Part shown: one piece after another, positions 1-64,000 of the stretch | Layout: the number at the start of each line of letters is the position of its first letter | Position numbering within the stretch: the stretch's first letter is position 1 | Source: Porphyridium purpureum | Taxonomy: Eukaryota | DNA: 64,000 nucleotides | Assembly: GCA_008690995.1 (NCBI GenBank) | Contig: VRMN01000002.1 | Coordinates: forward strand, 1,922,001 to 1,986,000 | Direction: 5' to 3' | Made by a program: the position numbers and the translations under genes | The notes under the pieces: model-generated | Told to the model about the DNA's origin: nothing | The model's input: only the letters and a program-made list of their open reading frames with translations | Database searches by the model: none

Positions 1-35
1 ATGCGAGCGGAGCGTCGAGCCTCAACGCCTACGCC

Positions 36-518
36 CTAGACCTTCGGCGGAGCGCCCGGCACCTCTTCACCAGCTACCATGGCAAGCTCCTTCATGCTCG
101 TGGCGCCGTCGATGCTGGCTTTCATTTGCAGCAGGTAGCGTACGCGCTGCGTCCTGCGCCGGTCACGGCGAATGACAAACTTGACGTCTGTGATATCCGG
201 TCGATCTCTCTTGCGAATGTGCGCTACTTCTGTAGTTTTGGAGACCAAGTTGAACAAATGATCCAGCAGGATCTCTTCCATCATGTCGACGGCCGCTTTA
301 CTCGGCCGCACTGCGTCACCAAAGCCGTACATCATCCCGCGCAGCTCTTGCGCAAAAATCCGCGGCAGCGTCTTGCGGCCCGTTGTCCCAGACACGCAGC
401 GGCTTGCACCGTCCGTATTTTCTCCTCCAACGAGCCCTTCCATATCTTCACGTTCTGCGTTTGGTCCGGCCTCGGACCACGCTTCGTCTTCTCCGTCCGG
501 CTTCTGCCTGACGAGCAA
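36..518 (-). CDS. TAF13: TFIID subunit 13 (TFIID-18kDa histone-fold)
   Basis: Motif FAQELRGMMYGFGD...VDMMEEI...DVKFVIRRD..RVRYLL typical of TAF13. The ORF-track start is non-ATG; first in-frame ATG (MEGLVGG) is at 443. Confidence 0.85.
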   Translation of the reverse strand: MLVRQKPDGEDEAWSEAGPNAEREDMEGLVGGENTDGASRCVSGTTGRKTLPRIFAQELRGMMYGFGDAVRPSKAAVDMMEEILLDHLFNLVSKTTEVAHIRKRDRPDITDVKFVIRRDRRRTQRVRYLLQMKASIDGATSMKELAMVAGEEVPGAPPKV

Positions 519-1487
519 GCCGTTTCGTTGCTTTATGATAAAGTCAGGTTATTTTATAAGAAAACCTTGTTTAGGGTGGGCGCACAAGTCTGGAGAATGT
601 GTTCCGAGCACACTCACACTCTAGCAAGGTCCCTGGACTCGAGCATCTCCATGCCCAGGTCCAGCCTCACAATGCATGGGCGCCCGGAAAGATAACCTTG
701 GTTCTCAGCCCCGTGCGCATGCGGACATTGCTCTTACTGCTGTCTGATACGTGCCTCGTCTCAGCCGGTGGTTGTGCCTGCTTTTGCTGCAGGGCGAGTT
801 ACTCGCGCTGGTGCGGCACGCCCAGATCGTACTGTTTTTGTGAGCGCGCGCCGGCCGTCCGCCGCTCCACCAGCCGGGCAGCGAGGTTTCACTCGCGGAC
901 TTATGCGCCGTCATGTCATGCCTCATGCGTGCCTTGGCGCTGTAGCCACGAGCAGAGGCCGGGACTTGTAGCAGGTGGTGGCGCTGATGCCGTTTGCTCA
1001 ATGACTTCCGCGGCCCTTTGTATCTCCAGCTAGTTCGACTCGATTGCTGCGAGCCGCTCAAAGTCCAACAATTCAATATCCAATTCCCCAGAGCGCCAGA
1101 TTGAGACACCTGTATTTTATTCTGCCGCGTGGCACATTGTGTATCCTTCGATCCTGGCACGTGTGCACCAGCTGTTACTGGAACTCTTCGCGGTAAGAAC
1201 CGTCAGGATACCGCATATGGATAGGCGACCGGACAAACGCTCAGATGGACAGACAACGATGGCACGATGTGTGTCCTTTCGAAACCGCTCGAGTACTGTG
1301 AGGATGTACAGTTGCGATAGTAAGCTATGGAGATCGAGATATGTGTGGTGCGCTGGATGACCGAGTGCGCGTGACGTGTGCGATATAGAAGAAGGCAAGA
1401 CTGGAAGCGACAAAGGCAGTAAGAGAGGAAAGAGGAAGAGTAGGGGTGTGTTGGGGGAGGAGTGGAGCAGGAACGCGAGGCGAGAAG

Positions 1488-4400
1488 ATGAGGTTCTTCG
1501 AGTATGGAACTGTGGCAGTTGCAGCAGGAGCTGGCGGCTTGACGAAGGAGGCTGCCTCGCGCGCGCCGGAATTGGTGGTGGCGTATGAGCAGGGTTTGGT
1601 GTGGGATGGGCGCGATGTCGGCAAGGTGTTTGTGAATGCGCAGCGGATCTGGCCGCAGGGAGGACTGGAGGACGAGCTGCCGAATGTGGAGATCCGGGTC
1701 AAGGTAGAGAGCGAGGATGAGGCGTGGATGCATTGGGGCACGCTCACCAAGTCCACGGGCGCGCAGGAGTGGCGGACACCAGCACCCTTGCTGGGCTCGG
1801 GAATCACCGTCTCGTGCCCCGCGGCAGATGTACACGAGCATGACGCGTGCGCGGCTAGGATCAAACTGCAAAACGCGCAGGAAATGCTGCTCGTCGTGCA
1901 GGGCGCCGCCACAGAAGACGTCGTGGCAGTGCTGTTCTGCATCTTTCTGAAAAAGAGCGACGGACACGAACGCTGGTTCTCCGGGCCAGGTGGAAACGAC
2001 CACAAGATACATACGGGCGATCCAAAGGTGGCTGACGCAGCCGCTGGCGGTGACACAGCCACGCGCATCCTCGAAGGCGAGGCCGGCGAAAGCTGGAGCA
2101 TGCCGTCGCGATTTGGGCTCATCATCGATCTGTGCGGCGGACCGGCGGCCTCGTCGCTAAATGATATGGCGTGGGTCTTTGTCGTGCTGCGATACCATAA
2201 CATGCGCCAGCTTCGATGGTACTCCAAGCACAACTATCAGTCCAAGGATATGGGCCACCTCCTAGATACCTTGTCAAAGCGCGTTACGCAGGTCGCAGCT
2301 CATACTGGGCAGCATCCGCGCACAAAGTACCTCGCGCGCGTCGCCATGAGCTACCTGTCTCGCGGGGGTGGCCAGGCAGAGGCGATTCGTATCGAGATTT
2401 TACACATTATGCGTCGGAACGGCATTAAGGAGGGGCATAGGCCCGGCATTGACGACAAGTTCATCGAGCAGTGGCACCAGAAATTGCACCAACATACCAC
2501 GCGCGACGACATTCACATTTGCAAGGCATACCTTGCATTTCTGCACTCGGGCAACATGGGCGACTTTTGGCACACACTATGGGTCAAAGGAAAACTGACG
2601 CGTGAGGATTTGGCTAGCTGGCCAAATAAGATCACGCATGAGCCGTTCCACTTGCCACAGCTCATCAATGATATGAAGCACTACCTGTGGATTTTACAGA
2701 CTGTTCACGGCGGCGCTGACTTGGGCTTTGCAACCGAGTCGGCGAAATGGGCGCTTGATGGCGAAACCCAAGGTATGTTGTACGACATCATGGCCAATTA
2801 TGACGAGTGGTGGGTGCCTGGGAAGATTGCAGATGTGAGGTTCCGGATCTGCGACGGCCCATTGAAGCATTGCCCGAACGCAGAGCGCGACATCTTACTC
2901 CTTGACGCCGCGCTTGTCGCCGCATTCAAGCACACAACCGAGCGTACAAACTTTAGCGAGCTGCCAAGGGACCCGTTGATCGATATTGCTGACATGGTTC
3001 TGCGTCAGTCTGCGCTGTGCTGGATCGACTCCAGCAGCCCAGAAAGTCTCGGGCGGGAGCTGTGGATAGCGGCAAACGAATGGAGCCAGCTGGTGAAAAA
3101 TAGCGGCGACCGGTCGTCGCCGCGCTGGGCGCTCAAGGCGCTGGCACTTGCCGACAAGATTTCACTGCTGCTAGCAAAGGACGCGTCGGAATTGGACACC
3201 CTTTTCCGCGACAAGACGGTTCAGCTTGCTAAAGTGTCTGGCATCCCGGACAGTTACGTACTCAACTTTACCGAGGAAGTCGTGCGCGCGCAGCCGAGCT
3301 TTGTGCTCTCTTCAATTCTGCGATATCTCACGCCCGTGCTTCGAGACACTGCCGGCGTGGGTCCGTGGAATGTGGTGAGTATGGGCGACAATGCTGGCCG
3401 CACCAGCAGCGCCTGTGCATTGAAAATGGTCTCGGATCTCGCCAACATTCAGGGCGAAGACTTTTCCAAAGCCCCCGTGATTGTCATTGCTGACGGGGTG
3501 GACGGGAATTGTGATATCCCGCTGGGCGTCGAGGCGATCGTGTCAGGTGGCTCGGTTGATATTTTATCCCATGTTGCGATCCGCGCGCGCAATCAGGGCG
3601 TCGTTCTCGTGTGTTGCGACGGAGATACGCTGCACAAGCTACGTGATCCGTTGCTGGAGGCGTCGTCGAGTGGCAATGGTGCGCTCTTTTCCGTTTCGGT
3701 CAATTCAGCCAGCTCGGAAGTTCAGATTTCGGGAGCGACTGCCGGAATTGCGGCTGGAAATGGACCTGGTGCCGATTCTTCGTCTCATGCGAAAGCGTCG
3801 GGCGCAGAGAAAGTATCGATTGCAAAGCCCCTTGCGCTGGATAAGGCGCTCCAGGAGGAACCTCTTTTGGAGCTGGGATCCATGGTGGCTGGGCTGGTCG
3901 GTGGAAAATCATTCTCGCTTCAAGAGATTCGTTCGAAGCTCCCAGACTGGTTGCAAGTCCCCAAATCGTACGCTCTGCCCTTTGGCACGGCCGAGCTGAA
4001 TGCCAAGCTTCTCGGGGTCAAGCAGGTGGTGCTCCCGAATGGAGAGAAGGTGACGGAGGAAGCGCTTCAGCAGGTGCGTGATGAGCTTGAGGCAGATCCG
4101 ACAAACATGTCGGCGCCTGTGAATGTGGCTCTCGCAAAAGTTGCAGCTCAGTTGGTTCCAGAAGACTTGGTTGCGTCGTTACCAGGCGGCATGGCGGCGG
4201 CCGTCGAGACCTTGTATCGAGGGGTGCTTGCCGTTTGGGCGTCAAAGTACACATACCGTGCCACACTTTCACGCCGTGCTCAAAAAATTGCGGACGCGGA
4301 TCTTTACATGGCTGTGCTTCTGCAGCCCGTGGTCAGCGACGTGGCCTACGCTTTTGTGCTCCACACGAAAGATCCGTTGAGTGGAGATGCTGACACTGTG

Positions 4401-4832
4401 TTTGGAGAAGTCGTGGTTGGTATGGGAGAGACGCTCGTGGGGAGCTACCCTGGACGTGCGCTGGCGTTCTCGGCCAGCAAAAGCGGAGGCGGCGTGAAGA
4501 TTCTTTCCTACCCGTCCAAGTTGATCGGATATTTTGCCACGCCTGGCACACTGATGGCTCGCTCAGACAGCAATGGCGAGGACTTGGAGAAGTTTGCAGG
4601 TGCTGGGTTGTACGACTCTGTGGGTGTCGGCTGTATAAAGTCCTGCGCAGTCGATTATGCTCAGAATCGTCTGTTTACGGACGACGCGTTCGTGGATGAG
4701 CTAGTGAGCAAGCTATTGCGGTGTGGTGTCGACGTGGAGAAGGCGATGGGTGGCCAAGTACCACAAGATATCGAAGGATGTGTTGACAGCGCGGGAAACG
4801 TGACGGTTGTACAAACGCGTCCTCAAGTTTAA
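1488..4832 (+). CDS. GWD: Alpha-glucan water dikinase, apparently cytosolic
   Basis: QWHQKLHQHTT.DDI.IC.AYL; phospho-His motif ILSHVAIRARN; C-terminal GETLVG.YPGRA, RSDSNGEDLE.FAGAGLYDS, QDIEG..VQTRPQV. ATG at 1488 after a purine-rich leader; no transit peptide. Confidence 0.93.
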   Translation: MRFFEYGTVAVAAGAGGLTKEAASRAPELVVAYEQGLVWDGRDVGKVFVNAQRIWPQGGLEDELPNVEIRVKVESEDEAWMHWGTLTKSTGAQEWRTPAPLLGSGITVSCPAADVHEHDACAARIKLQNAQEMLLVVQGAATEDVVAVLFCIFLKKSDGHERWFSGPGGNDHKIHTGDPKVADAAAGGDTATRILEGEAGESWSMPSRFGLIIDLCGGPAASSLNDMAWVFVVLRYHNMRQLRWYSKHNYQSKDMGHLLDTLSKRVTQVAAHTGQHPRTKYLARVAMSYLSRGGGQAEAIRIEILHIMRRNGIKEGHRPGIDDKFIEQWHQKLHQHTTRDDIHICKAYLAFLHSGNMGDFWHTLWVKGKLTREDLASWPNKITHEPFHLPQLINDMKHYLWILQTVHGGADLGFATESAKWALDGETQGMLYDIMANYDEWWVPGKIADVRFRICDGPLKHCPNAERDILLLDAALVAAFKHTTERTNFSELPRDPLIDIADMVLRQSALCWIDSSSPESLGRELWIAANEWSQLVKNSGDRSSPRWALKALALADKISLLLAKDASELDTLFRDKTVQLAKVSGIPDSYVLNFTEEVVRAQPSFVLSSILRYLTPVLRDTAGVGPWNVVSMGDNAGRTSSACALKMVSDLANIQGEDFSKAPVIVIADGVDGNCDIPLGVEAIVSGGSVDILSHVAIRARNQGVVLVCCDGDTLHKLRDPLLEASSSGNGALFSVSVNSASSEVQISGATAGIAAGNGPGADSSSHAKASGAEKVSIAKPLALDKALQEEPLLELGSMVAGLVGGKSFSLQEIRSKLPDWLQVPKSYALPFGTAELNAKLLGVKQVVLPNGEKVTEEALQQVRDELEADPTNMSAPVNVALAKVAAQLVPEDLVASLPGGMAAAVETLYRGVLAVWASKYTYRATLSRRAQKIADADLYMAVLLQPVVSDVAYAFVLHTKDPLSGDADTVFGEVVVGMGETLVGSYPGRALAFSASKSGGGVKILSYPSKLIGYFATPGTLMARSDSNGEDLEKFAGAGLYDSVGVGCIKSCAVDYAQNRLFTDDAFVDELVSKLLRCGVDVEKAMGGQVPQDIEGCVDSAGNVTVVQTRPQV

Positions 4833-5079
4833 GGAGATACAAAATGTATGTAATTTGATTATCAGACGTTTCAATACAGGTTATGTACACGATCCTTAAT
4901 TGCTACTTGCCAAAACTATCCCCGATGCGCATGACAAGGCAATCCCCCACCAATTCAGAAGATGTTGCGATTTGGCACGCCTCGTGAGATGGCGCCAGCG
5001 AGGTTACAACGCAGCCAAGATCTCGACGCCAGACGTGATCCAGCGCGTGAGCAGCAAGGCTGGCCTGCGTGCAAGTGTG

Positions 5080-5087
5080 CATATAAG
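5080..5087 (+). promoter_or_regulatory. TATA-like element (CATATAAG) upstream of the coiled-coil gene
   Basis: Lies ~125 nt upstream of ATG 5209 and is followed by an AG-rich leader like other genes in the window. Confidence 0.4.
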
Positions 5088-5208
5088 CGCGAAGGGCGGG
5101 CGCGGTGGCGGTCTGTGTCTAATCTGCCTCGTCCAGAAGTCCAAGCGTGAGCGGCAGGAGCACAGGAAGGGGAGGAGGCAGCAGGTAGGAACGAAGAGAA
5201 GATTGGCC

Positions 5209-5853
5209 ATGGCGGACACGGGCAAGACCGAGTACACGGTGGCGCGTGCGCTCGTGCAGATGAAGATGATTGGAAAGCGCGTCGAGAAGCAGGTCCAGGA
5301 GTTTGAGCCCGTGTGTATTCAGACCGGCGCCAAGCTGGAGCAGTCGATGCAGAACAAGAGCCTGGAGCAGTTCCAGAAGGAGACCAAGGCCGACTGGCAG
5401 TCGCTGATGGACCTGTTGGAGCTGAAGCGCAAGCTCAAGTGCGCAGTGGTGCTCTCGAACGCGACCACGTCGGTTGAGGTGGCCGGCACCACGTACACGG
5501 TAGCCGAGGTGATTGAGCGCAAGGCGCAGATCGAGCTGGAGCGCGAGATGGTGCGCAATCTGCGCGAGAAGTACGCACGCAAGCTGCGACAGGTCGAGAG
5601 CAAGAACACGGAGATGGAGGCCAAGATGATGAAGCTGCTAGAGGCGACGTACGCGAAGCGCGAGTCGCAGCTGAACAAAGAGGACTATGAGCGCATCACT
5701 GGACCTTTCCTGGAGAACAACGAGTCCAAGCTGATTGATCCCATCAGCATCGATGCGAAGCTGCAAGAGTTCGAGAAGCGCATCGAGGAGTTTGAGGCCG
5801 AGTGCGACGTGACGCTGAGCATTTCGAACGCGCGCGCGATCATCTACGTGTAA
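5209..5853 (+). CDS. 214-aa coiled-coil protein, DIP1984/DUF6847-like (prokaryote/phage-type), function unknown
   Basis: ATG in GCCATGG context; very strong G/C-ending codon use. Motifs YTVARAL..K, VVLSNATTSVEVAGTTYTVAEVIERK, LIDPI and EFEAECDVTLSISNA match the pattern I recognise for this family. Coding status is high confidence, family assignment moderate. Confidence 0.7.
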   Translation: MADTGKTEYTVARALVQMKMIGKRVEKQVQEFEPVCIQTGAKLEQSMQNKSLEQFQKETKADWQSLMDLLELKRKLKCAVVLSNATTSVEVAGTTYTVAEVIERKAQIELEREMVRNLREKYARKLRQVESKNTEMEAKMMKLLEATYAKRESQLNKEDYERITGPFLENNESKLIDPISIDAKLQEFEKRIEEFEAECDVTLSISNARAIIYV

Positions 5854-5856
5854 ATG

Positions 5857-6143
5857 GTGGTTGTCAGCACGACAAGACGACCGGCGACACTACGTATCAC
5901 GGACAGATGGCACGCACTCACATAACAGTTCTTTCTGACTGCGGAGAGACGCAACATGTAAAGCAGACCTTTTTTTTTCTGTCTCGTCATCGTCCGGCTG
6001 TGATCTTGAAGCGCCCCCGCTTCTTCGCATTTATCCGCTTAGCTCTCACTCTGGAGCGAATGAAACCATGCTTGAGCAGCGCATGGTGCAATATGGGCTT
6101 TAGGGATGGCTATCCATTCTGCTTTTCGTCTTGGTCAGACCAC
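5857..6143 (+). ncRNA. Candidate structured RNA (~290 nt) starting right after the stop codon (3' UTR element or ncRNA)
   Basis: Closing helix 5857-5862/6138-6143 plus 5871-5880/6126-6136; long helix 5896-5911/5986-6004; hairpins 6008-6023, 6065-6087 and 6103-6120. Folded by eye. Confidence 0.5.
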
Positions 6144-6510
6144 ACACCCAGACCCAACTCACAACCTGCGCGCGGTGGCTGCACGAGCAAGGGCCGCGAA
6201 GGAGCGCATGAGGAGGTACAGTAATAGATGTACAGTGACGTACACCTGGACATGCGCAGTTGTGTACACTTACGCTAGGGATCGATCGCATCCTTATGCG
6301 AATCAAAACGGCGCGCGGCGCGGGGCGCGACGAGGAGAGGAGGGCGAGCGGTTTGGTGTCGTGCCGGCTCGTGGGGAGGAAGAGTGACGAGCGCGGCGGC
6401 TGGTGGTTGAGTGATCGCGGGTGTGGGTGGGTTGGTTGGTTGGTGTGGCGGACGGACGAGCAGGCTTTGGAGATATCGTTGGGTGCTGATCCTCAGCGCA
6501 ACACGTCACG

Positions 6511-8136
6511 ATGAGCAACGCACCGATTGTGGTGCTGAACCCAAATGCAAAGCGCGAGCAGGGGCGCCGCGCGCAGCTGACGAATATTGCGGCGGCCAAG
6601 GCGGTGGGCGATATTATCAGGACGACGCTGGGCCCGCGCGCAATGCTCAAGATGATTCTGGACGCGCAGGGATCGGTCGTACTCACAAATGATGGAAATG
6701 CGATCCTGCGTGAAATCGACGTGCAGCATCCGGCGGCCAAATCGATCATCGAGCTGTCCAAGACGCAGGACGAGGGCGTGGGCGACGGTACTACGTCGGT
6801 CGCCGTGCTGGCGGGCGAGCTGCTCGCCCTCGCGGAGCCGTTCCTGGAACGAAATATTCACCCGACCGTCATCGTGGGCGCGTACTTTCGCGCGCTGGAT
6901 GACGCCGTCAACGCGGCGGAAAGCGCCGCGCTCGTGATCGATCAGGACAACGCCGAAGAGGTCGGCAAGGTGATCGCCTCGTGCCTAGGCACAAAGTTCA
7001 TGAACCGGTGGGCCAAACTCATGGTGCACCTTGCGTTGCAGGCAGTGAAGACAGTGATGGTCAAGACAAACGACCGCATTTCGATTGACTTTAAGAACTA
7101 CGCGAAGGTTGAAAAGATTCCCGGTGGTGAGATCTCGGACTCTGAGGTGCTTGACGGCGTGATCATCAACAAGGACGTGTGCCTGGGCAACATGAAGCGC
7201 AAGATTGAGAACCCGCGCATCATCCTGCTCGACTCGCCGCTTGAATATCGCAAGGGCGACAGCCAGACCAATGTGGAAATTACCAGCGAGGCAGACTGGG
7301 GTCGATTGCTCAGGCTAGAGGAAGAGTTTGTGGAAAAGGCAGTCGCGGATCTGCTCAAGCACAAGCCAGATCTGGTCATCACCGAGAAGGGCATCTCAGA
7401 CCTCGCGCTCCATCTCCTCCAAAAGGCCGGCGTGGCGTGCATCAGGCGACTGCGCAAGACAGACAATAATCGCATTGCGCGCGCAACCGGCGCAGTGATT
7501 GTGAATCGCCCGGAGGAGCTCAAAGAGAGCGATGTCGGCAGCGCAGGTCTCTTCGAGGTACGAAAGATTGGCGACGAGTACTTTACGTACATTGTGCAGT
7601 GTGCGGCGCCCAAAGCGTGCTCGATTGTGCTGCGCGGCGGCAGCAAGGACGTGCTGAACGAGATTGAGCGCAACCTCATGGATGCCATGTGTGTAGCGCG
7701 CAACGTTATGCTGAACCCAAAACTGGTGCCCGGCGGCGGCGCGATTGAAATGACCGTCAGTCAGGTATTGGCCGCAAAAGCCAAGACGATTCAGGGCACC
7801 AGCCAAGCGCCCTATGCCGCGGTTGGCGAAGCGCTCGAGGTGATTCCGCGCACGCTTGCCGAAAACTGTGGTGCAAACGTGATTCGCGTGCTCACACAAT
7901 TACGCGCCAAGCACGCGGACGGTGCGAACACGAGCTGGGGCATCGACGGAAACAAGGGCGTGGTGACAGACATGGTTACGCTGGGCGTATGGGAGCCGCT
8001 GGAGGTCAAAGTGCAGACCTTGAAGACGGCCGTCGAGGCCGCTGCTATGCTTTTGCGCATCGACGACATTGTGAGCGGCATCAGCAAAAAGAAGGAGCAC
8101 GGCGGGCCCAACATGGATCAGGATGACTTGGACTAG
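6511..8136 (+). CDS. CCT3: T-complex protein 1 subunit gamma
   Basis: RTTLGPRAMLKM, TNDGNAILREI, GDGTTS, YAKVEKIPGG, RRLRKTDNNRIARA. Confidence 0.97.
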   Translation: MSNAPIVVLNPNAKREQGRRAQLTNIAAAKAVGDIIRTTLGPRAMLKMILDAQGSVVLTNDGNAILREIDVQHPAAKSIIELSKTQDEGVGDGTTSVAVLAGELLALAEPFLERNIHPTVIVGAYFRALDDAVNAAESAALVIDQDNAEEVGKVIASCLGTKFMNRWAKLMVHLALQAVKTVMVKTNDRISIDFKNYAKVEKIPGGEISDSEVLDGVIINKDVCLGNMKRKIENPRIILLDSPLEYRKGDSQTNVEITSEADWGRLLRLEEEFVEKAVADLLKHKPDLVITEKGISDLALHLLQKAGVACIRRLRKTDNNRIARATGAVIVNRPEELKESDVGSAGLFEVRKIGDEYFTYIVQCAAPKACSIVLRGGSKDVLNEIERNLMDAMCVARNVMLNPKLVPGGGAIEMTVSQVLAAKAKTIQGTSQAPYAAVGEALEVIPRTLAENCGANVIRVLTQLRAKHADGANTSWGIDGNKGVVTDMVTLGVWEPLEVKVQTLKTAVEAAAMLLRIDDIVSGISKKKEHGGPNMDQDDLD

Positions 8137-8371
8137 ATGCTGATCAGAAGCATGGATTCTCGCTCTGCAGAAGCCGGCCGGTCTGTCCTGGTGCAGGGCA
8201 GGGAAGATGAGAGAACGTGTAACGAATTAAAGAGCGCTTTACCAGATTTGCACGCCCCTACAACTTTCATGATGACGCAAGTACGGACGCGCGGACGCAG
8301 TGGTGAAGGGGCGACTATTTATTACATAGGTAAGGTTAATGGCGTGACAATCTAAAACAGCGGCGCTCTTG

Positions 8372-9139
8372 CTACCCGACTAGCAGTCCGCCGTTGAGGT
8401 CGAGGATGGATCCCGTGATAAATCCGGCGAGCGGGGACACAAGAAACTTGACGGCGTGGCTGAACTCTTCGGGTTCGCAAAAGCGGCCCACGGGTATATA
8501 CTTCAACAGCATTGAAACCATTTCTTCCGGGTAGAGCTCGACAGTGGGCGTCCGAATGTATGCCGGTGCGATCCCGTTCACCGTGACACCGTCCTTGGCA
8601 CTCTCGCGCGCCAGCGCAAACGTCATAGTGTGCACTGCGCCCTTGCTGGCGGCGTACCCAATGCCTGTCGTGACGCCGCCCGTCTTGCCCGCCAGTGAGC
8701 AGGTATTAATGATGCGACCCCACTTGCGCTCCTTCATGTACGGCAGGAGTTCCTTGCACATCAGGAACGTCGAGTCGACATTGTGCGCAAAGAGGTCATG
8801 CCAGTCCTCCAGAGAGGTTTCGGAAGACAGCGTGTTGGACAGAATACCGCAGTTGTTCACGAGGATGTACACGGGCGCAAAGTCTCGTTGGATGCGCTCG
8901 CAGGCGGTGCTGACGCTGTCCTGATTGGTGGGGTCGAAGCAGATCGGGTAGATATTTTCTCTGGTTGCCAGTGAGCCGAGCTTGGAGACAAAATCGTTGA
9001 GCGCCTCGACGGACGCGTCATGCACGACGACGCGAAACCCTTCCTCCAAGAACATGCGCACGGTGGCCTGTCCCAGCACGCCCGACGCGCCGGTGACCAT
9101 GGCCGTCTTCAGATCCGCATCGAGCTCTCTATTGATCAT
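8372..9139 (-). CDS. Classical short-chain dehydrogenase/reductase (FabG-like)
   Basis: TGASGVLG, NNCG, catalytic S and YAASK, GFITG..LDLNGG. Likely ATG at 9139. Confidence 0.9.
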   Translation of the reverse strand: MINRELDADLKTAMVTGASGVLGQATVRMFLEEGFRVVVHDASVEALNDFVSKLGSLATRENIYPICFDPTNQDSVSTACERIQRDFAPVYILVNNCGILSNTLSSETSLEDWHDLFAHNVDSTFLMCKELLPYMKERKWGRIINTCSLAGKTGGVTTGIGYAASKGAVHTMTFALARESAKDGVTVNGIAPAYIRTPTVELYPEEMVSMLLKYIPVGRFCEPEEFSHAVKFLVSPLAGFITGSILDLNGGLLVG

Positions 9140-9631
9140 CGCGCACACCCACCCGTTCCCTCCTCCTCCCCCACCTTCCCTCTCCCACCACCTCGCCGCT
9201 CTCACAACACGCCAGTCCTCTCTCTATCTCTCTCCCTCGGACCCCACACCCAACCACAACAACCCATCGCCTCTCGCCACGTTCCTATAAACGCCGCACG
9301 ATTTACTAGTAACTTCTGCCGTTCCCTTCACCGCCCTTGCCCGCGCGGCTTGTTCCTATCGCGTAAGTACAGTTAAAAATACCGCGAGGTTCTGTGGGTT
9401 GGCAATATGGTACAGTTGGCTCAACCACTCTGGACTCAGCGGCTGCTGCCGTCCATGTAAACGTGTGCGTTTGGATAGGAACTGAGTGAGCGCTTGGTCC
9501 TTGTGCGATGTACAGCTGCGGGAATCGGTTGGGTGGGAAGAAAGGGAGGAGGGAATTCCGGTGGGCATGAGAATTGAGATAGAGAGAGAGGGATAGGGAG
9601 TGAAAGGGTAGAGGTGAGGTCGTGAGGTAGG

Positions 9632-12600
9632 ATGGAGGATCTGGATCCGGATCGTTTGGAACGGTCGAGCGAGCCAACGGCGTTCGAGTATCAGAAGTAT
9701 GGGAACAAGGTGAACTTCTCGCGCCACGCGTTCTACGTGGACGGCGAGCCGCTCGTGCTCGTGTCGGGCGAGTTCCACTATTGGCGTGTGCCAGACCGTG
9801 AGCGCTGGCGACCGCTGCTGGCGGCGCTCAAAGCCATGGGCCTCAATTGCCTTCGCTTCTACATCAATTGGGGGTATCATTCGCCGGCAGAGAACTCGTA
9901 CATCTTCGATGGCAATCGCGACATCGACTACTTGCTCACGCTCTGCGAGGAGCTCCAGCTCTTTGTGATCGCCGCGCCGGGCCCGTATATTTGCGCAGAA
10001 ACGCAAGCCGGCGGGTTTCCCACCTGGCTGTTGGCCAAGCGCGACATTCGGATCCGACACATGCGCTTTCACTTTTATAAGATGTGGGACGAACAATTCG
10101 CACACTTTTCAAAGCAGTTCTACTCGCACATCGTGCCGATCTTTGCAGCACACGAGCGCATCGTCAAGCCAGACGGCTGCGTCATTGCCTTCCAGATCGA
10201 GAACGAGCTGCGTGAGCTGTTCGGTCTGGACGAAGAAATGCGCTCGCTGGCGCGCGCCGCGCGGGAGTACGGCATCAAGAGCCCGATTTTCCACAACGAC
10301 GACTCACCGGCCGGCTCATGGTCAAGCGGCAAGTACTTGCGCAACAAGAGCACTCTCTATGTCACCAAGACCGACCAGAAACGCTACCGCGGCGACATGT
10401 ACGGCGTCGACTTGTACTTTCTGTTCCCCAGTATGCGCGACACGGCAGACGATCAGTCTGCGTTTGTGATCATCGCGTTTCAGTTTGGCGGCTTCGCGGC
10501 GTTCCTGCAATTCTTCGGCATTGGTGGTACAGGTCTTGGTGGGCGCGACCTAAAGCTTCTCAACACGCTGGGCTGCTTCAAGGACGAACCGGTGCACGTG
10601 CCCCCGAAAGTGCTCGGCTGGACTGCCAAGGATTTCACTGGTCACATTGATCACTTTGAGTCCAAGTTCCACGCCATGGGCGGCGCGGCGTCGAACGGGC
10701 CAGTCGTGCTTGCGGAAACGCAGGTGGGATGGATCAACCAGTGGGGCAAGCGCCGCGATTATGACGACTTGTACGAATTCTTTGGCGGCGACCAGTCAGC
10801 TACCCTGATGAACAGCCTCGTAGGCCAAGGCGTGTCTGTTGTTTCGTTCTACATGGCGTATGGCGGCACCAATTGGGGCACGTCCGGTGACGCCGAGGTG
10901 TATACCTCGTACGACTACACTGCGTTTGTGCGCGAGTTTGGCATGTTGTGCGAGCGCGGCCGCCGCTTGCGCCAGTCTGCACTTTTCCTACAGACGTTCA
11001 CCGCTGACGGCATCGCCGAATCGGTGCTGGTCCCGAAAGCGGTCGCCGCTCGCGATGAGCACATCTCGTGCTCCCTCCCAACCATGCTGGTGACAGTACG
11101 TAAAGCGGTACCGCGCGCTGGGCAGGCAGATAAGGACCTACCTCGCTTTCTCTTCATGCGAAATCTCGAATACCTGGGCTCGACTTCTGCACCAGCCGAC
11201 GACGCAAGCACGCCTTTCTCTCTAGCAGTGGCAGGCATCGTTGTTCCCTGTATGGTGCGCCCGCGGCAATCGTTCATCGCCGTGGCGAACTTGCGCATCA
11301 GGGGCGCGCTGTTTCTTCACGTGTGCTCGATCCCGATTTTGTTCAAGTGCAGCTCGTACCACGGGGCTCCACTGTGGGGACTCAAAATTCCGGAACGCGG
11401 CTCCGTAGGTCGGTTTGTATTTCGTGTGCCTTCGAGCCGCAGCGCCAAGTACACGCTGAAGTGGCAGTGCGAGGACGGTACCAGCGGCTCTGTTTCTGTG
11501 AGTTCGAGCGACGCGGCATCCACGCTTCCGCTTTTGAGCGCGCCTTTGGAGGAGCTTCCGCTGGCCGAGTTTGCGCCCCCAGAGGCACCGGACTGCCCGG
11601 TTCAAATGCGCATGTCTCGAGATACAGAAGAGCATTGGTTCGTTTCGATCGCCTTTTGGCGGGAGTGCTTTGTCACGCTGCTAGATAGCAGCATCGAAGA
11701 CGCGTCCGAGCCAGTGCTGCTGCTCCGTATGATGGCTGTGTCCGAGGTACATGCTGACACGCTGTTCTGTAGCTTTGGCAAAGATTTGCGCTATGCGTCC
11801 AACTCGGTGCTACCACCCACAGTGATTGCGTACGGCGCTCATGAAATCTCAATGCCGGACTTAAAGGCTGGGAAGCTGAAAGTTGAGTGGAAGCGTTCAG
11901 ATACGCGCGCGACGCTGCTGCAAGACACCAGCCCAGGGCTTGGAACCGTTTCCGATGATGCTTTCCCTGGAATTTCAGTGCACGATGCTCCGAAATCGTT
12001 TGACTGGGACGGTCTTCCTCGCTCGATGCAGCTGAGCGACGCCTGCGTGCGTGGAATTGATTTTACGAAGGACGTCACGTGGAAATCGATAGACTTGGAA
12101 ACACAGCGCGATCCGCTAGATCACCTGTTTTCGCACGGCCACGTGGCGTACCGTCTCCAGTTTGAAGTGCCGGCAGTGAAGAAGATGTGGCAGTCGTCGC
12201 GCGTGTATTTGACGCTCAACGTGCGTCACGTAGGTACAGTTTGGGTGAATGGCCACGCGCTGGGGGGACAACTCACCTACAGCCACAACGCCATTTCAGC
12301 AGGCGCGATGCACTTTCAAGATTTCTGGTGGTCTGGCAAGAAGAACTATGACATCACAGACCAAGTGGCGTCCAACTTGTCCGAGCCAGATGCGAATGGC
12401 ATGTGCTCGCAGGACGTGATCATCCTCGTGCACTCCTTTGGGCAGAACCGCCAGGCCTTCCTGCTGAACGATGTCCGCAACAAGCGTGGCCTTTTGTCTG
12501 CTAAGCTCAGCGCATCGGGAGTGCAGAACGAGCGTTGGTCTATCTATGGCGTTTCAACGGCTGACGTCAGCAACCCATTCAACATTGGTGGTATTCCGAG

Positions 12601-13132
12601 GGAAGCCGATTTTGCGGCATTGAGCTTGGCCGACACGAATGGGTGGAGCGCGCTTAAGCAAGACCCTCTCTCTCAAATTGCAGTGCGTGCATCTGAAGGA
12701 CTGCGATGGTTGCGATGCTCGTTCAAAACTCCGCAGCGTCTAAGCAGCGTGAGTAGCAGCAGCGGCAGTAGCACTGGTGCGGGAGGTGACGGTACGAGCC
12801 TCCGTATGCCTTTGCGTGTGCAGCTCTCCGGCGGACCGACGCTCAGCGTGCTCGTGTACGTGAACGGAACATTGATTGCACGGTGGATGTCTGACGTGGG
12901 CCCGCAAAATGATTTCTACGTGATGGAACGCCTACTGGAGGAAGGTCCAGAAAAAAGTAATACGCTTGCACTCGCATATTACGCATGGCAGGATACTGAG
13001 CTCCACGTTAGCATGCTTCCATGGAATGTGCATCCGATCAGTGGAAATTTGAGGGCCGCCGAGAAGGATAAGGAGTTATTTGCTTTGGTTGGCGAAGATA
13101 TCGCTCTGGGAGCCGGTGATGTGCAGTCCTAG
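9632..13132 (+). CDS. Glycoside hydrolase family 35 beta-galactosidase-like
   Basis: SGEFHYWR, PGPYICAE..GGFP.WL, acid/base QIENE, nucleophile-region AETQVGW, YMAYGGTNWG, YTSYDY; C-terminal jelly-roll GPQNDF. Confidence 0.92.
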   Translation: MEDLDPDRLERSSEPTAFEYQKYGNKVNFSRHAFYVDGEPLVLVSGEFHYWRVPDRERWRPLLAALKAMGLNCLRFYINWGYHSPAENSYIFDGNRDIDYLLTLCEELQLFVIAAPGPYICAETQAGGFPTWLLAKRDIRIRHMRFHFYKMWDEQFAHFSKQFYSHIVPIFAAHERIVKPDGCVIAFQIENELRELFGLDEEMRSLARAAREYGIKSPIFHNDDSPAGSWSSGKYLRNKSTLYVTKTDQKRYRGDMYGVDLYFLFPSMRDTADDQSAFVIIAFQFGGFAAFLQFFGIGGTGLGGRDLKLLNTLGCFKDEPVHVPPKVLGWTAKDFTGHIDHFESKFHAMGGAASNGPVVLAETQVGWINQWGKRRDYDDLYEFFGGDQSATLMNSLVGQGVSVVSFYMAYGGTNWGTSGDAEVYTSYDYTAFVREFGMLCERGRRLRQSALFLQTFTADGIAESVLVPKAVAARDEHISCSLPTMLVTVRKAVPRAGQADKDLPRFLFMRNLEYLGSTSAPADDASTPFSLAVAGIVVPCMVRPRQSFIAVANLRIRGALFLHVCSIPILFKCSSYHGAPLWGLKIPERGSVGRFVFRVPSSRSAKYTLKWQCEDGTSGSVSVSSSDAASTLPLLSAPLEELPLAEFAPPEAPDCPVQMRMSRDTEEHWFVSIAFWRECFVTLLDSSIEDASEPVLLLRMMAVSEVHADTLFCSFGKDLRYASNSVLPPTVIAYGAHEISMPDLKAGKLKVEWKRSDTRATLLQDTSPGLGTVSDDAFPGISVHDAPKSFDWDGLPRSMQLSDACVRGIDFTKDVTWKSIDLETQRDPLDHLFSHGHVAYRLQFEVPAVKKMWQSSRVYLTLNVRHVGTVWVNGHALGGQLTYSHNAISAGAMHFQDFWWSGKKNYDITDQVASNLSEPDANGMCSQDVIILVHSFGQNRQAFLLNDVRNKRGLLSAKLSASGVQNERWSIYGVSTADVSNPFNIGGIPREADFAALSLADTNGWSALKQDPLSQIAVRASEGLRWLRCSFKTPQRLSSVSSSSGSSTGAGGDGTSLRMPLRVQLSGGPTLSVLVYVNGTLIARWMSDVGPQNDFYVMERLLEEGPEKSNTLALAYYAWQDTELHVSMLPWNVHPISGNLRAAEKDKELFALVGEDIALGAGDVQS

Positions 13133-13255
13133 TCGGCCGTGAGAAGCAATGACAAGTCGACCGTTCCTATATGATTCCATTGCAGTACATTACTTTTCCA
13201 TTCCTGTTGTCTTTTGCTTTACATCCGGAACACTGGCGCTCGCTTGGATTCGAAC

Positions 13256-14770
13256 TTACATTTCAGCACTGTATTTTGGGTGACGTTGCATGATGAGCGT
13301 GGCAATCTTGTCGAGTTCCGTGCACATGCTGATCATGCGCTGGTCCCATTCTAGCAGCTCAAGATCCTCACGCCGAAGACCCTTTCCACCAGCCAGTACG
13401 TCGATTTCGGGACCCGGCGCGCCGCCACCGCGTGCATTCGCGCCCGCAGCAGCTCGGACTTCATTGCTCAGAGCCTGCGCATCGATCTCCATATCGCCGC
13501 TGCCCCCACCACCACTCCCTACCGCAGCCGTTGCGTCCACGGACACTGACTTGCTAACGACGGCGAGCTGCTGCTGTCCTGAAAATACGATCAGGCCATC
13601 GACCTGATCAATCGAACCCGACAGGCGCTTCTCGTTCATCATTTTAGACGCTGTCATCTCTGCTGACTCGGCCGACACACCAAGCAGCTGACCGAGCTGT
13701 TCAATGGAGATGTTCTTGTACATCTGCGACACAACCAGAACGTTATGTTCCAAAACAGCTCTTTCAAGAATTGTTGAGCCTTCAGATGTTGTGGCAAGCT
13801 GGTGCGGCTTGAGTAGAGCCGCAAAGCTCTCAACCTGCGCAGGACGCACTAGCCGCATGAAGCAGAGTGCCTGAAGGATGTCGAACGAGGGTAGAGCGCG
13901 CGTGCGCGCGTCGCTGTACAGGACACTCAGTAGGCGCGATCGACGCGGTCCTGCCGGCGCAAGGACGCTGCAGACCACTGCAAAGCCCAGTGCTGCGATT
14001 TCGTCTTGTTCAGAAACGCCGTACACGTCGCGATCCATTCTTGAAAGCTCATAATATCTCGAACTCGCCTCCATAAACTTGCGCTTTGCGTCCAGGATGC
14101 GCGCGTAACACACGCGGTAGCCCAGCCTCGACGCAGCGCCTGGGTCACAATCTTCACCGATCAACCCTGACGCCCGATTAAGGTACGTCTCAGCGCGAAT
14201 CGCGTCATCCGCCTCGAGATAGAGCTGTGCCATTTTAACGTACGCTCTGACGCGATACACATCGTCCATGGCTGGCAGGTTGGCTTCGTATGGAATACCC
14301 CCCAGCACCTCGGCCGCGCGTATCCAATACTCCTGTCTCTCGTAGATCTCTGCCAGCTGTTCAGATGCCAGCTTGACTGCGTCCTCGAACGAGACCATCC
14401 GGCTTCTCAACACCTGCAGCAAGCCTTCGAGCACCGCCACTCGACTTGCGTCGTCGAGGGTTGCTCGTGATTGTGGCGCTTCATTGGTCGAACTGGAAGC
14501 TGCTGCTTTGGTTGCGTCTTTCTGTTCGGAACCCCTTGCATCACGGATCCTTTCGAGGAGCTGCAGGACCACACCGCGCGCGACCACAAGCACCACGGTT
14601 TCCTCCGTCACGTAACGCACGAGCCGAAGAAGATCCTGCACGCGCGACTCTGCGCTCGACGGTGCCGCGCCGAGCAGCACCGCGTCCACTAGCGCCAGGT
14701 ACGCTTCAACCCGCGCAGCGCTGCTTTCATACTTCGTGTCGTCCCCAATCCGGCGGATCTCTTCCTCCAT
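13256..14770 (-). CDS. CSN4: COP9 signalosome subunit 4
   Basis: AETYLNRAS, CYARILDAKRKFMEAS, LAPAGPRRSRLL, LKPHQLA, ILERAVLEHN, PCI domain GSIDQVDG. Confidence 0.93.
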   Translation of the reverse strand: MEEEIRRIGDDTKYESSAARVEAYLALVDAVLLGAAPSSAESRVQDLLRLVRYVTEETVVLVVARGVVLQLLERIRDARGSEQKDATKAAASSSTNEAPQSRATLDDASRVAVLEGLLQVLRSRMVSFEDAVKLASEQLAEIYERQEYWIRAAEVLGGIPYEANLPAMDDVYRVRAYVKMAQLYLEADDAIRAETYLNRASGLIGEDCDPGAASRLGYRVCYARILDAKRKFMEASSRYYELSRMDRDVYGVSEQDEIAALGFAVVCSVLAPAGPRRSRLLSVLYSDARTRALPSFDILQALCFMRLVRPAQVESFAALLKPHQLATTSEGSTILERAVLEHNVLVVSQMYKNISIEQLGQLLGVSAESAEMTASKMMNEKRLSGSIDQVDGLIVFSGQQQLAVVSKSVSVDATAAVGSGGGGSGDMEIDAQALSNEVRAAAGANARGGGAPGPEIDVLAGGKGLRREDLELLEWDQRMISMCTELDKIATLIMQRHPKYSAEM

Positions 14771-14867
14771 TCGTCACGATCTCCTACTTCACACGGTTGC
14801 TTTCGCCCTCAGCATGTTTGCATCACGAGGCGATTCCATTCGTCTGGCAATGGAGACGGGATGAACG

Positions 14868-15524
14868 ATGGATAAACGTCCAAGCACAGGGAATGGAACG
14901 TATGGGCAAGATACGAAGCAGCCGGAGCGTACGCCTGCAAGTCCGGTCTTGCCGCTTTCGCCCTCGCAGTATGAAGCAAGACTCGCGTTCGCACGGGACA
15001 CGCTTCAGGGCGACACGTCGCCGGCGATGATCGAGATGCTGCTGAGGCTTCAGGAGCAGGGTGGAGGGCCGGCTGCAAGCAATGGCGCGCAGCGAGATGG
15101 CAGTTCAGATGAAGATTATACAAAAGAAGAAGGAGGTGATGGTTTAGACGATGGCGACGAAGAGGAGGGGCTCCAGCTTGATGACGCATGTCCTGGCCTT
15201 TTTGATGCGCACGTGGACATTTCTGCGCAGAGTTGCCTGCAGCGCGCACGAGAGCAGTACGGATTTGATCTCGAAACGGTCGCGCGTAGGCTCGCGCTTG
15301 ATTTCTACGGCAAAGTGCGCCTCGTCAACTGGATTCGCGCGCGTGTCGTCGAGTTGTCTGGCTTCTCGCCTGCGCCTTCCTCGCTGGAGGCCTTGCAGCA
15401 ACGCGCGCACGACATCATGATTCAATTGGAGTCAGACTCTACATTGCGAGCACTGGCCTCGGACGATGCATTGCTAATCCCGGTAGTACCCAGTGACCCG
15501 CTCCTCAGCGCAATAGAAGACTAG
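14868..15524 (+). CDS. Standalone PRMT3/ZNF277-type N-terminal domain protein (degenerate C2H2)
   Basis: Acidic stretch, then GFDL...LDFYGKVRLVNWIR and LLIPVVPSDPLL, like the PRMT3 N-terminal domain; no methyltransferase domain follows. Confidence 0.65.
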   Translation: MDKRPSTGNGTYGQDTKQPERTPASPVLPLSPSQYEARLAFARDTLQGDTSPAMIEMLLRLQEQGGGPAASNGAQRDGSSDEDYTKEEGGDGLDDGDEEEGLQLDDACPGLFDAHVDISAQSCLQRAREQYGFDLETVARRLALDFYGKVRLVNWIRARVVELSGFSPAPSSLEALQQRAHDIMIQLESDSTLRALASDDALLIPVVPSDPLLSAIED

Positions 15525-15628
15525 TTGAGGAGGCGGACAAGACGGAACCGTCTGTCTTGCGTGGTATGTTTCTCTGGTGCAAAATGGAATCAAATCACGT
15601 GTATCATGAGCATCTGAGAAAGCTAGAT

Positions 15629-17317
15629 CTAGATGGTAACATTTAGGTTCACACCCATGTTCAACGGACCCAGGCCCGCCGTGAACCCACTGCCACCGCC
15701 CGCGGCGCCCTCTTCCGGTACCATGCCCAAATTGATCGTGGTTCTTCCGGGCTGGTACCCGAGCGTCACATTGAAATTGGTGTCTGGGGGGCGGTACATG
15801 GCCTGCGCGTTCCATTGCCCGCTGATGCCGCCCATCGCTTGCTGCTGAATCTGATTCATTTGGGCCTGCTGCATTTGCAGCACATACATCGCGCTCTGCT
15901 GCGCCTGCGAGCTCTCGATGCGGTTGGCCAGGAAGCGCTTCTTCTGGTTCGAGATTTCGGTCAGCAGCTCATGCAAGTCCATGAGCTCTGAGTCGTACGA
16001 CCAACTGCTGCCCGGGCGAATAGAAGCCTCGGCCTCGCGCTTGAACATTGATGTCGCGCTCAGCATGGCATAGTCTGTCGGGATTTCGTCAGATGATGCC
16101 GCCTTGTACGCGCTCATCGCATTTTCGCGCAGAATCTGCAGCTGGCGAATGAACACGCCCTGCAGAATGTCGTCCGCCACCTGCTCCAATTGCGTACGCC
16201 GTTCCTTGGCCGCGCCAATATCCTCTGATTTCGCCCCAACTTGCGCATCGAATGCGTCAAGTGCGTCCAGCACGAGCTGGCTCGACGCCGCGCCCAGGCT
16301 CTGCACCTTTTCGCCTTGGTCCAGCAGATCCAGCATCTGCTGCGCTTCCGCGTTAACAAGGTCCAAGCCCACTGTGAAAGCATGCTCTATGCGAATGGCA
16401 ATGTCCGCATTCGGCGGCAGTAAGCGGCTCCCGCCGGCGCCGGCACTCGTTGCGCCAATCTGCGCCACGCTGTCCCACGTTTCGCCCGTAATAAGCTCGA
16501 GCTGGTCCGCAGACAAACCCTTGGAATACTCATCGCTATTCATCGAGGCCTGTAGCTCGTTTCCTAGCGCAGCCACCGCACCGCTGAATGCATCCTTTTG
16601 GTACTTCATGTGCGGTAAAAGCGTGACGGATATTTGGAACGCATTCTCCAATGGCATGGCGCCCCTGCCCGCGGCGTCCCACAAATCACGTGCGTCAGCC
16701 AAGACGGAGGCGATCACCTCGTTTTTGGCGCCTTCGTCCGCCAGCACGGAATCCGCGTCGCGAAGCACGACGCGGATCATGGTGGGCGCGGCGCCGTCTT
16801 CGAAAGAGGCGAAAACGGCCTTGAGCAGCGAGAAGCCCACTGTGTCCGTCCCTCTTCCCAGCTCGTTGAACCACATATTGAGCACGAGCGCATCGCACAT
16901 TCTCGCTGCAAACGCGGCGCAGCGCGCGGCAAACGCCTTTCCCTGCGGGCCGCGCTCGCGCGCGTCCGCGCCCTCCACATCCAGCATCATGAGCGTGCTG
17001 CCCTGCATCTGCGCACACACGCCCTTGGTCGTCGCGGCGCCCACGGCCGCGCGCCCGGAGGCCACTGCGAATTGCGTGCCGAACAGCGCGTTCAGCAGCG
17101 TGGACTTGCCCGAGCCCTGCGGGCCGAGAATGCCCACGACACGCACGAGCTCCGGCCCCGCATCGCGGCCATCCAACCACCCGAACAGCACGCTGCCGCT
17201 CGCGTCGACCACCTGTGCTACGCCCGCCGCCATCCCGCCGACTCCGTGCACGCGACCACCCACGCCTGCTGCACGCACACCCGCTTCTACCCACCCCGGC
17301 CCGCCACGCCACACCAT
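15629..17317 (-). CDS. RHD3/Sey1 (atlastin-family) GTPase-like protein lacking the TM hairpin
   Basis: GPQGSGKSTLLNALFGTQF (P-loop), TTKG, DVEG, LRD. Start at 17317 or 17233. Confidence 0.85.
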   Translation of the reverse strand: MVWRGGPGWVEAGVRAAGVGGRVHGVGGMAAGVAQVVDASGSVLFGWLDGRDAGPELVRVVGILGPQGSGKSTLLNALFGTQFAVASGRAAVGAATTKGVCAQMQGSTLMMLDVEGADARERGPQGKAFAARCAAFAARMCDALVLNMWFNELGRGTDTVGFSLLKAVFASFEDGAAPTMIRVVLRDADSVLADEGAKNEVIASVLADARDLWDAAGRGAMPLENAFQISVTLLPHMKYQKDAFSGAVAALGNELQASMNSDEYSKGLSADQLELITGETWDSVAQIGATSAGAGGSRLLPPNADIAIRIEHAFTVGLDLVNAEAQQMLDLLDQGEKVQSLGAASSQLVLDALDAFDAQVGAKSEDIGAAKERRTQLEQVADDILQGVFIRQLQILRENAMSAYKAASSDEIPTDYAMLSATSMFKREAEASIRPGSSWSYDSELMDLHELLTEISNQKKRFLANRIESSQAQQSAMYVLQMQQAQMNQIQQQAMGGISGQWNAQAMYRPPDTNFNVTLGYQPGRTTINLGMVPEEGAAGGGSGFTAGLGPLNMGVNLNVTI

Positions 17318-17758
17318 CCAGCCCTACACCCGCGCGCCCTGCGCGATCTCACAGCGCACAAGCATATCAAATCCGCGCATTTGCATAGGACGCGCGCCAC
17401 CGCCGCGCGGCGAGAACCCAGCAGCACGCGAACACTCGCTCGATGGCCGCTGTACCTTCCGCGTCGCAATGAACTGTACGCATCCGCGCGAAGGGGTACA
17501 GTGGCAGGCCGATGGAACGCGCACGGGATGCCGCGCAGACTGCGGGCCAGTGCGTGGGTGGTGCAGTGGTGTGGGAGCTCGGGGGTTGATGCCGCAGAGC
17601 TAGCGCAGCCCATCTGTTGTTTCGCAGTACTCGCCTCGCGGCACGTAGCATTAGAATTCGATGTTTACTTGGCTGGAAAGGCCGTTTCCAATCGCAGCAT
17701 GAACCTGGCAAGGCCGATATTGACACGCGCTGGAGCTACATGAGAGAAACCCCTCAGG

Positions 17759-18448
17759 CTAGCGACGAAGATCGGCCATTCGCTTCTCCAGTTCCGAATC
17801 CGGGTTGGCGTTTGCAGTGCCCGTGGCGATGTCGGCGCCCGCGCCAAAGCCGCCGGCCGTGGTGCCCAGCTTGCCCATGGCCTCGATGCCCAGCTCGTCC
17901 ATGACAGCGTCGACAATGGCCTCTGTGTCCTGGTCGATTTCATCATTGCCCATGGCGTCTTCCATGGCGTCCTGCATCATCTCCTGTGTCATGGCCATCT
18001 TGCCAGTCTGCTTTTCGTACTCCATGACGACCTTGGACATGCTGGGCAGGTCCATCTGCGAATTGAGCGCGGCCATGGACGTTACGGCACTGCCCATGAC
18101 CTGCTGCATGGTGGCAGAGCTCTGCACCGTGCTCATTTGCATGCTCACGCTCTGCAGCTGCGTGCGCATCTGGTACAGGCGCTTCACCTGCTGCCGATTC
18201 ATGGCCAAGTCCTTTGCCATCATCCTCGCCGAGTCGACCTGATTCTCCTTCGCGGCCTTGCGAATCTGCCCCTGCAGGACCTTATCCTGCTGCTCCAGCT
18301 TCATCCGCTCGCGGTCCAGCTCGCGCATTGCCTTGTCAATATTCCGCTTCTGCTCCTTCACCTGCTCCTTCACGGTCAGCGGCTCCGGCGGCGGCGGCGG
18401 CGGCGGCTGCATCGGCTGCGCTTGCGCCTTCTTACCAAACAACCCCAT
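17759..18448 (-). CDS. CHMP2: ESCRT-III Vps2/CHMP2
   Basis: KAMRELDRER.KLEQQ.K, MAKDL, QLQSVS, VMDELGIE, C-terminal MIM LEKRMADLRR. ATG at 18448. Confidence 0.92.
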   Translation of the reverse strand: MGLFGKKAQAQPMQPPPPPPPEPLTVKEQVKEQKRNIDKAMRELDRERMKLEQQDKVLQGQIRKAAKENQVDSARMMAKDLAMNRQQVKRLYQMRTQLQSVSMQMSTVQSSATMQQVMGSAVTSMAALNSQMDLPSMSKVVMEYEKQTGKMAMTQEMMQDAMEDAMGNDEIDQDTEAIVDAVMDELGIEAMGKLGTTAGGFGAGADIATGTANANPDSELEKRMADLRR

Positions 18449-19240
18449 TTTTTCCGCGCCACACGTTACCTCCCCTCCAGCACCGAGCCTTCCCCCCACC
18501 TTCCCTCTCCCTCTCTCTCCCTCCCTCCTCACCTTCACCTTTCCCCCCACCTGCCCAACCTGTCTTCTCCCTCCCCAAATAAAACAGCGCCTAATAACAC
18601 ACAACAATCATCTTTCCCTTAGGACAAAAAAACTCGTTTCTCTCGCTGCAAAACAAAACTCCGAGTCGATTTATTATTCTACTGGGCTAAGCCCACGAGT
18701 CCGCTTGGAAGTACACGAGCCGAGACATGGAAGAAAAGGGGCAATACGAGGGTGTTCAGTTGGGTCAGTCCTGTTTTGACGCCGGTTAATCCCTATGCAT
18801 TCGGTTCGGCTTGACACTCTGGTTACTGTTCGTTCCACAAACAGACAAACGGTTCAACAAGGTCACAGCAAGTTGGTGGCGAGTGCATGCGCAAGTGGGT
18901 TCGTTCTCGTTCACCAACGCTGCGCGGCGTTCGAGCGTGATGGAGCTTGTGGCGGTGGGGCGCGTGTGTGCCGCCGCACAGCAGTGCCGCGCTCCGCAAT
19001 GACGCATGCTTGAAGAGCTGCTCCAGAACAGGTGAGCTGTGCTTGCGCGCACGCGCAACGCAGCCGCCACATCCGACTGCGGCTGATGCACGCACGCTCT
19101 GACATCGGGTCGCATCAACGGTTTACCGGTCCAGTCGCGCGCGCGCGCGAACCGGCTTTGCGCGGTGGCGACTCCTTAGGGTAAGCCGAGTTTGGAACCG
19201 GCAAAGATGGTATAGTGAAATAACGCCAAAAAAGCGTGAC

Positions 19241-21847
19241 ATGAACATGGCCGTGAATCGGTTCATCCGGGCTAGTCGAGGTTTTCGTGCGCGGGCGTTC
19301 GTGTGCTTGTGGATGAGGCCCGAGGCAGGAGGGAGAGAGGCAGTGTGGATGGAAGGCAGATCGTTGGACGTCGAGGCGTTCGCGCGCGCGCGCCTGCGCG
19401 AGCTCGAGAATCTGAGAACTGCGTGTCATTCGCGGACAGGCGGGTCTGGACATGTGCGCTTGTTCCAGACGTTGCCGTGGCACCTGCGCCGGCGGACCAT
19501 GTCGCACTCGTCGCGCCGCATGCCGTGGCGGCTGCGAGCAAACGCAGCGTCCGAGCTGCGGCGGATGAAGCTGGACTCCGACAAACACGGCACGCGGCCG
19601 CAGGGCAAGTGGCGCTGCAGGAAGCACCGCAGAAGGGCCGCGTGGATGCTGGCCGCCAAGAACTCGCCCGCGCAGCGCAAGCGCTCCTGGCTTGAGACTC
19701 ACATCTGGCACGCCAAGCGCATGAAGATGGTCAGTCCGTTTGGTGGTGGGCTCAAACTTGCGTGGTGTCCGGTTGATCGCGGCGAGCGTTCGGCATACCG
19801 TGCCATGTCGCACGGTACAGTCATCCACGACGCATCGTACTTGGAGGTGATCGAGCTGCGCGCACGCCTTCCAGCTAACGCACGCTCAGCAGAACACATT
19901 CCGTCAGAGCACCACAAAAGCAGTCCACAGCAGGAGGCGTGGCACGCATTAACACGCGTGCTGGCCATGGTCATGAATGCACGCGACCTCGCCCGCATTC
20001 AGGCGAGTCCATCGGCCGAAGGAAAGCGTGTGGTGCGCGGCGCCGTGCTTTATCGTCTAAACTCGGCTTTGCGGCAAGTCGTAGCTCCAGTAGACATTCT
20101 GTATCATCCTATGGCGCAAAAAATGTGGATTTGGGTCCACCCCGCAGCATCGCTCGAACTTTTCATGCAATTGCGCGAGGCCATCAGAGCGCACCGAGAA
20201 CAGGTCGAGAAGCTCGAGTTGGCGTCCTCGTCAGTTCAGGCAGGTCCTACTCGTAAACAGCGTCGAGTTGCCAGTAACAGCAGCGTCCGCGTATCGGTTC
20301 AGAAGCTCGAGTCGAACTTTTTGAGATTCTCGCTGGTCGGCGCTGACGCCCACAGGACTTTGCACAAGGTCGTGCGGCCGTGCCGCGCAAGCTCGAATGG
20401 TGCATTGGCGGAAAACGGAAGGTTGTGGAAGCAGCTAGAACCGCTCCGTAGTGTTGCCACACTTCCAGCAGGCCTGGCCTTCCAATTATCCGTAGTCGAT
20501 CCTCGCGAGTTCTTTCCTCCCAAACGTGCACAGCCTAACAGTACGCGATCTGATCCAGATGCGGTGAATGCGCTGCTCGCACAGGTGCACGAGAAAGTTT
20601 GCGTCGTGGATAGCCATCAAGATACATCGCTTTGGAATCTAGCGGATGCTCAGGAAATGTCGAAGCGCGGAAGTTATGCGTTTTATCACACTTTGCGTGC
20701 ACAGGCTCAGGATGACAGTCAGAGCAAAACGTCAAACAGTGTCCAAGTGCTGCTGCTCGCGCGCGAAAGCATGTTGTCGAGAGGGTTCGGCAGTGGGTGG
20801 GACATCATTCTTCCCGCACAGTGGGCTATGCCATTTTGGCTTGCGTTTATCTACGCTGGCGCGCGCGCGGTCGGGTTGCGCGAAATGCGGCAGCTACACC
20901 GCGAGGGAGGAAAACCGTACTTTCCGGACGACTACCCAGACAGCCTCTCGGGTCGGGCAGAGCTATTCAAAAGCATTGAAGAGAGTCGAGCCAAGTACGC
21001 GAGACGTCCCCGCGGGAAGCGGATCAATTATGCTCGCTTGCGGACCGTCGCCCCCTTTGGCCCAGACTTTGACATACTGGTACAAAGTGAGAGCGAGCAG
21101 ACGAGAACCGAGGAATGCAAGTCAGCCTGTGCACCAGCCGCTTCTCTCTCGCCCTCCCCGGAAGCTCCGGCAGCGACTGACTCTATTTTCTCTGCATCGC
21201 GTGGATGGCCTTACTACATGAGTCGCGACCGAGCGACTGACCCAAAGATGCCAAACTCTGCGCAGTGCTTCGTGTGGCAGCATATTACTCCCCTGAGTCG
21301 TGGAGTGCCACGCAGCGGATGCATTGTGTATGCCGCGACTGCTCGCGACCTGGAGTCTTTCATTGCGAATGGCAACATGGCGCCAGCGCTTGAGGAGTCG
21401 AAGGGAAGAAGCATGTCTCGACGCGCTCGCGCCAAGTGTCAGAACGAGCTGAAAAAGGAAACAAAGCAGCTGAAGGCAAAGCCAACATCCGAAGACCAAG
21501 AAAAGGACGCAAGAGGCAATCTTCTGACGCCGAAGAAGGATACTAGTGTGCGCTTCTTGAAAGGATGCATGCTGATTGACGACGCCAGTGCTACAAGTGC
21601 GCCGACCCGCCAAGTGATTGGTTTCATCACGAGCGGCGACTATAGCTTCGTGCGCGGACACGGCTTTGGATGTGGCTTTGTGCTTTCGTCCTCCTTGGAA
21701 CAGCAAGCGGCCCTCCAGGCCACCACGCTCCAAGCGGTGAAGCGTCTGGATCGCCGAGCAAGCTCAGGCGCAGTTCTGGTCTTGATCCGGAATGTGAGCT
21801 CGCGGTATTATCGTCTTGCCTGGTGCCAGCGCGCCCGCGCTTGCTGA
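19241..21847 (+). CDS. POP1: RNase P/MRP protein subunit POP1
   Basis: FQTLPWHLRRRTMSH, WLETHIWHAKRMKM, HDASY, GWDIILP, FPDDYPD, IGFITSG. Start uncertain (19241-19349). Confidence 0.92.
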   Translation: MNMAVNRFIRASRGFRARAFVCLWMRPEAGGREAVWMEGRSLDVEAFARARLRELENLRTACHSRTGGSGHVRLFQTLPWHLRRRTMSHSSRRMPWRLRANAASELRRMKLDSDKHGTRPQGKWRCRKHRRRAAWMLAAKNSPAQRKRSWLETHIWHAKRMKMVSPFGGGLKLAWCPVDRGERSAYRAMSHGTVIHDASYLEVIELRARLPANARSAEHIPSEHHKSSPQQEAWHALTRVLAMVMNARDLARIQASPSAEGKRVVRGAVLYRLNSALRQVVAPVDILYHPMAQKMWIWVHPAASLELFMQLREAIRAHREQVEKLELASSSVQAGPTRKQRRVASNSSVRVSVQKLESNFLRFSLVGADAHRTLHKVVRPCRASSNGALAENGRLWKQLEPLRSVATLPAGLAFQLSVVDPREFFPPKRAQPNSTRSDPDAVNALLAQVHEKVCVVDSHQDTSLWNLADAQEMSKRGSYAFYHTLRAQAQDDSQSKTSNSVQVLLLARESMLSRGFGSGWDIILPAQWAMPFWLAFIYAGARAVGLREMRQLHREGGKPYFPDDYPDSLSGRAELFKSIEESRAKYARRPRGKRINYARLRTVAPFGPDFDILVQSESEQTRTEECKSACAPAASLSPSPEAPAATDSIFSASRGWPYYMSRDRATDPKMPNSAQCFVWQHITPLSRGVPRSGCIVYAATARDLESFIANGNMAPALEESKGRSMSRRARAKCQNELKKETKQLKAKPTSEDQEKDARGNLLTPKKDTSVRFLKGCMLIDDASATSAPTRQVIGFITSGDYSFVRGHGFGCGFVLSSSLEQQAALQATTLQAVKRLDRRASSGAVLVLIRNVSSRYYRLAWCQRARAC

Positions 21848-22063
21848 AGTTAGGCAGCGAGATCGCGGGCGAGGGTTCAGTGATTATCTTGCCTCGCTGA
21901 GTGGCGCTTTGCGTACAAGTAAAGATAAAGCGGACGAGGTCGGATGAACTACGTCGTTCGCTCGATCAAGTTATCACCAAGAATCATTCGCCATCATTAT
22001 CTCCCTAATGTTTTGAGTGTCTATCGTAAAGTTTTCGTTTTCGTCAAGTGAGCGGATCGGATC

Positions 22064-23158
22064 ATGGCTCACATGGCGTGGATACGCGTGCCCGCGCCGA
22101 CACCTGTCGTGACAGCCTCATCGGCGTCCTGGCAACGGGCACGGAGGCCGCCCCTATGTTCTGCGTCTCCGCTGTCCAAGCGTGCAATAGATGAACCGGT
22201 TCCGACGCTCGGCCCGGTCGCTGCAGCAGTCAACCGAGTGCTGCAGCTCAAGCCGCTGCTTCAGCGGGCACAAAGCTCTGCCACTGAGATGATGCGCACG
22301 CGCGGAAGCTCGATTGGGGCAGACTGGGCAGAGCACAAGGCATACGTCGAGCGCTTGGCACCGGAGCAGCATCTGGAGCGCCTCGTTCAGTCGGACACAT
22401 TAAGGCGACTCCCGCAGTACTACAACGTATCATTCCACGCGTACCAGGCCGGGAATCGGTGCTGGTCTGCAGCAATGGACGCAGACGTGGCGACGCTCAC
22501 AGTTCACTCGACTCTCTTTGATGAAGAGAACCCGAGCTTGCTCGGGGACGAGCAGATGCGGTTCAACTTCTGCAGTACCATATGCATGTACCTCGAAGAT
22601 GAAGTTGACGACGCGCGCTGCGTCGTCGATGTTGGTGCGTCAACGGGTCTTTCGACACGCCACTTGTTGCGCACGTTTTCCAACGCCGATATTGTTGCGC
22701 TCGACCTCTCAGAGCACATGCTTGCAGTGGCCTCAGCGCTGCTCGAGCATGATGGGCTGACAGAGCGCGTAAGCTTTGTGCATGCGGCCGCTGAGGACAT
22801 GCCGCGTGTTGTGCAGAGGCGTGACGTAGATGCCGTGGTCATGTCTCTAGTGGCACATGAGTTACCGCGTGGCGCGCTCGGCCAAATTTTGGAAGCAGCG
22901 TTTGAGCTTATGGAGGAAGATGCATTGCTCGCCATCTTGGAGATTGATCCAGATGCCCCTGCAGCGGGTCGCTTGCTCAGCAATCCGTTTTTCCGTGGCC
23001 TGTTCCGCAGCACGGAGCCGTATCTTGACGACTACCTTACTCTTGACTTGCCACGTGCCATATCGGAGGCCGGCTTTACCTTTGTCGCCAAGCACGGCGT
23101 GTCGCCTCGCCATGCGGCGTTCATTGCGTACAAGCCTAGGGCTTCTGATCACACATGA
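22064..23158 (+). CDS. Class I SAM-dependent methyltransferase, probably plastid-targeted
   Basis: YYNVSFHAY..GN, motif I VVDVGASTGLST, LDLS.HML, HELP, STEPYLDDY; S/A/R-rich N-terminus. Confidence 0.85.
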   Translation: MAHMAWIRVPAPTPVVTASSASWQRARRPPLCSASPLSKRAIDEPVPTLGPVAAAVNRVLQLKPLLQRAQSSATEMMRTRGSSIGADWAEHKAYVERLAPEQHLERLVQSDTLRRLPQYYNVSFHAYQAGNRCWSAAMDADVATLTVHSTLFDEENPSLLGDEQMRFNFCSTICMYLEDEVDDARCVVDVGASTGLSTRHLLRTFSNADIVALDLSEHMLAVASALLEHDGLTERVSFVHAAAEDMPRVVQRRDVDAVVMSLVAHELPRGALGQILEAAFELMEEDALLAILEIDPDAPAAGRLLSNPFFRGLFRSTEPYLDDYLTLDLPRAISEAGFTFVAKHGVSPRHAAFIAYKPRASDHT

Positions 23159-23248
23159 AGACCTAGCTGATTCTTTGTGGTGAAGAATAGAAGAATGCAT
23201 GGACTGGAGCAACGTTGCCTTTCGTTTTTATAAGAGATTTCCTATCGA

Positions 23249-24619
23249 CTATGCCGTCTGCCAAGCAGCGGCCGGCCCGCTTCTGGCCGCCGCCGTAGAT
23301 GCAGCCTTTTCTTCCGCATCACCGCTCTGCCTCAAGTTCTTCGACCTTGGATGTTTCCTCTCCAAAGGCTTTTCCAGTGGCTGGACTCGACCCACCACGT
23401 CCGAGTCCCACGAAGAGCGCTGAAGCAGTCTCATGTCCAACAGGACTCCAGGCCCCATGTCAGTCGAAACAGTGATTTTCATGATATACTTTCCCTTGAG
23501 CGCGGTCGGCTTGACGCTAATCAGCGCATCGTACGCCGCCTGTATGTTTTCTGCCAGAGCACGGTCGTCAAAACTGATCTTGCCTACCACAAAGTTCAAG
23601 TTGCCCTTCTTATCATTCCGCAACTGCTGTGAGCCTCGGGTGGCCTCCTTGACCGCCTCTGGAATATCATTCGTTACAGAACCAAGTTTGACAGTCGGCA
23701 TGAGTTGGCGCGGTCCCAAGATGCGCCCGACCTCAGCAAGCCTGCGAAAGAAGCTCGGCGTACTCAATGCGAAATCAAAATCAATGTTCCCATCCTTGAC
23801 CTCCTGGATCAGTGACGAGCCGCCGACCTTGTGAGCACCAGCCTCGAGCGCGCTCTGCTTCAACAGTTCATCGCCATCGTCACAGAAAACCGCCACCTTG
23901 ATGGAACGCCCGATGCCATGCGGCAGTCTCGCGAGAATACGCACGTTGTGACTCGAATTGCGCGGATCAATGCCGAGTTTGAGCGCGAGCCTCACACTCT
24001 CATTCATCTTGGACCACTTGGACTTCTTCATAATGTATATTGCGTCCAGTAAGCCGTATGATTTTTTGGAATCAAACTCAAACTTCTTCCTTTTCCACTT
24101 TGCAGTCACGCCCAGGACCTGCTTCCACGATTGACCTTGTCGATGGTGGTTACCCCGTGAGCCCGGCTTTACGCGAGACTTTGCCACGCCGGACTTGTCA
24201 AGAGTGCGAATCCCCGTCACACTTTGCGCAATCGCGAGCGCCTCATCGTATGTGGGCTGCTCGGGCGATCCTGCGGCCCTAGGCGCCACAACTGCCGCCA
24301 CATCCTGCGATGGCTGTTGCTGCGGCAAAGCCTCCCTTTTATCGCCAGCTTGCTCCTCTGCGTACTGCTGCTGCTGCTGCGCCGTTTGCGAGGACACTTC
24401 TGCAGCGTCAGCAGCTGCTCTTGCCTCTTCTCTCGCGGCCAACCGCGCTGCCGCGCCCGCCGTCTCGCGCTCCGCCTTCTCGAGCGCGGCCATCATATCG
24501 TCCCCTCCGGCGGTGCACAACCGCCGCGCGGCGTGTCTCTGCATGGCCGCGCATGCTCGCCATTGCTCGCCACGAAGCACCACGTCTCGCATCCATCTCC
24601 ACCGCACGCTCAGCGCCAT
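23249..24619 (-). CDS. Mitochondrial ribosomal protein uL1m
   Basis: ESVRLALKLGIDPR, LPHGIG, GRILGPRQLMP..KLG, STDMGPG; Arg-rich presequence from ATG 24619. Confidence 0.88.
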   Translation of the reverse strand: MALSVRWRWMRDVVLRGEQWRACAAMQRHAARRLCTAGGDDMMAALEKAERETAGAAARLAAREEARAAADAAEVSSQTAQQQQQYAEEQAGDKREALPQQQPSQDVAAVVAPRAAGSPEQPTYDEALAIAQSVTGIRTLDKSGVAKSRVKPGSRGNHHRQGQSWKQVLGVTAKWKRKKFEFDSKKSYGLLDAIYIMKKSKWSKMNESVRLALKLGIDPRNSSHNVRILARLPHGIGRSIKVAVFCDDGDELLKQSALEAGAHKVGGSSLIQEVKDGNIDFDFALSTPSFFRRLAEVGRILGPRQLMPTVKLGSVTNDIPEAVKEATRGSQQLRNDKKGNLNFVVGKISFDDRALAENIQAAYDALISVKPTALKGKYIMKITVSTDMGPGVLLDMRLLQRSSWDSDVVGRVQPLEKPLERKHPRSKNLRQSGDAEEKAASTAAARSGPAAAWQTA

Positions 24620-24744
24620 TGTGTCGCGGTTCGTCTTCTCCCCACACTGCCCCACACATGTCCCATCACACTCCCCCGCACATCGCACTGCCACTCTTCT
24701 AGCTGCGTTTCGGTTCAACCGGTTTCCTCGCCGTTTTCGGATTC

Positions 24745-24850
24745 GGCTTATCGGGTTATCGGCGTATTGGCTCGTCGGTCATGACAAGCTGATAAGCTGA
24801 TAGGCTGATAGGCTGATTGGCTGACAAGCTAAGCTGATAAGCTGATAAAC
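24745..24850. repeat. Divergent 8-bp tandem array of (T/C)GATAAGC-like units
   Basis: Eight + strand units plus a 5-bp partial at 24782-24850; four degenerate - strand units at about 24746-24777; centred near TCATGA (24779-24784). Confidence 0.9.
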
Positions 24851-24992
24851 CGAATGGACAGCGGCTCACGGCAGGCGGCGAGTGGCGGGGCGGGAGAGAG
24901 AAATGGAACGAGACGACGAGCGGGAGCGGTCGAGTCAGGGTGTGAGACGGTGTGTCAGTGTATGTTTGTTGCCAAGCGGGCGAGGAAGTGAA

Positions 24993-26216
24993 ATGGCAGC
25001 AGAGTCATCGCCACTGCTGGAGGGTCATGGAGCAGCGCGCGGGCTTCGCAACAAGGTGCCGAGGAAGAGGAGCGAAGGGTATGAAGGCGGCTGGTCGCCG
25101 GAGCAGCGTAAGCTGATTTCTGCGTCTGTGCTGTGCCTGCTCTTCATGCTCGTCGAGCTTGTTGGCGGGTACTTCGCGCACTCCCTCGCAATTATGTCCG
25201 ACGCCGCTCATCTTATGTCTGACCTCGCGGGTTTCTTGTTGTCGCTCGTGGCCGTGTCCATTGGACGGCTGCCTGGTGACGCAAACATGAGCTACGGCTA
25301 CGCTCGCGCAGAGATTATCGGCGCGCTCGTCAGTGTGATGTTTATCTGGTCGCTGACAGCTGTGCTTCTGTTCTTCGGAATATATCGCATGTTTCATCCC
25401 AGTGATGTCGACGGCAGGCTCATGCTGGTGCTTGGCTTGATCGGGTTGGCGGTGAATTTGACACTCGGATTTGTGCTCGGCCACAGCCATGGCCATCACG
25501 GCCACAGCCATGCTCACGGTCACGATCATTCTCACGGACATGAACATGCGCATGAGCACAATCATAGTCACGCAGATGGTCATGAACACACCCACGGTTC
25601 CGAGCATGAGCTCGTGGATCCGGAGCGAGGCGAATGTGAGACGCGTCAACAGGGCGAGCACAAGCACGCCGCGGAGTCGCAGAGCGTCAATGTACAAGCA
25701 GCGTACTTGCATGTGCTGGGCGACCTGCTGCAAAACGTCGGCGTGGTTCTTGCGGCCGTTGTGATCTGGGTGAAGCCTGAATGGAGCATTGCGGATCCAT
25801 TATGCACCGTTCTTTTCTCGGTGATTGTGCTCGGAACAACATGGGGTCTTGTGCGTGACACGCTCAATGTGCTTATGGAGGGTACGCCACCGGGTCTGGA
25901 TCTCGTGGAAGTGCAAGAAGCATTGCTGGCGGTGCCGGGTGTCCTAGACGTACAGGACCTGCACATTTGGAGCCTCACCGTAGGACAGCCAGCGCTAAGC
26001 GTGCACATCTCGTGCGACGAAAAGGTCGAGCATGAGCTGCTGAAACGTTTGGAGAAAACTCTTTTTGACCGCTTTGGTATGACGCATAGCACGATCCAAA
26101 TCAATTGCATGGACAGCGAATGCTGTGAAGAGGATGCGCTGCGCAGCTTGCGGTGCATGAGTTTGTCACGACGAGATCTCTCGGCACTGCTGAAAGACGA
26201 CGTGACGGACGCGTAG
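24993..26216 (+). CDS. Cation diffusion facilitator Zn transporter (ZnT/MTP1-like)
   Basis: SLAIMSDAAHLMSD, SYGYARAE, His-rich loop, HVLGD, ADPLCT, LMEGTP, DLHIW. Confidence 0.95.
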   Translation: MAAESSPLLEGHGAARGLRNKVPRKRSEGYEGGWSPEQRKLISASVLCLLFMLVELVGGYFAHSLAIMSDAAHLMSDLAGFLLSLVAVSIGRLPGDANMSYGYARAEIIGALVSVMFIWSLTAVLLFFGIYRMFHPSDVDGRLMLVLGLIGLAVNLTLGFVLGHSHGHHGHSHAHGHDHSHGHEHAHEHNHSHADGHEHTHGSEHELVDPERGECETRQQGEHKHAAESQSVNVQAAYLHVLGDLLQNVGVVLAAVVIWVKPEWSIADPLCTVLFSVIVLGTTWGLVRDTLNVLMEGTPPGLDLVEVQEALLAVPGVLDVQDLHIWSLTVGQPALSVHISCDEKVEHELLKRLEKTLFDRFGMTHSTIQINCMDSECCEEDALRSLRCMSLSRRDLSALLKDDVTDA

Positions 26217-26527
26217 CGCAACAGTTGCACGAGCCCAAGCCGTGACTATACTTATACTCTGGGTCAGGAACGGTCTTGACTCGAGCGGGCGTGGTTCCGT
26301 TTCATCGCACGCGTAAAGCTCTATCATGCAATAAATGATGGACGCCGACGCCCCCGCGCGTCGTTTATTTCAATAACAATGAGTGTGGAGATCATGGAGA
26401 TGAAGGAAGAAGAAGGATGCTTCCCCTACCCAAAGGCGCACTCCACCCAAGAAAACTAAAGCACAACACACCAAGCTGGTCTGACTCGCTTCTCAAAATG
26501 AGGACCGTCAAACAAGTACCGTGTCGT

Positions 26528-27784
26528 CTACATCTGTCCATTCCAGCCCTTAATGGCCGCAGGCATTGGGACATCGACTTCACTGAGCTTCACTGGACGG
26601 CCTTCCTGGTAGCTCTTCTTTGCCGCAAGAGCAATGACCACCGGTGCGCGACCATCAATACCCGTGCAGGGAATGGGCGCATCGTACAGGCAGACGTTGA
26701 TGAAATCGTTCATTTCCGTGACGAACGATTCAGTGTATCTGTCCATGAAAAAGTGCAGCGGCAAGTCACGTTCAATCTTCTTGCCAGTCGAGATGACGGC
26801 CGAGTTTGCGTAATTGTTGTTAATTTCGCACGAACCACCCGAGCCAAACACTTCGCAGCGCTGATCATATCCAAACACCGCCTGTCTGCTATTGTCGATC
26901 GTGCCAATCACTCCGTTGGCAAACTTGAGCGTGACAAGCGAGGTATCAATGTCGCCGTACTGGGCAAAGTCTGGGTTGATGTTGCACGCACCCAGCGCAT
27001 ACACCTCTTCCACCTCCGAGCCGATCAGGAAGCGCGCCATGTCAAAATCGTGGATCGAGCAGTCCAGCCAAATCCCGCCAGAATTCTTGACGTACTCAAT
27101 TGGTGGCGGACTTGGGTCGCGAGACGTGATGTGAATCATGTGCGGCGTGCCGATCTCGCCATTGTCAACGGCCTGCTTGATACGCCGATAGTTCTGGTCA
27201 AAGCGGCGATTGAAACCCACCTGTAACTTGACGCCGGCCTCCTTGACAGCTACGAGAGCCTTGTCCACGACTTCCAGATTCGTGTCAATTGGTTTTTCGC
27301 AGAAAATGTGCTTACCGTACTTGGCTGCCTCGATGATCTGTTCCGTGTGCTGATTGCTTGCGGAGCAAATGCACACCGCGTCGACCTCTGGATTCTCCAA
27401 GAGGTCATGGTATTCATAGTAAGGCTGACAGCCGTGCTCCAGACTGCAGCGGTCGGCAAGCTGCTTGGTACCCGAGGCGACGCCAACCAGTTTGGCACCC
27501 TTAGTCCTGAACGTAATCGTATCAGCGTGCACCTGGCCAATTCTTCCGGCGCCAATGATGCCAATGTTCAGCACCTTTTTCGCGTCCTTGTTTGTCACAT
27601 TCGCGAGCGTCTCAGTGTTTGCGACGTTCATACGGACGGTGCCGGCGGCCGCAGCGCGTGAGCGCCGTGCCGCGCACCCAAGGGCGCGCGGGGCGCCAAA
27701 CGATGTGCGCCACTGTGACGCATTTCCTCCCTTCAGCGACGGCGCCGACGCGCCCGACGCACTTGCCACGAATGCGCTCACCAT
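26528..27784 (-). CDS. iolG: myo-inositol 2-dehydrogenase (Gfo/Idh/MocA), plastid transit peptide
   Basis: GAGRIG, CEKP, GFNRRFD, SRDP.PPP, SGGI..D..IHDFD, YDQRCEVFG; N-terminus MVSAFVAS...VRM. Confidence 0.9.
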   Translation of the reverse strand: MVSAFVASASGASAPSLKGGNASQWRTSFGAPRALGCAARRSRAAAAGTVRMNVANTETLANVTNKDAKKVLNIGIIGAGRIGQVHADTITFRTKGAKLVGVASGTKQLADRCSLEHGCQPYYEYHDLLENPEVDAVCICSASNQHTEQIIEAAKYGKHIFCEKPIDTNLEVVDKALVAVKEAGVKLQVGFNRRFDQNYRRIKQAVDNGEIGTPHMIHITSRDPSPPPIEYVKNSGGIWLDCSIHDFDMARFLIGSEVEEVYALGACNINPDFAQYGDIDTSLVTLKFANGVIGTIDNSRQAVFGYDQRCEVFGSGGSCEINNNYANSAVISTGKKIERDLPLHFFMDRYTESFVTEMNDFINVCLYDAPIPCTGIDGRAPVVIALAAKKSYQEGRPVKLSEVDVPMPAAIKGWNGQM

Positions 27785-28113
27785 TCTCGCCCCTCAAGTC
27801 TGTCCACAGCTCTCCGCAAAAGGCGACACGCCTATTCCAGCACAACCCGCAATCAGCAACCAAGCACAAGCTACCAGCCGCCGGACACCACGATCACGCG
27901 CCCAGTTCTCCGGTTGAACAAGCCCCCTTCCCGCTTGCTTGCCTTGCTGTTCCTGATTCCCTTCTGCCCTCGATCTGCACACCAACCACATCAACCCCCT
28001 TCGAAAGTTTCTAAGTAAATGGTTCGTTTTACTATGAAAAACGTTGGGGGGGAGATTCGTCTTGTGGTTATGAGGTGTGGTGAGGTTGGAGCAGATATAA
28101 ACGGGTCCAAGGT

Positions 28114-28947
28114 TTATAAAGTAAGAAGATCATGGAAGGTCGGATAGCGGAACAGGTTGGACGCACTTGCAGACGCGTGGCCAATGTCTTGTTCGTGATT
28201 CGGGCCGAACACCGCGGCGTACCGGATGAAGCGGAACAGGCTCTCAGTGACTATTGTGGACGAGTCCATGTGCAGCTCGGGTTCGATCTGCCGCGCAATC
28301 GACGCGCGGCCCATGAGCGTCTCGCAGAATAAGAGCTTGTGCTTTGCGGCGCCCGTGGTGAACAGTCCGACTTTCTCGAACGCTAGTCGCACCAATTGCT
28401 CGTCCTGGTCGGTGTCCACTCGCACAATCATGTACAAATTAAACGTCCCGGCCAATTTTTCAATCGCCTCGGCTGCTTCGCTGTTCAGCTCGCAACTGTG
28501 AGCGGCGCGGTCGTACACGAAAAGCGACGCGTCATCCAGACAGCAGCCTACGGTTATACTTTGCACGTGCGGAAGCTTGATCAAGCCCTTGCCCCCGTTG
28601 ACCACTTTGCCACCCTTCTTGCCTACCACGCTGGAGGCTGGCGCGGCGCCAACAACCCCGCCTGCGCTTGCCGCGGCACTCGTACCGCGCGCTCGCGACG
28701 ATAAGGTGGGCGGCGTCGCGGCGCTACTGCTTGCTCCTACTGTGGCGGCTGACGGCACGTCAATCAGCGCGCGCGCCGAGCCCGCGTCGCTTCCGCCTCC
28801 TGGCGGCGCCCGTCGCTTCTGCCGCGCGGCGCGAATCGTGTAGGCAAGCGCCGCCGCCGCGACCGCCAGCAGTAACAACGGTGCCGGTCCGTTCCGTTGC
28901 AGGTATCCTCGCAGCATACTTATTAGAGCAGCCACCATTCGCCCCAT
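28114..28947 (-). CDS. PEX22: Peroxin 22 (plant-type)
   Basis: N-terminal TM segment LLLLAVAAAALAY; C-domain LYMIVRV..D..E, KLLFCET..GRASIARQIEP..H.D, L.RFI, matching plant PEX22. Confidence 0.8.
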   Translation of the reverse strand: MGRMVAALISMLRGYLQRNGPAPLLLLAVAAAALAYTIRAARQKRRAPPGGGSDAGSARALIDVPSAATVGASSSAATPPTLSSRARGTSAAASAGGVVGAAPASSVVGKKGGKVVNGGKGLIKLPHVQSITVGCCLDDASLFVYDRAAHSCELNSEAAEAIEKLAGTFNLYMIVRVDTDQDEQLVRLAFEKVGLFTTGAAKHKLLFCETLMGRASIARQIEPELHMDSSTIVTESLFRFIRYAAVFGPNHEQDIGHASASASNLFRYPTFHDLLTL

Positions 28948-29049
28948 GTTCCCTGTCGCCTCTCGCACGTCGCCCACGCTGCGGTATTGGAGCCATGTGT
29001 CGGCCAAGAAGACTATGTGGCCGGTTAACATTTCGTGAGGTTCTGCAAC

Positions 29050-29964
29050 ATGAGTGGGGCGACTCCTCGAGGAATGGAGGAGCGCGGGTCCGCAGGCGCG
29101 CACGGCCTCACTTACTGCGAGATATGCTGGGCGCGACCTGCGGGCGGCGGATCGCGGGTGGCACGCGCGCTCCGGATGGTTGGCGAGTTGGATGCGTTGA
29201 CGCTGGGTGTCGCGATGGTTGTGCTGGTGTACGTGGCTACCACCGTGCGGGATCCGGTGGTTCGGCCGCTGATGATGATGGACGTGACACGGTTTGCAGC
29301 CAAAGCAGAGCCAGAGCAGGTTCATGTGGCAGAGATGTACACACTTGCTTTCGCGCTCGTTGCCCTGATTCCCACTGTCGAAGTGCTGCTCCGCCCGCGC
29401 GGCAGGAGCGTGGCGCACGCGTTTCTACTCGGGCTGAGACAAGTATCCTCCTACTTAACGGCAGGCATGCTCTCGGTGGCAACGACAGAAGCCTCCAAGG
29501 CCACAGTAGGGTGGATGCGACCAGACTTTGCGAGCCGCTGCTTCGGCCCGGATGCGCTACCCATCAAGGAATTCTCTCCGCGAGTCATCACCTCGGATGC
29601 TGATTGCCTGTTTCAGCAGTCTTTGCGGGACGGGCGCAAGTCGTTTCCATCAGGTCATTCGTCGTTCGGCTTTTTTTTCGGAACGTGGGTGTGCGTCTAC
29701 TTGATACACATCAGCACGCGCTTCGCGATGCGGCGCAACATGGTCGCAAATGCGCTGCAGTGTATCGCGCTTGTACCACTCGTCTATGCGACGTGGGTTG
29801 CGTGCACGCGCATTGTCGATAATCGCCACTTCCCTGCAGACGTCGCCATGGGTTCATTGATCGGCATTTTCTGCAGTGCACTGCTGCATTTCCGAACGCT
29901 TTCAATTATCACCGAAACCTGCCCAGACGCGAAAACGCGCGCCGATAACATCTACTTTGTATAA
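29050..29964 (+). CDS. PAP2 lipid phosphate phosphatase
   Basis: C1 K..VGWMRPDF, C2 SFPSGH, C3 TRIVDNRHF.ADV; several TM helices. Confidence 0.93.
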   Translation: MSGATPRGMEERGSAGAHGLTYCEICWARPAGGGSRVARALRMVGELDALTLGVAMVVLVYVATTVRDPVVRPLMMMDVTRFAAKAEPEQVHVAEMYTLAFALVALIPTVEVLLRPRGRSVAHAFLLGLRQVSSYLTAGMLSVATTEASKATVGWMRPDFASRCFGPDALPIKEFSPRVITSDADCLFQQSLRDGRKSFPSGHSSFGFFFGTWVCVYLIHISTRFAMRRNMVANALQCIALVPLVYATWVACTRIVDNRHFPADVAMGSLIGIFCSALLHFRTLSIITETCPDAKTRADNIYFV

Positions 29965-30095
29965 TATCCCACCATGCAGAGGAGAGAGAAGCTTGCACCT
30001 TGCGCGTGCGCGGCACTCGACATACAAATGTAAGCGCTTGAGATGGCGAAAAGCAGCACAAGCATTGGCTTGTCTTTCCGCCTTGAACTTGGAAT

Positions 30096-31157
30096 TTAGA
30101 GTTCGTCATGTATTCTCAATTGGCGTCTTGCGCGAGCTTTCAATTCTGAAACGGGCGCGGCCCTTTCATTCAGCCTCCTCACAGGACTTCTGGGCTTGTC
30201 TCCGGACTGACGTGCTTGCTTGGGCATGCTGTGTGCCGCAACACCACGTCGAATTTGTTTGGCGATAATCTCGTCCAACTTCCCGCGGTCCAAGGACGGC
30301 CCAGACTGCGTGCTGAAATCCACGGGCAGGCTTCCCGTGGCTTCAATCAAGGGCGGCGCCCCGAACTCGATGAGCGCCTTATAAAGCGCCACGGCGTAGT
30401 GCTGGTCTGGCTCCAGCTCCAATGTGCTGACAATAAGTTCTGAATGTGCCCGGCTGAGGGTCCCATATTCGACCGCCACGTTTCTTATGACTGTGCTGAA
30501 TGCAGCACGCGCGGCGTCTGCGGTCTCAAAGCAGTCGCACGTGGCGACGGATGCCTGCGCGTGGTGAGATGCACCCGTCATCCCCAATGGACCGCGAAGT
30601 TGTGCGGCCGTAGCGCGGCACTGCTCAGTTTGCTCCGCAATATGCGGCATGGCGCACACTTCATCCATGCACTCTGCGAACATCGCGTCGCAGAATGCGA
30701 AAGATAACGCACAGGTAGCGTAGCAAACGTCACGTCGATTGCAACATGGCCGTAAACCGAATCTCTCTTTGTGTTCCATCCGGCGCGGCCCGCACCCGTT
30801 CACTGTAATCGTCACATGATCCAGCGGCTTAGGCCCCAAGTAGGATCGTTCTGCCGGACAGTGAGCAGTCGCCCTGAGCTCGTCACGCGGTTCTCGCGAG
30901 CTTGCAAAGTCCCTGATTTCCTCTTGCCCGGCACCCCGAGACGGCACGCGTATGCGCTTGCGCGACAATGCCGATATCGTATTTGCACCTTCGCCGTTGG
31001 GCGGGCTCGGGCTAGCGCGACTAAGGAGGTTGGCTTGCGCACCGCGCAGTGGCCGTGCAGGCGGTTGTTCACCCGGTGCGGACTCCGCGGTGGCAAGACC
31101 GTTCGCGGATAGTATGGCAGCGGTAAGGCACAGGACCACAAGCGCAGCGTGCTTCAT
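30096..31157 (-). CDS. Secreted group XII phospholipase A2-like protein with catalytic His replaced
   Basis: Signal peptide MKHAALVVLCL; VNGCGP, CCNRRDVCYATC, CD..F..CM..VC; C-terminal HDEL. Confidence 0.75.
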   Translation of the reverse strand: MKHAALVVLCLTAAILSANGLATAESAPGEQPPARPLRGAQANLLSRASPSPPNGEGANTISALSRKRIRVPSRGAGQEEIRDFASSREPRDELRATAHCPAERSYLGPKPLDHVTITVNGCGPRRMEHKERFGLRPCCNRRDVCYATCALSFAFCDAMFAECMDEVCAMPHIAEQTEQCRATAAQLRGPLGMTGASHHAQASVATCDCFETADAARAAFSTVIRNVAVEYGTLSRAHSELIVSTLELEPDQHYAVALYKALIEFGAPPLIEATGSLPVDFSTQSGPSLDRGKLDEIIAKQIRRGVAAHSMPKQARQSGDKPRSPVRRLNERAAPVSELKARARRQLRIHDEL

Positions 31158-32208
31158 TCCGCTGTGGGCGTCCGCGCTTCCATGCGTCCGCACAGTGTTT
31201 CGCCGGCAGCGCACGTGCACCATGTGTACGGCACAAGATAGCGATGCTGCCACGTCGCGCAATGTGGCCAACGCGCGCGCCGTTTTCGACCGACTTCTGC
31301 GGCAGTACGAGCGACGCACGCCACAAATGGCGCAAGTGCGGTCGAGGCTTGTGGATGAGTCTGGAAGAGCACTACCACTTGAGAACGATCACGTTGCGTT
31401 CCGTACGCTGGGCACAGCACCGCTCGGGATATCGTCCATTGAACGCGTGCTCGAGTCGCTGGGCTACACCCGACGCGATGGGCTCAGCTTTGAGCAGAAA
31501 AAGCTCGACGCGTTCTGGTACAGTGCACCCGAGAGCGCAGACACGCTCTATGATCCCCTCCCTCGCGTGTTTGTGAGCGAGCTGCGGTTTCACGAGCTTA
31601 CGAATGACGCGCAGCGCATCATTCATGAGTACGTGGCGCAAGTGGACGACCGGTACAAGCCAGGCGGTGCTCTGTTTGCGCCACAGAGCGTGGATGAGAT
31701 GGTCGAGTTCTTCGGTGGCGATGAGCAGACGCCAGTCTTACCGTGGCCCGCAGTGACGCGAGCGCATTACGATCGGTTGTCGTCCGAGTCCGAGTACGCT
31801 GGGTGGGTGTTGACGCAAGGCAACCAGCTGAACCATTTCACTGTGTCCGTGCATTCACTGCCTGATCATCTGGATACGTGCGAGAAAATCAGTGACGCGC
31901 TCAGTGACGTGTCGCAAGGAGCTGCGCTCGTGTTCAACCGCAGCGGCGGCGGGATTGTGAAGGTATCTCCAGATGGGCTTTTGCGACAGTGCGCAACGAT
32001 GGCAGCGGAGGTGCCTTTCCGATTTGCAGACGAAGCGGACGAGTGCCTCATCCCCGGCGCATACGTCGAATTTGCCGAGCGACTTGCGCTTCCAGCTTAC
32101 AAAGACCTGCGCAAGTGCGACTTGAAGCGCCACATGCGCCGCGACGGCTTTGAGTCCGCAAATGCCGACCGAATCTTCGAGTCCACATCCAGCGCCGCGT
32201 CGCAATAA
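31114..32208 (+). CDS. DUF1338 family 2-oxoadipate dioxygenase/decarboxylase (HglS/FLO7-like)
   Basis: NDHVAFRT, PRVFVSEL, ESEYAGW, NHFT, YVEFAER, RDGFE..NADRIFEST. Start at 31114 (transit-like) or 31222. Confidence 0.88.
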   Translation: MAAVRHRTTSAACFIPLWASALPCVRTVFRRQRTCTMCTAQDSDAATSRNVANARAVFDRLLRQYERRTPQMAQVRSRLVDESGRALPLENDHVAFRTLGTAPLGISSIERVLESLGYTRRDGLSFEQKKLDAFWYSAPESADTLYDPLPRVFVSELRFHELTNDAQRIIHEYVAQVDDRYKPGGALFAPQSVDEMVEFFGGDEQTPVLPWPAVTRAHYDRLSSESEYAGWVLTQGNQLNHFTVSVHSLPDHLDTCEKISDALSDVSQGAALVFNRSGGGIVKVSPDGLLRQCATMAAEVPFRFADEADECLIPGAYVEFAERLALPAYKDLRKCDLKRHMRRDGFESANADRIFESTSSAASQ

Positions 32209-32920
32209 CCGCTTCCTCTTGGGCACACCAATCAAGAAAAAGATGAGTACTTTCAAAACATCAAGCGACAGGCTCGCCACAGGCAAGCTGTATACCGAAA
32301 GCAAACCCAACCGGCCGACCTATGCTCTACTTCTGCATGGCACGAGCCGAAAGAAGGAGCTGTATACCGCTTCGATGCCGCAGCCCTTGCGAGTGCGCGC
32401 TTCACCCATCCGTCTACTGTACCCTACTGATCAGCATCACTGTACCGCAATGTTTGAAACGCTCATCTGTGTCAGTTCCTGATAAATAATGGTCGATTTA
32501 CTAGGAAGCGCCGCAAAGGTGATGTGAAGAGGAGGATGACTGTACCTCTGAGCAGTTGAAAGAGGACGAAGATTGGGGTGTGAGAGGGAGGCAGAGAGAG
32601 ACAGAGAGAGAGAGGGAGAAGGACGGAGAAGGGAAGAGGGACAGTGGGAGGGCGGTAGAAGGCCGTGGAAGGGGCTGCGCGCGTTGGGTGTTGGGGTAGC
32701 TGATGAAAGGACTGAGTCTGACGCAGGCGCGCGGTACTGTGGGGGGGAGGGTCGGGGTAGTTTGGAGGTTGGAAGAAACGAGTTGGGGTCGAGCGACGCG
32801 CTGAAGCGTTCGGGTGAGTCGTAAAGGTAGGAAGGGTGCGGGGGGCGACTGCAAGGGAGCGTGCGTGATTGAGGGTGGGGAAGAAGAAGGGCGGCACGGG
32901 AACGAGCGCGAGTTGGGATT

Positions 32921-34912
32921 ATGCCACTGACGGTGCGTCAGACGGAGACGCTCGCGCAGCATGGATACACGATCATCCGCAAGCTGTCCGAAGGCGGGCA
33001 AGGGGAGGTGTTCATGGCCAAGTATACTCCGGTAACGGCTATGCACGATGCTGGTGCGGCCGCCAATGCGGCTGATACTTCTTCTACTTCCATGGGAGCG
33101 GCACAAACAGACGCCACGGAATCAGCAAGCAAGGATGCGGACGGAGCGCCTGCCTCGGCAGCGAGTGTCGCGTCGAGCACGCCCTTGCTCGTAGCACTCA
33201 AGATGATTCCCAAGGACAAGATTCGGAGCGAAGCAGACGTGCAAGCAATCAAGCAGGAGGTGCGGATTTTGAAGAAAGTGACACATCCGAACATAGTTGG
33301 CTTTGTGAACGCCTTTACAGACAGCGATGGGGCGTACATCGTGCTCGAGTGTCTACGCGGGATGGACCTGTACGAAGTAATGCGCTCTGGAACAAAGTTT
33401 AGTGAGATGCGCGTGCTGAACATCATGAGCCAAGTCATGGATAGTTTACGGTACATGCACGAAGTCGGCGTCGTGCACTGCGATATCAAGCTCGAAAACG
33501 TCGTGTTCGCAGACTTGCTGCTCGAGCAGGTCAAGGTGATCGATTTTGGAATCGCTCACCTCCGCGAAAAGAAGGACGGGTCGGCCATCAAAATGCTAGG
33601 CGCTTCTCGCGAGTACGTGTCGCCCGAGTTGGCGCAGGCACGCATGCGCGTTGTGCCGGAGCCCGTGGACGTGTGGTGCGCCGGCGTCATGTTCTATGTG
33701 CTACTAAGTCGGCGATTTCCTTTTGCAAGCGCGCATAACGCGTCCAAGGACGAACGATTTCGCGCCGTCATGACGCAACCGCTCGAGTTTCCGGAGGCAC
33801 AATTTCATTCAGTGTCTGTCGCGTGCAAGTCGATCCTTGCCGAAATGCTTCGTAAGGAGGCCAAATCACGTCCCTCGGCTCTCGCATGCTATGAGCGCAT
33901 TCAAGCTGCGATTGAGTCCATGAAGAGCAAGGATCGGCCCAAGTCCATGAAAAAATCGGCCAGTCTACAGGACATGGGCCGCATCCCGTCATCTACTGCG
34001 TTTACGCGTAAGATGATGAGCCGTTTTGATACGTCAAACTCCAGGCAGGCATCTGAAAAGGCCGGGTACGACGTGGACGCAGGCACCGAAGTGCAACACG
34101 TCACAAGCGAAGTGATAGCGGATCTGGCATCACCTAAACGCCCGCCAACCAACAGCGTCCAACGGGACGCCAGAAGTAGCTCCCTGAAAAAGATAGGCTC
34201 GCCTCAGACCTTTGGAAGCTCGCGGATTTCGAACGTTTTGAATCGTTCAGGCTTTTTCAAGATGGATGATAATATGAAGGTTCCCGAGCAGCCCTTGTCC
34301 GGTGGAGGCTCACGGAGTGGCAGCGGCCGATTAAACCATTCCGCGGGAACCAGTTTTGGTGTTCCGCCGGTGCCGGACGCGTCCTCTTCGAAACGGGCAG
34401 GTAATTCGAAGCTGATGTCTCCCGAAGGTGGCTCTGGGAGCAGTTTGCGCGACGCGCGGCTGAACAACTCTAGCACGAGCAGCAATCACGCGGGCCGAGC
34501 AGAATTTGCTTCGTTCGGTTCGCAGACAGACAGTAGGGACAAAGGGCACGGGCTGATGCGGCCGTCCAGTATGCGCAACTTGCGCACGTCCCTGGGGCTC
34601 GGTGGGTCGCAAGCGCATGAACACGGCTATATTGGCTCACTAAGCGCTCGCAACTCGCGGCGGAACAGCCGGAACGATGGGGAGTCGGATTATGGCCCGT
34701 CGCACGTGCCTCGTGGAGTTGTTGGCGAAAAGGGCCGAAGCGGTTCGTGGGTGAAACGACTGTTTGACGCGGGGCCGAAACGCAAGGGAGGCGGAGGAAA
34801 GGCATCTGCGCAGAACTCAAATGCTCAGCATCCGCCGCCGTACGGCGGCGGCGTGGATGTGAGCCCCAACATGGCGAAGCAGAAGGGTTCTGGCCGGGTC
34901 GGTGGTAGCTAG
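32921..34912 (+). CDS. Ser/Thr protein kinase (CAMK-like) with disordered C-terminal tail
   Basis: EGGQGEV, VALK, HPNIV, HCDIKLEN, DFG, YVSPE, DVWCAG. Confidence 0.92.
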   Translation: MPLTVRQTETLAQHGYTIIRKLSEGGQGEVFMAKYTPVTAMHDAGAAANAADTSSTSMGAAQTDATESASKDADGAPASAASVASSTPLLVALKMIPKDKIRSEADVQAIKQEVRILKKVTHPNIVGFVNAFTDSDGAYIVLECLRGMDLYEVMRSGTKFSEMRVLNIMSQVMDSLRYMHEVGVVHCDIKLENVVFADLLLEQVKVIDFGIAHLREKKDGSAIKMLGASREYVSPELAQARMRVVPEPVDVWCAGVMFYVLLSRRFPFASAHNASKDERFRAVMTQPLEFPEAQFHSVSVACKSILAEMLRKEAKSRPSALACYERIQAAIESMKSKDRPKSMKKSASLQDMGRIPSSTAFTRKMMSRFDTSNSRQASEKAGYDVDAGTEVQHVTSEVIADLASPKRPPTNSVQRDARSSSLKKIGSPQTFGSSRISNVLNRSGFFKMDDNMKVPEQPLSGGGSRSGSGRLNHSAGTSFGVPPVPDASSSKRAGNSKLMSPEGGSGSSLRDARLNNSSTSSNHAGRAEFASFGSQTDSRDKGHGLMRPSSMRNLRTSLGLGGSQAHEHGYIGSLSARNSRRNSRNDGESDYGPSHVPRGVVGEKGRSGSWVKRLFDAGPKRKGGGGKASAQNSNAQHPPPYGGGVDVSPNMAKQKGSGRVGGS

Positions 34913-35157
34913 GCCTCAATATTTATGTGATGTTCTTGGTAAACAACTGGACAAAAGCAAGGAGGTCAGGCGGAGCAAGCATGGTCGTCTTCCTTACATG
35001 TCTGAAGTTTCTACGACAAAACGAGAGGGACGAAGGGGCGAAAGAAAGAATAGCCACGACCCTTTTCGCAGCCTCAAAACTAACGGGTATTCTGCGGAGG
35101 CGAACAAAATGGTACGAGCTCGTTATGCGAGCATGTAGTTCACGCAACATTGCCAGG

Positions 35158-35694
35158 TCAGTGCCTGAACAAAAGATAAAGCGCCACAAAGAAGAAGACG
35201 AGAAATGCAATGAGGTACCACATATGCTTGCCACCGTTACCCGAGTTGATCATATCATTGAGCCTCTCCATGGTACCGCCCAGCAAACCTTGCGCCGAGT
35301 CGAAGGTGAGACTCATCTTATCCAGCATGCGGTTCTGATAGTCCACCTCATCGCTAATCTGGATAGCTACGTCCTTCATGACACTGACCTTGTCATTCAG
35401 GTTATCGACCTGCGCATTATTGTCGCGCTCCAGCCCTTCCATTTCCTGCGTGCTGTGATTATAGTTCGGCGGCTGCGGGTACTTGCTCGCACTCCCGCCG
35501 CCGGCGCCGGCTCCTGCATTCCCGCCGAACAGCAAGTTCCGGTTCGAACGGTGCGTCGTATGTTGTGGCGTGTGGTGCTGCTGCGCCGACATGCCGCTCC
35601 CACTGTGTGCGCTATTCCCGACCACTGGCGCCGCTCCCAAAGATGCCTGACTGGGCGACGGTTGTCGCATGCGCAAGTCCGACGACGAGCTCAT
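35158..35694 (-). CDS. BET1: Bet1-like Qc-SNARE
   Basis: LERDNN..VD.L.DKV..MK.VA..I.DEV..QN.MLD SNARE motif plus C-terminal TM; ATG at 35694. Confidence 0.85.
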   Translation of the reverse strand: MSSSSDLRMRQPSPSQASLGAAPVVGNSAHSGSGMSAQQHHTPQHTTHRSNRNLLFGGNAGAGAGGGSASKYPQPPNYNHSTQEMEGLERDNNAQVDNLNDKVSVMKDVAIQISDEVDYQNRMLDKMSLTFDSAQGLLGGTMERLNDMINSGNGGKHMWYLIAFLVFFFVALYLLFRH

Positions 35695-35710
35695 ACAACG
35701 TCTTTCTCCT

Positions 35711-35723
35711 ACACACACACGCA

Positions 35724-35780
<57 letters not shown>
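35711..35780. repeat. (CA)n microsatellite, interrupted near its left end
   Basis: Seen directly. Confidence 0.97.
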
Positions 35781-35784
<4 letters not shown>

Positions 35785-35957
35785 ACGCACAAACCTCGTT
35801 CAGCTTCTTGCCGTTCAGCCAAACTCTTGTGGGTAACGAAGCGAAAGTGCCTTTGATCAACGTGGCGAAGACGGCCTTTGTTACACGGTTGGTTGAGGTT
35901 GAAAAGGTCCTGCCTTCATCCCGCCTTCGATTGTGTGTGTGCCCACGAGCACGCGGT

Positions 35958-36173
35958 ATGACGGGCAAGGCGCGATTCCCTTTCGGGGCGGTAACATTTG
36001 CGTTCCTCGTAGGCGCCGTGGTGGGTGCGTTTGTGGCGCAGAAGTACGACTTGCCCAACTTGGAGTATTGGGCGACGTCCTTGTATAGCGCATTGATTCA
36101 GAGGAAGAAGCAGTTGCAGGAAGGCAGCAAGCAGCCGTTTCGGTTTGGTAGTGGTAACATTAATCGCCGCTAA
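35958..36173 (+). CDS. Short transmembrane mitochondrial protein (STMP1/DUF4535-like), 71 aa
   Basis: FLVGAVVGAFVAQKYDLPNL matches the G...G.Y/F.AQ.Y..P signature. Confidence 0.75.
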   Translation: MTGKARFPFGAVTFAFLVGAVVGAFVAQKYDLPNLEYWATSLYSALIQRKKQLQEGSKQPFRFGSGNINRR

Positions 36174-36185
36174 GTAGAAAGGACG

Positions 36186-37727
36186 ATGGGTCACGAATCT
36201 TCGTGGCCCGCAAGGCTGCCTTCCCTACTTGGGCATGCGCTCATGCTCGTGCTGGCGGCCTTGTCCATTAACCGTTCGGTACGTGCAGTGATCGCAACCC
36301 AAATCCTGCTCGAAGCGGCGGCGGGAATGCATCAGGCTACAAACAAGGAGCTGATGACCGCAGTGTCTCTTTCGTTTGCCAAGCCAGACTGGACGCTGTA
36401 CAGCACATATGACGCGCAGATGAAGTTCTACAGGGAGCTCAACGACACATGTGCGTGGGTGGAACTCAGGTTTGAGGAGGACCCGAAAAGCAGGCTCGAC
36501 AGCGAGTCCTTGACGAATCAAAGCGAAAGCCGGAACGGCGCCGATATGTTCAAAAGGCTTCCTGTCTTGCTCATCACGGAGTCGGCGAAGGAGCCACGCG
36601 CGCTGAACGGTAAAATGCTTTCCATGCTGGTTGCGGGAACGCACGGGCGCGAGCTCATCACATCAGAAATTGTCATGCAGATCGCCGCAACTGTGTGCGA
36701 ACACAGCAGCGGCACTGCATTTGGACTCGATCCGGACATGACGCGCATGTGGCGCTCCTTGTTGGCAGACGTGGCAGTAGTTCTGGTGCCAGTTCTTAAT
36801 GAGTACGGCATGCGCGACGTGGAAAACGGAAACCTATGCTCACGCGGCAATGCTCGACAAGTCGATTTGAATCGCAACTTTGACTTTCTTTGGGGTAGGC
36901 ACGACGAGTCCACAAACTCAAAAGAAGAGAACCCGGGACCATTTGCAGAGTCCGAACCAGAAACGCGCGCGTTGATTCGTCTTGCAAGACGGCTCAAGCC
37001 TCAGGTTTTTCTTTCGCTGCACAGCGGCGACCGCGCCTTGATGCTACCGTACGACTATACCAAGGCCCCGCCAGCACTGCATCGCCTGGCGCCGATCCGT
37101 GATGCCGCTCAGCAAGTCGCACGCTCATCCGAGTTGGCGCTTGAGGTCGGCAGCTGCCACACGCTGTTTCGGTACAATGCATACGGGACAACGTCAGACT
37201 ATTTTTTCGAAATCCTGCGTGTGCCGTTTGTGCTGACCGTTGAGGTCTTTGGAGACGGTGCCGCGCATGAAGACGATTGTCACCGCATGTTCAACCCAAT
37301 CAACGCGAGTGAGTATGTGAATACAGTTTCCAGCTGGTCGGGTGGCATCCGCCTTTTTCTAGAGCTCGCGAAGGACCGCTTGAATGGAGCCTCCCACGGC
37401 GGTGGCCGCACAGTCGCGGGTCTCTTGAATGACAAGGAGAACGCCGAACATGCCGAAGAGCAAGAGGACGTCCGCACGGGTAGCGCATCGGCCGACCAGC
37501 GCCGGACACTAAAAGCTGCCAACCGACGCTCTCCTGCCTCGGCGCGAGTTCCGGATAGCGCGACGCATCCTGGCGCACAGTGGCTGTTCTCAATGGCCAT
37601 GCAACAGGAGCTCGGCTTTGCGCTTGCCTTTATTTGCGTATTTACGATCGTGGCAGTCTTTTTCAAGTCGCAGATTGCGCGTGACGCAACTTTGCGCACG
37701 CATCGGACGCGGAAGAAGGGGTTTTAG
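36186..37727 (+). CDS. M14 zinc carboxypeptidase with signal/anchor and C-terminal TM
   Basis: HGRE, RGNA..VDLNRNF, PGPFAESEPET, SLHSG, catalytic E in TVEVFG. Confidence 0.9.
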   Translation: MGHESSWPARLPSLLGHALMLVLAALSINRSVRAVIATQILLEAAAGMHQATNKELMTAVSLSFAKPDWTLYSTYDAQMKFYRELNDTCAWVELRFEEDPKSRLDSESLTNQSESRNGADMFKRLPVLLITESAKEPRALNGKMLSMLVAGTHGRELITSEIVMQIAATVCEHSSGTAFGLDPDMTRMWRSLLADVAVVLVPVLNEYGMRDVENGNLCSRGNARQVDLNRNFDFLWGRHDESTNSKEENPGPFAESEPETRALIRLARRLKPQVFLSLHSGDRALMLPYDYTKAPPALHRLAPIRDAAQQVARSSELALEVGSCHTLFRYNAYGTTSDYFFEILRVPFVLTVEVFGDGAAHEDDCHRMFNPINASEYVNTVSSWSGGIRLFLELAKDRLNGASHGGGRTVAGLLNDKENAEHAEEQEDVRTGSASADQRRTLKAANRRSPASARVPDSATHPGAQWLFSMAMQQELGFALAFICVFTIVAVFFKSQIARDATLRTHRTRKKGF

Positions 37728-37746
37728 ACGAATAAACGTCGGTGGC

Positions 37747-38856
37747 ATGACCTTTTTGTCGAAGCAAGAGCGCATTGTGCTTGCGGAGCGCCCGCACGGC
37801 TTGGTCGACAACCAGACTTTGCGCCGCGAAGTGTGCGCGGTGTCGTGGCCACCGGTTGCTCCGCGTGGAGGCGTGTATGTCCTGGTGCGCGTCGAGTATG
37901 TAGGCGTTGAGCCGGCCATGCGCGGCTGGATGTCGCCAGATATGAACTCTTACATTCCGCCCGTGCAGCTAGGCAGCGTGATGCGTGCGCACGGCGTCGG
38001 GCGGGTGGTCGATGTTTGTAAATCCTCTGTGGCGGTCGGTGGAGACGATGAATGTCCCTCGCTGCAAGTGGGAGATGTGGTCGAAGGCATGCTTGGAATG
38101 CAAGCGTACGCGGTCTTGCCCGCCGGAAAGGTAAGCCTTGTTCGACAGCTTCCTAAAAGTATGCCTGACAGAAGCACGCTGGCGCTGAGCGTGCTCGGTA
38201 TTACAGGTTCGACCGCGTACTTTGGCCTGTTTGGGGTCGGAAAACCAGTGTCTACAGATACCGTCCTGGTTTCGGCCGCGGCTGGTGCAGTGGGCGGCAC
38301 GGTGTGTGAGCTCGCAGCCAAAGTGGTCGGATGCAAGCGTGTGATTGGAATCGCTGGAGGCAAGACAAAGTGTGAAATGGTGGTGCGCGAGTTGGGAGCA
38401 AGCGCGTGCATTGATTACAAAGGCTTATCTGAGCGGCAGTTGCACGAAGCGATCAAGCAGTACTGTCCAGATGGCGTCGATATTTTCTTTGACAACGTGG
38501 GCGGCATCACGCTAAATGCAGCATTGCGCAGTCTGAATCGCGTGGCAGTCATTTGCGGCGCCATTTCAACGTACAACAACACGAAAATGGAGCCGAAGGA
38601 TGCCCCTTCACAGTACATGATGTTGCTCAAGCGGCGCGCGAGGATGGAAGGCTTCGTGGTGTTTGATTTTGAGTCCGAGTACGAGCGAGCACGGCGCGAC
38701 CTGAGCGCTTGGATCGACCAAGGACTCATTCATGTGCGAGAGCATACGATCCACGGACTCGATCGAGCTCCAGAGGCGCTCAACATGCTTTTCAGTGGTG
38801 CCAATCAAGGCAAGCTGATAATCAAAGTCAATCACGACCAGTTTGCCAGACTGTAG
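37747..38856 (+). CDS. NADP-dependent alkenal/one oxidoreductase (PTGR1/CurA-like MDR)
   Basis: VLAERP.G, EPAMRGWM, TAYFGL, VSAAAGAVG, FFDNVGG, CGAISTYN, GANQGK. Confidence 0.92.
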   Translation: MTFLSKQERIVLAERPHGLVDNQTLRREVCAVSWPPVAPRGGVYVLVRVEYVGVEPAMRGWMSPDMNSYIPPVQLGSVMRAHGVGRVVDVCKSSVAVGGDDECPSLQVGDVVEGMLGMQAYAVLPAGKVSLVRQLPKSMPDRSTLALSVLGITGSTAYFGLFGVGKPVSTDTVLVSAAAGAVGGTVCELAAKVVGCKRVIGIAGGKTKCEMVVRELGASACIDYKGLSERQLHEAIKQYCPDGVDIFFDNVGGITLNAALRSLNRVAVICGAISTYNNTKMEPKDAPSQYMMLLKRRARMEGFVVFDFESEYERARRDLSAWIDQGLIHVREHTIHGLDRAPEALNMLFSGANQGKLIIKVNHDQFARL

Positions 38857-38884
38857 TACCAAGGGGAACGCGTGGAGAACATAC

Positions 38885-40660
38885 TTAGATGGGCAGGTTA
38901 TCGTGCTTTCGCGGCCACACTGACTCGCGCGTGGATGCGTCCCCGGCGCACTCTAAATCATGAATAATTAGCCGCCGAGTGTCTGCAGGTTGGATGATCG
39001 CGTCCACGTATCCCCGGTGCGCAGCGATCAATGGGTTGACAAACTCCTCTGCATACTCGTTCTCCAGTCGCTGGAGCAGAGCCTTCGCATCTTCCGGAGA
39101 AGCAGCGGCGCTGATCTCTTTATGGTTGAGAATGCGCACCGCACCCGCGGCGCCCATGACCGCGATCTCGGCAGTGGGCCACGCGTAATTATAGTCGAAG
39201 AATTCTTTGGATGCAAGCACACAGTATGCACCGCCGAATGCCTTGCGTGTGATCACATTGATTTTGGGGACCGTAGCGTCTGCAAACGCGAACAAGAGCT
39301 TGGCACCGTGTCTAATAATTCCGTTGTGCTCTTGCCCTGTACCTGGTAGGAATCCGGGTACGTCAACAAACGTGACCAGCGGCACATTGAACGCGTCACA
39401 AAATCGTACGAATCGAGCTCCTTTCATCGAGGCGTTGATATCTAACACGCCGGCCATGTGCGTGGGCTGGTTTGCGACGATGCCCACGCTCCTACCTCCA
39501 AGTCGCGCAAAACCGACGAGCAGATTTTGTGCGTGTGAGCGATGGATTTCGAAAAAGTGGCCGCCATCCACGACACGCTCAATGATGTAACGCATGTCGT
39601 ACGGCTCTTTTGAGTCATCTGGGACAACCCAGTCAAGCGACTCATCGCGCCGTGCAATGTCGTCCTCGCACGTGATATGATCAGTCGTTGGCGGGGAAAC
39701 GTCGAACGCGTGTGAGGGCAAGAAGGAGCACAGCTCGCGTACGCGACGGAGCACGTCAATATCATCTGTACCAACATAATGCGCCACGCCAGACTTACTG
39801 GCGTGAACATCGGCCCCGCCCAGGGACTCGAATGATACCTTTTCGCGCGTGACTTGCTCGACCACGTCTGGGCCGGTCAGAAACATGTGCGACGTTTCGC
39901 GAACCATGAAAACAAAGTCGGTCAGCGCCGGTGCGTACACTGCGCCGCCTGCCGCAGGGCCCATGACAACTGAAATCTGAGGCACATAGCCGGACATCTT
40001 GACAATACGCTTAAATATAGAAGAATACGCGGAGAGCGCGGCGACTGACTCGGAAATGCGAGCGCCACCCGAATCAGAGATGCCAATGACCGGAGCCTTT
40101 GCATGTGCTGCAAGATCCATCACTTTACAAATCTTCTCGGCGTGCGCCTCGCCCAGACTTCCACCCTGCACCGTAAAATCCTGCGAGTACACAAAGACCG
40201 TGCGCCCGTCGATGAGACCACGCCCGGTGACCACCCCGTCACCCATGCCATTCTTCTTCTGCTTCGCGGCACTACGGCTATGGCCGTTATTATTGCGCGA
40301 CTCCTTGAGTCGGTCCATTTCATGAAATGTGTCTTGATCGAGCAAGAGCAAGAGCCGCTCGCGCGCAGACAGGCGTCCACTGGCGTGGTGCTTCTCGAGT
40401 CGTTGAGCGCCTCCTCCAAGCAATGCGTCTGCATTCTCTCGTTCAATGCGCCGCCTGGTCCGGAGGCGCAGTATATTACCTCCTCGGAGCTCCTCTTCGG
40501 CCAAGTCTGCCGCTGCAGTTTCCGCTACGGCGTTTCTCGTTGCCGTCGTGTCGGCACGCACCTGGACACACAACGTGCGCGAGCTGTGCATGGCCAAGCA
40601 TACGGGCGCACTTGGAGCCAGACGCAGCCGGACGTGCTTCGACAGCAGTCGCCCCGCCAT
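38885..40660 (-). CDS. PCCB: Propionyl-CoA carboxylase beta chain, mitochondrial
   Basis: GDGVVTG, SQDFTV.GGSLG, DSGGARI, GARFVRFCDAFN, DVPGFLPG..QE..GIIRHGAK, RKHDNLPI. Confidence 0.9.
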   Translation of the reverse strand: MAGRLLSKHVRLRLAPSAPVCLAMHSSRTLCVQVRADTTATRNAVAETAAADLAEEELRGGNILRLRTRRRIERENADALLGGGAQRLEKHHASGRLSARERLLLLLDQDTFHEMDRLKESRNNNGHSRSAAKQKKNGMGDGVVTGRGLIDGRTVFVYSQDFTVQGGSLGEAHAEKICKVMDLAAHAKAPVIGISDSGGARISESVAALSAYSSIFKRIVKMSGYVPQISVVMGPAAGGAVYAPALTDFVFMVRETSHMFLTGPDVVEQVTREKVSFESLGGADVHASKSGVAHYVGTDDIDVLRRVRELCSFLPSHAFDVSPPTTDHITCEDDIARRDESLDWVVPDDSKEPYDMRYIIERVVDGGHFFEIHRSHAQNLLVGFARLGGRSVGIVANQPTHMAGVLDINASMKGARFVRFCDAFNVPLVTFVDVPGFLPGTGQEHNGIIRHGAKLLFAFADATVPKINVITRKAFGGAYCVLASKEFFDYNYAWPTAEIAVMGAAGAVRILNHKEISAAASPEDAKALLQRLENEYAEEFVNPLIAAHRGYVDAIIQPADTRRLIIHDLECAGDASTRESVWPRKHDNLPI

Positions 40661-40889
40661 GTTCGATGCTCTTGTGCAGGGACGGGGACACACAAGCAAA
40701 CACACAGTCGCGAGCGCCCATACACTGCCGCCTTCCTCGGCCTCGACGCGTGAACATCTGCGACATGGCGGGGGCTGGAAAGAATATCTGGCAAGTTTCG
40801 CCATGCGGTTCAAGTGGAAAATGAGGAGGAGATCTCATTCTGTGATTTTTACGAAAGCCTGCCGGACCGATAAGCGATGATGGAGTCGT

Positions 40890-42122
40890 TTACCCGATGG
40901 TTGTTTGGAGTGAGTCACGACACGCCTGGAGCTTGCGCGTAGCGCGCGTCAGCGTCTGTGTGACGGCCGACAGCGAGACGCCAAATGCCTCGGCAACCTC
41001 GGTCACGGATCGGGGGTGCTCGTGCCCGTCCAGACCGTAGCGCATGCACAGCACAGCGTGCTCTTTAGAAGTGAGTTGCTCACGAAGGAAACGACTCAGC
41101 AGCTCGCTGCGCTCTTGCTCGAGAACACGCATATCTGGCATGTCTGCCTCTGAGATTCGCACAGTACTCGCAGCGCTCACACTGGACGAGGCCGACGACA
41201 AGCCAGAGTCGCTTGTTTCCAAGTGGAACACCAGAGGCGAGTCCAAACTCCTCACGTCAAAGCTGTTTTCCAACGTGCTTCGAATCAGCGACTCTTCGAG
41301 CGGCGTCTCTAGGCGCTGGGCGATCTCAGACACCGTGGGCGACCTGCCCAGTTCCAGCGCAAGGGTCTTGGCAGTCTGTTGAATGGCTGAGCGCTTCTCA
41401 AACACATGCACAGGTAGCCGAATCATGCCGGCCTGGTTTTGTTCTGCCCTACGCATGTAGTGCATGATCCACGGCGAGGCGTATGCAGCAAAGCTCGTGC
41501 CCCGGCTCGGGTCAAACTTGCGCGCCGCGTGCATAAGGCCCAAACACCCTTCCTGAACCAGGTCCATGAGAGGCAGCCGGAAGTAAGATGCACATTTTCT
41601 AGCCATGCGTACAACCAATCGCATATGCGAAACAACCAGTGTGTTTCGCGCTTCCGATGCCGTATCTTGAGCGCCATGTCCCACGACTGGATTTTCTAAG
41701 AGCTGTTTGCTCAATGTCTGCACGCGCTGGTTGGACAGATACTCTTGCATCGCCGCCTGCAAGGTCAGTTCACGGAGCTCGTCCCTTTCGGTGGCGAATT
41801 TCGTCAAAAGGGGCGCTGATGACGTGAATGATGGCAAGGACCGTAGTTCCTCTTTCACAGCGCTGCTCGGTGTCTGTGCTGGTGCTTTGCGCCGTGATGA
41901 CGACGTTAATGATGTCCGCCGGCGCGAATCTTGCAGCGTTCGTGTGCGCACTGATGCCTGCGTTCGATCTCTATCTACAACTACCCCTCTCATGACGACA
42001 ACGTTATGTGTGCACGGTTGCTGTGCGCACGCCGACGAGCCGGCCGCGATTCGCTCCGCCGCAAACGCCGGTGCGCCGTGCGCACGAATCGCGATGCCTC
42101 CCGTGTGCACGAATCCCGCCAT
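40890..42122 (-). CDS. Nuclear-encoded plastid sigma-70 factor
   Basis: Region 2 MRLVVRMA..DLVQEGCLGL..A.KFDP.RG..F..YA..WI, IRLPVH, region 4 HTH; transit-like MAGFVH at 42122 (start uncertain). Confidence 0.9.
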   Translation of the reverse strand: MAGFVHTGGIAIRAHGAPAFAAERIAAGSSACAQQPCTHNVVVMRGVVVDRDRTQASVRTRTLQDSRRRTSLTSSSRRKAPAQTPSSAVKEELRSLPSFTSSAPLLTKFATERDELRELTLQAAMQEYLSNQRVQTLSKQLLENPVVGHGAQDTASEARNTLVVSHMRLVVRMARKCASYFRLPLMDLVQEGCLGLMHAARKFDPSRGTSFAAYASPWIMHYMRRAEQNQAGMIRLPVHVFEKRSAIQQTAKTLALELGRSPTVSEIAQRLETPLEESLIRSTLENSFDVRSLDSPLVFHLETSDSGLSSASSSVSAASTVRISEADMPDMRVLEQERSELLSRFLREQLTSKEHAVLCMRYGLDGHEHPRSVTEVAEAFGVSLSAVTQTLTRATRKLQACRDSLQTTIG

Positions 42123-43788
42123 ACTCTCGTGCCTCACCATAATTTTCGAACAAAATCGTTCCGCTCTCCGCGTCTCCCTCTGCTTCTTTCGCAACGCCTC
42201 CATACTTCTTCCGTCCCGCTCAATCGTAATATGCGCGAGCCGCCGAATGCCTCGACGTGCTCCTCGCTGTGCACAGCGCTGTGCAGGCTTGCGTATGGCC
42301 GTGGCCGCGGCCGCACTTTCCACCGGACCGCGTGCGGAATGCGGCGATGCGCTCCACGGCAAATGACGCGGCGCGCTTTGCTCCAACGGCCTTTGCCAAC
42401 TGCCACCGTGCCCGTTCCAGCGCTTTGCCAGAGCCATTAGCCGCAGCTGCGGCGCGTATCCGTACACGGTTCCAGAAACGCGTGCTCGCCCCGCGCACCA
42501 AGAAACAGCCGCGCGCGGAAATCATATATCAAAACAGCCCGTTTTTATGGGAAACGGCGCGGTGTGCGCGCAGTAAGCGTGCATGACGCGCTTGGAACAT
42601 GCAGCAAGGTGTACCTCTGCAGGGTGTGGGTACAGTTGGAACGGACTGTACTTTTAGCAGAACCGGGCGCCAGCTGGACGCGCTTGGCTGGTGCCTGGCT
42701 GGGAGCAGGCGGGTAAGGGCTGACTGGGAGCCTGAGGCAGAGGACGAGCTGGTTTGTGGAATGGAAAGAAGCAGCAGGGCGACAGCGCGGCGCTGCACGA
42801 TCATTGACAGGATGGACAGACTGGTGTGAATGGTCTGGCGCCGGTTATAAAAGCACCGCTTGCATTGCCCGGGCAAGAGTGGAGGCCGGCATTGGTATGA
42901 TCGATCACTGCGGAGAAGGGGAAGCCATATTCTGCTTTGGTCTGGACAGGACCCCGGGCAGGGCCCGGGCAGGGCCTGGGCAGCATGCGTGCTTCCTGAG
43001 TGACGAGAGGAAGGTCAGCTTGGGAATATCGGTCAGAGAAAGGTAAAAGGAGGTGATGTGAGTAGCTGGGCGTACCGAAGACGGTGCGGGAACCCCCCAG
43101 ACAGCGCGAAGCATGCAAATCGACGAGGTCTTTCATCAACGTGCAGCAAATGAAGGAACTGTTGCTTCCATCAACACAGCTCATGTTGACAATGTTCTTT
43201 GAAAGATCAGCGTTCACACGTTCAAGATTCAAATGTCACAGCCATGGGCGAGACGGAACGATCCCGTCTTGCCGCGGCGCCCTCAAAGCTCAAGAAGTGT
43301 TCAGAATCTCAAGCTTCAGCGCGTAAGGCTCGTTCAAATCCCAGGTCTACAGTGATGCGGAGTCTCCTTGTCCTCCGCGCGTGCACTGCTGGGCAGCGCT
43401 GTCTGGGTTTCTGCATCGTCTTGGGTACGTCGCAGCTACTCGCCATCCCCTCCTTTTCTTCTCTATCCACCTGCCGTTTCTCTCTTTCTGTTTCTGCACA
43501 CTTAGGATTATACTCCAACGGTAAATACTCCGCTCTTCTCGCACACGCGCGCAAGTCATTGCCTCATTCGTCCTTGGTTTCTTTCCTTGCTCACGCCATT
43601 TCTCCGTTCACTTTTGCAGTTGAACAACCGCGATACCTCACCCGTTATCGAGAACACTGTACCTTACCCACCAACCTGGCTGACGTACGTCAACGCATAT
43701 CGCCATATCCGCCATTACCATTTTATATCATCACGCGCTTTAAGCGAGCTCTCTCTATGTGAATTAATTAACAGCGCTTCTCTTACGA

Positions 43789-43823
43789 GCAGCCGCCGCA
43801 GCCGCAGCCGCAGCCGCAGCAGC
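43789..43823. repeat. (GCAGCC)n simple repeat
   Basis: Seen directly in intergenic DNA. Confidence 0.85.
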
Positions 43824-44132
43824 ACACCCCCGACCTCGAGATCTGTCATCGCTTGATCTTTGTTTGTTCATGTCAGCCACAAGTGGAGAGGGGGGTTCTG
43901 TGTTCGTGTATCAAATCGCGCCGTTTTGATACACGCATCGCGCGGTTGCAAGTGTGTTCCGCGTTCGTTCCGCAAGGTCCGCGCGCGGAGGGAGGGCCAG
44001 CGCGGCGCGTATAATTGCGGTGCTGCGCACGCAGGGCCGGCCGAAACCCCTCCACAAAAGTCGCCGCTCTGTCCAATCGCACTGTTTTGCGGTGTGAAGG
44101 CTTTTTCGAGCGGTCTGTTGAGCGGGTTCGCT

Positions 44133-44140
44133 TATAAAAA
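44133..44140 (+). promoter_or_regulatory. TATA box (TTATAAAA) of the DCC1-like gene
   Basis: Canonical TATAAAA followed by a ~280-nt purine-rich leader. Confidence 0.55.
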
Positions 44141-44423
44141 GGGCGCGGTAGGAGCGAGGCGGAAGCGAGGCGCAGACAGGAAGCGGCGGGAGGTGGAGAG
44201 TGGAGCGGTAAGGGAACGTGGAGGGGTAACAACGGAACGGAGGAAGGATAAGAGCAGCGCGCGGTGGGGGAGTTGTGGAAAGAGGAAGAGTGGTGGTGCG
44301 GTGGCGGACGGTGAAGAGTGTTGCGATAAGAAGGGTGGGAAAGTGAAGGAGGGAAGCGCGCGAGAGAAGGGAGAGGAACGGCCTAAAGGAGGTACGGGTG
44401 AGAGGGCGACGCGCGCAGAGAGG

Positions 44424-45128
44424 ATGATGGCGTGTGAAGCGGGATTTGTAGGGAGTGGACTTGTGGGGGCGGGCGCGGCGCAGGCGCGAGCTGCGCGCGG
44501 CGTGGATGTCGCGCGTGCGCGCGGAGGAGCGGCCGTAGCCGTTCCGAGGGTGTCGCGTGCCCGGCTCATGATGACGACCACGAGTAAGCCCGAGCTGGAC
44601 GTGCAGAAGCAGCAGCTGGATGTGAAGGAGCTGGCGCGCGGCATTGAGCGCTCGCAACTATCGTACCGCGACGTGGATTGCGACAAGTGGTCCATCGAGC
44701 TGTTGTACGATGGCGCGTGCTCACTGTGCACGGCCGAGGCGAACTTTTTGATGAAGAGGGACACGGGTCGTGGAAACATCAAGTTTGTGGACATTTCAAG
44801 CATAGAGTATGACGCATCCGAACATCACAACGTTTCTTACGAACAAGCCATGGGTCGCCTGCACGCCATCAAGCGCGACGGTACGATCATCACCGGTATC
44901 GATGTCTTCCGTGAGACGTACGCCGCGATTGGGCTTCTGTGGGTCTATCACCTTATGCAGAACCCTGTGGTAGGCTGGATGGCCGAGCGAGCTTACGATA
45001 TCTGGGCGGAAAACAGGTTACGAATCACAGGGAGGGGAGAGCTTGCAGATATCATTCGAGAGCGCGAGCGGCTGCTCGAAGAAAAGAACGAATCGGAGTG
45101 CGAGGATACGTGCAACATTGATTGGTGA
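44424..45128 (+). CDS. DCC1/DUF393 thiol-disulfide oxidoreductase, plastid-targeted
   Basis: LLYDGACSLC (DxxCxxC), FVDIS...Y, AMGRLH, YDIWA..RL.ITGR; transit-like MMACEAGFV. Confidence 0.9.
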   Translation: MMACEAGFVGSGLVGAGAAQARAARGVDVARARGGAAVAVPRVSRARLMMTTTSKPELDVQKQQLDVKELARGIERSQLSYRDVDCDKWSIELLYDGACSLCTAEANFLMKRDTGRGNIKFVDISSIEYDASEHHNVSYEQAMGRLHAIKRDGTIITGIDVFRETYAAIGLLWVYHLMQNPVVGWMAERAYDIWAENRLRITGRGELADIIRERERLLEEKNESECEDTCNIDW

Positions 45129-45648
45129 TGAGCCATCCGTCTGTCTTGTGTATGTTTCCGTCTGAAATGGCAGAGCTTTTCTTGCACGCAAAGGCACGAG
45201 AGCACGTGATCGTGGAGCGCGGATGTGTTCTAATGGCGTTCGTAGCTTTGTTGCATTCCCCTCAATATAAAGGGCGACACCAGGAACCGCGCTCACACAC
45301 CGAGTCCCCTCAGATGACTTGCAGAGGAAGAGCCGATTCTGCTATATTAACAGTTCCTGAAATAGTTGCGTCCCGAGTGAAAAGAGAAAGAGTAAAGTGC
45401 GCTAATCCAGTTTTGGAGTTTACTCGTTGAGAATTCTCAAATCTCGCAGTGCCTTCCTTTCCGTGGCCTTCATTTGCGCAAGGTCGCTACACGTAGGCAG
45501 CCTTCCGACCTCGTCCAGCCCCCTTGCCCCCGTGTTCATCGGAACATCACACACTCCGGTCGCAAAGCTAGTACCTCGTTTGCCTTGGCTTGTCTGTCGT
45601 TTAGCACCCCAGAAAAAAATAATTCAAGCAGAGCCAAGCAACGTCGCC

Positions 45649-47766
45649 TTATGGTTCGCCGGCGAGGCTCAAGAAATCGAGCGTTGTTCGCACAACATGC
45701 AACAAGTTGAACGCCAAGTTGTACAGGCGATCCGTCTGTCCGCTGCGGAACTCGTTGCATGCTTCGAACAGGCGCGCCCCGGGCAAAATTTCTACCTCTA
45801 CCTCGTACGTATTTGGAAGCTCCTGGCGCATGCCGGTTTGTCGATTAATCTCAAGTGCACTCACCGCAGTGATGTCCAAGCTAAAATTGTAATATTTGTA
45901 CGAGACGCGGTGCCGGTCGCGAATGAGTTCCGCGAGCTTCTCGAGCTTCCCTTCCGGGACACTCGTGACCTCCTCCGATGATGCCGACACACGGAAGTCA
46001 TACTTGTGCTTCGGAGAACTAAAGTTCAAATGCATGAGCTTCTCCTTCCTTTGAGCGCCTAATATCTTGAACTCATACGTTCCATTCGGTAGTTTTTTCT
46101 TCTCCCGTAGCACTCGCACCCTGTTCGGACACATGACAACACTCTCATGCCGGCGCTGGTAGTGGATGCGGCAATTTTCATCCGGATGATTTCGCAGCCT
46201 TTCGACTTGCTTGTTGAGGTATTCGTTGATCCGCCTGAACGCGTCTTGCTCCAAACTCGACTCGAATCTTACCAGCGCGTGCTGATTAAGCACGGTTTCG
46301 CAGAACACAGGCGGGTCAAAGCGCGCAGGCTGCGCATTCGGGCGAACGTCCGTCGGAAACAACATGCCAAGCTTAATCTCGAGCTCAACATTTGGTGACT
46401 TGACGTACTCGGCCATGAACTCTGCCAGAAGCATCGCACGGTCGTCAAACGCGATCGACTTCTCGTTGAACGGTGTGCGCAGCTCCCATGAAGAGGGTTG
46501 CTGCGTCGCTGGCGATGTATACTGTGGTTCGTGGCCTTGATATTGAGCCACGATCGCTGCGTCGGGATCTGAAACGGTTTTTGGATTTGGTGCGACTCCA
46601 GAGTCGCGCTGCGGCTGCGTGTATGCCTGTACCAGCGCCTGCGCTTCTGTCTGGGTGTCAGACGTCAAAAGACCTTCCTGCTGCTTTCGAGATGGCTGCA
46701 AGGGCTTTTGAACCAGCCTTTTCTTTTCTTCCAGTTGCTGCTGCCACTGCATGTCTTGTTTGTGTAACTTTTGACTCAGCCCTTCTTCCCTTCGGAGCCT
46801 CTCGTGCTCCTGCAAATTCTGTTCTGAGCCCGGCGTCTCCTGCTTCAGTTTCTTCACGGAAGCCTTCTCGTCCTGGTCCTGCTCGGCTTGCTGATCCTGC
46901 TCCTGTAGATCGTCGCTGCGTTTCACTTCTTTCTTGGCTTTGAGAGATTTGGCCTTCTTCTGCTGACTCGTGGCTTCATCCGCCAACGCGGAGCTGAGCG
47001 ACTGCTGCGTCTTGATAATACGGCTCCGCGACGGCGCCTGCTGTTGAGCGCCCGATATGCTGCCCATCTGCATGACACCTGGCGCCTGCTCGCGCATGTC
47101 CCTGCTCGAGACCGCTTGCGGTCCTGCAGCTGCGTCGTTCGATACGCGATCCGGCCTCTGTTCGCTCAATGATTCGTCGTACGCATGTTCTGACGTCGCG
47201 TGAGGCGATGCGAAATGATGTTGTGCATGTTGCGCATGTGGCAGCAGCGGCGGCGGCGGCGACTGCATTTGCGGATAATAGTGTTGCGGATGCATGTGCT
47301 GCATTTGCACTTGCATTTGCATCTGCATGGGCGACGGCGCTGGCTGCACTGGAGCCTGTGCATGCATTTGTTGCTGCTGCAGCAGCTGCTGTTGGTAGTT
47401 CATGGGCACAATAGGCTCCATCCGGAAAGGCGCACTCACCGGCATGGAACCCGACATCGTGAGCGGGTTCATGTTCATGGCGAAAGGGTTCGCCGGCGAC
47501 GCGGGCGGAGTGAGCTGCTCCGGCACTTCTCCCGCTGCGCACCTCACGGACTGCTCCCTGACCAGATCCACGGGAGCGCTGATCACCATGGCCTCTTCCG
47601 TCCGTGCATTCACGTCGGACCCTCCCGCGCGGGCACCCGTCGGGGTGCGCGACGGATCGAACATGCCCGCGCGCCCTTGCGCGCGCGGCTGCTGAGCCGC
47701 GTCCGGCAGGTGCTCGCTCCCGTTTCCGCGGTTCATTCGTGAGGCACCGCTCCCACTGCCAAACAT
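45649..47766 (-). CDS. CET1: mRNA-capping RNA 5'-triphosphatase, Cet1/TTM type, with Q-rich N-terminal extension
   Basis: Motif A ELEIKLG, DFRVSASSE, motif B RHRVSY, SLDITAV, motif C YEVEVE. Confidence 0.85.
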   Translation of the reverse strand: MFGSGSGASRMNRGNGSEHLPDAAQQPRAQGRAGMFDPSRTPTGARAGGSDVNARTEEAMVISAPVDLVREQSVRCAAGEVPEQLTPPASPANPFAMNMNPLTMSGSMPVSAPFRMEPIVPMNYQQQLLQQQQMHAQAPVQPAPSPMQMQMQVQMQHMHPQHYYPQMQSPPPPLLPHAQHAQHHFASPHATSEHAYDESLSEQRPDRVSNDAAAGPQAVSSRDMREQAPGVMQMGSISGAQQQAPSRSRIIKTQQSLSSALADEATSQQKKAKSLKAKKEVKRSDDLQEQDQQAEQDQDEKASVKKLKQETPGSEQNLQEHERLRREEGLSQKLHKQDMQWQQQLEEKKRLVQKPLQPSRKQQEGLLTSDTQTEAQALVQAYTQPQRDSGVAPNPKTVSDPDAAIVAQYQGHEPQYTSPATQQPSSWELRTPFNEKSIAFDDRAMLLAEFMAEYVKSPNVELEIKLGMLFPTDVRPNAQPARFDPPVFCETVLNQHALVRFESSLEQDAFRRINEYLNKQVERLRNHPDENCRIHYQRRHESVVMCPNRVRVLREKKKLPNGTYEFKILGAQRKEKLMHLNFSSPKHKYDFRVSASSEEVTSVPEGKLEKLAELIRDRHRVSYKYYNFSLDITAVSALEINRQTGMRQELPNTYEVEVEILPGARLFEACNEFRSGQTDRLYNLAFNLLHVVRTTLDFLSLAGEP

Positions 47767-48318
47767 ACTTGCCCCTTGCCCCGGCGCCGAGCAAGTCTGC
47801 AAGTGGCTTGTGCGTCGCCGTTTATCTCCGCCTTGCTGCTGCGGAGGACAGCCGCAAAGTCCAACTCGAAACCCGCGCACGCGCAGCAGTACTGTTGGAG
47901 GTACTGCTTTACACGCGTCTCATACACGTCGCTGGACTCGGCGCGCGGGGGCGCACGCGGGCACACGCGCAAGTGGTTGTCTGGCGCGCCAGGCGCCGGC
48001 GGACACGTCGTGCGAGCTTCCATGAGAACGGCCTCTGCAATTTTATTTACAACAACCCTCCCACACAATTACTCTTCCAGGTGAAACACAACATCGTTCT
48101 GTGTCCACGGCACCCTTGCACTGCTGCAGTCAGCCACAGATACGTACCCCATTCATCAATTCCAAAACCATGCATCCAAATAACGCCAGCGCAAAGGCAT
48201 CCCGCGCCTTTGCTCTGCGCGCACGCCCCTCGCGACACACGCACATACTCGGCCGCTCAGTCCATACCATACAAAAACGGAGGGAAGGGGGCAAGAGCTA
48301 GCCAGCTTGCGATTTCAC

Positions 48319-48822
48319 TTACATAAGGTCATCGGAGCCGTTGTCATAGTCGTCAAAGCTGCGGCGCGGCGGAGGACGGGACGCCTGGCGGTTCCTGTCA
48401 GCGCGGTCTACGCGAATTTCGCGGCCGTCCAGTCGCTCGCCGTTGAGCATCTGCACCGCACGGTCGCACGCCTCGTCGTTCGCAAAGGTGACGAAGCCAA
48501 ACCCACGCGACCTGCCGGTCATCTTGTCCTTGATGATACGAGCGTCCACAATCTCGCCCACGTTCGAGAACGCGCGGCCGAGCGCCTCGTCGGTTGTGCT
48601 CCAGGACACGTTGCCCACGTAGACCTGCAGACTGTTATCACGCGGTGGCCGCCTGTCGCTGTACTGGCGCCCCGATCCTCCATCCGAATCGTCAAAGTCC
48701 ATCTGCATGACCACGCTTCGCGCCGCGGCCTGGCGCGCCGCCGGAGCTCGCACGGGGCACGCCGCCGCGTTCACGGACGCGCCGGGGCGCGCCACCACTG
48801 CATTAAGGCTCACAAACGCCAT
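48319..48822 (-). CDS. Single-RRM RNA-binding protein, plastid-targeted
   Basis: RNP2 VYVGNV, RNP1 RGFGFVTF; transit MAFVSLN. Confidence 0.92.
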   Translation of the reverse strand: MAFVSLNAVVARPGASVNAAACPVRAPAARQAAARSVVMQMDFDDSDGGSGRQYSDRRPPRDNSLQVYVGNVSWSTTDEALGRAFSNVGEIVDARIIKDKMTGRSRGFGFVTFANDEACDRAVQMLNGERLDGREIRVDRADRNRQASRPPPRRSFDDYDNGSDDLM

Positions 48823-49704
48823 TCTGTTCTCCTCCTTCTCTTCAAACCAAACCTCAAGCAAGCTAGCACTACTCCTGCCCCCTTCCCTTCCTTCTGCCGC
48901 TACACCTTCCCCCCTTTTTCCCCCTCTCACCCTCCTCGCCGTCGCTCACTTATCTCCCCACTACCCCCTTCCCTTTCCACCCAAAACTACGCACGCATCG
49001 CACTTCTGTATCACCAAACGCACCAATTTCATGACGACGGCGAGTCGCGTCCGAGTTTTTCGATTTTTTGGGGGTTTGCGTCCGCGCTTGTCACGGCGGC
49101 CGTGGGGGTGGCCATCGCACTGTACCATTCAGGAAGAATGCCGTTTTATTAGATCGAGCGACGGTACACTCGCCATCCGGTGACGCTGGTGTGTTTTTGA
49201 GAGCCGGCCAAGTGACCGCCGAGATTCTTCAAGGGTTAACCCTAGATATGACCCCGGCGGTCGCGCGCCGTGTGTTTGCAAGACTCGGCACGACACGCGC
49301 GCTCTTGCCAGTACCCGTGCGACATCGTTTTCGGCACGTTCAAGCAGCGCGTGCCGCCATTCAAACGGGCTCTTGTTCAATCCGACGTGTGCGCTGCGAC
49401 GGAGTTTTTCAGCAGATAGATCCGTTTCCGGAGCATAGAGTAGCGTCACGAGACGGGACCTTATCCAGTCGCTGTTCGGGTGTCACGTGGTGTGGATCAT
49501 GATGGCGGCAGTGTCAACCAGCACATGGCTCATCCCGAGCATCTATAGAAATCAGTCTCATTCGCACCGGGCGCTCAATACCGCAAAAGAGGCTGAGCGC
49601 ACCCACATTCCAAGGCACCGCCGCAACCCCGCGTATCCACAAACAAACGCACGCGCCCGGGAAAGAATCGGTGGTCCACCGAGACGCACGCCGCGCGCAG
49701 CGCT

Positions 49705-50448
49705 TTATGCAGATTCTGTGGCGCACTGGTCGACGCTCGCTCGCAATTGGCGAATCACTTCTTCAGGTTTCTCAGACCCAAACACCGCGCTACCAGCCAC
49801 AATGACGTTTGCGCCGGCCTGCGCGGCCATGTCCACTGTGGACGGAGCAAGCCCGCCGTCCACTTGAATGTCGAGATTCGGGAACGCCTGCCGTAGCGCT
49901 TTCACCTTTGCCATTTGCTCGGCCTGGAACTTTTGGCCACCAAAGCCAGGCTCCACGGTCATCACCAGCACAAAATCACAGTCGTTCGACTCGACCAGCG
50001 GTTTCACGCTAGTCCATGGCGTCGCGGGCTTGAGGGCGATGCCAGGCCGCATTCCAAGCGCCTTGACCTTTTGACACAGCTCGCGCGTCTTTGCCTCGCT
50101 CTCAGCGTCGATGATTCCGTCTGGCGCAAACACCTCGAGATGAAATGTGTAACCGTCAGTGCCTGCTTTCGCAAACTCTTCTGCCCAGAACGACGGGTCG
50201 GACAGCATACAATGGCAGTCGAGGTACGCGTTTGTGTGTGCTCGCAGGGACTTGACAATGGGCGGGCCGAGCGTGAGGTTGGGTACGAAGTGTCCGTCCA
50301 TCGCATCGACATGCAGCCAATCGGCGCCACACGATACCATGCGCGCGCACTCCTCTGCCAGGCGCGCAAAGTCCGCCGACAGAATCGAGGGCGCAATCCG
50401 CGTCTGCGGGCGATCCCGGGGCACGGCGCCCTTCCCATACAGCGCCAT
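49705..50448 (-). CDS. RPE: Ribulose-phosphate 3-epimerase (cytosolic type)
   Basis: IAPSILSADF, HVDAMDGHFVPN, MTVEPGFGGQKF, VDGG, VAGS. Confidence 0.96.
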   Translation of the reverse strand: MALYGKGAVPRDRPQTRIAPSILSADFARLAEECARMVSCGADWLHVDAMDGHFVPNLTLGPPIVKSLRAHTNAYLDCHCMLSDPSFWAEEFAKAGTDGYTFHLEVFAPDGIIDAESEAKTRELCQKVKALGMRPGIALKPATPWTSVKPLVESNDCDFVLVMTVEPGFGGQKFQAEQMAKVKALRQAFPNLDIQVDGGLAPSTVDMAAQAGANVIVAGSAVFGSEKPEEVIRQLRASVDQCATESA

Positions 50449-50708
50449 TCCGCCTGCTCCCACACGCTCCACCGACCTCTCAACGTTCTCGTTCCCTTCG
50501 CCTGCCCTCCTCACCCACCGCAATATCGTTCAAAACGGTCGATTTGACGCCGCGTTACTTGTGTACTACCCACATAACGCCGTTTCGCCGTTTATTATTT
50601 TCCCGTTTCGTCCTTGTCGGGCTGGACCGGTTTGTTATGCCAAAACGCCTAGACCCGAAAACTGACGCGCGCGCCGCTTGTGTTTTTTAGAGAAACGACA
50701 ATCAGCGA

Positions 50709-50811
50709 ACTGAACCTCAACCACCATGCACTGGACACTATCCACCGCGCACTGTACCGTAGAACCAGTCACTGAACCTTATGAGCATGCACTATACTCT
50801 ATCCAGCGCGC
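50709..50811 (+). repeat. Degenerate ~42-bp direct repeat (2 copies)
   Basis: ACTGAACCT...CATGCACT...CTATCCA.CGCGC at 50709-50750 and 50771-50811. Confidence 0.75.
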
Positions 50812-51052
50812 CAAATTTTGCGGCGTTTTCACGCGCTGCGGTGCAAGCCGCGCGCGGTGTGGCCAGCTCGTGTCGATTTTGTGATCAAATGACTCGCTTT
50901 TGTACGAACACGCGCGCGCTTGGCTGAAGAAAAGAAAAGGAGAAAGTGGCGTAGTATTTTTTTGGTGACAAGGGGCGGGGTTTGAATCGTTTTGAGTTGG
51001 CTTGGGTTTGGGTTTTTATGTGCTTGGCGCTGCTAGCGGGGAAGGAGGGAGA

Positions 51053-54000
51053 ATGGCGCGGGGCGCGACGCGCACGCGTGGTGCACCTGCGGGGGACGCA
51101 CGAAGCGCGCGAGTCGCCCGCGGAGGGGACGCGCAAATGACCCTGGACGCCGCGTTGTCCACGCGCGTGACGCGAGCGAAGCGCGCCGCCGCGCACAACT
51201 CGGCGCCGCCGCAGGACGGCGCGGAGGAGCAAGAAACCGCCCAGCATGCAAGACCGTGCGCGGTGCATGCGGCGGACAGCCGGGTGGAACAGCCGGTGCG
51301 GGAGGCGAGCGAAGAGGTGCATCATGGCGTGCTGCTGGACTCAAATGCGACAAAACGAAAAGAAAGCCCATCGCCGCCGAGTTCGCCCCCGAAGCGACAG
51401 AAAGGAAAGGCACCGAGACGGAGCGAAGCGGTACCCGAACTTTCAAAAGGTCACGCTCCATTTTCATCCACCCCAGAGGCACATCGCGCGGCAGGTGGCG
51501 CCGGCCCCAGTCAGCGCGACGCGGCCGAGCTGGTGCCTTTGGATTTGACCGAGTCTTGCGATGCAAGTGAAAAGATTCTTCGCTTGCGTGCGGCGCACCA
51601 AGCGCTTTGTCGCGTTTCACAGGGGAGTTCAGACGCATCTGTGCGAAGAGCAGCCAGAGCAGTCGGCTCCGAGGCGCTCATCAAGCACCCTGAAAACGAA
51701 GTACGGCTCCTCACGGCGTGCTGCCTGGCCGAAATTCTGCGCATTTTTGCACCGGACGCGCCGTACAGCAAACGCTCTGAGCACAACATTTTCGAGCTCT
51801 TTGTCCGCCAACTCGCGCATCTCGAAAACACAGCGAGTCCGTTTTTCAAGACGTATTGCGATTTGCTGGCCAAGCTTGCGGCGCTTCGCGTGTTTGTGCT
51901 TGTTATGGATACTGAGGATATCATATGCAGCCTCGTTCGATGCATGTACCAGGCCGCGAGTGCCGACCATTCATACAAAATATTTACAAACATGGGCGAA
52001 TTGCTGAGCTCGTTCATCGTAGAGCTGAGCGGTTCACTCTCCGAGACAGTGCTAGAGGCGCTCTTGGCACCGTTGGCCGAATTCGCAGCTTCGGGAGATC
52101 AGCTGAAGTCACCTGCGCTAAAGCTCGCCTTGCACGTGTTTGAAAAGCACGAGACGCTGCTCGTTGCACCAGTCTCCTCATTTCTCAAGTCTGTGCTCGA
52201 TGGCAGCGCCGTAGACAGTGAGCTTGTTGATGGGCTCGACGCTGTGCTGGCCGGACTCGTCAGTGTTTCCACAGGCTACTTGACAGAGCTGGTTCCAGAG
52301 CTGGAGCGCGATCTGCACGTCCAAGATGTTGATATGCGTACTCAGACCATCAATCGCATCGGTGCCTTGCTTACCATGAAAGAGGCGAACGTTGCTGAAG
52401 CCTGTCCAAGATTGTTTCACTCTTTTCTGAAGCATTTTTTGGATCCGGACCCGGCCATCCGAAGAAAAATGCTTTCGTTCGGTTTGCTGCAGTCGGCCGC
52501 ATCGCTGCCCGCGGCGATGATAGACGAGCTTAAAGCGGCAATCACAAAGCGACTGTATGATGCGGATGCTTCGGTAAGACTGGAAGCCGTTACTGCAGTG
52601 TTCAAGGCCGCCCGCAAGATGGAACATGTTTTGGAAAGCGATGTCGCGACAAGGATTGCTGATCGACGTCCCGAAATACGAGCAGAGACGGTGCGCCAGT
52701 TTATAGAGCTCTTCATACGCTCCAATAAGGATTTATACGCTCCCTTTGCCCGTCTCGACGATGCTCATGACAAGGAGCAAGTGCCGCAAGTGCCGCAAGA
52801 GTCTAACAAGTCCGCGGTAGACGACTTTGCCTCGTACCTTGAAAGCATGGCCTCGAGCACGATGCATGTGAAATTCGCGTGGGTTCCGTCGGCGTTGCTT
52901 TTGCGTGTATCGGTCTTGAGTTCAGATGATCCTGCTGCCGTCGCAAGCATTTCAAATGCGCTTTGTAGCGGCTTTGTAGACACGGGTCGTAGCGTCAGTA
53001 CAAGTCAGCTCGGTGTACCGCAGCGTCTAGGCAATTTCGCGATCATTCTTTCATTGCTCAGCGATGATGCCTTGCAGGTCTTGGAAAAGCTTCTGCGCAG
53101 TCGTGCCAATGCGATAGGTTTGGCGCGCAAGTTTGTCCAAGCTCGGCAGGACATGCGTGGAAAGGCGCAGGACCTTTCCGCAGCGTCAACGACGAATGCG
53201 ACTTCTGCCCTTGGTAAGGCGATCCAGCGACTTGCGCACTGCTTTCCGGAATGCGTCAAGATCAGTACCAGTGGTGCCGGAGGCACCGGTGCTGCGGTGT
53301 CACGGAAAGGCGCCAGTGGTCGGGAATCGCAAAGAGAAAATGCAGCAGCAGAGCAGTATCTTCGTCAGCTTGCATCAGTGAAGGATATGCGAGTCTTTGC
53401 CCGGCTTGGCGAATTTCTAGAAAGCTCTTTGTCTTCGGAAAGGGCTGCGGCTGTTACCAAGGACCTCATCGAGCGTCTTGGCGGGGTCGACACGGATGTC
53501 GGGCGGTTTGTCGGTGAGTGTCTTGTCCCAAAACTTATTCCAGGTTGCTTTACGTGCGATCACGTGGAGCTGGCATTGCGAGCCCTTACTTCCAAGTTGG
53601 AGGGGACAGGGCCCAAGGAGACAAGAAGAAAGCAGGGCCGTGAAGTTTTGCTCCCTGATAGGGCATGGGATACTTTGCCTCGCTTCCTGACGTTGGCAGC
53701 AATACAATTTCCCACTAGTTTTGGTGGCGGCAACGTTTCGGCTTCTTTCGAGCACTTCCTGGACCTCGTCGTCTCACACGGACGCAAGGATAGTGCAGAC
53801 GACGTGCAGGGCCTGCAGCGCCTGCTGATTCAAATTCTCTCAAGCTGTGGAGGTGAGCTGAGCCTGAAACCTTCCTTTAGCACGCGCCTTCGCGACTTTG
53901 CATTGAGTCTCATGCAAAGCAGTGAAGAATGGAGCAAGACGGCGGCACGCGCGCTCGCAAATCTCATAGGCGACGACCAGAAGCTTAATATCTGGACCTC

Positions 54001-55894
54001 GCTGATAGGTGGGCTTGTTGAACGCGCCATGCCAAACCTGTACGATCCGCACGCAGATACAAGCACACCGCCGATCATTGCATTGTGCGAGATTGCCAAG
54101 CAGGCGCCTTTGGCGTTTCGAGAGCACTGCAGCTGGGACCTTTTCTCCAGGTTCATGGAGATTATGCAGAGTGAGCCAGAAGAAGGGTGGAACCCTTGGT
54201 TAGTCGCTCCACCTTCTGTTTCTGCGTCCGAATCGGTCCAGAAGACAAATAAGGACGGCAAGCGCATCGATAATGGTAAGGCGGAAGAAGACCGTGCCTT
54301 TGTGCTCTGGCGACCCAACACGGTGCGAGTCGTCATGAAGTTTCTGGTGAGGTTCGTAACGTGCCACGCGCGGGATCTGTTTGAACGGGAGAAGCTGGAC
54401 AAGTCGCACCCTGATGCCCAAGATATTCGAACGCATGCCTCAAAATTGGTATTTTGTCTGTGCTCTGTTCTGGAGCAGGATGGTGACGTGTGTCGAATAT
54501 TCCCTGGTGCAGAGAATGAGGAGGCGCGGCTGGATGACGATTCTTTGGCCGATATTCGGCTAACAGCAGCGCATTGTGTTTTGCGCGTCATGTACGTGCG
54601 CTCTTTACAAAATGTGATTTCACCACATGGCGCGCTTCGCGTCATGCTTGTCGCTCAGGACGCTAGCGCACGCGTGCGCACGACGTTTGCTCGCAAAGTG
54701 TACCGTGGGATCTTGCGCAAAAATCTACCGACGTACATGATGTGCTCGTTTGTGTTCATGGCTGTCGAACCCGATCGAGATGCGTACGAGCTGGCAAGGG
54801 CGTTTGGTGTCGACGTTGTACGTAAAGTCTCCGAGTCGGTACGTCGTGCATGCGCGCGTAGTAGTGATCAGCAACGTCATTTGGAGCTGGAACCAGAGAA
54901 TGTTCTGAAGTATCTAGTATGGTTCATCGCACATCATCCGGACTTTGAGCAGGAAGAGGAAATGAGCGATTTGGCTCATGCACGCGAGCCGCGCGCCTTT
55001 TTGTCCATGTTTTTTGATATGGTTTTGGATAAGCGTGACCTAGCGGCATACCTGGTGCAGATTCTTCAATCCGTGTTCATGTACCGCGACGCCATGGACA
55101 GGCGTAGTGTTGTACCTCAACAGCAGCAGCACACCGCTGTATTGCACAGCATTGCGGCGCTTGGGCTAGATATTCTGAAGGAAAAATGCAGTGGGCGCAA
55201 ATGGGACCTCACCGAATACAAAGGCCGAGTTGCGTTCCCGCACCCGATGTACAGGGATCGCAATGCAGAGATGGGTACCACGGCGATGGACTCGAGCGCG
55301 ATGAGTCCGCGTGGCACAGGGACCTCACAGCAGCACGCGCAGTGGTATGGAGATGGGAAAAGCACCAAAGATGTTTTTCTGTCCGCGGCGCGGCGTTTGC
55401 ACGGCCAGAATGCAAGTCAACGTCAGCCGAGTCGCGCTCCGCTGGGGACAGTAACCTCTGATCAGGTTTCTGTGCGCCGTCGGCTTGTGGACGAAGGCGG
55501 TAGAACCGTGCTGACTGCCGACAATGCCGCATTCACGGGCACGGAATCGGGTCATGTGCCCGTGAGCAGTAGCGGAGCAGAGCTATTCAAAGAAAAGACA
55601 TCATCCGGCGCTTCGCAAGAACGGGACCGAAAGCGGCGCGAAGTGAGCGCTTGGCCGCCAATAGTACGCACCACCAGTGAGGGCGATATTTTTGATGCTC
55701 TATCGCCTCCGAAGAAGCGCAAGACTGAAGCTTTTGTCGCGACAGACGCTGACAAGGAGAACGGTGATTGTACATCACCAGCGGCGCTCACTGCGACGGC
55801 GACGGTCAGCTCTGCGCGACAGCCTGCGTCTCGCGGGAACACGTCGGCGACAACATCCGGATATGTGAGGCGCTCGCAAAGGCTGAGCAAGTAG
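51053..55894 (+). CDS. PDS5: Sister chromatid cohesion protein PDS5
   Basis: VRLLTACCLAEILRIFAPDAPY, HEAT repeats, QD....VR..F..K, PE.VL.YL...IAHHPDF. Confidence 0.88.
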   Translation: MARGATRTRGAPAGDARSARVARGGDAQMTLDAALSTRVTRAKRAAAHNSAPPQDGAEEQETAQHARPCAVHAADSRVEQPVREASEEVHHGVLLDSNATKRKESPSPPSSPPKRQKGKAPRRSEAVPELSKGHAPFSSTPEAHRAAGGAGPSQRDAAELVPLDLTESCDASEKILRLRAAHQALCRVSQGSSDASVRRAARAVGSEALIKHPENEVRLLTACCLAEILRIFAPDAPYSKRSEHNIFELFVRQLAHLENTASPFFKTYCDLLAKLAALRVFVLVMDTEDIICSLVRCMYQAASADHSYKIFTNMGELLSSFIVELSGSLSETVLEALLAPLAEFAASGDQLKSPALKLALHVFEKHETLLVAPVSSFLKSVLDGSAVDSELVDGLDAVLAGLVSVSTGYLTELVPELERDLHVQDVDMRTQTINRIGALLTMKEANVAEACPRLFHSFLKHFLDPDPAIRRKMLSFGLLQSAASLPAAMIDELKAAITKRLYDADASVRLEAVTAVFKAARKMEHVLESDVATRIADRRPEIRAETVRQFIELFIRSNKDLYAPFARLDDAHDKEQVPQVPQESNKSAVDDFASYLESMASSTMHVKFAWVPSALLLRVSVLSSDDPAAVASISNALCSGFVDTGRSVSTSQLGVPQRLGNFAIILSLLSDDALQVLEKLLRSRANAIGLARKFVQARQDMRGKAQDLSAASTTNATSALGKAIQRLAHCFPECVKISTSGAGGTGAAVSRKGASGRESQRENAAAEQYLRQLASVKDMRVFARLGEFLESSLSSERAAAVTKDLIERLGGVDTDVGRFVGECLVPKLIPGCFTCDHVELALRALTSKLEGTGPKETRRKQGREVLLPDRAWDTLPRFLTLAAIQFPTSFGGGNVSASFEHFLDLVVSHGRKDSADDVQGLQRLLIQILSSCGGELSLKPSFSTRLRDFALSLMQSSEEWSKTAARALANLIGDDQKLNIWTSLIGGLVERAMPNLYDPHADTSTPPIIALCEIAKQAPLAFREHCSWDLFSRFMEIMQSEPEEGWNPWLVAPPSVSASESVQKTNKDGKRIDNGKAEEDRAFVLWRPNTVRVVMKFLVRFVTCHARDLFEREKLDKSHPDAQDIRTHASKLVFCLCSVLEQDGDVCRIFPGAENEEARLDDDSLADIRLTAAHCVLRVMYVRSLQNVISPHGALRVMLVAQDASARVRTTFARKVYRGILRKNLPTYMMCSFVFMAVEPDRDAYELARAFGVDVVRKVSESVRRACARSSDQQRHLELEPENVLKYLVWFIAHHPDFEQEEEMSDLAHAREPRAFLSMFFDMVLDKRDLAAYLVQILQSVFMYRDAMDRRSVVPQQQQHTAVLHSIAALGLDILKEKCSGRKWDLTEYKGRVAFPHPMYRDRNAEMGTTAMDSSAMSPRGTGTSQQHAQWYGDGKSTKDVFLSAARRLHGQNASQRQPSRAPLGTVTSDQVSVRRRLVDEGGRTVLTADNAAFTGTESGHVPVSSSGAELFKEKTSSGASQERDRKRREVSAWPPIVRTTSEGDIFDALSPPKKRKTEAFVATDADKENGDCTSPAALTATATVSSARQPASRGNTSATTSGYVRRSQRLSK

Positions 55895-56200
55895 GCTCGA
55901 ATTGAAGGTAAGCTTTAATGTGAAATAGAGAGAGATGGAGGAAGAGAGAAAGGGTGAGTGAACGTGTATAGCAATGTGTAAGCAGAGGATGCAAAAGGTT
56001 CCCGTTCCGACTTGCAATGGCTCCTCATGTGTGTAACCAGTAAATACAGTGAATCAACTGGACACGTCCACAAAGCGACGCCACGCAACTTCTTCAACGG
56101 CTTTTCACCGCAAACTGGGGCGGAGCAGACAAATGTAAACGACCCGTGCGCATGCAGCGAAAGCAGCAAAGTGTGAAACTTGGCGACGCAAATACGCACC

Positions 56201-57553
56201 TTAGTCCAACGCATCTACGGCTGCTTCAGCTGCGGTGCTTAATTGTTCCGTGACCACCGATGCCACATCCACTCCCTTCCTCTTCAAAATTTCGAGCAGC
56301 GCGACCAGCAGCTCCTGCTGCTCGCTCACAGACAGATCAATCAGAAGAGAAAGGATCTTGGCTACATCGGGCGACATCTCGTGCACAAAGTTGATGGTAT
56401 AGACGTACGTGAACATGGCCATGAGAAACTGGCAGTCCATGCGGTCCGTCATGCCTCCATGCCCTGGGATCAGATTGGCAAAGTCCTTGACTCCGAACGC
56501 GCGCTTGAGCCCGCTCGCAAAGAACCCACCGAATGGAGCAACGATCGACGCAAACAGCGACAGGGCGAGCGCGTGCAGCTGTACGGGCGCCAGGCGGATG
56601 CTAAACTTTGGACCAAACAGGTCAGAAAAGATGCGCAAGACGTTTGGTGGTAGCGCGACGGGCTGAGAAACAAACAAAGACGGCTTATCGCACGTGGCGC
56701 GGCAAAAGAGGCCGCAGTCGGTAAAATCTGGTTTTGGGCAGTACATGAACTCAAACTTGCTCAGCAACCACGCGAAAAAGACCGCGGCGAGTAGCGTGAA
56801 CACTGCGCCTCCGATAAACCCTTCCACCGTCTTTTTGGGGCTCAGTGTGACAAGCGGTGTTTTGCCGATCGCTCGGCCCACAAAGTAGGCGAACGAATCG
56901 TTCACGATGACGAGAATGAAGGGCAAGAGGAACCAGATCATGCCCGACTTGATGTTCAGAATCATAAAGTTGGCCTGCAACACAACAATGAAGATCGTAA
57001 TATGGGTGCGCGCAAACGCACCGAACTGAAACATATAGCTCCCAGTCTCAAGCGACATGACAAATCCCAGGAAGCACATCACGTACATGCAGAAAGCGAG
57101 AAAAGTGTGGTGGCGCATCATGTATGCCGCGACGGGCGTCTCCATGAAAAATGCGTTGCCGTCCGCAAAGTGTGCCATGACGGACTTGCCGTAAATGAAA
57201 AAGATGGCCGTGGCGAAGAATCCCCAGTTGGTCAGCCGGAAGTGCGGGACCTTGCGGCCCGGCTGCTCTTTAGCCGCGGCGTAACTCAGGTCCAGGATCT
57301 CCTTGAAAATGAAGAACTCGCACATCACCACAAAGATACACACCGCCACATGCCCACACCAAATCACGCCCAGCACAAACGCCATCATCACAAACGACAG
57401 ACCTGTCCGCAACACAAAGTCCGACTTCTTCTTGGCCGCGATTTTCGCCTCCTTCTCCGGTGCAATATCGGTTTGCGGCGCCGGCGCCGATGACGCGCTG
57501 CTCACATCGTCTCCTGCGCGACCTTGCACTCCCAACACGGGTTCCTTCGCCAT
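56201..57553 (-). CDS. CDS1: Phosphatidate cytidylyltransferase (CDP-DAG synthase, ER type)
   Basis: NDSFAY, LSPKKTVEGFIGG, APFGGFFASGLKRA..KDF..IPGHGGMTDRMDCQ. Confidence 0.95.
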   Translation of the reverse strand: MAKEPVLGVQGRAGDDVSSASSAPAPQTDIAPEKEAKIAAKKKSDFVLRTGLSFVMMAFVLGVIWCGHVAVCIFVVMCEFFIFKEILDLSYAAAKEQPGRKVPHFRLTNWGFFATAIFFIYGKSVMAHFADGNAFFMETPVAAYMMRHHTFLAFCMYVMCFLGFVMSLETGSYMFQFGAFARTHITIFIVVLQANFMILNIKSGMIWFLLPFILVIVNDSFAYFVGRAIGKTPLVTLSPKKTVEGFIGGAVFTLLAAVFFAWLLSKFEFMYCPKPDFTDCGLFCRATCDKPSLFVSQPVALPPNVLRIFSDLFGPKFSIRLAPVQLHALALSLFASIVAPFGGFFASGLKRAFGVKDFANLIPGHGGMTDRMDCQFLMAMFTYVYTINFVHEMSPDVAKILSLLIDLSVSEQQELLVALLEILKRKGVDVASVVTEQLSTAAEAAVDALD

Positions 57554-57566
57554 CCCTACCGTCTCC

Positions 57567-57569
<3 letters not shown>

Positions 57570-57597
<28 letters not shown>
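57570..57597. repeat. (AC)14 microsatellite
   Basis: Seen directly. Confidence 0.97.
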
Positions 57598-58270
57598 CCG
57601 CCCAACGCTTCTCTCCCTCGTTCTTCCGAGTCCGCTCTGTCCTCTCCTTCAACGCATCGCAAACAATCTGTGCGAAACGAATAAACCGTTAAACCGTTTA
57701 ATGCGGTGAACCGCATTTCATCCTTTCCGAATGACGACTGTGTGGATCTTTCTCCGATGCGTTTGCGGCTTGGACGAGATGCAAAGTTGGACGCGAGCGT
57801 GTGCGCGTGTGGTGAATGGAGGACGCGCGCGTCGCATCATGTCGCTCCGCACGATATAAAACAGCCAATCACAAAACCAGATTTTCGCGCCGAATTGTGA
57901 ACGTCTCTCGTCTTGAAGGTGACACTCATTCCGTACTGACAAGTACTGCAGCGGGCAACCGGATCTGCGGCGAGCTCCATGTGCGGGATACTGCAGGTAC
58001 GATCGCACAGTTTCTCCTCGCTCTTCTCGCCCATGTGACCGACCACCAACCCATTGCAGCCAACACACGGTCGCAGCCCAGCTTCTTATCGGTTTCCGGT
58101 TTCCTCGTCATGGTTTGGCCGTTAGACCGTTAACCGACTTGCGGTTGAGGAGGGTGTACAGTGGCCGGTCTGCATGGCGTGTTCAGTTGAAGTGCTGCGA
58201 CTTGCCGAGGCGCGGCGCCGCAAGGGACGTGGAGATGGGTTGGGGGCCGCGGTCACGTGTTGAAGCAGCC

Positions 58271-59371
58271 ATGAGGCGTCTCCATGTGGGTGTGATTGGC
58301 GTCGGGCGGATGGGCCGCGTGCACCTCCAGACGCTGTGCGATGGGCTGGACATGGACATCAAGCCGCGGGTGTGCGTGAGCTGGATTGTGGACGCAAATG
58401 TCACAGTGGCGAGCGAGCTCGCCGCGCTGTATGCGGTCGAGCATTCGACGCACGATGTGTCCGAAATGATGCTGCATCCACAACACAGGCCCGACGCGGT
58501 CTGGATTTGCACGCCCACGACGCAGAAGATGGAGATCATACGGCTCGCCGCCCGGATGAAAGTTCACGTCTTTTGCGAAAAGCCGCTCGCCATGAGCGTC
58601 GCGGAGTGTAACGAAATCGAACGCCTGGTCGCAGAGTCGGGTATTCAGCTCGTGATGGGCCATCAGCGCAGATTTGACGCTGCATGGCGCGCAGTCCGAG
58701 ATCGGATCGCCAGTGGATCCCTGGGTAAGATCCACTACGCGTCACTGATCTCGAGGGACCCCTCCCCACCGCCGCTGCAGTACCTTCTCACGTCTGGCGG
58801 CATAGCAATAGACATGGTATGCCATGATTTCGACATTTTGCGTTTCCTGCTGGGCACAGAGGTGCGGTCCGTGTACGCATCGGGCTCCATTCAGTCCGAG
58901 CACGCTCATACGCGCGCAGATTTCGAACAGGCCGGCGACGTGGACACCGTGGTACTGATACTGACCATGGAGGGCACCGGCGCAGTCGTTTCCATGCAGG
59001 TTGGCCGGCTGGGCTCATGCTACGACCAGCGCGTCGAAGTGCTCGGCCAACGCGGGGTTGCCCGACTGAACAACATCCCCACCGACCCGGTTGTGGTCGA
59101 AAGCATCCCGAGCGAATCCGGAGCGGTCGAGCCGGTCACCAGCTCTGCTGGAGGCATCCAGCCCTTCATGCAGAGGTACCTGGACGCGTACCGTCTCGAG
59201 ACCCGCACGTTTGTGTCATGCCTGCTTGCCGCGTTCGACGACCCGTTAGCCGCATCATGGCAGAGTCTCCCGTCCGTCAATGACGCGAAGCAGGCACTGC
59301 GACTCGCGCTCGCAGCGCAGAAAAGTATGCAGGACAACCGCCCTGTGCTGCTTACGGAGATTGTCCAGTGA
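58271..59371 (+). CDS. Second, divergent inositol 2-dehydrogenase-like Gfo/Idh/MocA oxidoreductase
   Basis: GVGRMG, CEKP, GHQRRFD, SRDPSPPP, SGGIAIDMVCHDFD, YDQRVEVLG. Start at 58235 or 58271. Confidence 0.85.
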   Translation: MRRLHVGVIGVGRMGRVHLQTLCDGLDMDIKPRVCVSWIVDANVTVASELAALYAVEHSTHDVSEMMLHPQHRPDAVWICTPTTQKMEIIRLAARMKVHVFCEKPLAMSVAECNEIERLVAESGIQLVMGHQRRFDAAWRAVRDRIASGSLGKIHYASLISRDPSPPPLQYLLTSGGIAIDMVCHDFDILRFLLGTEVRSVYASGSIQSEHAHTRADFEQAGDVDTVVLILTMEGTGAVVSMQVGRLGSCYDQRVEVLGQRGVARLNNIPTDPVVVESIPSESGAVEPVTSSAGGIQPFMQRYLDAYRLETRTFVSCLLAAFDDPLAASWQSLPSVNDAKQALRLALAAQKSMQDNRPVLLTEIVQ

Positions 59372-59490
59372 GAAAGTAACGGATGTAACGGTTTTCCTAT
59401 CTAAACACCAGCGGCTTATTACTTGCCGCCGCACAATTGGCAGACGCGCGCGCACTTCAGGCGTTATTGGTTTGTTGAGTGGGTGCGTGA

Positions 59491-59520
59491 GGCACGGTAT
59501 GGCATGGCATGACATGGCAT
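59491..59520 (+). repeat. Six tandem GGCAT-like pentamers upstream of Rh
   Basis: GGCAC GGTAT GGCAT GGCAT GACAT GGCAT. Confidence 0.8.
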
Positions 59521-59743
59521 GGCGAAGCGCTGGACTGGCATCGAAGCCGCCCGATCGTCTCTTTTGCGTGCTTGCTTGCGCCACTAGTCGACGACAAAGG
59601 TAGCTGGGGCGGTGGTGCACTCGAGCCATATATCCCTGACGGCCGCCGGGATCGCCTTCCTGTTTCTCTATTGCCCTCGTGCCTCGGAAAGGTTTTGTGC
59701 CGAGCAGTGCCCAAGGCGGGTGTCCGAAATCGTGCTCATTTCG

Positions 59744-61078
59744 ATGGCGGAGGAAACGACGCGGCTCATGCCAAGTTCCACCGGACAGCGTGACTTTGCG
59801 CATGTTGCGGCGCCGACTTTGACCACTTTGATCGGAGCGGTCCAGGCCATTCTGCTGCTTCTCTTCCTCGGCGGATCGACGTACTCGCGCGACGACTACT
59901 CGCCGGCCGAATACATCATTTTCCGCGATATCATGGTCATGCTGCTTCTGGGCTTCGGCTTCCTGATGACGTTCTTGAAAAAGTATGGACTGGGAGCAGT
60001 CGGACTGACCCTGTTGCTCTCGGTGCTTGCTATTCAAATGAACGTCTTTGCAGAGCTCGGCGCCCGATTCGTGCATAGCTTGTTTACTGGTGTGCAGGAG
60101 GAGGATGCTGTTCTCCCTTTACCAATAGGCATGTCGACCATGATTGATGGCGAGTTCGCCGCTGCCACGCTCCTGATTTCTTATGGCGCGGTGCTAGGCC
60201 GGGCGTCTCCTGTGCAGCTGGTAATTATGGCGATCGGACAGGCAGTCTTCTATGCCATCAACAAGGCTGTGTTTGTGCTTGGCATCCTTGGCGCCGAGGA
60301 CGTGGGCGGGAGTATGACCATTCACCTGTTTGGTGCTTTGTTTGGGCTGGCTGCGTCGTTTGCCCTCGGTGCCCCAAGGCACGCGTCGAGCTCCAGTAAC
60401 GCGCAACCGAGCGCGGTGTCTGATGTGTTCGCACTGATTGGTACCACGCTGCTGTGGGTATTCTGGCCTAGCTTTGTGAGTGCAACCGAATCTGCGGTGC
60501 CGGCGTACACGAGCAGGTGCGTGCTGCACACCGTGCTCGCACTGCTTGGAAGCACTGCCGCCGCATTCTACATGAGCGTGAAAAAGTGCCACGGGAAGCT
60601 TGACCCCGTCCACCTTGCCAACTCGACCCTAGCGGGTGGCGTCGCGGTCGGCTCGTCGGCCCGCCTCGGCATGACGCCTGGTGGCGCGCTTGCGCTCGGC
60701 GTGCTCGCAGGAGTGGTTTCTGTCTATGGATACGTCTACTTGACGCCCAAGCTGGAGAAAAGCTGCCATGTGTACGACACCTGCGGAGTGGGCAACTTGC
60801 ACGGCTTGCCAGGCATGCTAGGTGGGCTTGGGAGTGTGGTGTTTGTGGTGCTGGACCCACATGCTCCGTTTCTTCAGTACGGCGTTGTGGCACAGTGCGC
60901 ACGTCAGATACTCGCAGTCGCTTGTACTGTCGCAATCGCGATTGGTTCAGGACTTTTGACGGGACTCGTAATGGCCAAAAGTACCGGTGGCAAGGACGCG
61001 GACTTCGAGCCGTACGATGATGCGGTATGGTTTGAAGGCCCGTATTTTGAAGTGGAGGCGCAGCATGCCAAAGTTTAG
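59744..61078 (+). CDS. Rhesus (Rh50)-type ammonium/CO2 channel
   Basis: FRDIMVMLLLGFGFLMTFLKKYG, LISYGAVLG, DVGGSMTIHLFGA, LWVFWPSF, NSTLAGGVAVG, DTCGVGNLHGLPG. Confidence 0.93.
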   Translation: MAEETTRLMPSSTGQRDFAHVAAPTLTTLIGAVQAILLLLFLGGSTYSRDDYSPAEYIIFRDIMVMLLLGFGFLMTFLKKYGLGAVGLTLLLSVLAIQMNVFAELGARFVHSLFTGVQEEDAVLPLPIGMSTMIDGEFAAATLLISYGAVLGRASPVQLVIMAIGQAVFYAINKAVFVLGILGAEDVGGSMTIHLFGALFGLAASFALGAPRHASSSSNAQPSAVSDVFALIGTTLLWVFWPSFVSATESAVPAYTSRCVLHTVLALLGSTAAAFYMSVKKCHGKLDPVHLANSTLAGGVAVGSSARLGMTPGGALALGVLAGVVSVYGYVYLTPKLEKSCHVYDTCGVGNLHGLPGMLGGLGSVVFVVLDPHAPFLQYGVVAQCARQILAVACTVAIAIGSGLLTGLVMAKSTGGKDADFEPYDDAVWFEGPYFEVEAQHAKV

Positions 61079-61135
61079 TAAACGTCGCCTTCGTCTTTCT
61101 TCTTTCTATTTCTGTTATCCGCCTGCGCTCGCGCT

Positions 61136-62356
61136 CTACACGTTAAATCTGAAGAGCATCACGTCGCCCTCCCTCACTACGTAGTCCTTGCCTTCTGAGC
61201 GGAGGAGACCCTTTTCCTTGGCATCCTTTTCGGAGCCTGCCGCTATGAGGTCCTCGCATCCAATGGTCTCAGCGCGAATGAACCCGCGCTCAAAATCTGA
61301 GTGAATCACGCCGGCAGCTTGTGGCGCCTTCATTCCGCGACGAATAGTCCAAGCTCGTGTCTCAGTCGGACCTGACGTAAAGTAGGTCTGCAGCTGGAGG
61401 AGCTCGTAAGCGGCACGAATCAGGTTCCTCAGACCGGAATTTGCTTCCGTCACACCAAGCGCCTCCAAAAACTCGGCGCGCTCTTCTGGTTCCAGAGAGA
61501 TCAGTTCAGCTTCCACTTGCGCGGAGACCACCACGACAGACGAGCCTTCCTTGGTGGCAAACGCACGTACTCGCTCCACAAACTCATTGCCTTCGGCCAA
61601 ATCACTGTCGGACACATTGGCCGCGAAAATGACCGGCTTTAATGTCAGCAGGCCCAGTGGCTTGATTTTCTCGAGCTCCTCTTCTGTGAGCTCCACGAGG
61701 CGGGCAGGAATCGCCTCATCAAGCGCTTTTAGCAGTTTCTCGAGAGCATTCACCTCATCTTGTGAGTAATCGGCGGGCTTTGCGCGTCCCTTCCTGGCCT
61801 TGTCGAGGCGCTTCTCCACCTGCGCGTAATCTGCGAGCGCGAGCTCGAGGTTAATGACCTCGATGTCGCGCAGTGGGTCCACCGAACCAGAAACGTGGAT
61901 GACATTTTCGTCTTCAAAGCACCGCACTACGTGGACAATCGCGTCGCACTCACGAATGTTCTGCAAAAACTTGTTACCGAGCCCTTCGCCCTTTGACGCG
62001 CCCTCAACCAGACCCGCAATATCGACAAAGTCAATTACGGCAGGCGTCACTTTGACCGACTTGTTGATCAGCTTGAGCTTCTCCAAGCGCGGGTCCGGCA
62101 CAGCGACAACGCCGACGTTGGGCTCGATGGTACAAAACGGAAAGTTGGCGGCCTGAGCATTGCCATTCTCCACAATCGCATTGAACAGCGTCGACTTGCC
62201 AACATTGGGTAGCCCCACAATGCCGGTCTGCAACTTCATGTGGATAGCCGTCCCGCATATCGCGCGGCGCGCCCTCGCTGCGCCTGTCGATGACACCGCC
62301 AATACATTTCGTGCAGACGCCCGCAATACCGGGACCGCGTGATGGAAGCACACCAT
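61136..62356 (-). CDS. ychF: YchF/EngD Obg-family ATPase, plastid-targeted
   Basis: GIVGLPNVGKST, ANFPFCTIEPN, DIAGLV.GAS.GEGLGN.FL, APQAAGVIHSDFERGFIRAE, C-terminal FRFNV. Confidence 0.96.
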   Translation of the reverse strand: MVCFHHAVPVLRASARNVLAVSSTGAARARRAICGTAIHMKLQTGIVGLPNVGKSTLFNAIVENGNAQAANFPFCTIEPNVGVVAVPDPRLEKLKLINKSVKVTPAVIDFVDIAGLVEGASKGEGLGNKFLQNIRECDAIVHVVRCFEDENVIHVSGSVDPLRDIEVINLELALADYAQVEKRLDKARKGRAKPADYSQDEVNALEKLLKALDEAIPARLVELTEEELEKIKPLGLLTLKPVIFAANVSDSDLAEGNEFVERVRAFATKEGSSVVVVSAQVEAELISLEPEERAEFLEALGVTEANSGLRNLIRAAYELLQLQTYFTSGPTETRAWTIRRGMKAPQAAGVIHSDFERGFIRAETIGCEDLIAAGSEKDAKEKGLLRSEGKDYVVREGDVMLFRFNV

Positions 62357-62459
62357 ACCAACGATATTCTCCTCTACAACGACCACGCAATCCCTCTGCG
62401 TCCGAGATCTCCCTCACGACGTTCCGCCGGCGTCGGCAGCGACTGGACAAGCGCGCGAG

Positions 62460-63098
62460 ATGCATGGCAAGAAGCGACGACGCAGAACAGGGTCGGTCCG
62501 CGTGATAGATGACGAGGACGAGGACGCGCCAGCGCTCGGCGTCGAGAAACTTGCGCGCGACCGGGGGATCTCTAGCAGACACGTCGAGCCGCGCAGTTCA
62601 AAGGATGGTGTGAACGCGGGCGAGAAAGGTTGGAAGCGCGATGGACAGCTTGAGCAGGACATGCACGTAGTATATCAAAGCCAAGCGATAGGTCCATTAC
62701 CGCACAGCGATGATCGGCATGAGTCAGTGGAAGCTGTGTACGAAGACATCGACGCTGCGGTAGTGGTGGCAGTGGAGGAGGCAGCTGCAGGTGGGTCGGT
62801 GCGTGTATCGGGGACGTCAGCGAACAGAGCCGAAAAGGAGCGCAAGAGCGAAATTGAAATTGAGTTTCACGACCCGATGGCCGCACTGGACAGCGCTCAT
62901 CAGAATAGCGAAGCTGGGCGGCAGAAGAGAACGGCATGGCGAGAAGCGGCCATGAACAATCGGTTCGGAATCCTGCCGGGCCCCAATTGGGATGGCGTCG
63001 TCCGTGGAAATGGGTTTGAGCAGCGGCTCTTTGCGAGAAAAATCCGAGCAGATGTCCGGCGTGACGCTAGACATCGTTTCCAGACGTCAGATATGTAA
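62460..63098 (+). CDS. BUD13: BUD13/CWC26 (RES complex) homolog, short
   Basis: DPMA and NRFGILPGPNWDGVVRGNGFE, ending SDM. Confidence 0.8.
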   Translation: MHGKKRRRRTGSVRVIDDEDEDAPALGVEKLARDRGISSRHVEPRSSKDGVNAGEKGWKRDGQLEQDMHVVYQSQAIGPLPHSDDRHESVEAVYEDIDAAVVVAVEEAAAGGSVRVSGTSANRAEKERKSEIEIEFHDPMAALDSAHQNSEAGRQKRTAWREAAMNNRFGILPGPNWDGVVRGNGFEQRLFARKIRADVRRDARHRFQTSDM

Positions 63099-63223
63099 CA
63101 TTTGCCTGATGAACATAAATTTACTAACGATTTCGTTAACCTCAGTTTGGTTACGGGAGAACTTGTCTTGGTGGCTTTTGCAACATAGGTCGCTCGGCCT
63201 GTCCTGTGGCGTCGGCATTCACG

Positions 63224-64000
63224 ATGCTGCCGTTGGAGTGGACTTCCGTGTCCTTTGTCGGGCAGAACGGCATCAATGGTCACCGTGGTCATTCCGAGTG
63301 GTGGATAAGAACGCAGCCGGGATCCGCACGCACAAACCGGCGTTCTTGCACATCCGCGCAAGCCAGCGTTGAGAAAAGTGACGACAAAGCCGCCATCTCG
63401 CTGGGTGGAAAGCTGCAATTGCGCACGCCTGTGGTCTTGGCGCCCATGGCCGGGATAACAAACTGGCCCTTTCGCTCTCTGTGCCGCGAATTCGCACACA
63501 ATGATGGCCTGTTTGTTTCCGAAATGGTGCTGGCGTCGGGCCTGGTGGACGAGGGCGGCAACGCGGAGAAAACAGCCATGATTGGCGCTTTCCACGAGTC
63601 CGAATCCCCGCGAAGTATTCAATTGTATGGCACGGAACCGGAATTGCTTCGTCGGGCTGTGCGAAGGCTGATTGAGGATGAACACACACGTGTTGACTCC
63701 ATTGATCTGAACTTTGGCTGCCCAATGAAGAAGATCACTTCCAAAGGCGGTGGCGCGGCAATACCAGCAGACCCTCAGAAATTGCGAGACATTGTGAATG
63801 CCGTCGTGCAAGAGGCAAGTCGCGCTGATGCACCCCGAAATGTTCCCATCACTGCGAAATTTCGGCTTGGACTGAGTGCCGAGCTTGGCGACACGTTCCT
63901 CGATTGTGGCAGGGCATGTGAAGACGCAGGCATTGCAATGGTCGGGCTGCACGCTCGGTACGCTGACCAGATGTACAGCGGTGAGGCAGACTGGTCCAAA
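63224..64000 (+). CDS. dusB: tRNA-dihydrouridine synthase DusB-like (partial, runs off the window)
   Basis: Not in the ORF track. My translation from ATG 63224 gives VVLAPMAGITN, FVSEMV, SIQLYG, IDLNFGCP, AKFRLG, LHAR...MYSGEADW. Confidence 0.9.
   Translation, partial: MLPLEWTSVSFVGQNGINGHRGHSEWWIRTQPGSARTNRRSCTSAQASVEKSDDKAAISLGGKLQLRTPVVLAPMAGITNWPFRSLCREFAHNDGLFVSEMVLASGLVDEGGNAEKTAMIGAFHESESPRSIQLYGTEPELLRRAVRRLIEDEHTRVDSIDLNFGCPMKKITSKGGGAAIPADPQKLRDIVNAVVQEASRADAPRNVPITAKFRLGLSAELGDTFLDCGRACEDAGIAMVGLHARYADQMYSGEADWSK

Follow-up and report, generated by a model that had tools for sequence, protein, structure and literature searches.

A gene of the phrog_1491 type (5209-5853) and an intergenic RNA (43062-43439), both lying in the window (the whole stretch of 64,000 nucleotides of Porphyridium purpureum DNA that was analysed), are read here, with moderate confidence, as the two halves of a split gene-RNA pair, which were likely acquired together and whose protein is predicted to assemble on eleven short repeats of the RNA. 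It is plausible that the pair acts as a ribonucleoprotein. The first-pass annotation had proposed that the alga holds both a phage-like gene and its structured RNA. Both are indeed present, but the RNA is located about 37 kb from the gene and not within about 160 nt downstream of it, as in homologs.

The open reading frame 5209-5853 encodes a protein of 214 amino acids on the plus strand. Its stop codon (5851-5853) was confirmed where it had been placed, well before CCT3, which starts at 6511. The strong codon bias ascribed to the frame was borne out as well, since the third-position G+C content (GC3) of 0.88 exceeds the values of both adjoining genes (0.65 and 0.75); such full codon adaptation suggests an old transfer. 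The product is identical to the C-terminal part of one Porphyridium purpureum protein. Within the frame, a 34-nt repeat occurs twice (5282-5315 and 5771-5804, 82% identical).

Searches of the Pfam and NCBIfam profiles with the algal protein alone found no family, while the phrog_1491 profile matched it over the full length (E 3.3e-51, residues 6-213 on profile positions 2-208 of 211). The AlphaFold2 model of the protein is a long helical hairpin, a coiled coil, with a pLDDT of 89.7. The top Foldseek match of this model is PDB 3KDQ (probability 0.97, E 0.19), a conserved protein of Corynebacterium diphtheriae which we take to be DIP1984/DUF6847 and which is about 60 residues shorter than the algal protein. 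VIA also placed 3KDQ on top (Z 9.8, 150 of 152 residues, rmsd 7.0), a score that helical bundles can reach by chance, and the sequence search against the PDB gave weak matches only, with 3KDQ at E 0.32. The nearest named Atlas cluster is DUF6847 (0.86), a mere lead, and the Pfam/NCBIfam profiles of DUF6847 or DIP1984 matched 0 of 25 members of the phrog_1491 family at E 0.01. The earlier description of a DIP1984-like coiled coil of phage or bacterial type is right, the structural scores being suggestive of the 3KDQ fold but short of decisive; the family assignment itself is not supported by the profiles. Basic residues K19, K23, R24, K27, K73, R74, K77, R104 and K105 are conserved. Profile and structure searches detected neither a nuclease nor any other toxin domain in the protein, and no support for toxicity was obtained for the suggestion of a toxin/defence-like unit.

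Genes of the phrog_1491 type are present in 728 of 50,697 phage records, including ORF080 of phage T5. Relatives of the algal protein form 3569 clusters at 50% identity, and 168 stretches with such relatives were confirmed in prokaryote genomes. In the annotated regions of phages T5, phiK7A1 and SPLA5a (three of three) the gene is located among tRNA or early genes, and tRNA genes often adjoin the viral loci of the family. HU, PhoH, a phage RNA-polymerase-like protein and a phosphoesterase were considered as a third component and rejected, since their recurrence reflects related prophages; a TROVE domain was absent from the 30 recurrent neighbours scanned. Two contigs carry two copies of the gene each (L165/L166 and L281/L298), about 166 kb and 157 kb apart, and a RAGATH-18 and a skipping-rope RNA were noted close to the module, at L067:1912-1985 and L058:1139-1226, both viral loci.

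The expectation that such genes are often followed by a structured region proved to be correct for the relatives. From 243 loci fetched, 201 distinct flanks of at least 400 nt, belonging to phages, bacteria and giant viruses, were retained. A sequence profile built from 34 flanks matches 189 of the 201, training set included; among the 12 flanks missed, six were recovered by a covariance model and four others have full anchors. A heuristic based on motifs and pairing recognised the same architecture in 153 of 201 flanks, whereas the upstream controls gave 10 of 144 and the shuffled ones 12 of 153. Of 47 sources, picked mostly among earlier misses, 33 gave a match to the covariance model built for the 3′ domain. 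Each of the four genomes or records that were searched whole contains exactly one match. In the three of these that had no adjacent match, the RNA was found 0.7-0.9 kb downstream (two) or just past a contig break (one).

The family RNA is 238-421 nt long and starts, as measured at the start of P1, 11-160 nt after the stop codon (median 18, n = 137). Its 5′ part comprises the P1 helix, GAAA, a variable arm and seven repeats of 7 nt; the 3′ part comprises a short linker, four further repeats, AAAUC, a helical domain and, preceded by CUG or CAG, the 3′ strand that completes P1. The closing helices covary. RNAalifold gave a covariation term of -7.5, with double changes in 16 of 19 pairs. In alignment A3, 97.8% of 578 cells are paired and 15 of 17 pairs show double changes, a figure that is partly circular because the selection heuristic demanded pairing; in a mostly non-training, model-fitted set the values are 92.4% of 357 cells and 10 of 12 pairs. 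An unselected test of P1 within the searched stretch found at least 9 of 10 pairs in 13 of 27 loci versus 105 of 702 cross pairs.

Sequence identity within the RNA peaks at lags of 7, 14 and 21. The repeat unit reads A-R-N-N-N-U-Y, where A1 and U6 are near invariant across the 11 units, and 52 of 72 non-training homologs keep 9-11 units. Conservation is weaker in units 9 and 10 (0.58 and 0.38), which makes a strict count of 11 uncertain. No conserved pairing is seen inside the tract, and the variable positions lean to the consensus AAAGYUY; compared by eye among close relatives in four groups, they are not hypervariable. A distinct protein clade (L010, L021, L027, L036 and L047), which includes giant-virus (GVMAG) contigs, has RNAs with a C-rich repeat variant and an additional hairpin in the 3′ domain. 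Permuted tRNA-like modules consisting of a T arm, a closed acceptor and a D arm are inserted in the variable arm of some RNAs (L221:1795-1908 and, by eye, L082, L083, L162, L169 and L199); three of these loci are among the closest relatives of the alga, whose own RNA has no module.

The 3′ flank of the algal gene is an ordinary UTR. It had been described as a self-contained folded domain (5854-6143), denser in helices than any other 3′ flank in the window. Folding does yield a helix able to close 5857-6143, but the minimum free energy of 5854-6143 (-86.1 versus a shuffle mean of -82.6, z -0.73) is equalled by 46 of 200 shuffles, so that no self-contained domain is apparent. Nor is the flank unique in the window: when positions 1-58580 were divided into 202 tiles of 290 nt and each was compared with 8 shuffles, 57 folded at a lower z. 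The Rfam scan of the segment gave no match, and the comparison with the family RNA gave no anchors, no match to the profile or to the covariance model and 0 of 11 repeat units. The words CCGGCUG (5994-6000) and GCGAAUG (near 6056) resemble family motifs; having no matching partner strands, they were taken as chance. The most stably folding tiles of the scan are 24651-24940, 29001-29290 and 11601-11890, with z of about -4.3, -4.1 and -3.3.

The expression data comprised two raw RNA-seq runs with the same species label, the libraries of which may be poly(A)-selected. They show a plus-strand mRNA that starts near 5140 and is polyadenylated after 5979, tails being attached there in 20 and 48 reads of the two runs. 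Read depth is 615-2209 within the frame versus 7-61 at 5986-6139; in place of the discrete RNA of about 290 nt that had been expected, only low read-through is thus seen past the poly(A) site. With the fold statistics and the lack of a family match, this led to the rejection of 5854-6143 as a structured RNA. One contig of a random-primed run covers 5270-6133, and the mRNA of CCT3 is tens of times scarcer than that of the gene 5209-5853.

After 5933, 37 and 124 reads diverge into letters absent from the window, and they probably come from the 3′ UTR of a second gene copy or from a structural allele. The public annotation holds two near-identical copies on one scaffold, P0174 and P0002. P0174 (1417 aa) is the locus 5209-5853 fused to a glucan water dikinase gene (window 1488-5853), and the fusion is an annotation error, because RNA-seq depth is near zero between both genes; P0002 is the second copy, with a different upstream part. 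As the reads leave at 5933 and two copies are annotated, the second copy probably lacks the last 210 nt of the flank RNA that had been proposed.

The copy of the family RNA was found elsewhere in the window. The nhmmer profile matched 43188-43368 (21.8 bits, E 3e-6), and 29 shuffled windows scored at most 5.7 bits with the same profile; the sole match of covariance model R1 in 64 kb is 43310-43409 (40.4 bits, E 1.7e-5). All 12 modelled pairs are standard, P1 (43097-43107/43396-43406) forms 10 of 10 pairs and is followed by GAAG, and the feature of CUG or CAG before the 3′ strand of P1 is found as well. A1 and U6 are kept in 9 of 11 units, a typical score for a homolog, which none of 60 random segments reached. 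The segment 43062-43439 folds at z -8.4, its core 43097-43406 alone at z -3.3, and a long outer stem with arms to about 42870 and 43476 brings z to -9.9 (20 shuffles); a TATA-like box is located at 42846, just upstream of this stem. The G+C content is 0.60 versus 0.23-0.51 in the other model matches. A frame of 172 codons that overlaps the RNA has no Pfam match. An Rfam scan of 42500-44200 at E 10 gave no RAGATH-27 match, a blastn search of the RNA against phages found nothing, and blastn between the RNA region and the gene region showed no likeness better than E 0.43. Upstream of the core, inside the predicted transcript, a G+C-rich hairpin with three near-tandem short repeats was noticed (42918-42999); it has a weak, chance-level Rfam match.

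Table. Features of the phrog_1491-type gene, its flank and the distant family RNA in the window
Feature	Position	Strand	Evidence or detail
TATA-like box	5082..5087	+	main read 5′ end near 5139
phrog_1491-type gene	5209..5853	+	profile E 3.3e-51, model pLDDT 89.7, fold nearest 3KDQ, RNA-seq
Ordinary 3′ UTR	5854..5979	+	RNA-seq, poly(A) after 5979
Remainder of the flagged segment, outside the module	5980..6143	+	low read-through only
Sigma-factor gene flanking the intergenic RNA	40890..42437	-	
Likely full transcription unit, inferred	42846..43476	+	TATA-like box, outer stem
Family RNA copy, core 43097-43406	43062..43439	+	profile, covariance model, z -8.4
P1 5′ strand (43097-43107) and GAA junction motif	43097..43111	+	pairing
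Seven-base repeat tract	43202..43331	+	9/11 units keep A1, U6; 7 units 43202-43291 with inserted hairpin 43242-43281, linker 43292-43302, then 4 units 43303-43331
AAAU motif and 3′ helical domain	43336..43406	+	12 model pairs standard; inner helix 43340-43344/43389-43393, second helix 43350-43354/43384-43388, terminal hairpin, CA and P1 3′ strand 43396-43406
DCC1-like gene flanking the intergenic RNA	44424..45128		

It is likely, judging from sequence comparison, that the algal gene and RNA were acquired together and separated later. In a tree of 71 rows, built by a quick method, four proteins join the algal one (SH-aLRT 98), and a wider clade including sequences of Desulfobacterota and Sericytochromatia has a support of 95. 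The four proteins nearest to it are P0003, P0004, P0005 and P0187; no close viral relative of the algal clade was found, the best identity being 38%. When 106 RNAs are ranked by how closely they resemble the algal one, those adjoining the five closest proteins take ranks 1, 4, 5, 8 and 16, and locus L162 has an exact word of 19 nt in common with the algal RNA. Taken overall, protein similarity and RNA similarity correlate modestly (rho 0.29), and this is confounded by G+C content, which shows the stronger correlation (rho 0.41). The eukaryotic copy rests on one eukaryote examined.

Several known systems resemble parts of the pair. Rfam scans of 41 homolog loci detected RAGATH-27 (RF03100) in two of them, on the first 86 nt of the RNA (L221 with 80.3 and L073 with 92.1 bits, above the cut-off of 76.1 bits; G001, with 73.5 bits, is below it). 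The RAGATH-27 model corresponds to the 5′ 86 nt of the RNA of one subfamily; it takes in the 5′ strand of P1 and CGAAAA but neither the repeats nor the 3′ domain nor the pairing that forms P1. RAGATH-27 is reportedly due to Weinberg and co-authors (2017). Its name does not appear in the main text of PMC5737381, and the literature search found no link of RAGATH-27 to the phrog_1491 protein or to eukaryotes, although the supplement of 2017 may note a link to the gene. The variable arm of L221 contains an insert similar to YrlA (RF02553; 33.2 bits, E 1.6e-5, below the cut-off of 69 bits). YrlA is a scaffold RNA bound by the protein Ro60 and contains a permuted tRNA-like module; in the family RNA such a module is optional, it is absent from the algal RNA, and the partner protein is not Ro60.

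The attenuation protein TRAP of Bacillus forms a ring of 11 subunits on 11 short, evenly spaced, single-stranded RNA repeats. By analogy, a ring on repeats is the likely working principle of the algal protein-RNA pair, although TRAP is small, built of beta sheet and directed at mRNA leaders, whereas here a long helical hairpin would meet a dedicated structured RNA with a period of 7 nt. VIPR, according to its description (10.64898/2026.04.26.720920), combines a phage protein with a non-coding RNA of short tandem repeats that have fixed and variable positions. The VIPR repeats have a period of 5 (GGY/NN) with a hypervariable NN, in contrast to the period of 7 (A-R-N-N-N-U-Y) with no hypervariability seen in the family RNA, which, unlike VIPR, has long-range closing helices.

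The following mechanism can be proposed. The protein is predicted to assemble along the eleven seven-base repeats, with about one subunit, or one dimer, on each. The tract would be single-stranded, and A1 and U6 may be read base-specifically by the conserved basic helices; the fixed number of repeats, their base-specific conservation at two positions, the lack of conserved pairing in the tract and the conserved basic residues point to an oligomer that lines the tract, each repeat taking one unit, and that is closed by helices of the RNA itself. Both ends of the tract would be joined by P1 and the GAAA/AAAUC/CUG junction, and the dimensions of a closed ring, or of a short helical turn, would then follow from the fixed 7+4 count. 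The variable arm after GAAA would be displayed outside; our best guess, suggested by the tRNA-like inserts and the tRNA neighbourhoods, is that it presents a cargo or a decoy. In prokaryotes, the RNA would be cut out of the gene's own transcript. In the alga, a TATA promoter belonging to the RNA itself would drive its transcription, and the RNA would act in trans.

The main rival to the display of a cargo or decoy is an antitoxin-like or autoregulatory sponge, the repeats of which would sequester the protein and prevent it from polymerising or acting as long as the RNA is not degraded under stress. The antitoxin of type III toxin-antitoxin systems is a repeated RNA of this kind. Such a system would fit the finding that each gene is linked to a single repeat RNA, in mobile elements as well as in chromosomes, and the retention of both halves by the alga. 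However, the protein has no recognisable nuclease or toxin domain, the gene is strongly expressed in the alga, and in lytic phages it sits among tRNA and early genes, and we regard the sponge as unlikely. The algal RNA may also be a true homolog that has become a relic or independent of the protein, the latter having an RNA-independent structural role. The gene and the RNA are unlinked, and the gene is probably present in two copies while the window holds one copy of the RNA. Against this stand the survival, at a G+C content of 0.60, of every one of the 12 core pairs together with the junction motifs and the 7+4 register, the codon adaptation of the gene that suggests an old transfer, and the long outer stem and TATA-like box added to the RNA; this reading is also improbable.

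Rather less probable still is a VIPR-like function, in which the variable bases of the repeats, three to four in every unit, would serve as a gapped guide for a nucleic-acid target. Fixed and variable positions do alternate in the units, the pair is widespread among phages, and the repeat count of VIPR, given as 9-16 (10.64898/2026.04.26.720920), is similar; yet the variable positions tend to one consensus, the apparent lack of hypervariability in the four groups argues against a guide, and the RNA is single-copy, with no arrays. The location of the functional RNA in the 290 nt directly after the stop codon is very improbable. A closing helix can be drawn there, some reads and the random-primed contig run through, and libraries that were poly(A)-selected could miss an untailed RNA; but the fold is ordinary among shuffles and tiles, transcripts end at 5979 or depart at 5933, and the family RNA is absent there and present elsewhere in the window. 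Finally, phrog_1491 is labelled as a tail fiber protein, and many GenBank records repeat the label. A virion tail fibre with an incidental RNA is nevertheless hardly credible, since in none of the three annotated phages does the gene belong to the tail module, it also occurs in bacterial chromosomes and in the alga, and the structure that matches it best belongs to a functionally uncharacterised bacterial protein. The preferred reading remains the split pair with a protein assembling on the repeats.

The literature search found no description of the protein-RNA pair, the repeat tract or the eukaryotic copy; subscription papers and large catalogues of candidate RNAs were outside its coverage. 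With slightly less than an even chance, the pair represents an undescribed class of ribonucleoprotein, an eleven-unit coiled-coil ring counted by its RNA, which has moved whole into the nucleus of a red alga and still works in trans. If so, this class would be widespread, occurring in phages (T5 among them), bacteria and giant viruses, and the algal RNA would have become a separate gene, equipped with a promoter of its own and a long additional stem. A phage gene labelled 'tail fiber' is accompanied by an RNA that is large and conserved and is represented in Rfam by a fragment only; the family RNA supplies the full structure of RAGATH-27 and a candidate protein partner, and the pair is directly testable in T5 or Bacillus. 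Prokaryotic protein-coding genes have commonly been transferred to red algae. Keeping a non-coding RNA partner after a split of 37 kb, apparently re-equipped for eukaryotic transcription, would, if true, be very unusual, and the retention of the RNA in spite of its separation from the gene argues for an action in trans and for usefulness in both prokaryotic and eukaryotic cells.

Follow-up and report, generated by a model that had tools for sequence, protein, structure and literature searches.

The ORF at positions 5209-5853 of a 64,000-nt stretch of Porphyridium purpureum DNA (contig VRMN01000002.1, positions 1,922,001 to 1,986,000; hereafter the window) was found to encode a new eukaryotic member of the phage protein family phrog_1491, a distant fold relative of DUF6847. 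Genes of this family are tied to a structured non-coding RNA, and both partners have been kept in the alga, where both are strongly transcribed. This tie is the decisive feature of the system and was missing from the sequence-only reading, which had described the gene product as an internally duplicated, horizontally acquired scaffold protein. Protein and RNA probably constitute an ancient ribonucleoprotein, acquired horizontally from a bacterium or phage, in which protein subunits would bind the repeats of the RNA at a 7-nt pitch. Such a complex has apparently not been described before.

These data expose an unannotated structured RNA in phage T5 and its relatives, and provide a testable partner for hundreds of phage genes whose family is mislabelled. 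They also represent a rare apparent case of a prokaryotic non-coding RNA and its protein having moved to a eukaryotic nucleus and been kept after gene separation. RNA homology this deep between domains is seldom seen beyond rRNA, tRNA, SRP, RNase P and Y RNA. Both systems are tractable, T5 in E. coli and Porphyridium in culture.

Table 1. Features of the protein gene and of its partner RNA (positions in the window)
Feature	Position	Strand	Remarks
Protein-gene mRNA	5139..5979	+	start ~5139, poly(A) ~5979 (RNA reads)
CDS, 214 aa	5209..5853	+	phrog_1491 / T5.085-like helical protein with two-fold internal repeat; phrog_1491 E 3.3e-51
Repeat-1 end motif, beta-hairpin and repeat-2 start motif	5446..5523	+	invariant N84 (repeat-1 end), invariant K105 (repeat-2 start)
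Repeat-2 end motif	5812..5850	+	invariant N207
Partner-RNA transcript, non-coding, polyadenylated	42967..43540	+	poly(A) at 43540; 5' end approximate
Long outer stem extending P1	43049..43453	+	fold z-score -8.1 of the region, largely due to this stem; longer than in examined prokaryotic copies
RNA core	43096..43407	+	P1 43096-43107/43396-43407, 12/12 pairs
P2	43111-43116/43379-43384	+	6/6 pairs
Predicted H-type pseudoknot	43123..43156	+	3/3 and 7/7 pairs; same place as the prokaryotic one recognised by eye
7-nt array	43198..43322	+	6 + 5 U-Y-A-type units, hairpin inserted between
Pseudoknot helix	43340-43344/43389-43393	+	5/5 pairs

The protein gene, its fold and its origin

The gene is flanked by those of an alpha-glucan water dikinase and CCT3. 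Homolog starts agree with the ORF start at 5209, a TATA-like motif is present at 5082, 5' of the mRNA, and the mRNA of the upstream dikinase is distinct, with its poly(A) site at 4899. Since reads place the mRNA between about 5139 and 5979, the extended and fused gene models found in databases are wrong: a 353-aa model with an N-terminal extension (P0001) and a fusion with the dikinase (P0175) are contradicted by the transcript start and the dikinase poly(A) site. The record KAA8497257.1 (window 1488-5853) joins the dikinase to the protein gene, for which reads give separate transcripts.

Third positions had been claimed to be at least as biased as those of CCT3, with high expression as a corollary, and both claims were borne out. 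GC3 was 0.877 for the ORF against 0.746 for CCT3, the highest value among the listed ATG ORFs of at least 150 aa in the window. Relative to the 3' portion of CCT3, read depth in the three raw RNA runs was 11.8x, 19.5x and 23.4x, and relative to the 3' portion of the dikinase it was 4-16x; these ratios may sum two gene copies and so be up to 2x too high. Two accessions encode the identical 214 aa and differ in their upstream sequence, and at window position 5933, 37-124 reads per run diverge into one consistent alternative 3' end. Because of these two observations a second copy of the gene is probably present outside the window; they may also reflect alleles rather than a second copy.

In the AlphaFold model of the protein (mean pLDDT 95.6), a predicted strand-helix-helix-strand fold occurs twice, with E8-10, H11-31, H52-86 and E88-91 in the first half and E94-97, H98-150, H157-171, H181-209 and E211-213 in the second. 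The four motifs of the proposed two-fold repeat were located at residues 9-19/96-105 and 80-91/202-214. The internal duplication is genuine, but could be detected only in part: apart from the repeated fold, the S-N-A-x-T ends of both halves matched each other in profile-profile comparison (probability 78%, E 1.9e-5), whereas the YTVA starts reached 10% and the whole halves 25%. Residues N84 and N207 were invariant in 150 of 150 homologs. Basic residues were conserved at R13, K19, R24, K27, K73, K77 and K105; with a net charge of -2, equal to the family median, the protein is not basic overall. As the sequence-only reading had stated, neither signal peptide nor TM segment was seen upon inspection of the sequence and model.

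For the protein, no significant match was obtained in sequence searches of Pfam, NCBIfam and PDB, and the ESM Atlas returned clusters without names, DUF6847 appearing only at 0.86. The match to phrog_1491 spans the full length (residues 6-213 on profile positions 2-208 of 211; E value in Table 1), and members of this family, which is labelled 'tail fiber protein', share length and conserved motifs with the algal protein. They differ in gene arrangement, since the RNA lies directly behind the gene in phages, whereas the alga has a nuclear gene and an unlinked RNA. The family was detected in 728 of 50,697 phage records and in 16 of 72,556 plasmids and comprised 2,068 representative proteins; it was scarce in Bacillota (4 of 401 genomes).

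Named eukaryotic homologs were from Gracilariopsis chorda and Gracilaria domingensis (Gracilariales). In a 42-row tree (LG+G4), these, the window protein and eight unnamed proteins formed one clade (100/99), which joined a seven-row clade containing two proteins named after Ca. Sericytochromatia (99/98). A quick tree of 87 rows under a mixture model gave 96 for the algal clade and 86 for the Sericytochromatia sister relation; both trees are unrooted, their rows were drawn from top matches, and most rows in the algal and sister clades are unnamed. This topology suggests a likely scenario of a single old gain from a bacterium or one of its phages, followed by vertical descent in red algae, the transfer likely predating the Porphyridium-Gracilariales divergence. 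Of the donors proposed earlier for an old and ameliorated transfer, a bacterium or phage finds support in the phrog_1491 match, the trees and GC3, whereas a giant virus does not, as the sole giant-virus-labelled contig with the gene (L173) encodes a protein of 26% identity placed far from the algal clade. On this contig, labelled as a giant-virus MAG, gene and RNA are both present (3884-4799), and it may be a fragment of phage or bacterial DNA assigned to the wrong bin. One homolog of the algal clade (P0045, from a 4-member cluster) has scrambled N- and C-termini and resembles a decayed copy.

A structured RNA behind the prokaryotic genes

All four annotated phage records displayed an empty gap of 370-480 bp 3' of the gene, phage T5 having one of 360 bp, and the RNA was without annotation in the five phage records examined. 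The gap contains a conserved element of about 300 nt (range about 270-400 nt) which, in prokaryotic loci, begins 4-85 nt past the stop codon, in the orientation of the gene. From 5' to 3', the element consists of a helix closing its ends (P1), GAA, a second helix (P2), a probable H-type pseudoknot, a variable region, a 7-nt array, AAAUC, and a 5-bp helix that crosses P2, forming a pseudoknot, and ends in GGCUG beside P1. Short motifs at the helix junctions are invariant, namely GAA after P1, and AAAUC before and GC after the pseudoknot helix.

Covariation was evaluated on 47 sequences, the H-type pseudoknot being recognised by eye and left out of the count. In this set 90% of the cells pair and 23 of 24 pairs vary on both sides, for a score of 0.85 against 0.23 in shuffled and at most 0.15 in slid alignments. 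The paired fraction amounted to 97% for P1, 71% for P2 and 96% for the pseudoknot helix, in sequences that were hand-picked and whose boundaries were set using P1 complementarity, which favours P1. The array comprises about 7 + 5 seven-base units of U-Y-A type, whose U and A are nearly invariant, and the autocorrelation peak fell on a period of 7 or 14 in 65 of 72 distinct loci. A coding role for these repeats was rejected, a stop-free frame being present in only 15 of 72 arrays.

Searches of Rfam 15 retrieved only tRNAs in four phage loci and no score near the gathering level for the Metabacillus and algal copies. By eye, tRNA-like arms were noticed within the variable region in six loci (L008, L013, L018, L031, L062 and L068). 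The unannotated T5 copy lies between T5.085 and T5.084 (L177 9147-9318, minus strand, 63.6 bits). The stable RNA rnaX of T5, of unknown function (L177 6849-7567), is a separate site.

Coupling of protein and RNA is near-obligate in prokaryotes. Of 96 protein loci, 93 had a match to the RNA model R1 just 3' of the gene; 40 of these loci served to build R1, many are near-copies, and two of the three misses lack downstream DNA. R1 was positive in all 14 further loci, including T5, 13 of which were picked from a set of 80, with one RNA 1.3 kb from the gene; in three more loci it was strong in two and weak in one. A match was also obtained in a Deinococcus plasmid, and each of three bacterial genomes held one RNA copy. 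When the scan started from the RNA, 45 of 120 pattern matches were RNA-like, and the protein was present in all 30 of these with 1 kb of upstream DNA. It was found in none of the 75 matches that were not RNA-like, about 35 of which have too little upstream DNA to tell.

Clustering of the neighbours of the 96 loci revealed no constant third gene. Of 80 viral loci, 51 had a tRNA gene within their 3-kb flanks; none of nine bacterial or metagenome loci had one nearby. In PVP-SE1, Bcp1, LIBA2945 and T5, the protein gene is part of the tRNA region or adjoins it.

The RNA in the alga

No repeats, period of 7 or Rfam match were detected 3' of the algal gene (4800-6600). The algal RNA was found 37 kb away, on a transcript unlinked to that of the protein gene, adjoined by a sigma-70 gene and a DCC1-like gene and preceded by a TATA-like motif at 42846. 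R1 matched in the window at 43197-43242 and 43283-43409 (E 0.023 each), and a full-length profile gave an E value of 3e-6 (21.3 bits, compared with at most 2.3 in 30 shuffles). A structure descriptor had a single match in the window; of 60 shuffles, 18 were matched by its loose form and one by its strict form. Covariance-model (CM) scores alone are weak in the alga. P1, P2, the pseudoknot helix, the junction motifs and the 7-nt array occur in the prokaryotic order (Table 1), and among them P1, GAA and P2, as well as the 5' pseudoknot, are features absent from R1. The algal repeats are degenerate (lag-7 autocorrelation 0.31-0.40), and some phage copies likewise have an insertion where a hairpin splits the algal array.

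The depth of the algal RNA was 0.5-0.8x that of the protein mRNA and 7-16x that of CCT3. Contig depths in run X6 (9891 for the RNA vs 119 for the gene) are suggestive only, contig depth being a poor measure. Reads differed from the window by two substitutions and one insertion in 43049-43453, against 10 differences in 43541-43763. An ORF overlapping the RNA (43244-43762) was discarded as a gene, given its lack of Pfam match, its GC3 of 0.50 and its extension beyond the poly(A) site. Another X6 contig (1,669 nt, depth 1,588) matches 43121-43246 in reverse and continues with at least 255 unrelated bases, which suggests a chimera or a related sequence. Two plus-strand transcription blocks (44198-44466, and 44538 onward) lie upstream of and within the DCC1-like ORF, suggesting that this gene starts later than 44424 or that a short separate transcript exists there.

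Putative function and comparison with known systems

In the ribonucleoprotein that we propose, multiple copies of the protein, whose two ends are pseudo-symmetric, would bind the single-stranded repeats, with one U-Y-A unit per binding site. The repeats would be contacted by the conserved basic residues close to the duplicated end motifs. The conserved AAAUC/GGCUG core would be held by P1, P2 and the pseudoknot. As the two genes are separated in the alga, the RNA would act there in trans, apart from its protein gene. Since phage copies mostly sit among tRNA genes, the complex could conceivably act on tRNA or another RNA involved in translation, a target offered here as a tentative guess; the tRNA regions of phages gather many unrelated genes. 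As to its history, a scenario with slightly better than even chances is that of a ribonucleoprotein class spread by large lytic phages, including T5, that would have entered red algae as a two-gene system at about the origin of the group. The RNA would have been rebuilt as a polyadenylated nuclear lncRNA, keeping since then a pseudoknotted, possibly catalytic core and a 7-nt protein-counting array; the algal RNA is known from one alga only, and its joint inheritance is shown for P. purpureum alone.

Another possible division of roles, which we consider unlikely, is one in which the RNA does the work, as a ribozyme or as a scaffold built on an RNase P-like core, aided by the protein as chaperone or cofactor. 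The helices of RNase P and MRP are ordered as P1, P2 and a pseudoknot helix adjoining the 3' strand of P1, an arrangement that the element described here resembles, and invariant short motifs at helix junctions would suit an active RNA. Moreover, a truncated homolog (P0091) bears the automatic name 'RNase P subunit RPR2'. However, this name is carried by one fragment only, the algal and Metabacillus copies had no RNase P or MRP match in Rfam at E values up to 10, and a specificity domain would not fit.

Strict pairing might also be explained by a toxin and its RNA antitoxin, the repeat RNA neutralising a toxic protein. In type III systems such as ToxIN, CptIN and TenpIN, a protein gene adjoins an RNA with repeats and pseudoknots, with antitoxin repeats upstream and units of 30-60 nt. 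Repeats and pseudoknots, near-obligate co-occurrence both ways and presence across phages and plasmids are all in agreement with such a system, but the RNA considered here is located downstream with units of 7 nt. Order, repeat length and protein fold differ, and no type III system was matched in Pfam, NCBIfam or Rfam. In addition, Pfam, NCBIfam, PDB and structure searches yielded no nuclease or toxin family or fold, the conserved residues appear structural or basic rather than catalytic, and a eukaryote retains both parts, unlinked and highly expressed. These differences make a toxin-antitoxin function quite improbable.

It is very unlikely that the protein acts by itself as an oligomeric scaffold, as the sequence-only reading had proposed, with the algal RNA match being incidental or a relic. 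Long helices, pseudo-symmetry and the weak algal CM scores speak for this, but every helix pairs in the algal RNA, which is abundant and shows few strain differences, and protein and RNA are strictly paired in prokaryotes. Slightly less probable still is a cis-acting 3' UTR, bound by the protein for regulation of its own mRNA. The location of the prokaryotic element shortly past the stop codon and on the same strand would fit, but the algal mRNA stops at 5979 without it. As the algal element has a transcript separate from that mRNA, it works in trans at least there. Finally, a phage tail fibre is hardly credible, the label of phrog_1491 and of many RefSeq records being unsupported in view of genes located in or beside tRNA regions, an all-helical model with no fibre match, and family members in bacterial chromosomes and algae.

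The proposed ribonucleoprotein may be compared with other RNAs and protein-RNA pairs. Ro60-Y RNA is a protein and non-coding RNA pair common to bacteria, phages and eukaryotes, and TRAP is an oligomer of which each subunit reads one short spaced repeat; neither has a sequence or fold relation to the algal protein, and the analogy is one of mechanism only. GOLLD and OLE are large phage-associated RNAs of a kind like ROOL, with unknown function. The RNA described here differs from all three by its shorter length, fixed upstream protein gene, 7-nt array, eukaryotic copy and lack of Rfam match. ROOL RNA is structured and often located near phage tRNA genes, according to the available part of one report (PMC12191101). 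The listings and abstract starts returned by a full-text literature search described neither the RNA nor the protein-RNA pair; most subscription journals and supplementary motif lists, outside this scope, could hold the RNA. Among the reports retrieved, the portions at hand deal with a septicolysin-like transfer into Malassezia (10.1101/2020.01.28.923367), with two RNAs of about 100 nt in phage PAK_P3, a size different from that of the RNA here (PMC4933390), and with other RNAs (10.64898/2026.09.22.753630).

The likeness to DIP1984/DUF6847 suggested by the sequence-only reading is a weak structural one and does not extend to family membership. DUF6847 (PF20935; PDB 3kdq, which we take to be DIP1984) was the top structural match (Foldseek probability 1.0, E 0.06, TM 0.48/0.64). 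VIA, run on the matches of Foldseek, gave a Z of 10.4 for 3kdq, below the value of about 13 under which the tool advises caution for helical proteins, with an rmsd of 5.7 and 152 aligned of 153 residues (next row 7.8). DUF6847 proteins have about 150 aa compared with 210 aa in the family of the algal protein, which did not reach the Pfam cut-off of 27 bits (no match at E up to 1). Profile-profile probability was 27%, and two of 150 homologs matched DUF6847, weakly (best E 0.0016). R1 had no match behind 15 DUF6847 loci. DUF6847 genes in Bacillota have their own, different conserved downstream element, and pairing with RNAs may be a general trait of the wider fold family. This element, without Rfam match, lies about 20-260 nt past the stop codon. 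Motifs near its 3' end were common to 11 of 11 aligned loci (L302-L312, L317), the last of these motifs being degenerate in L317.
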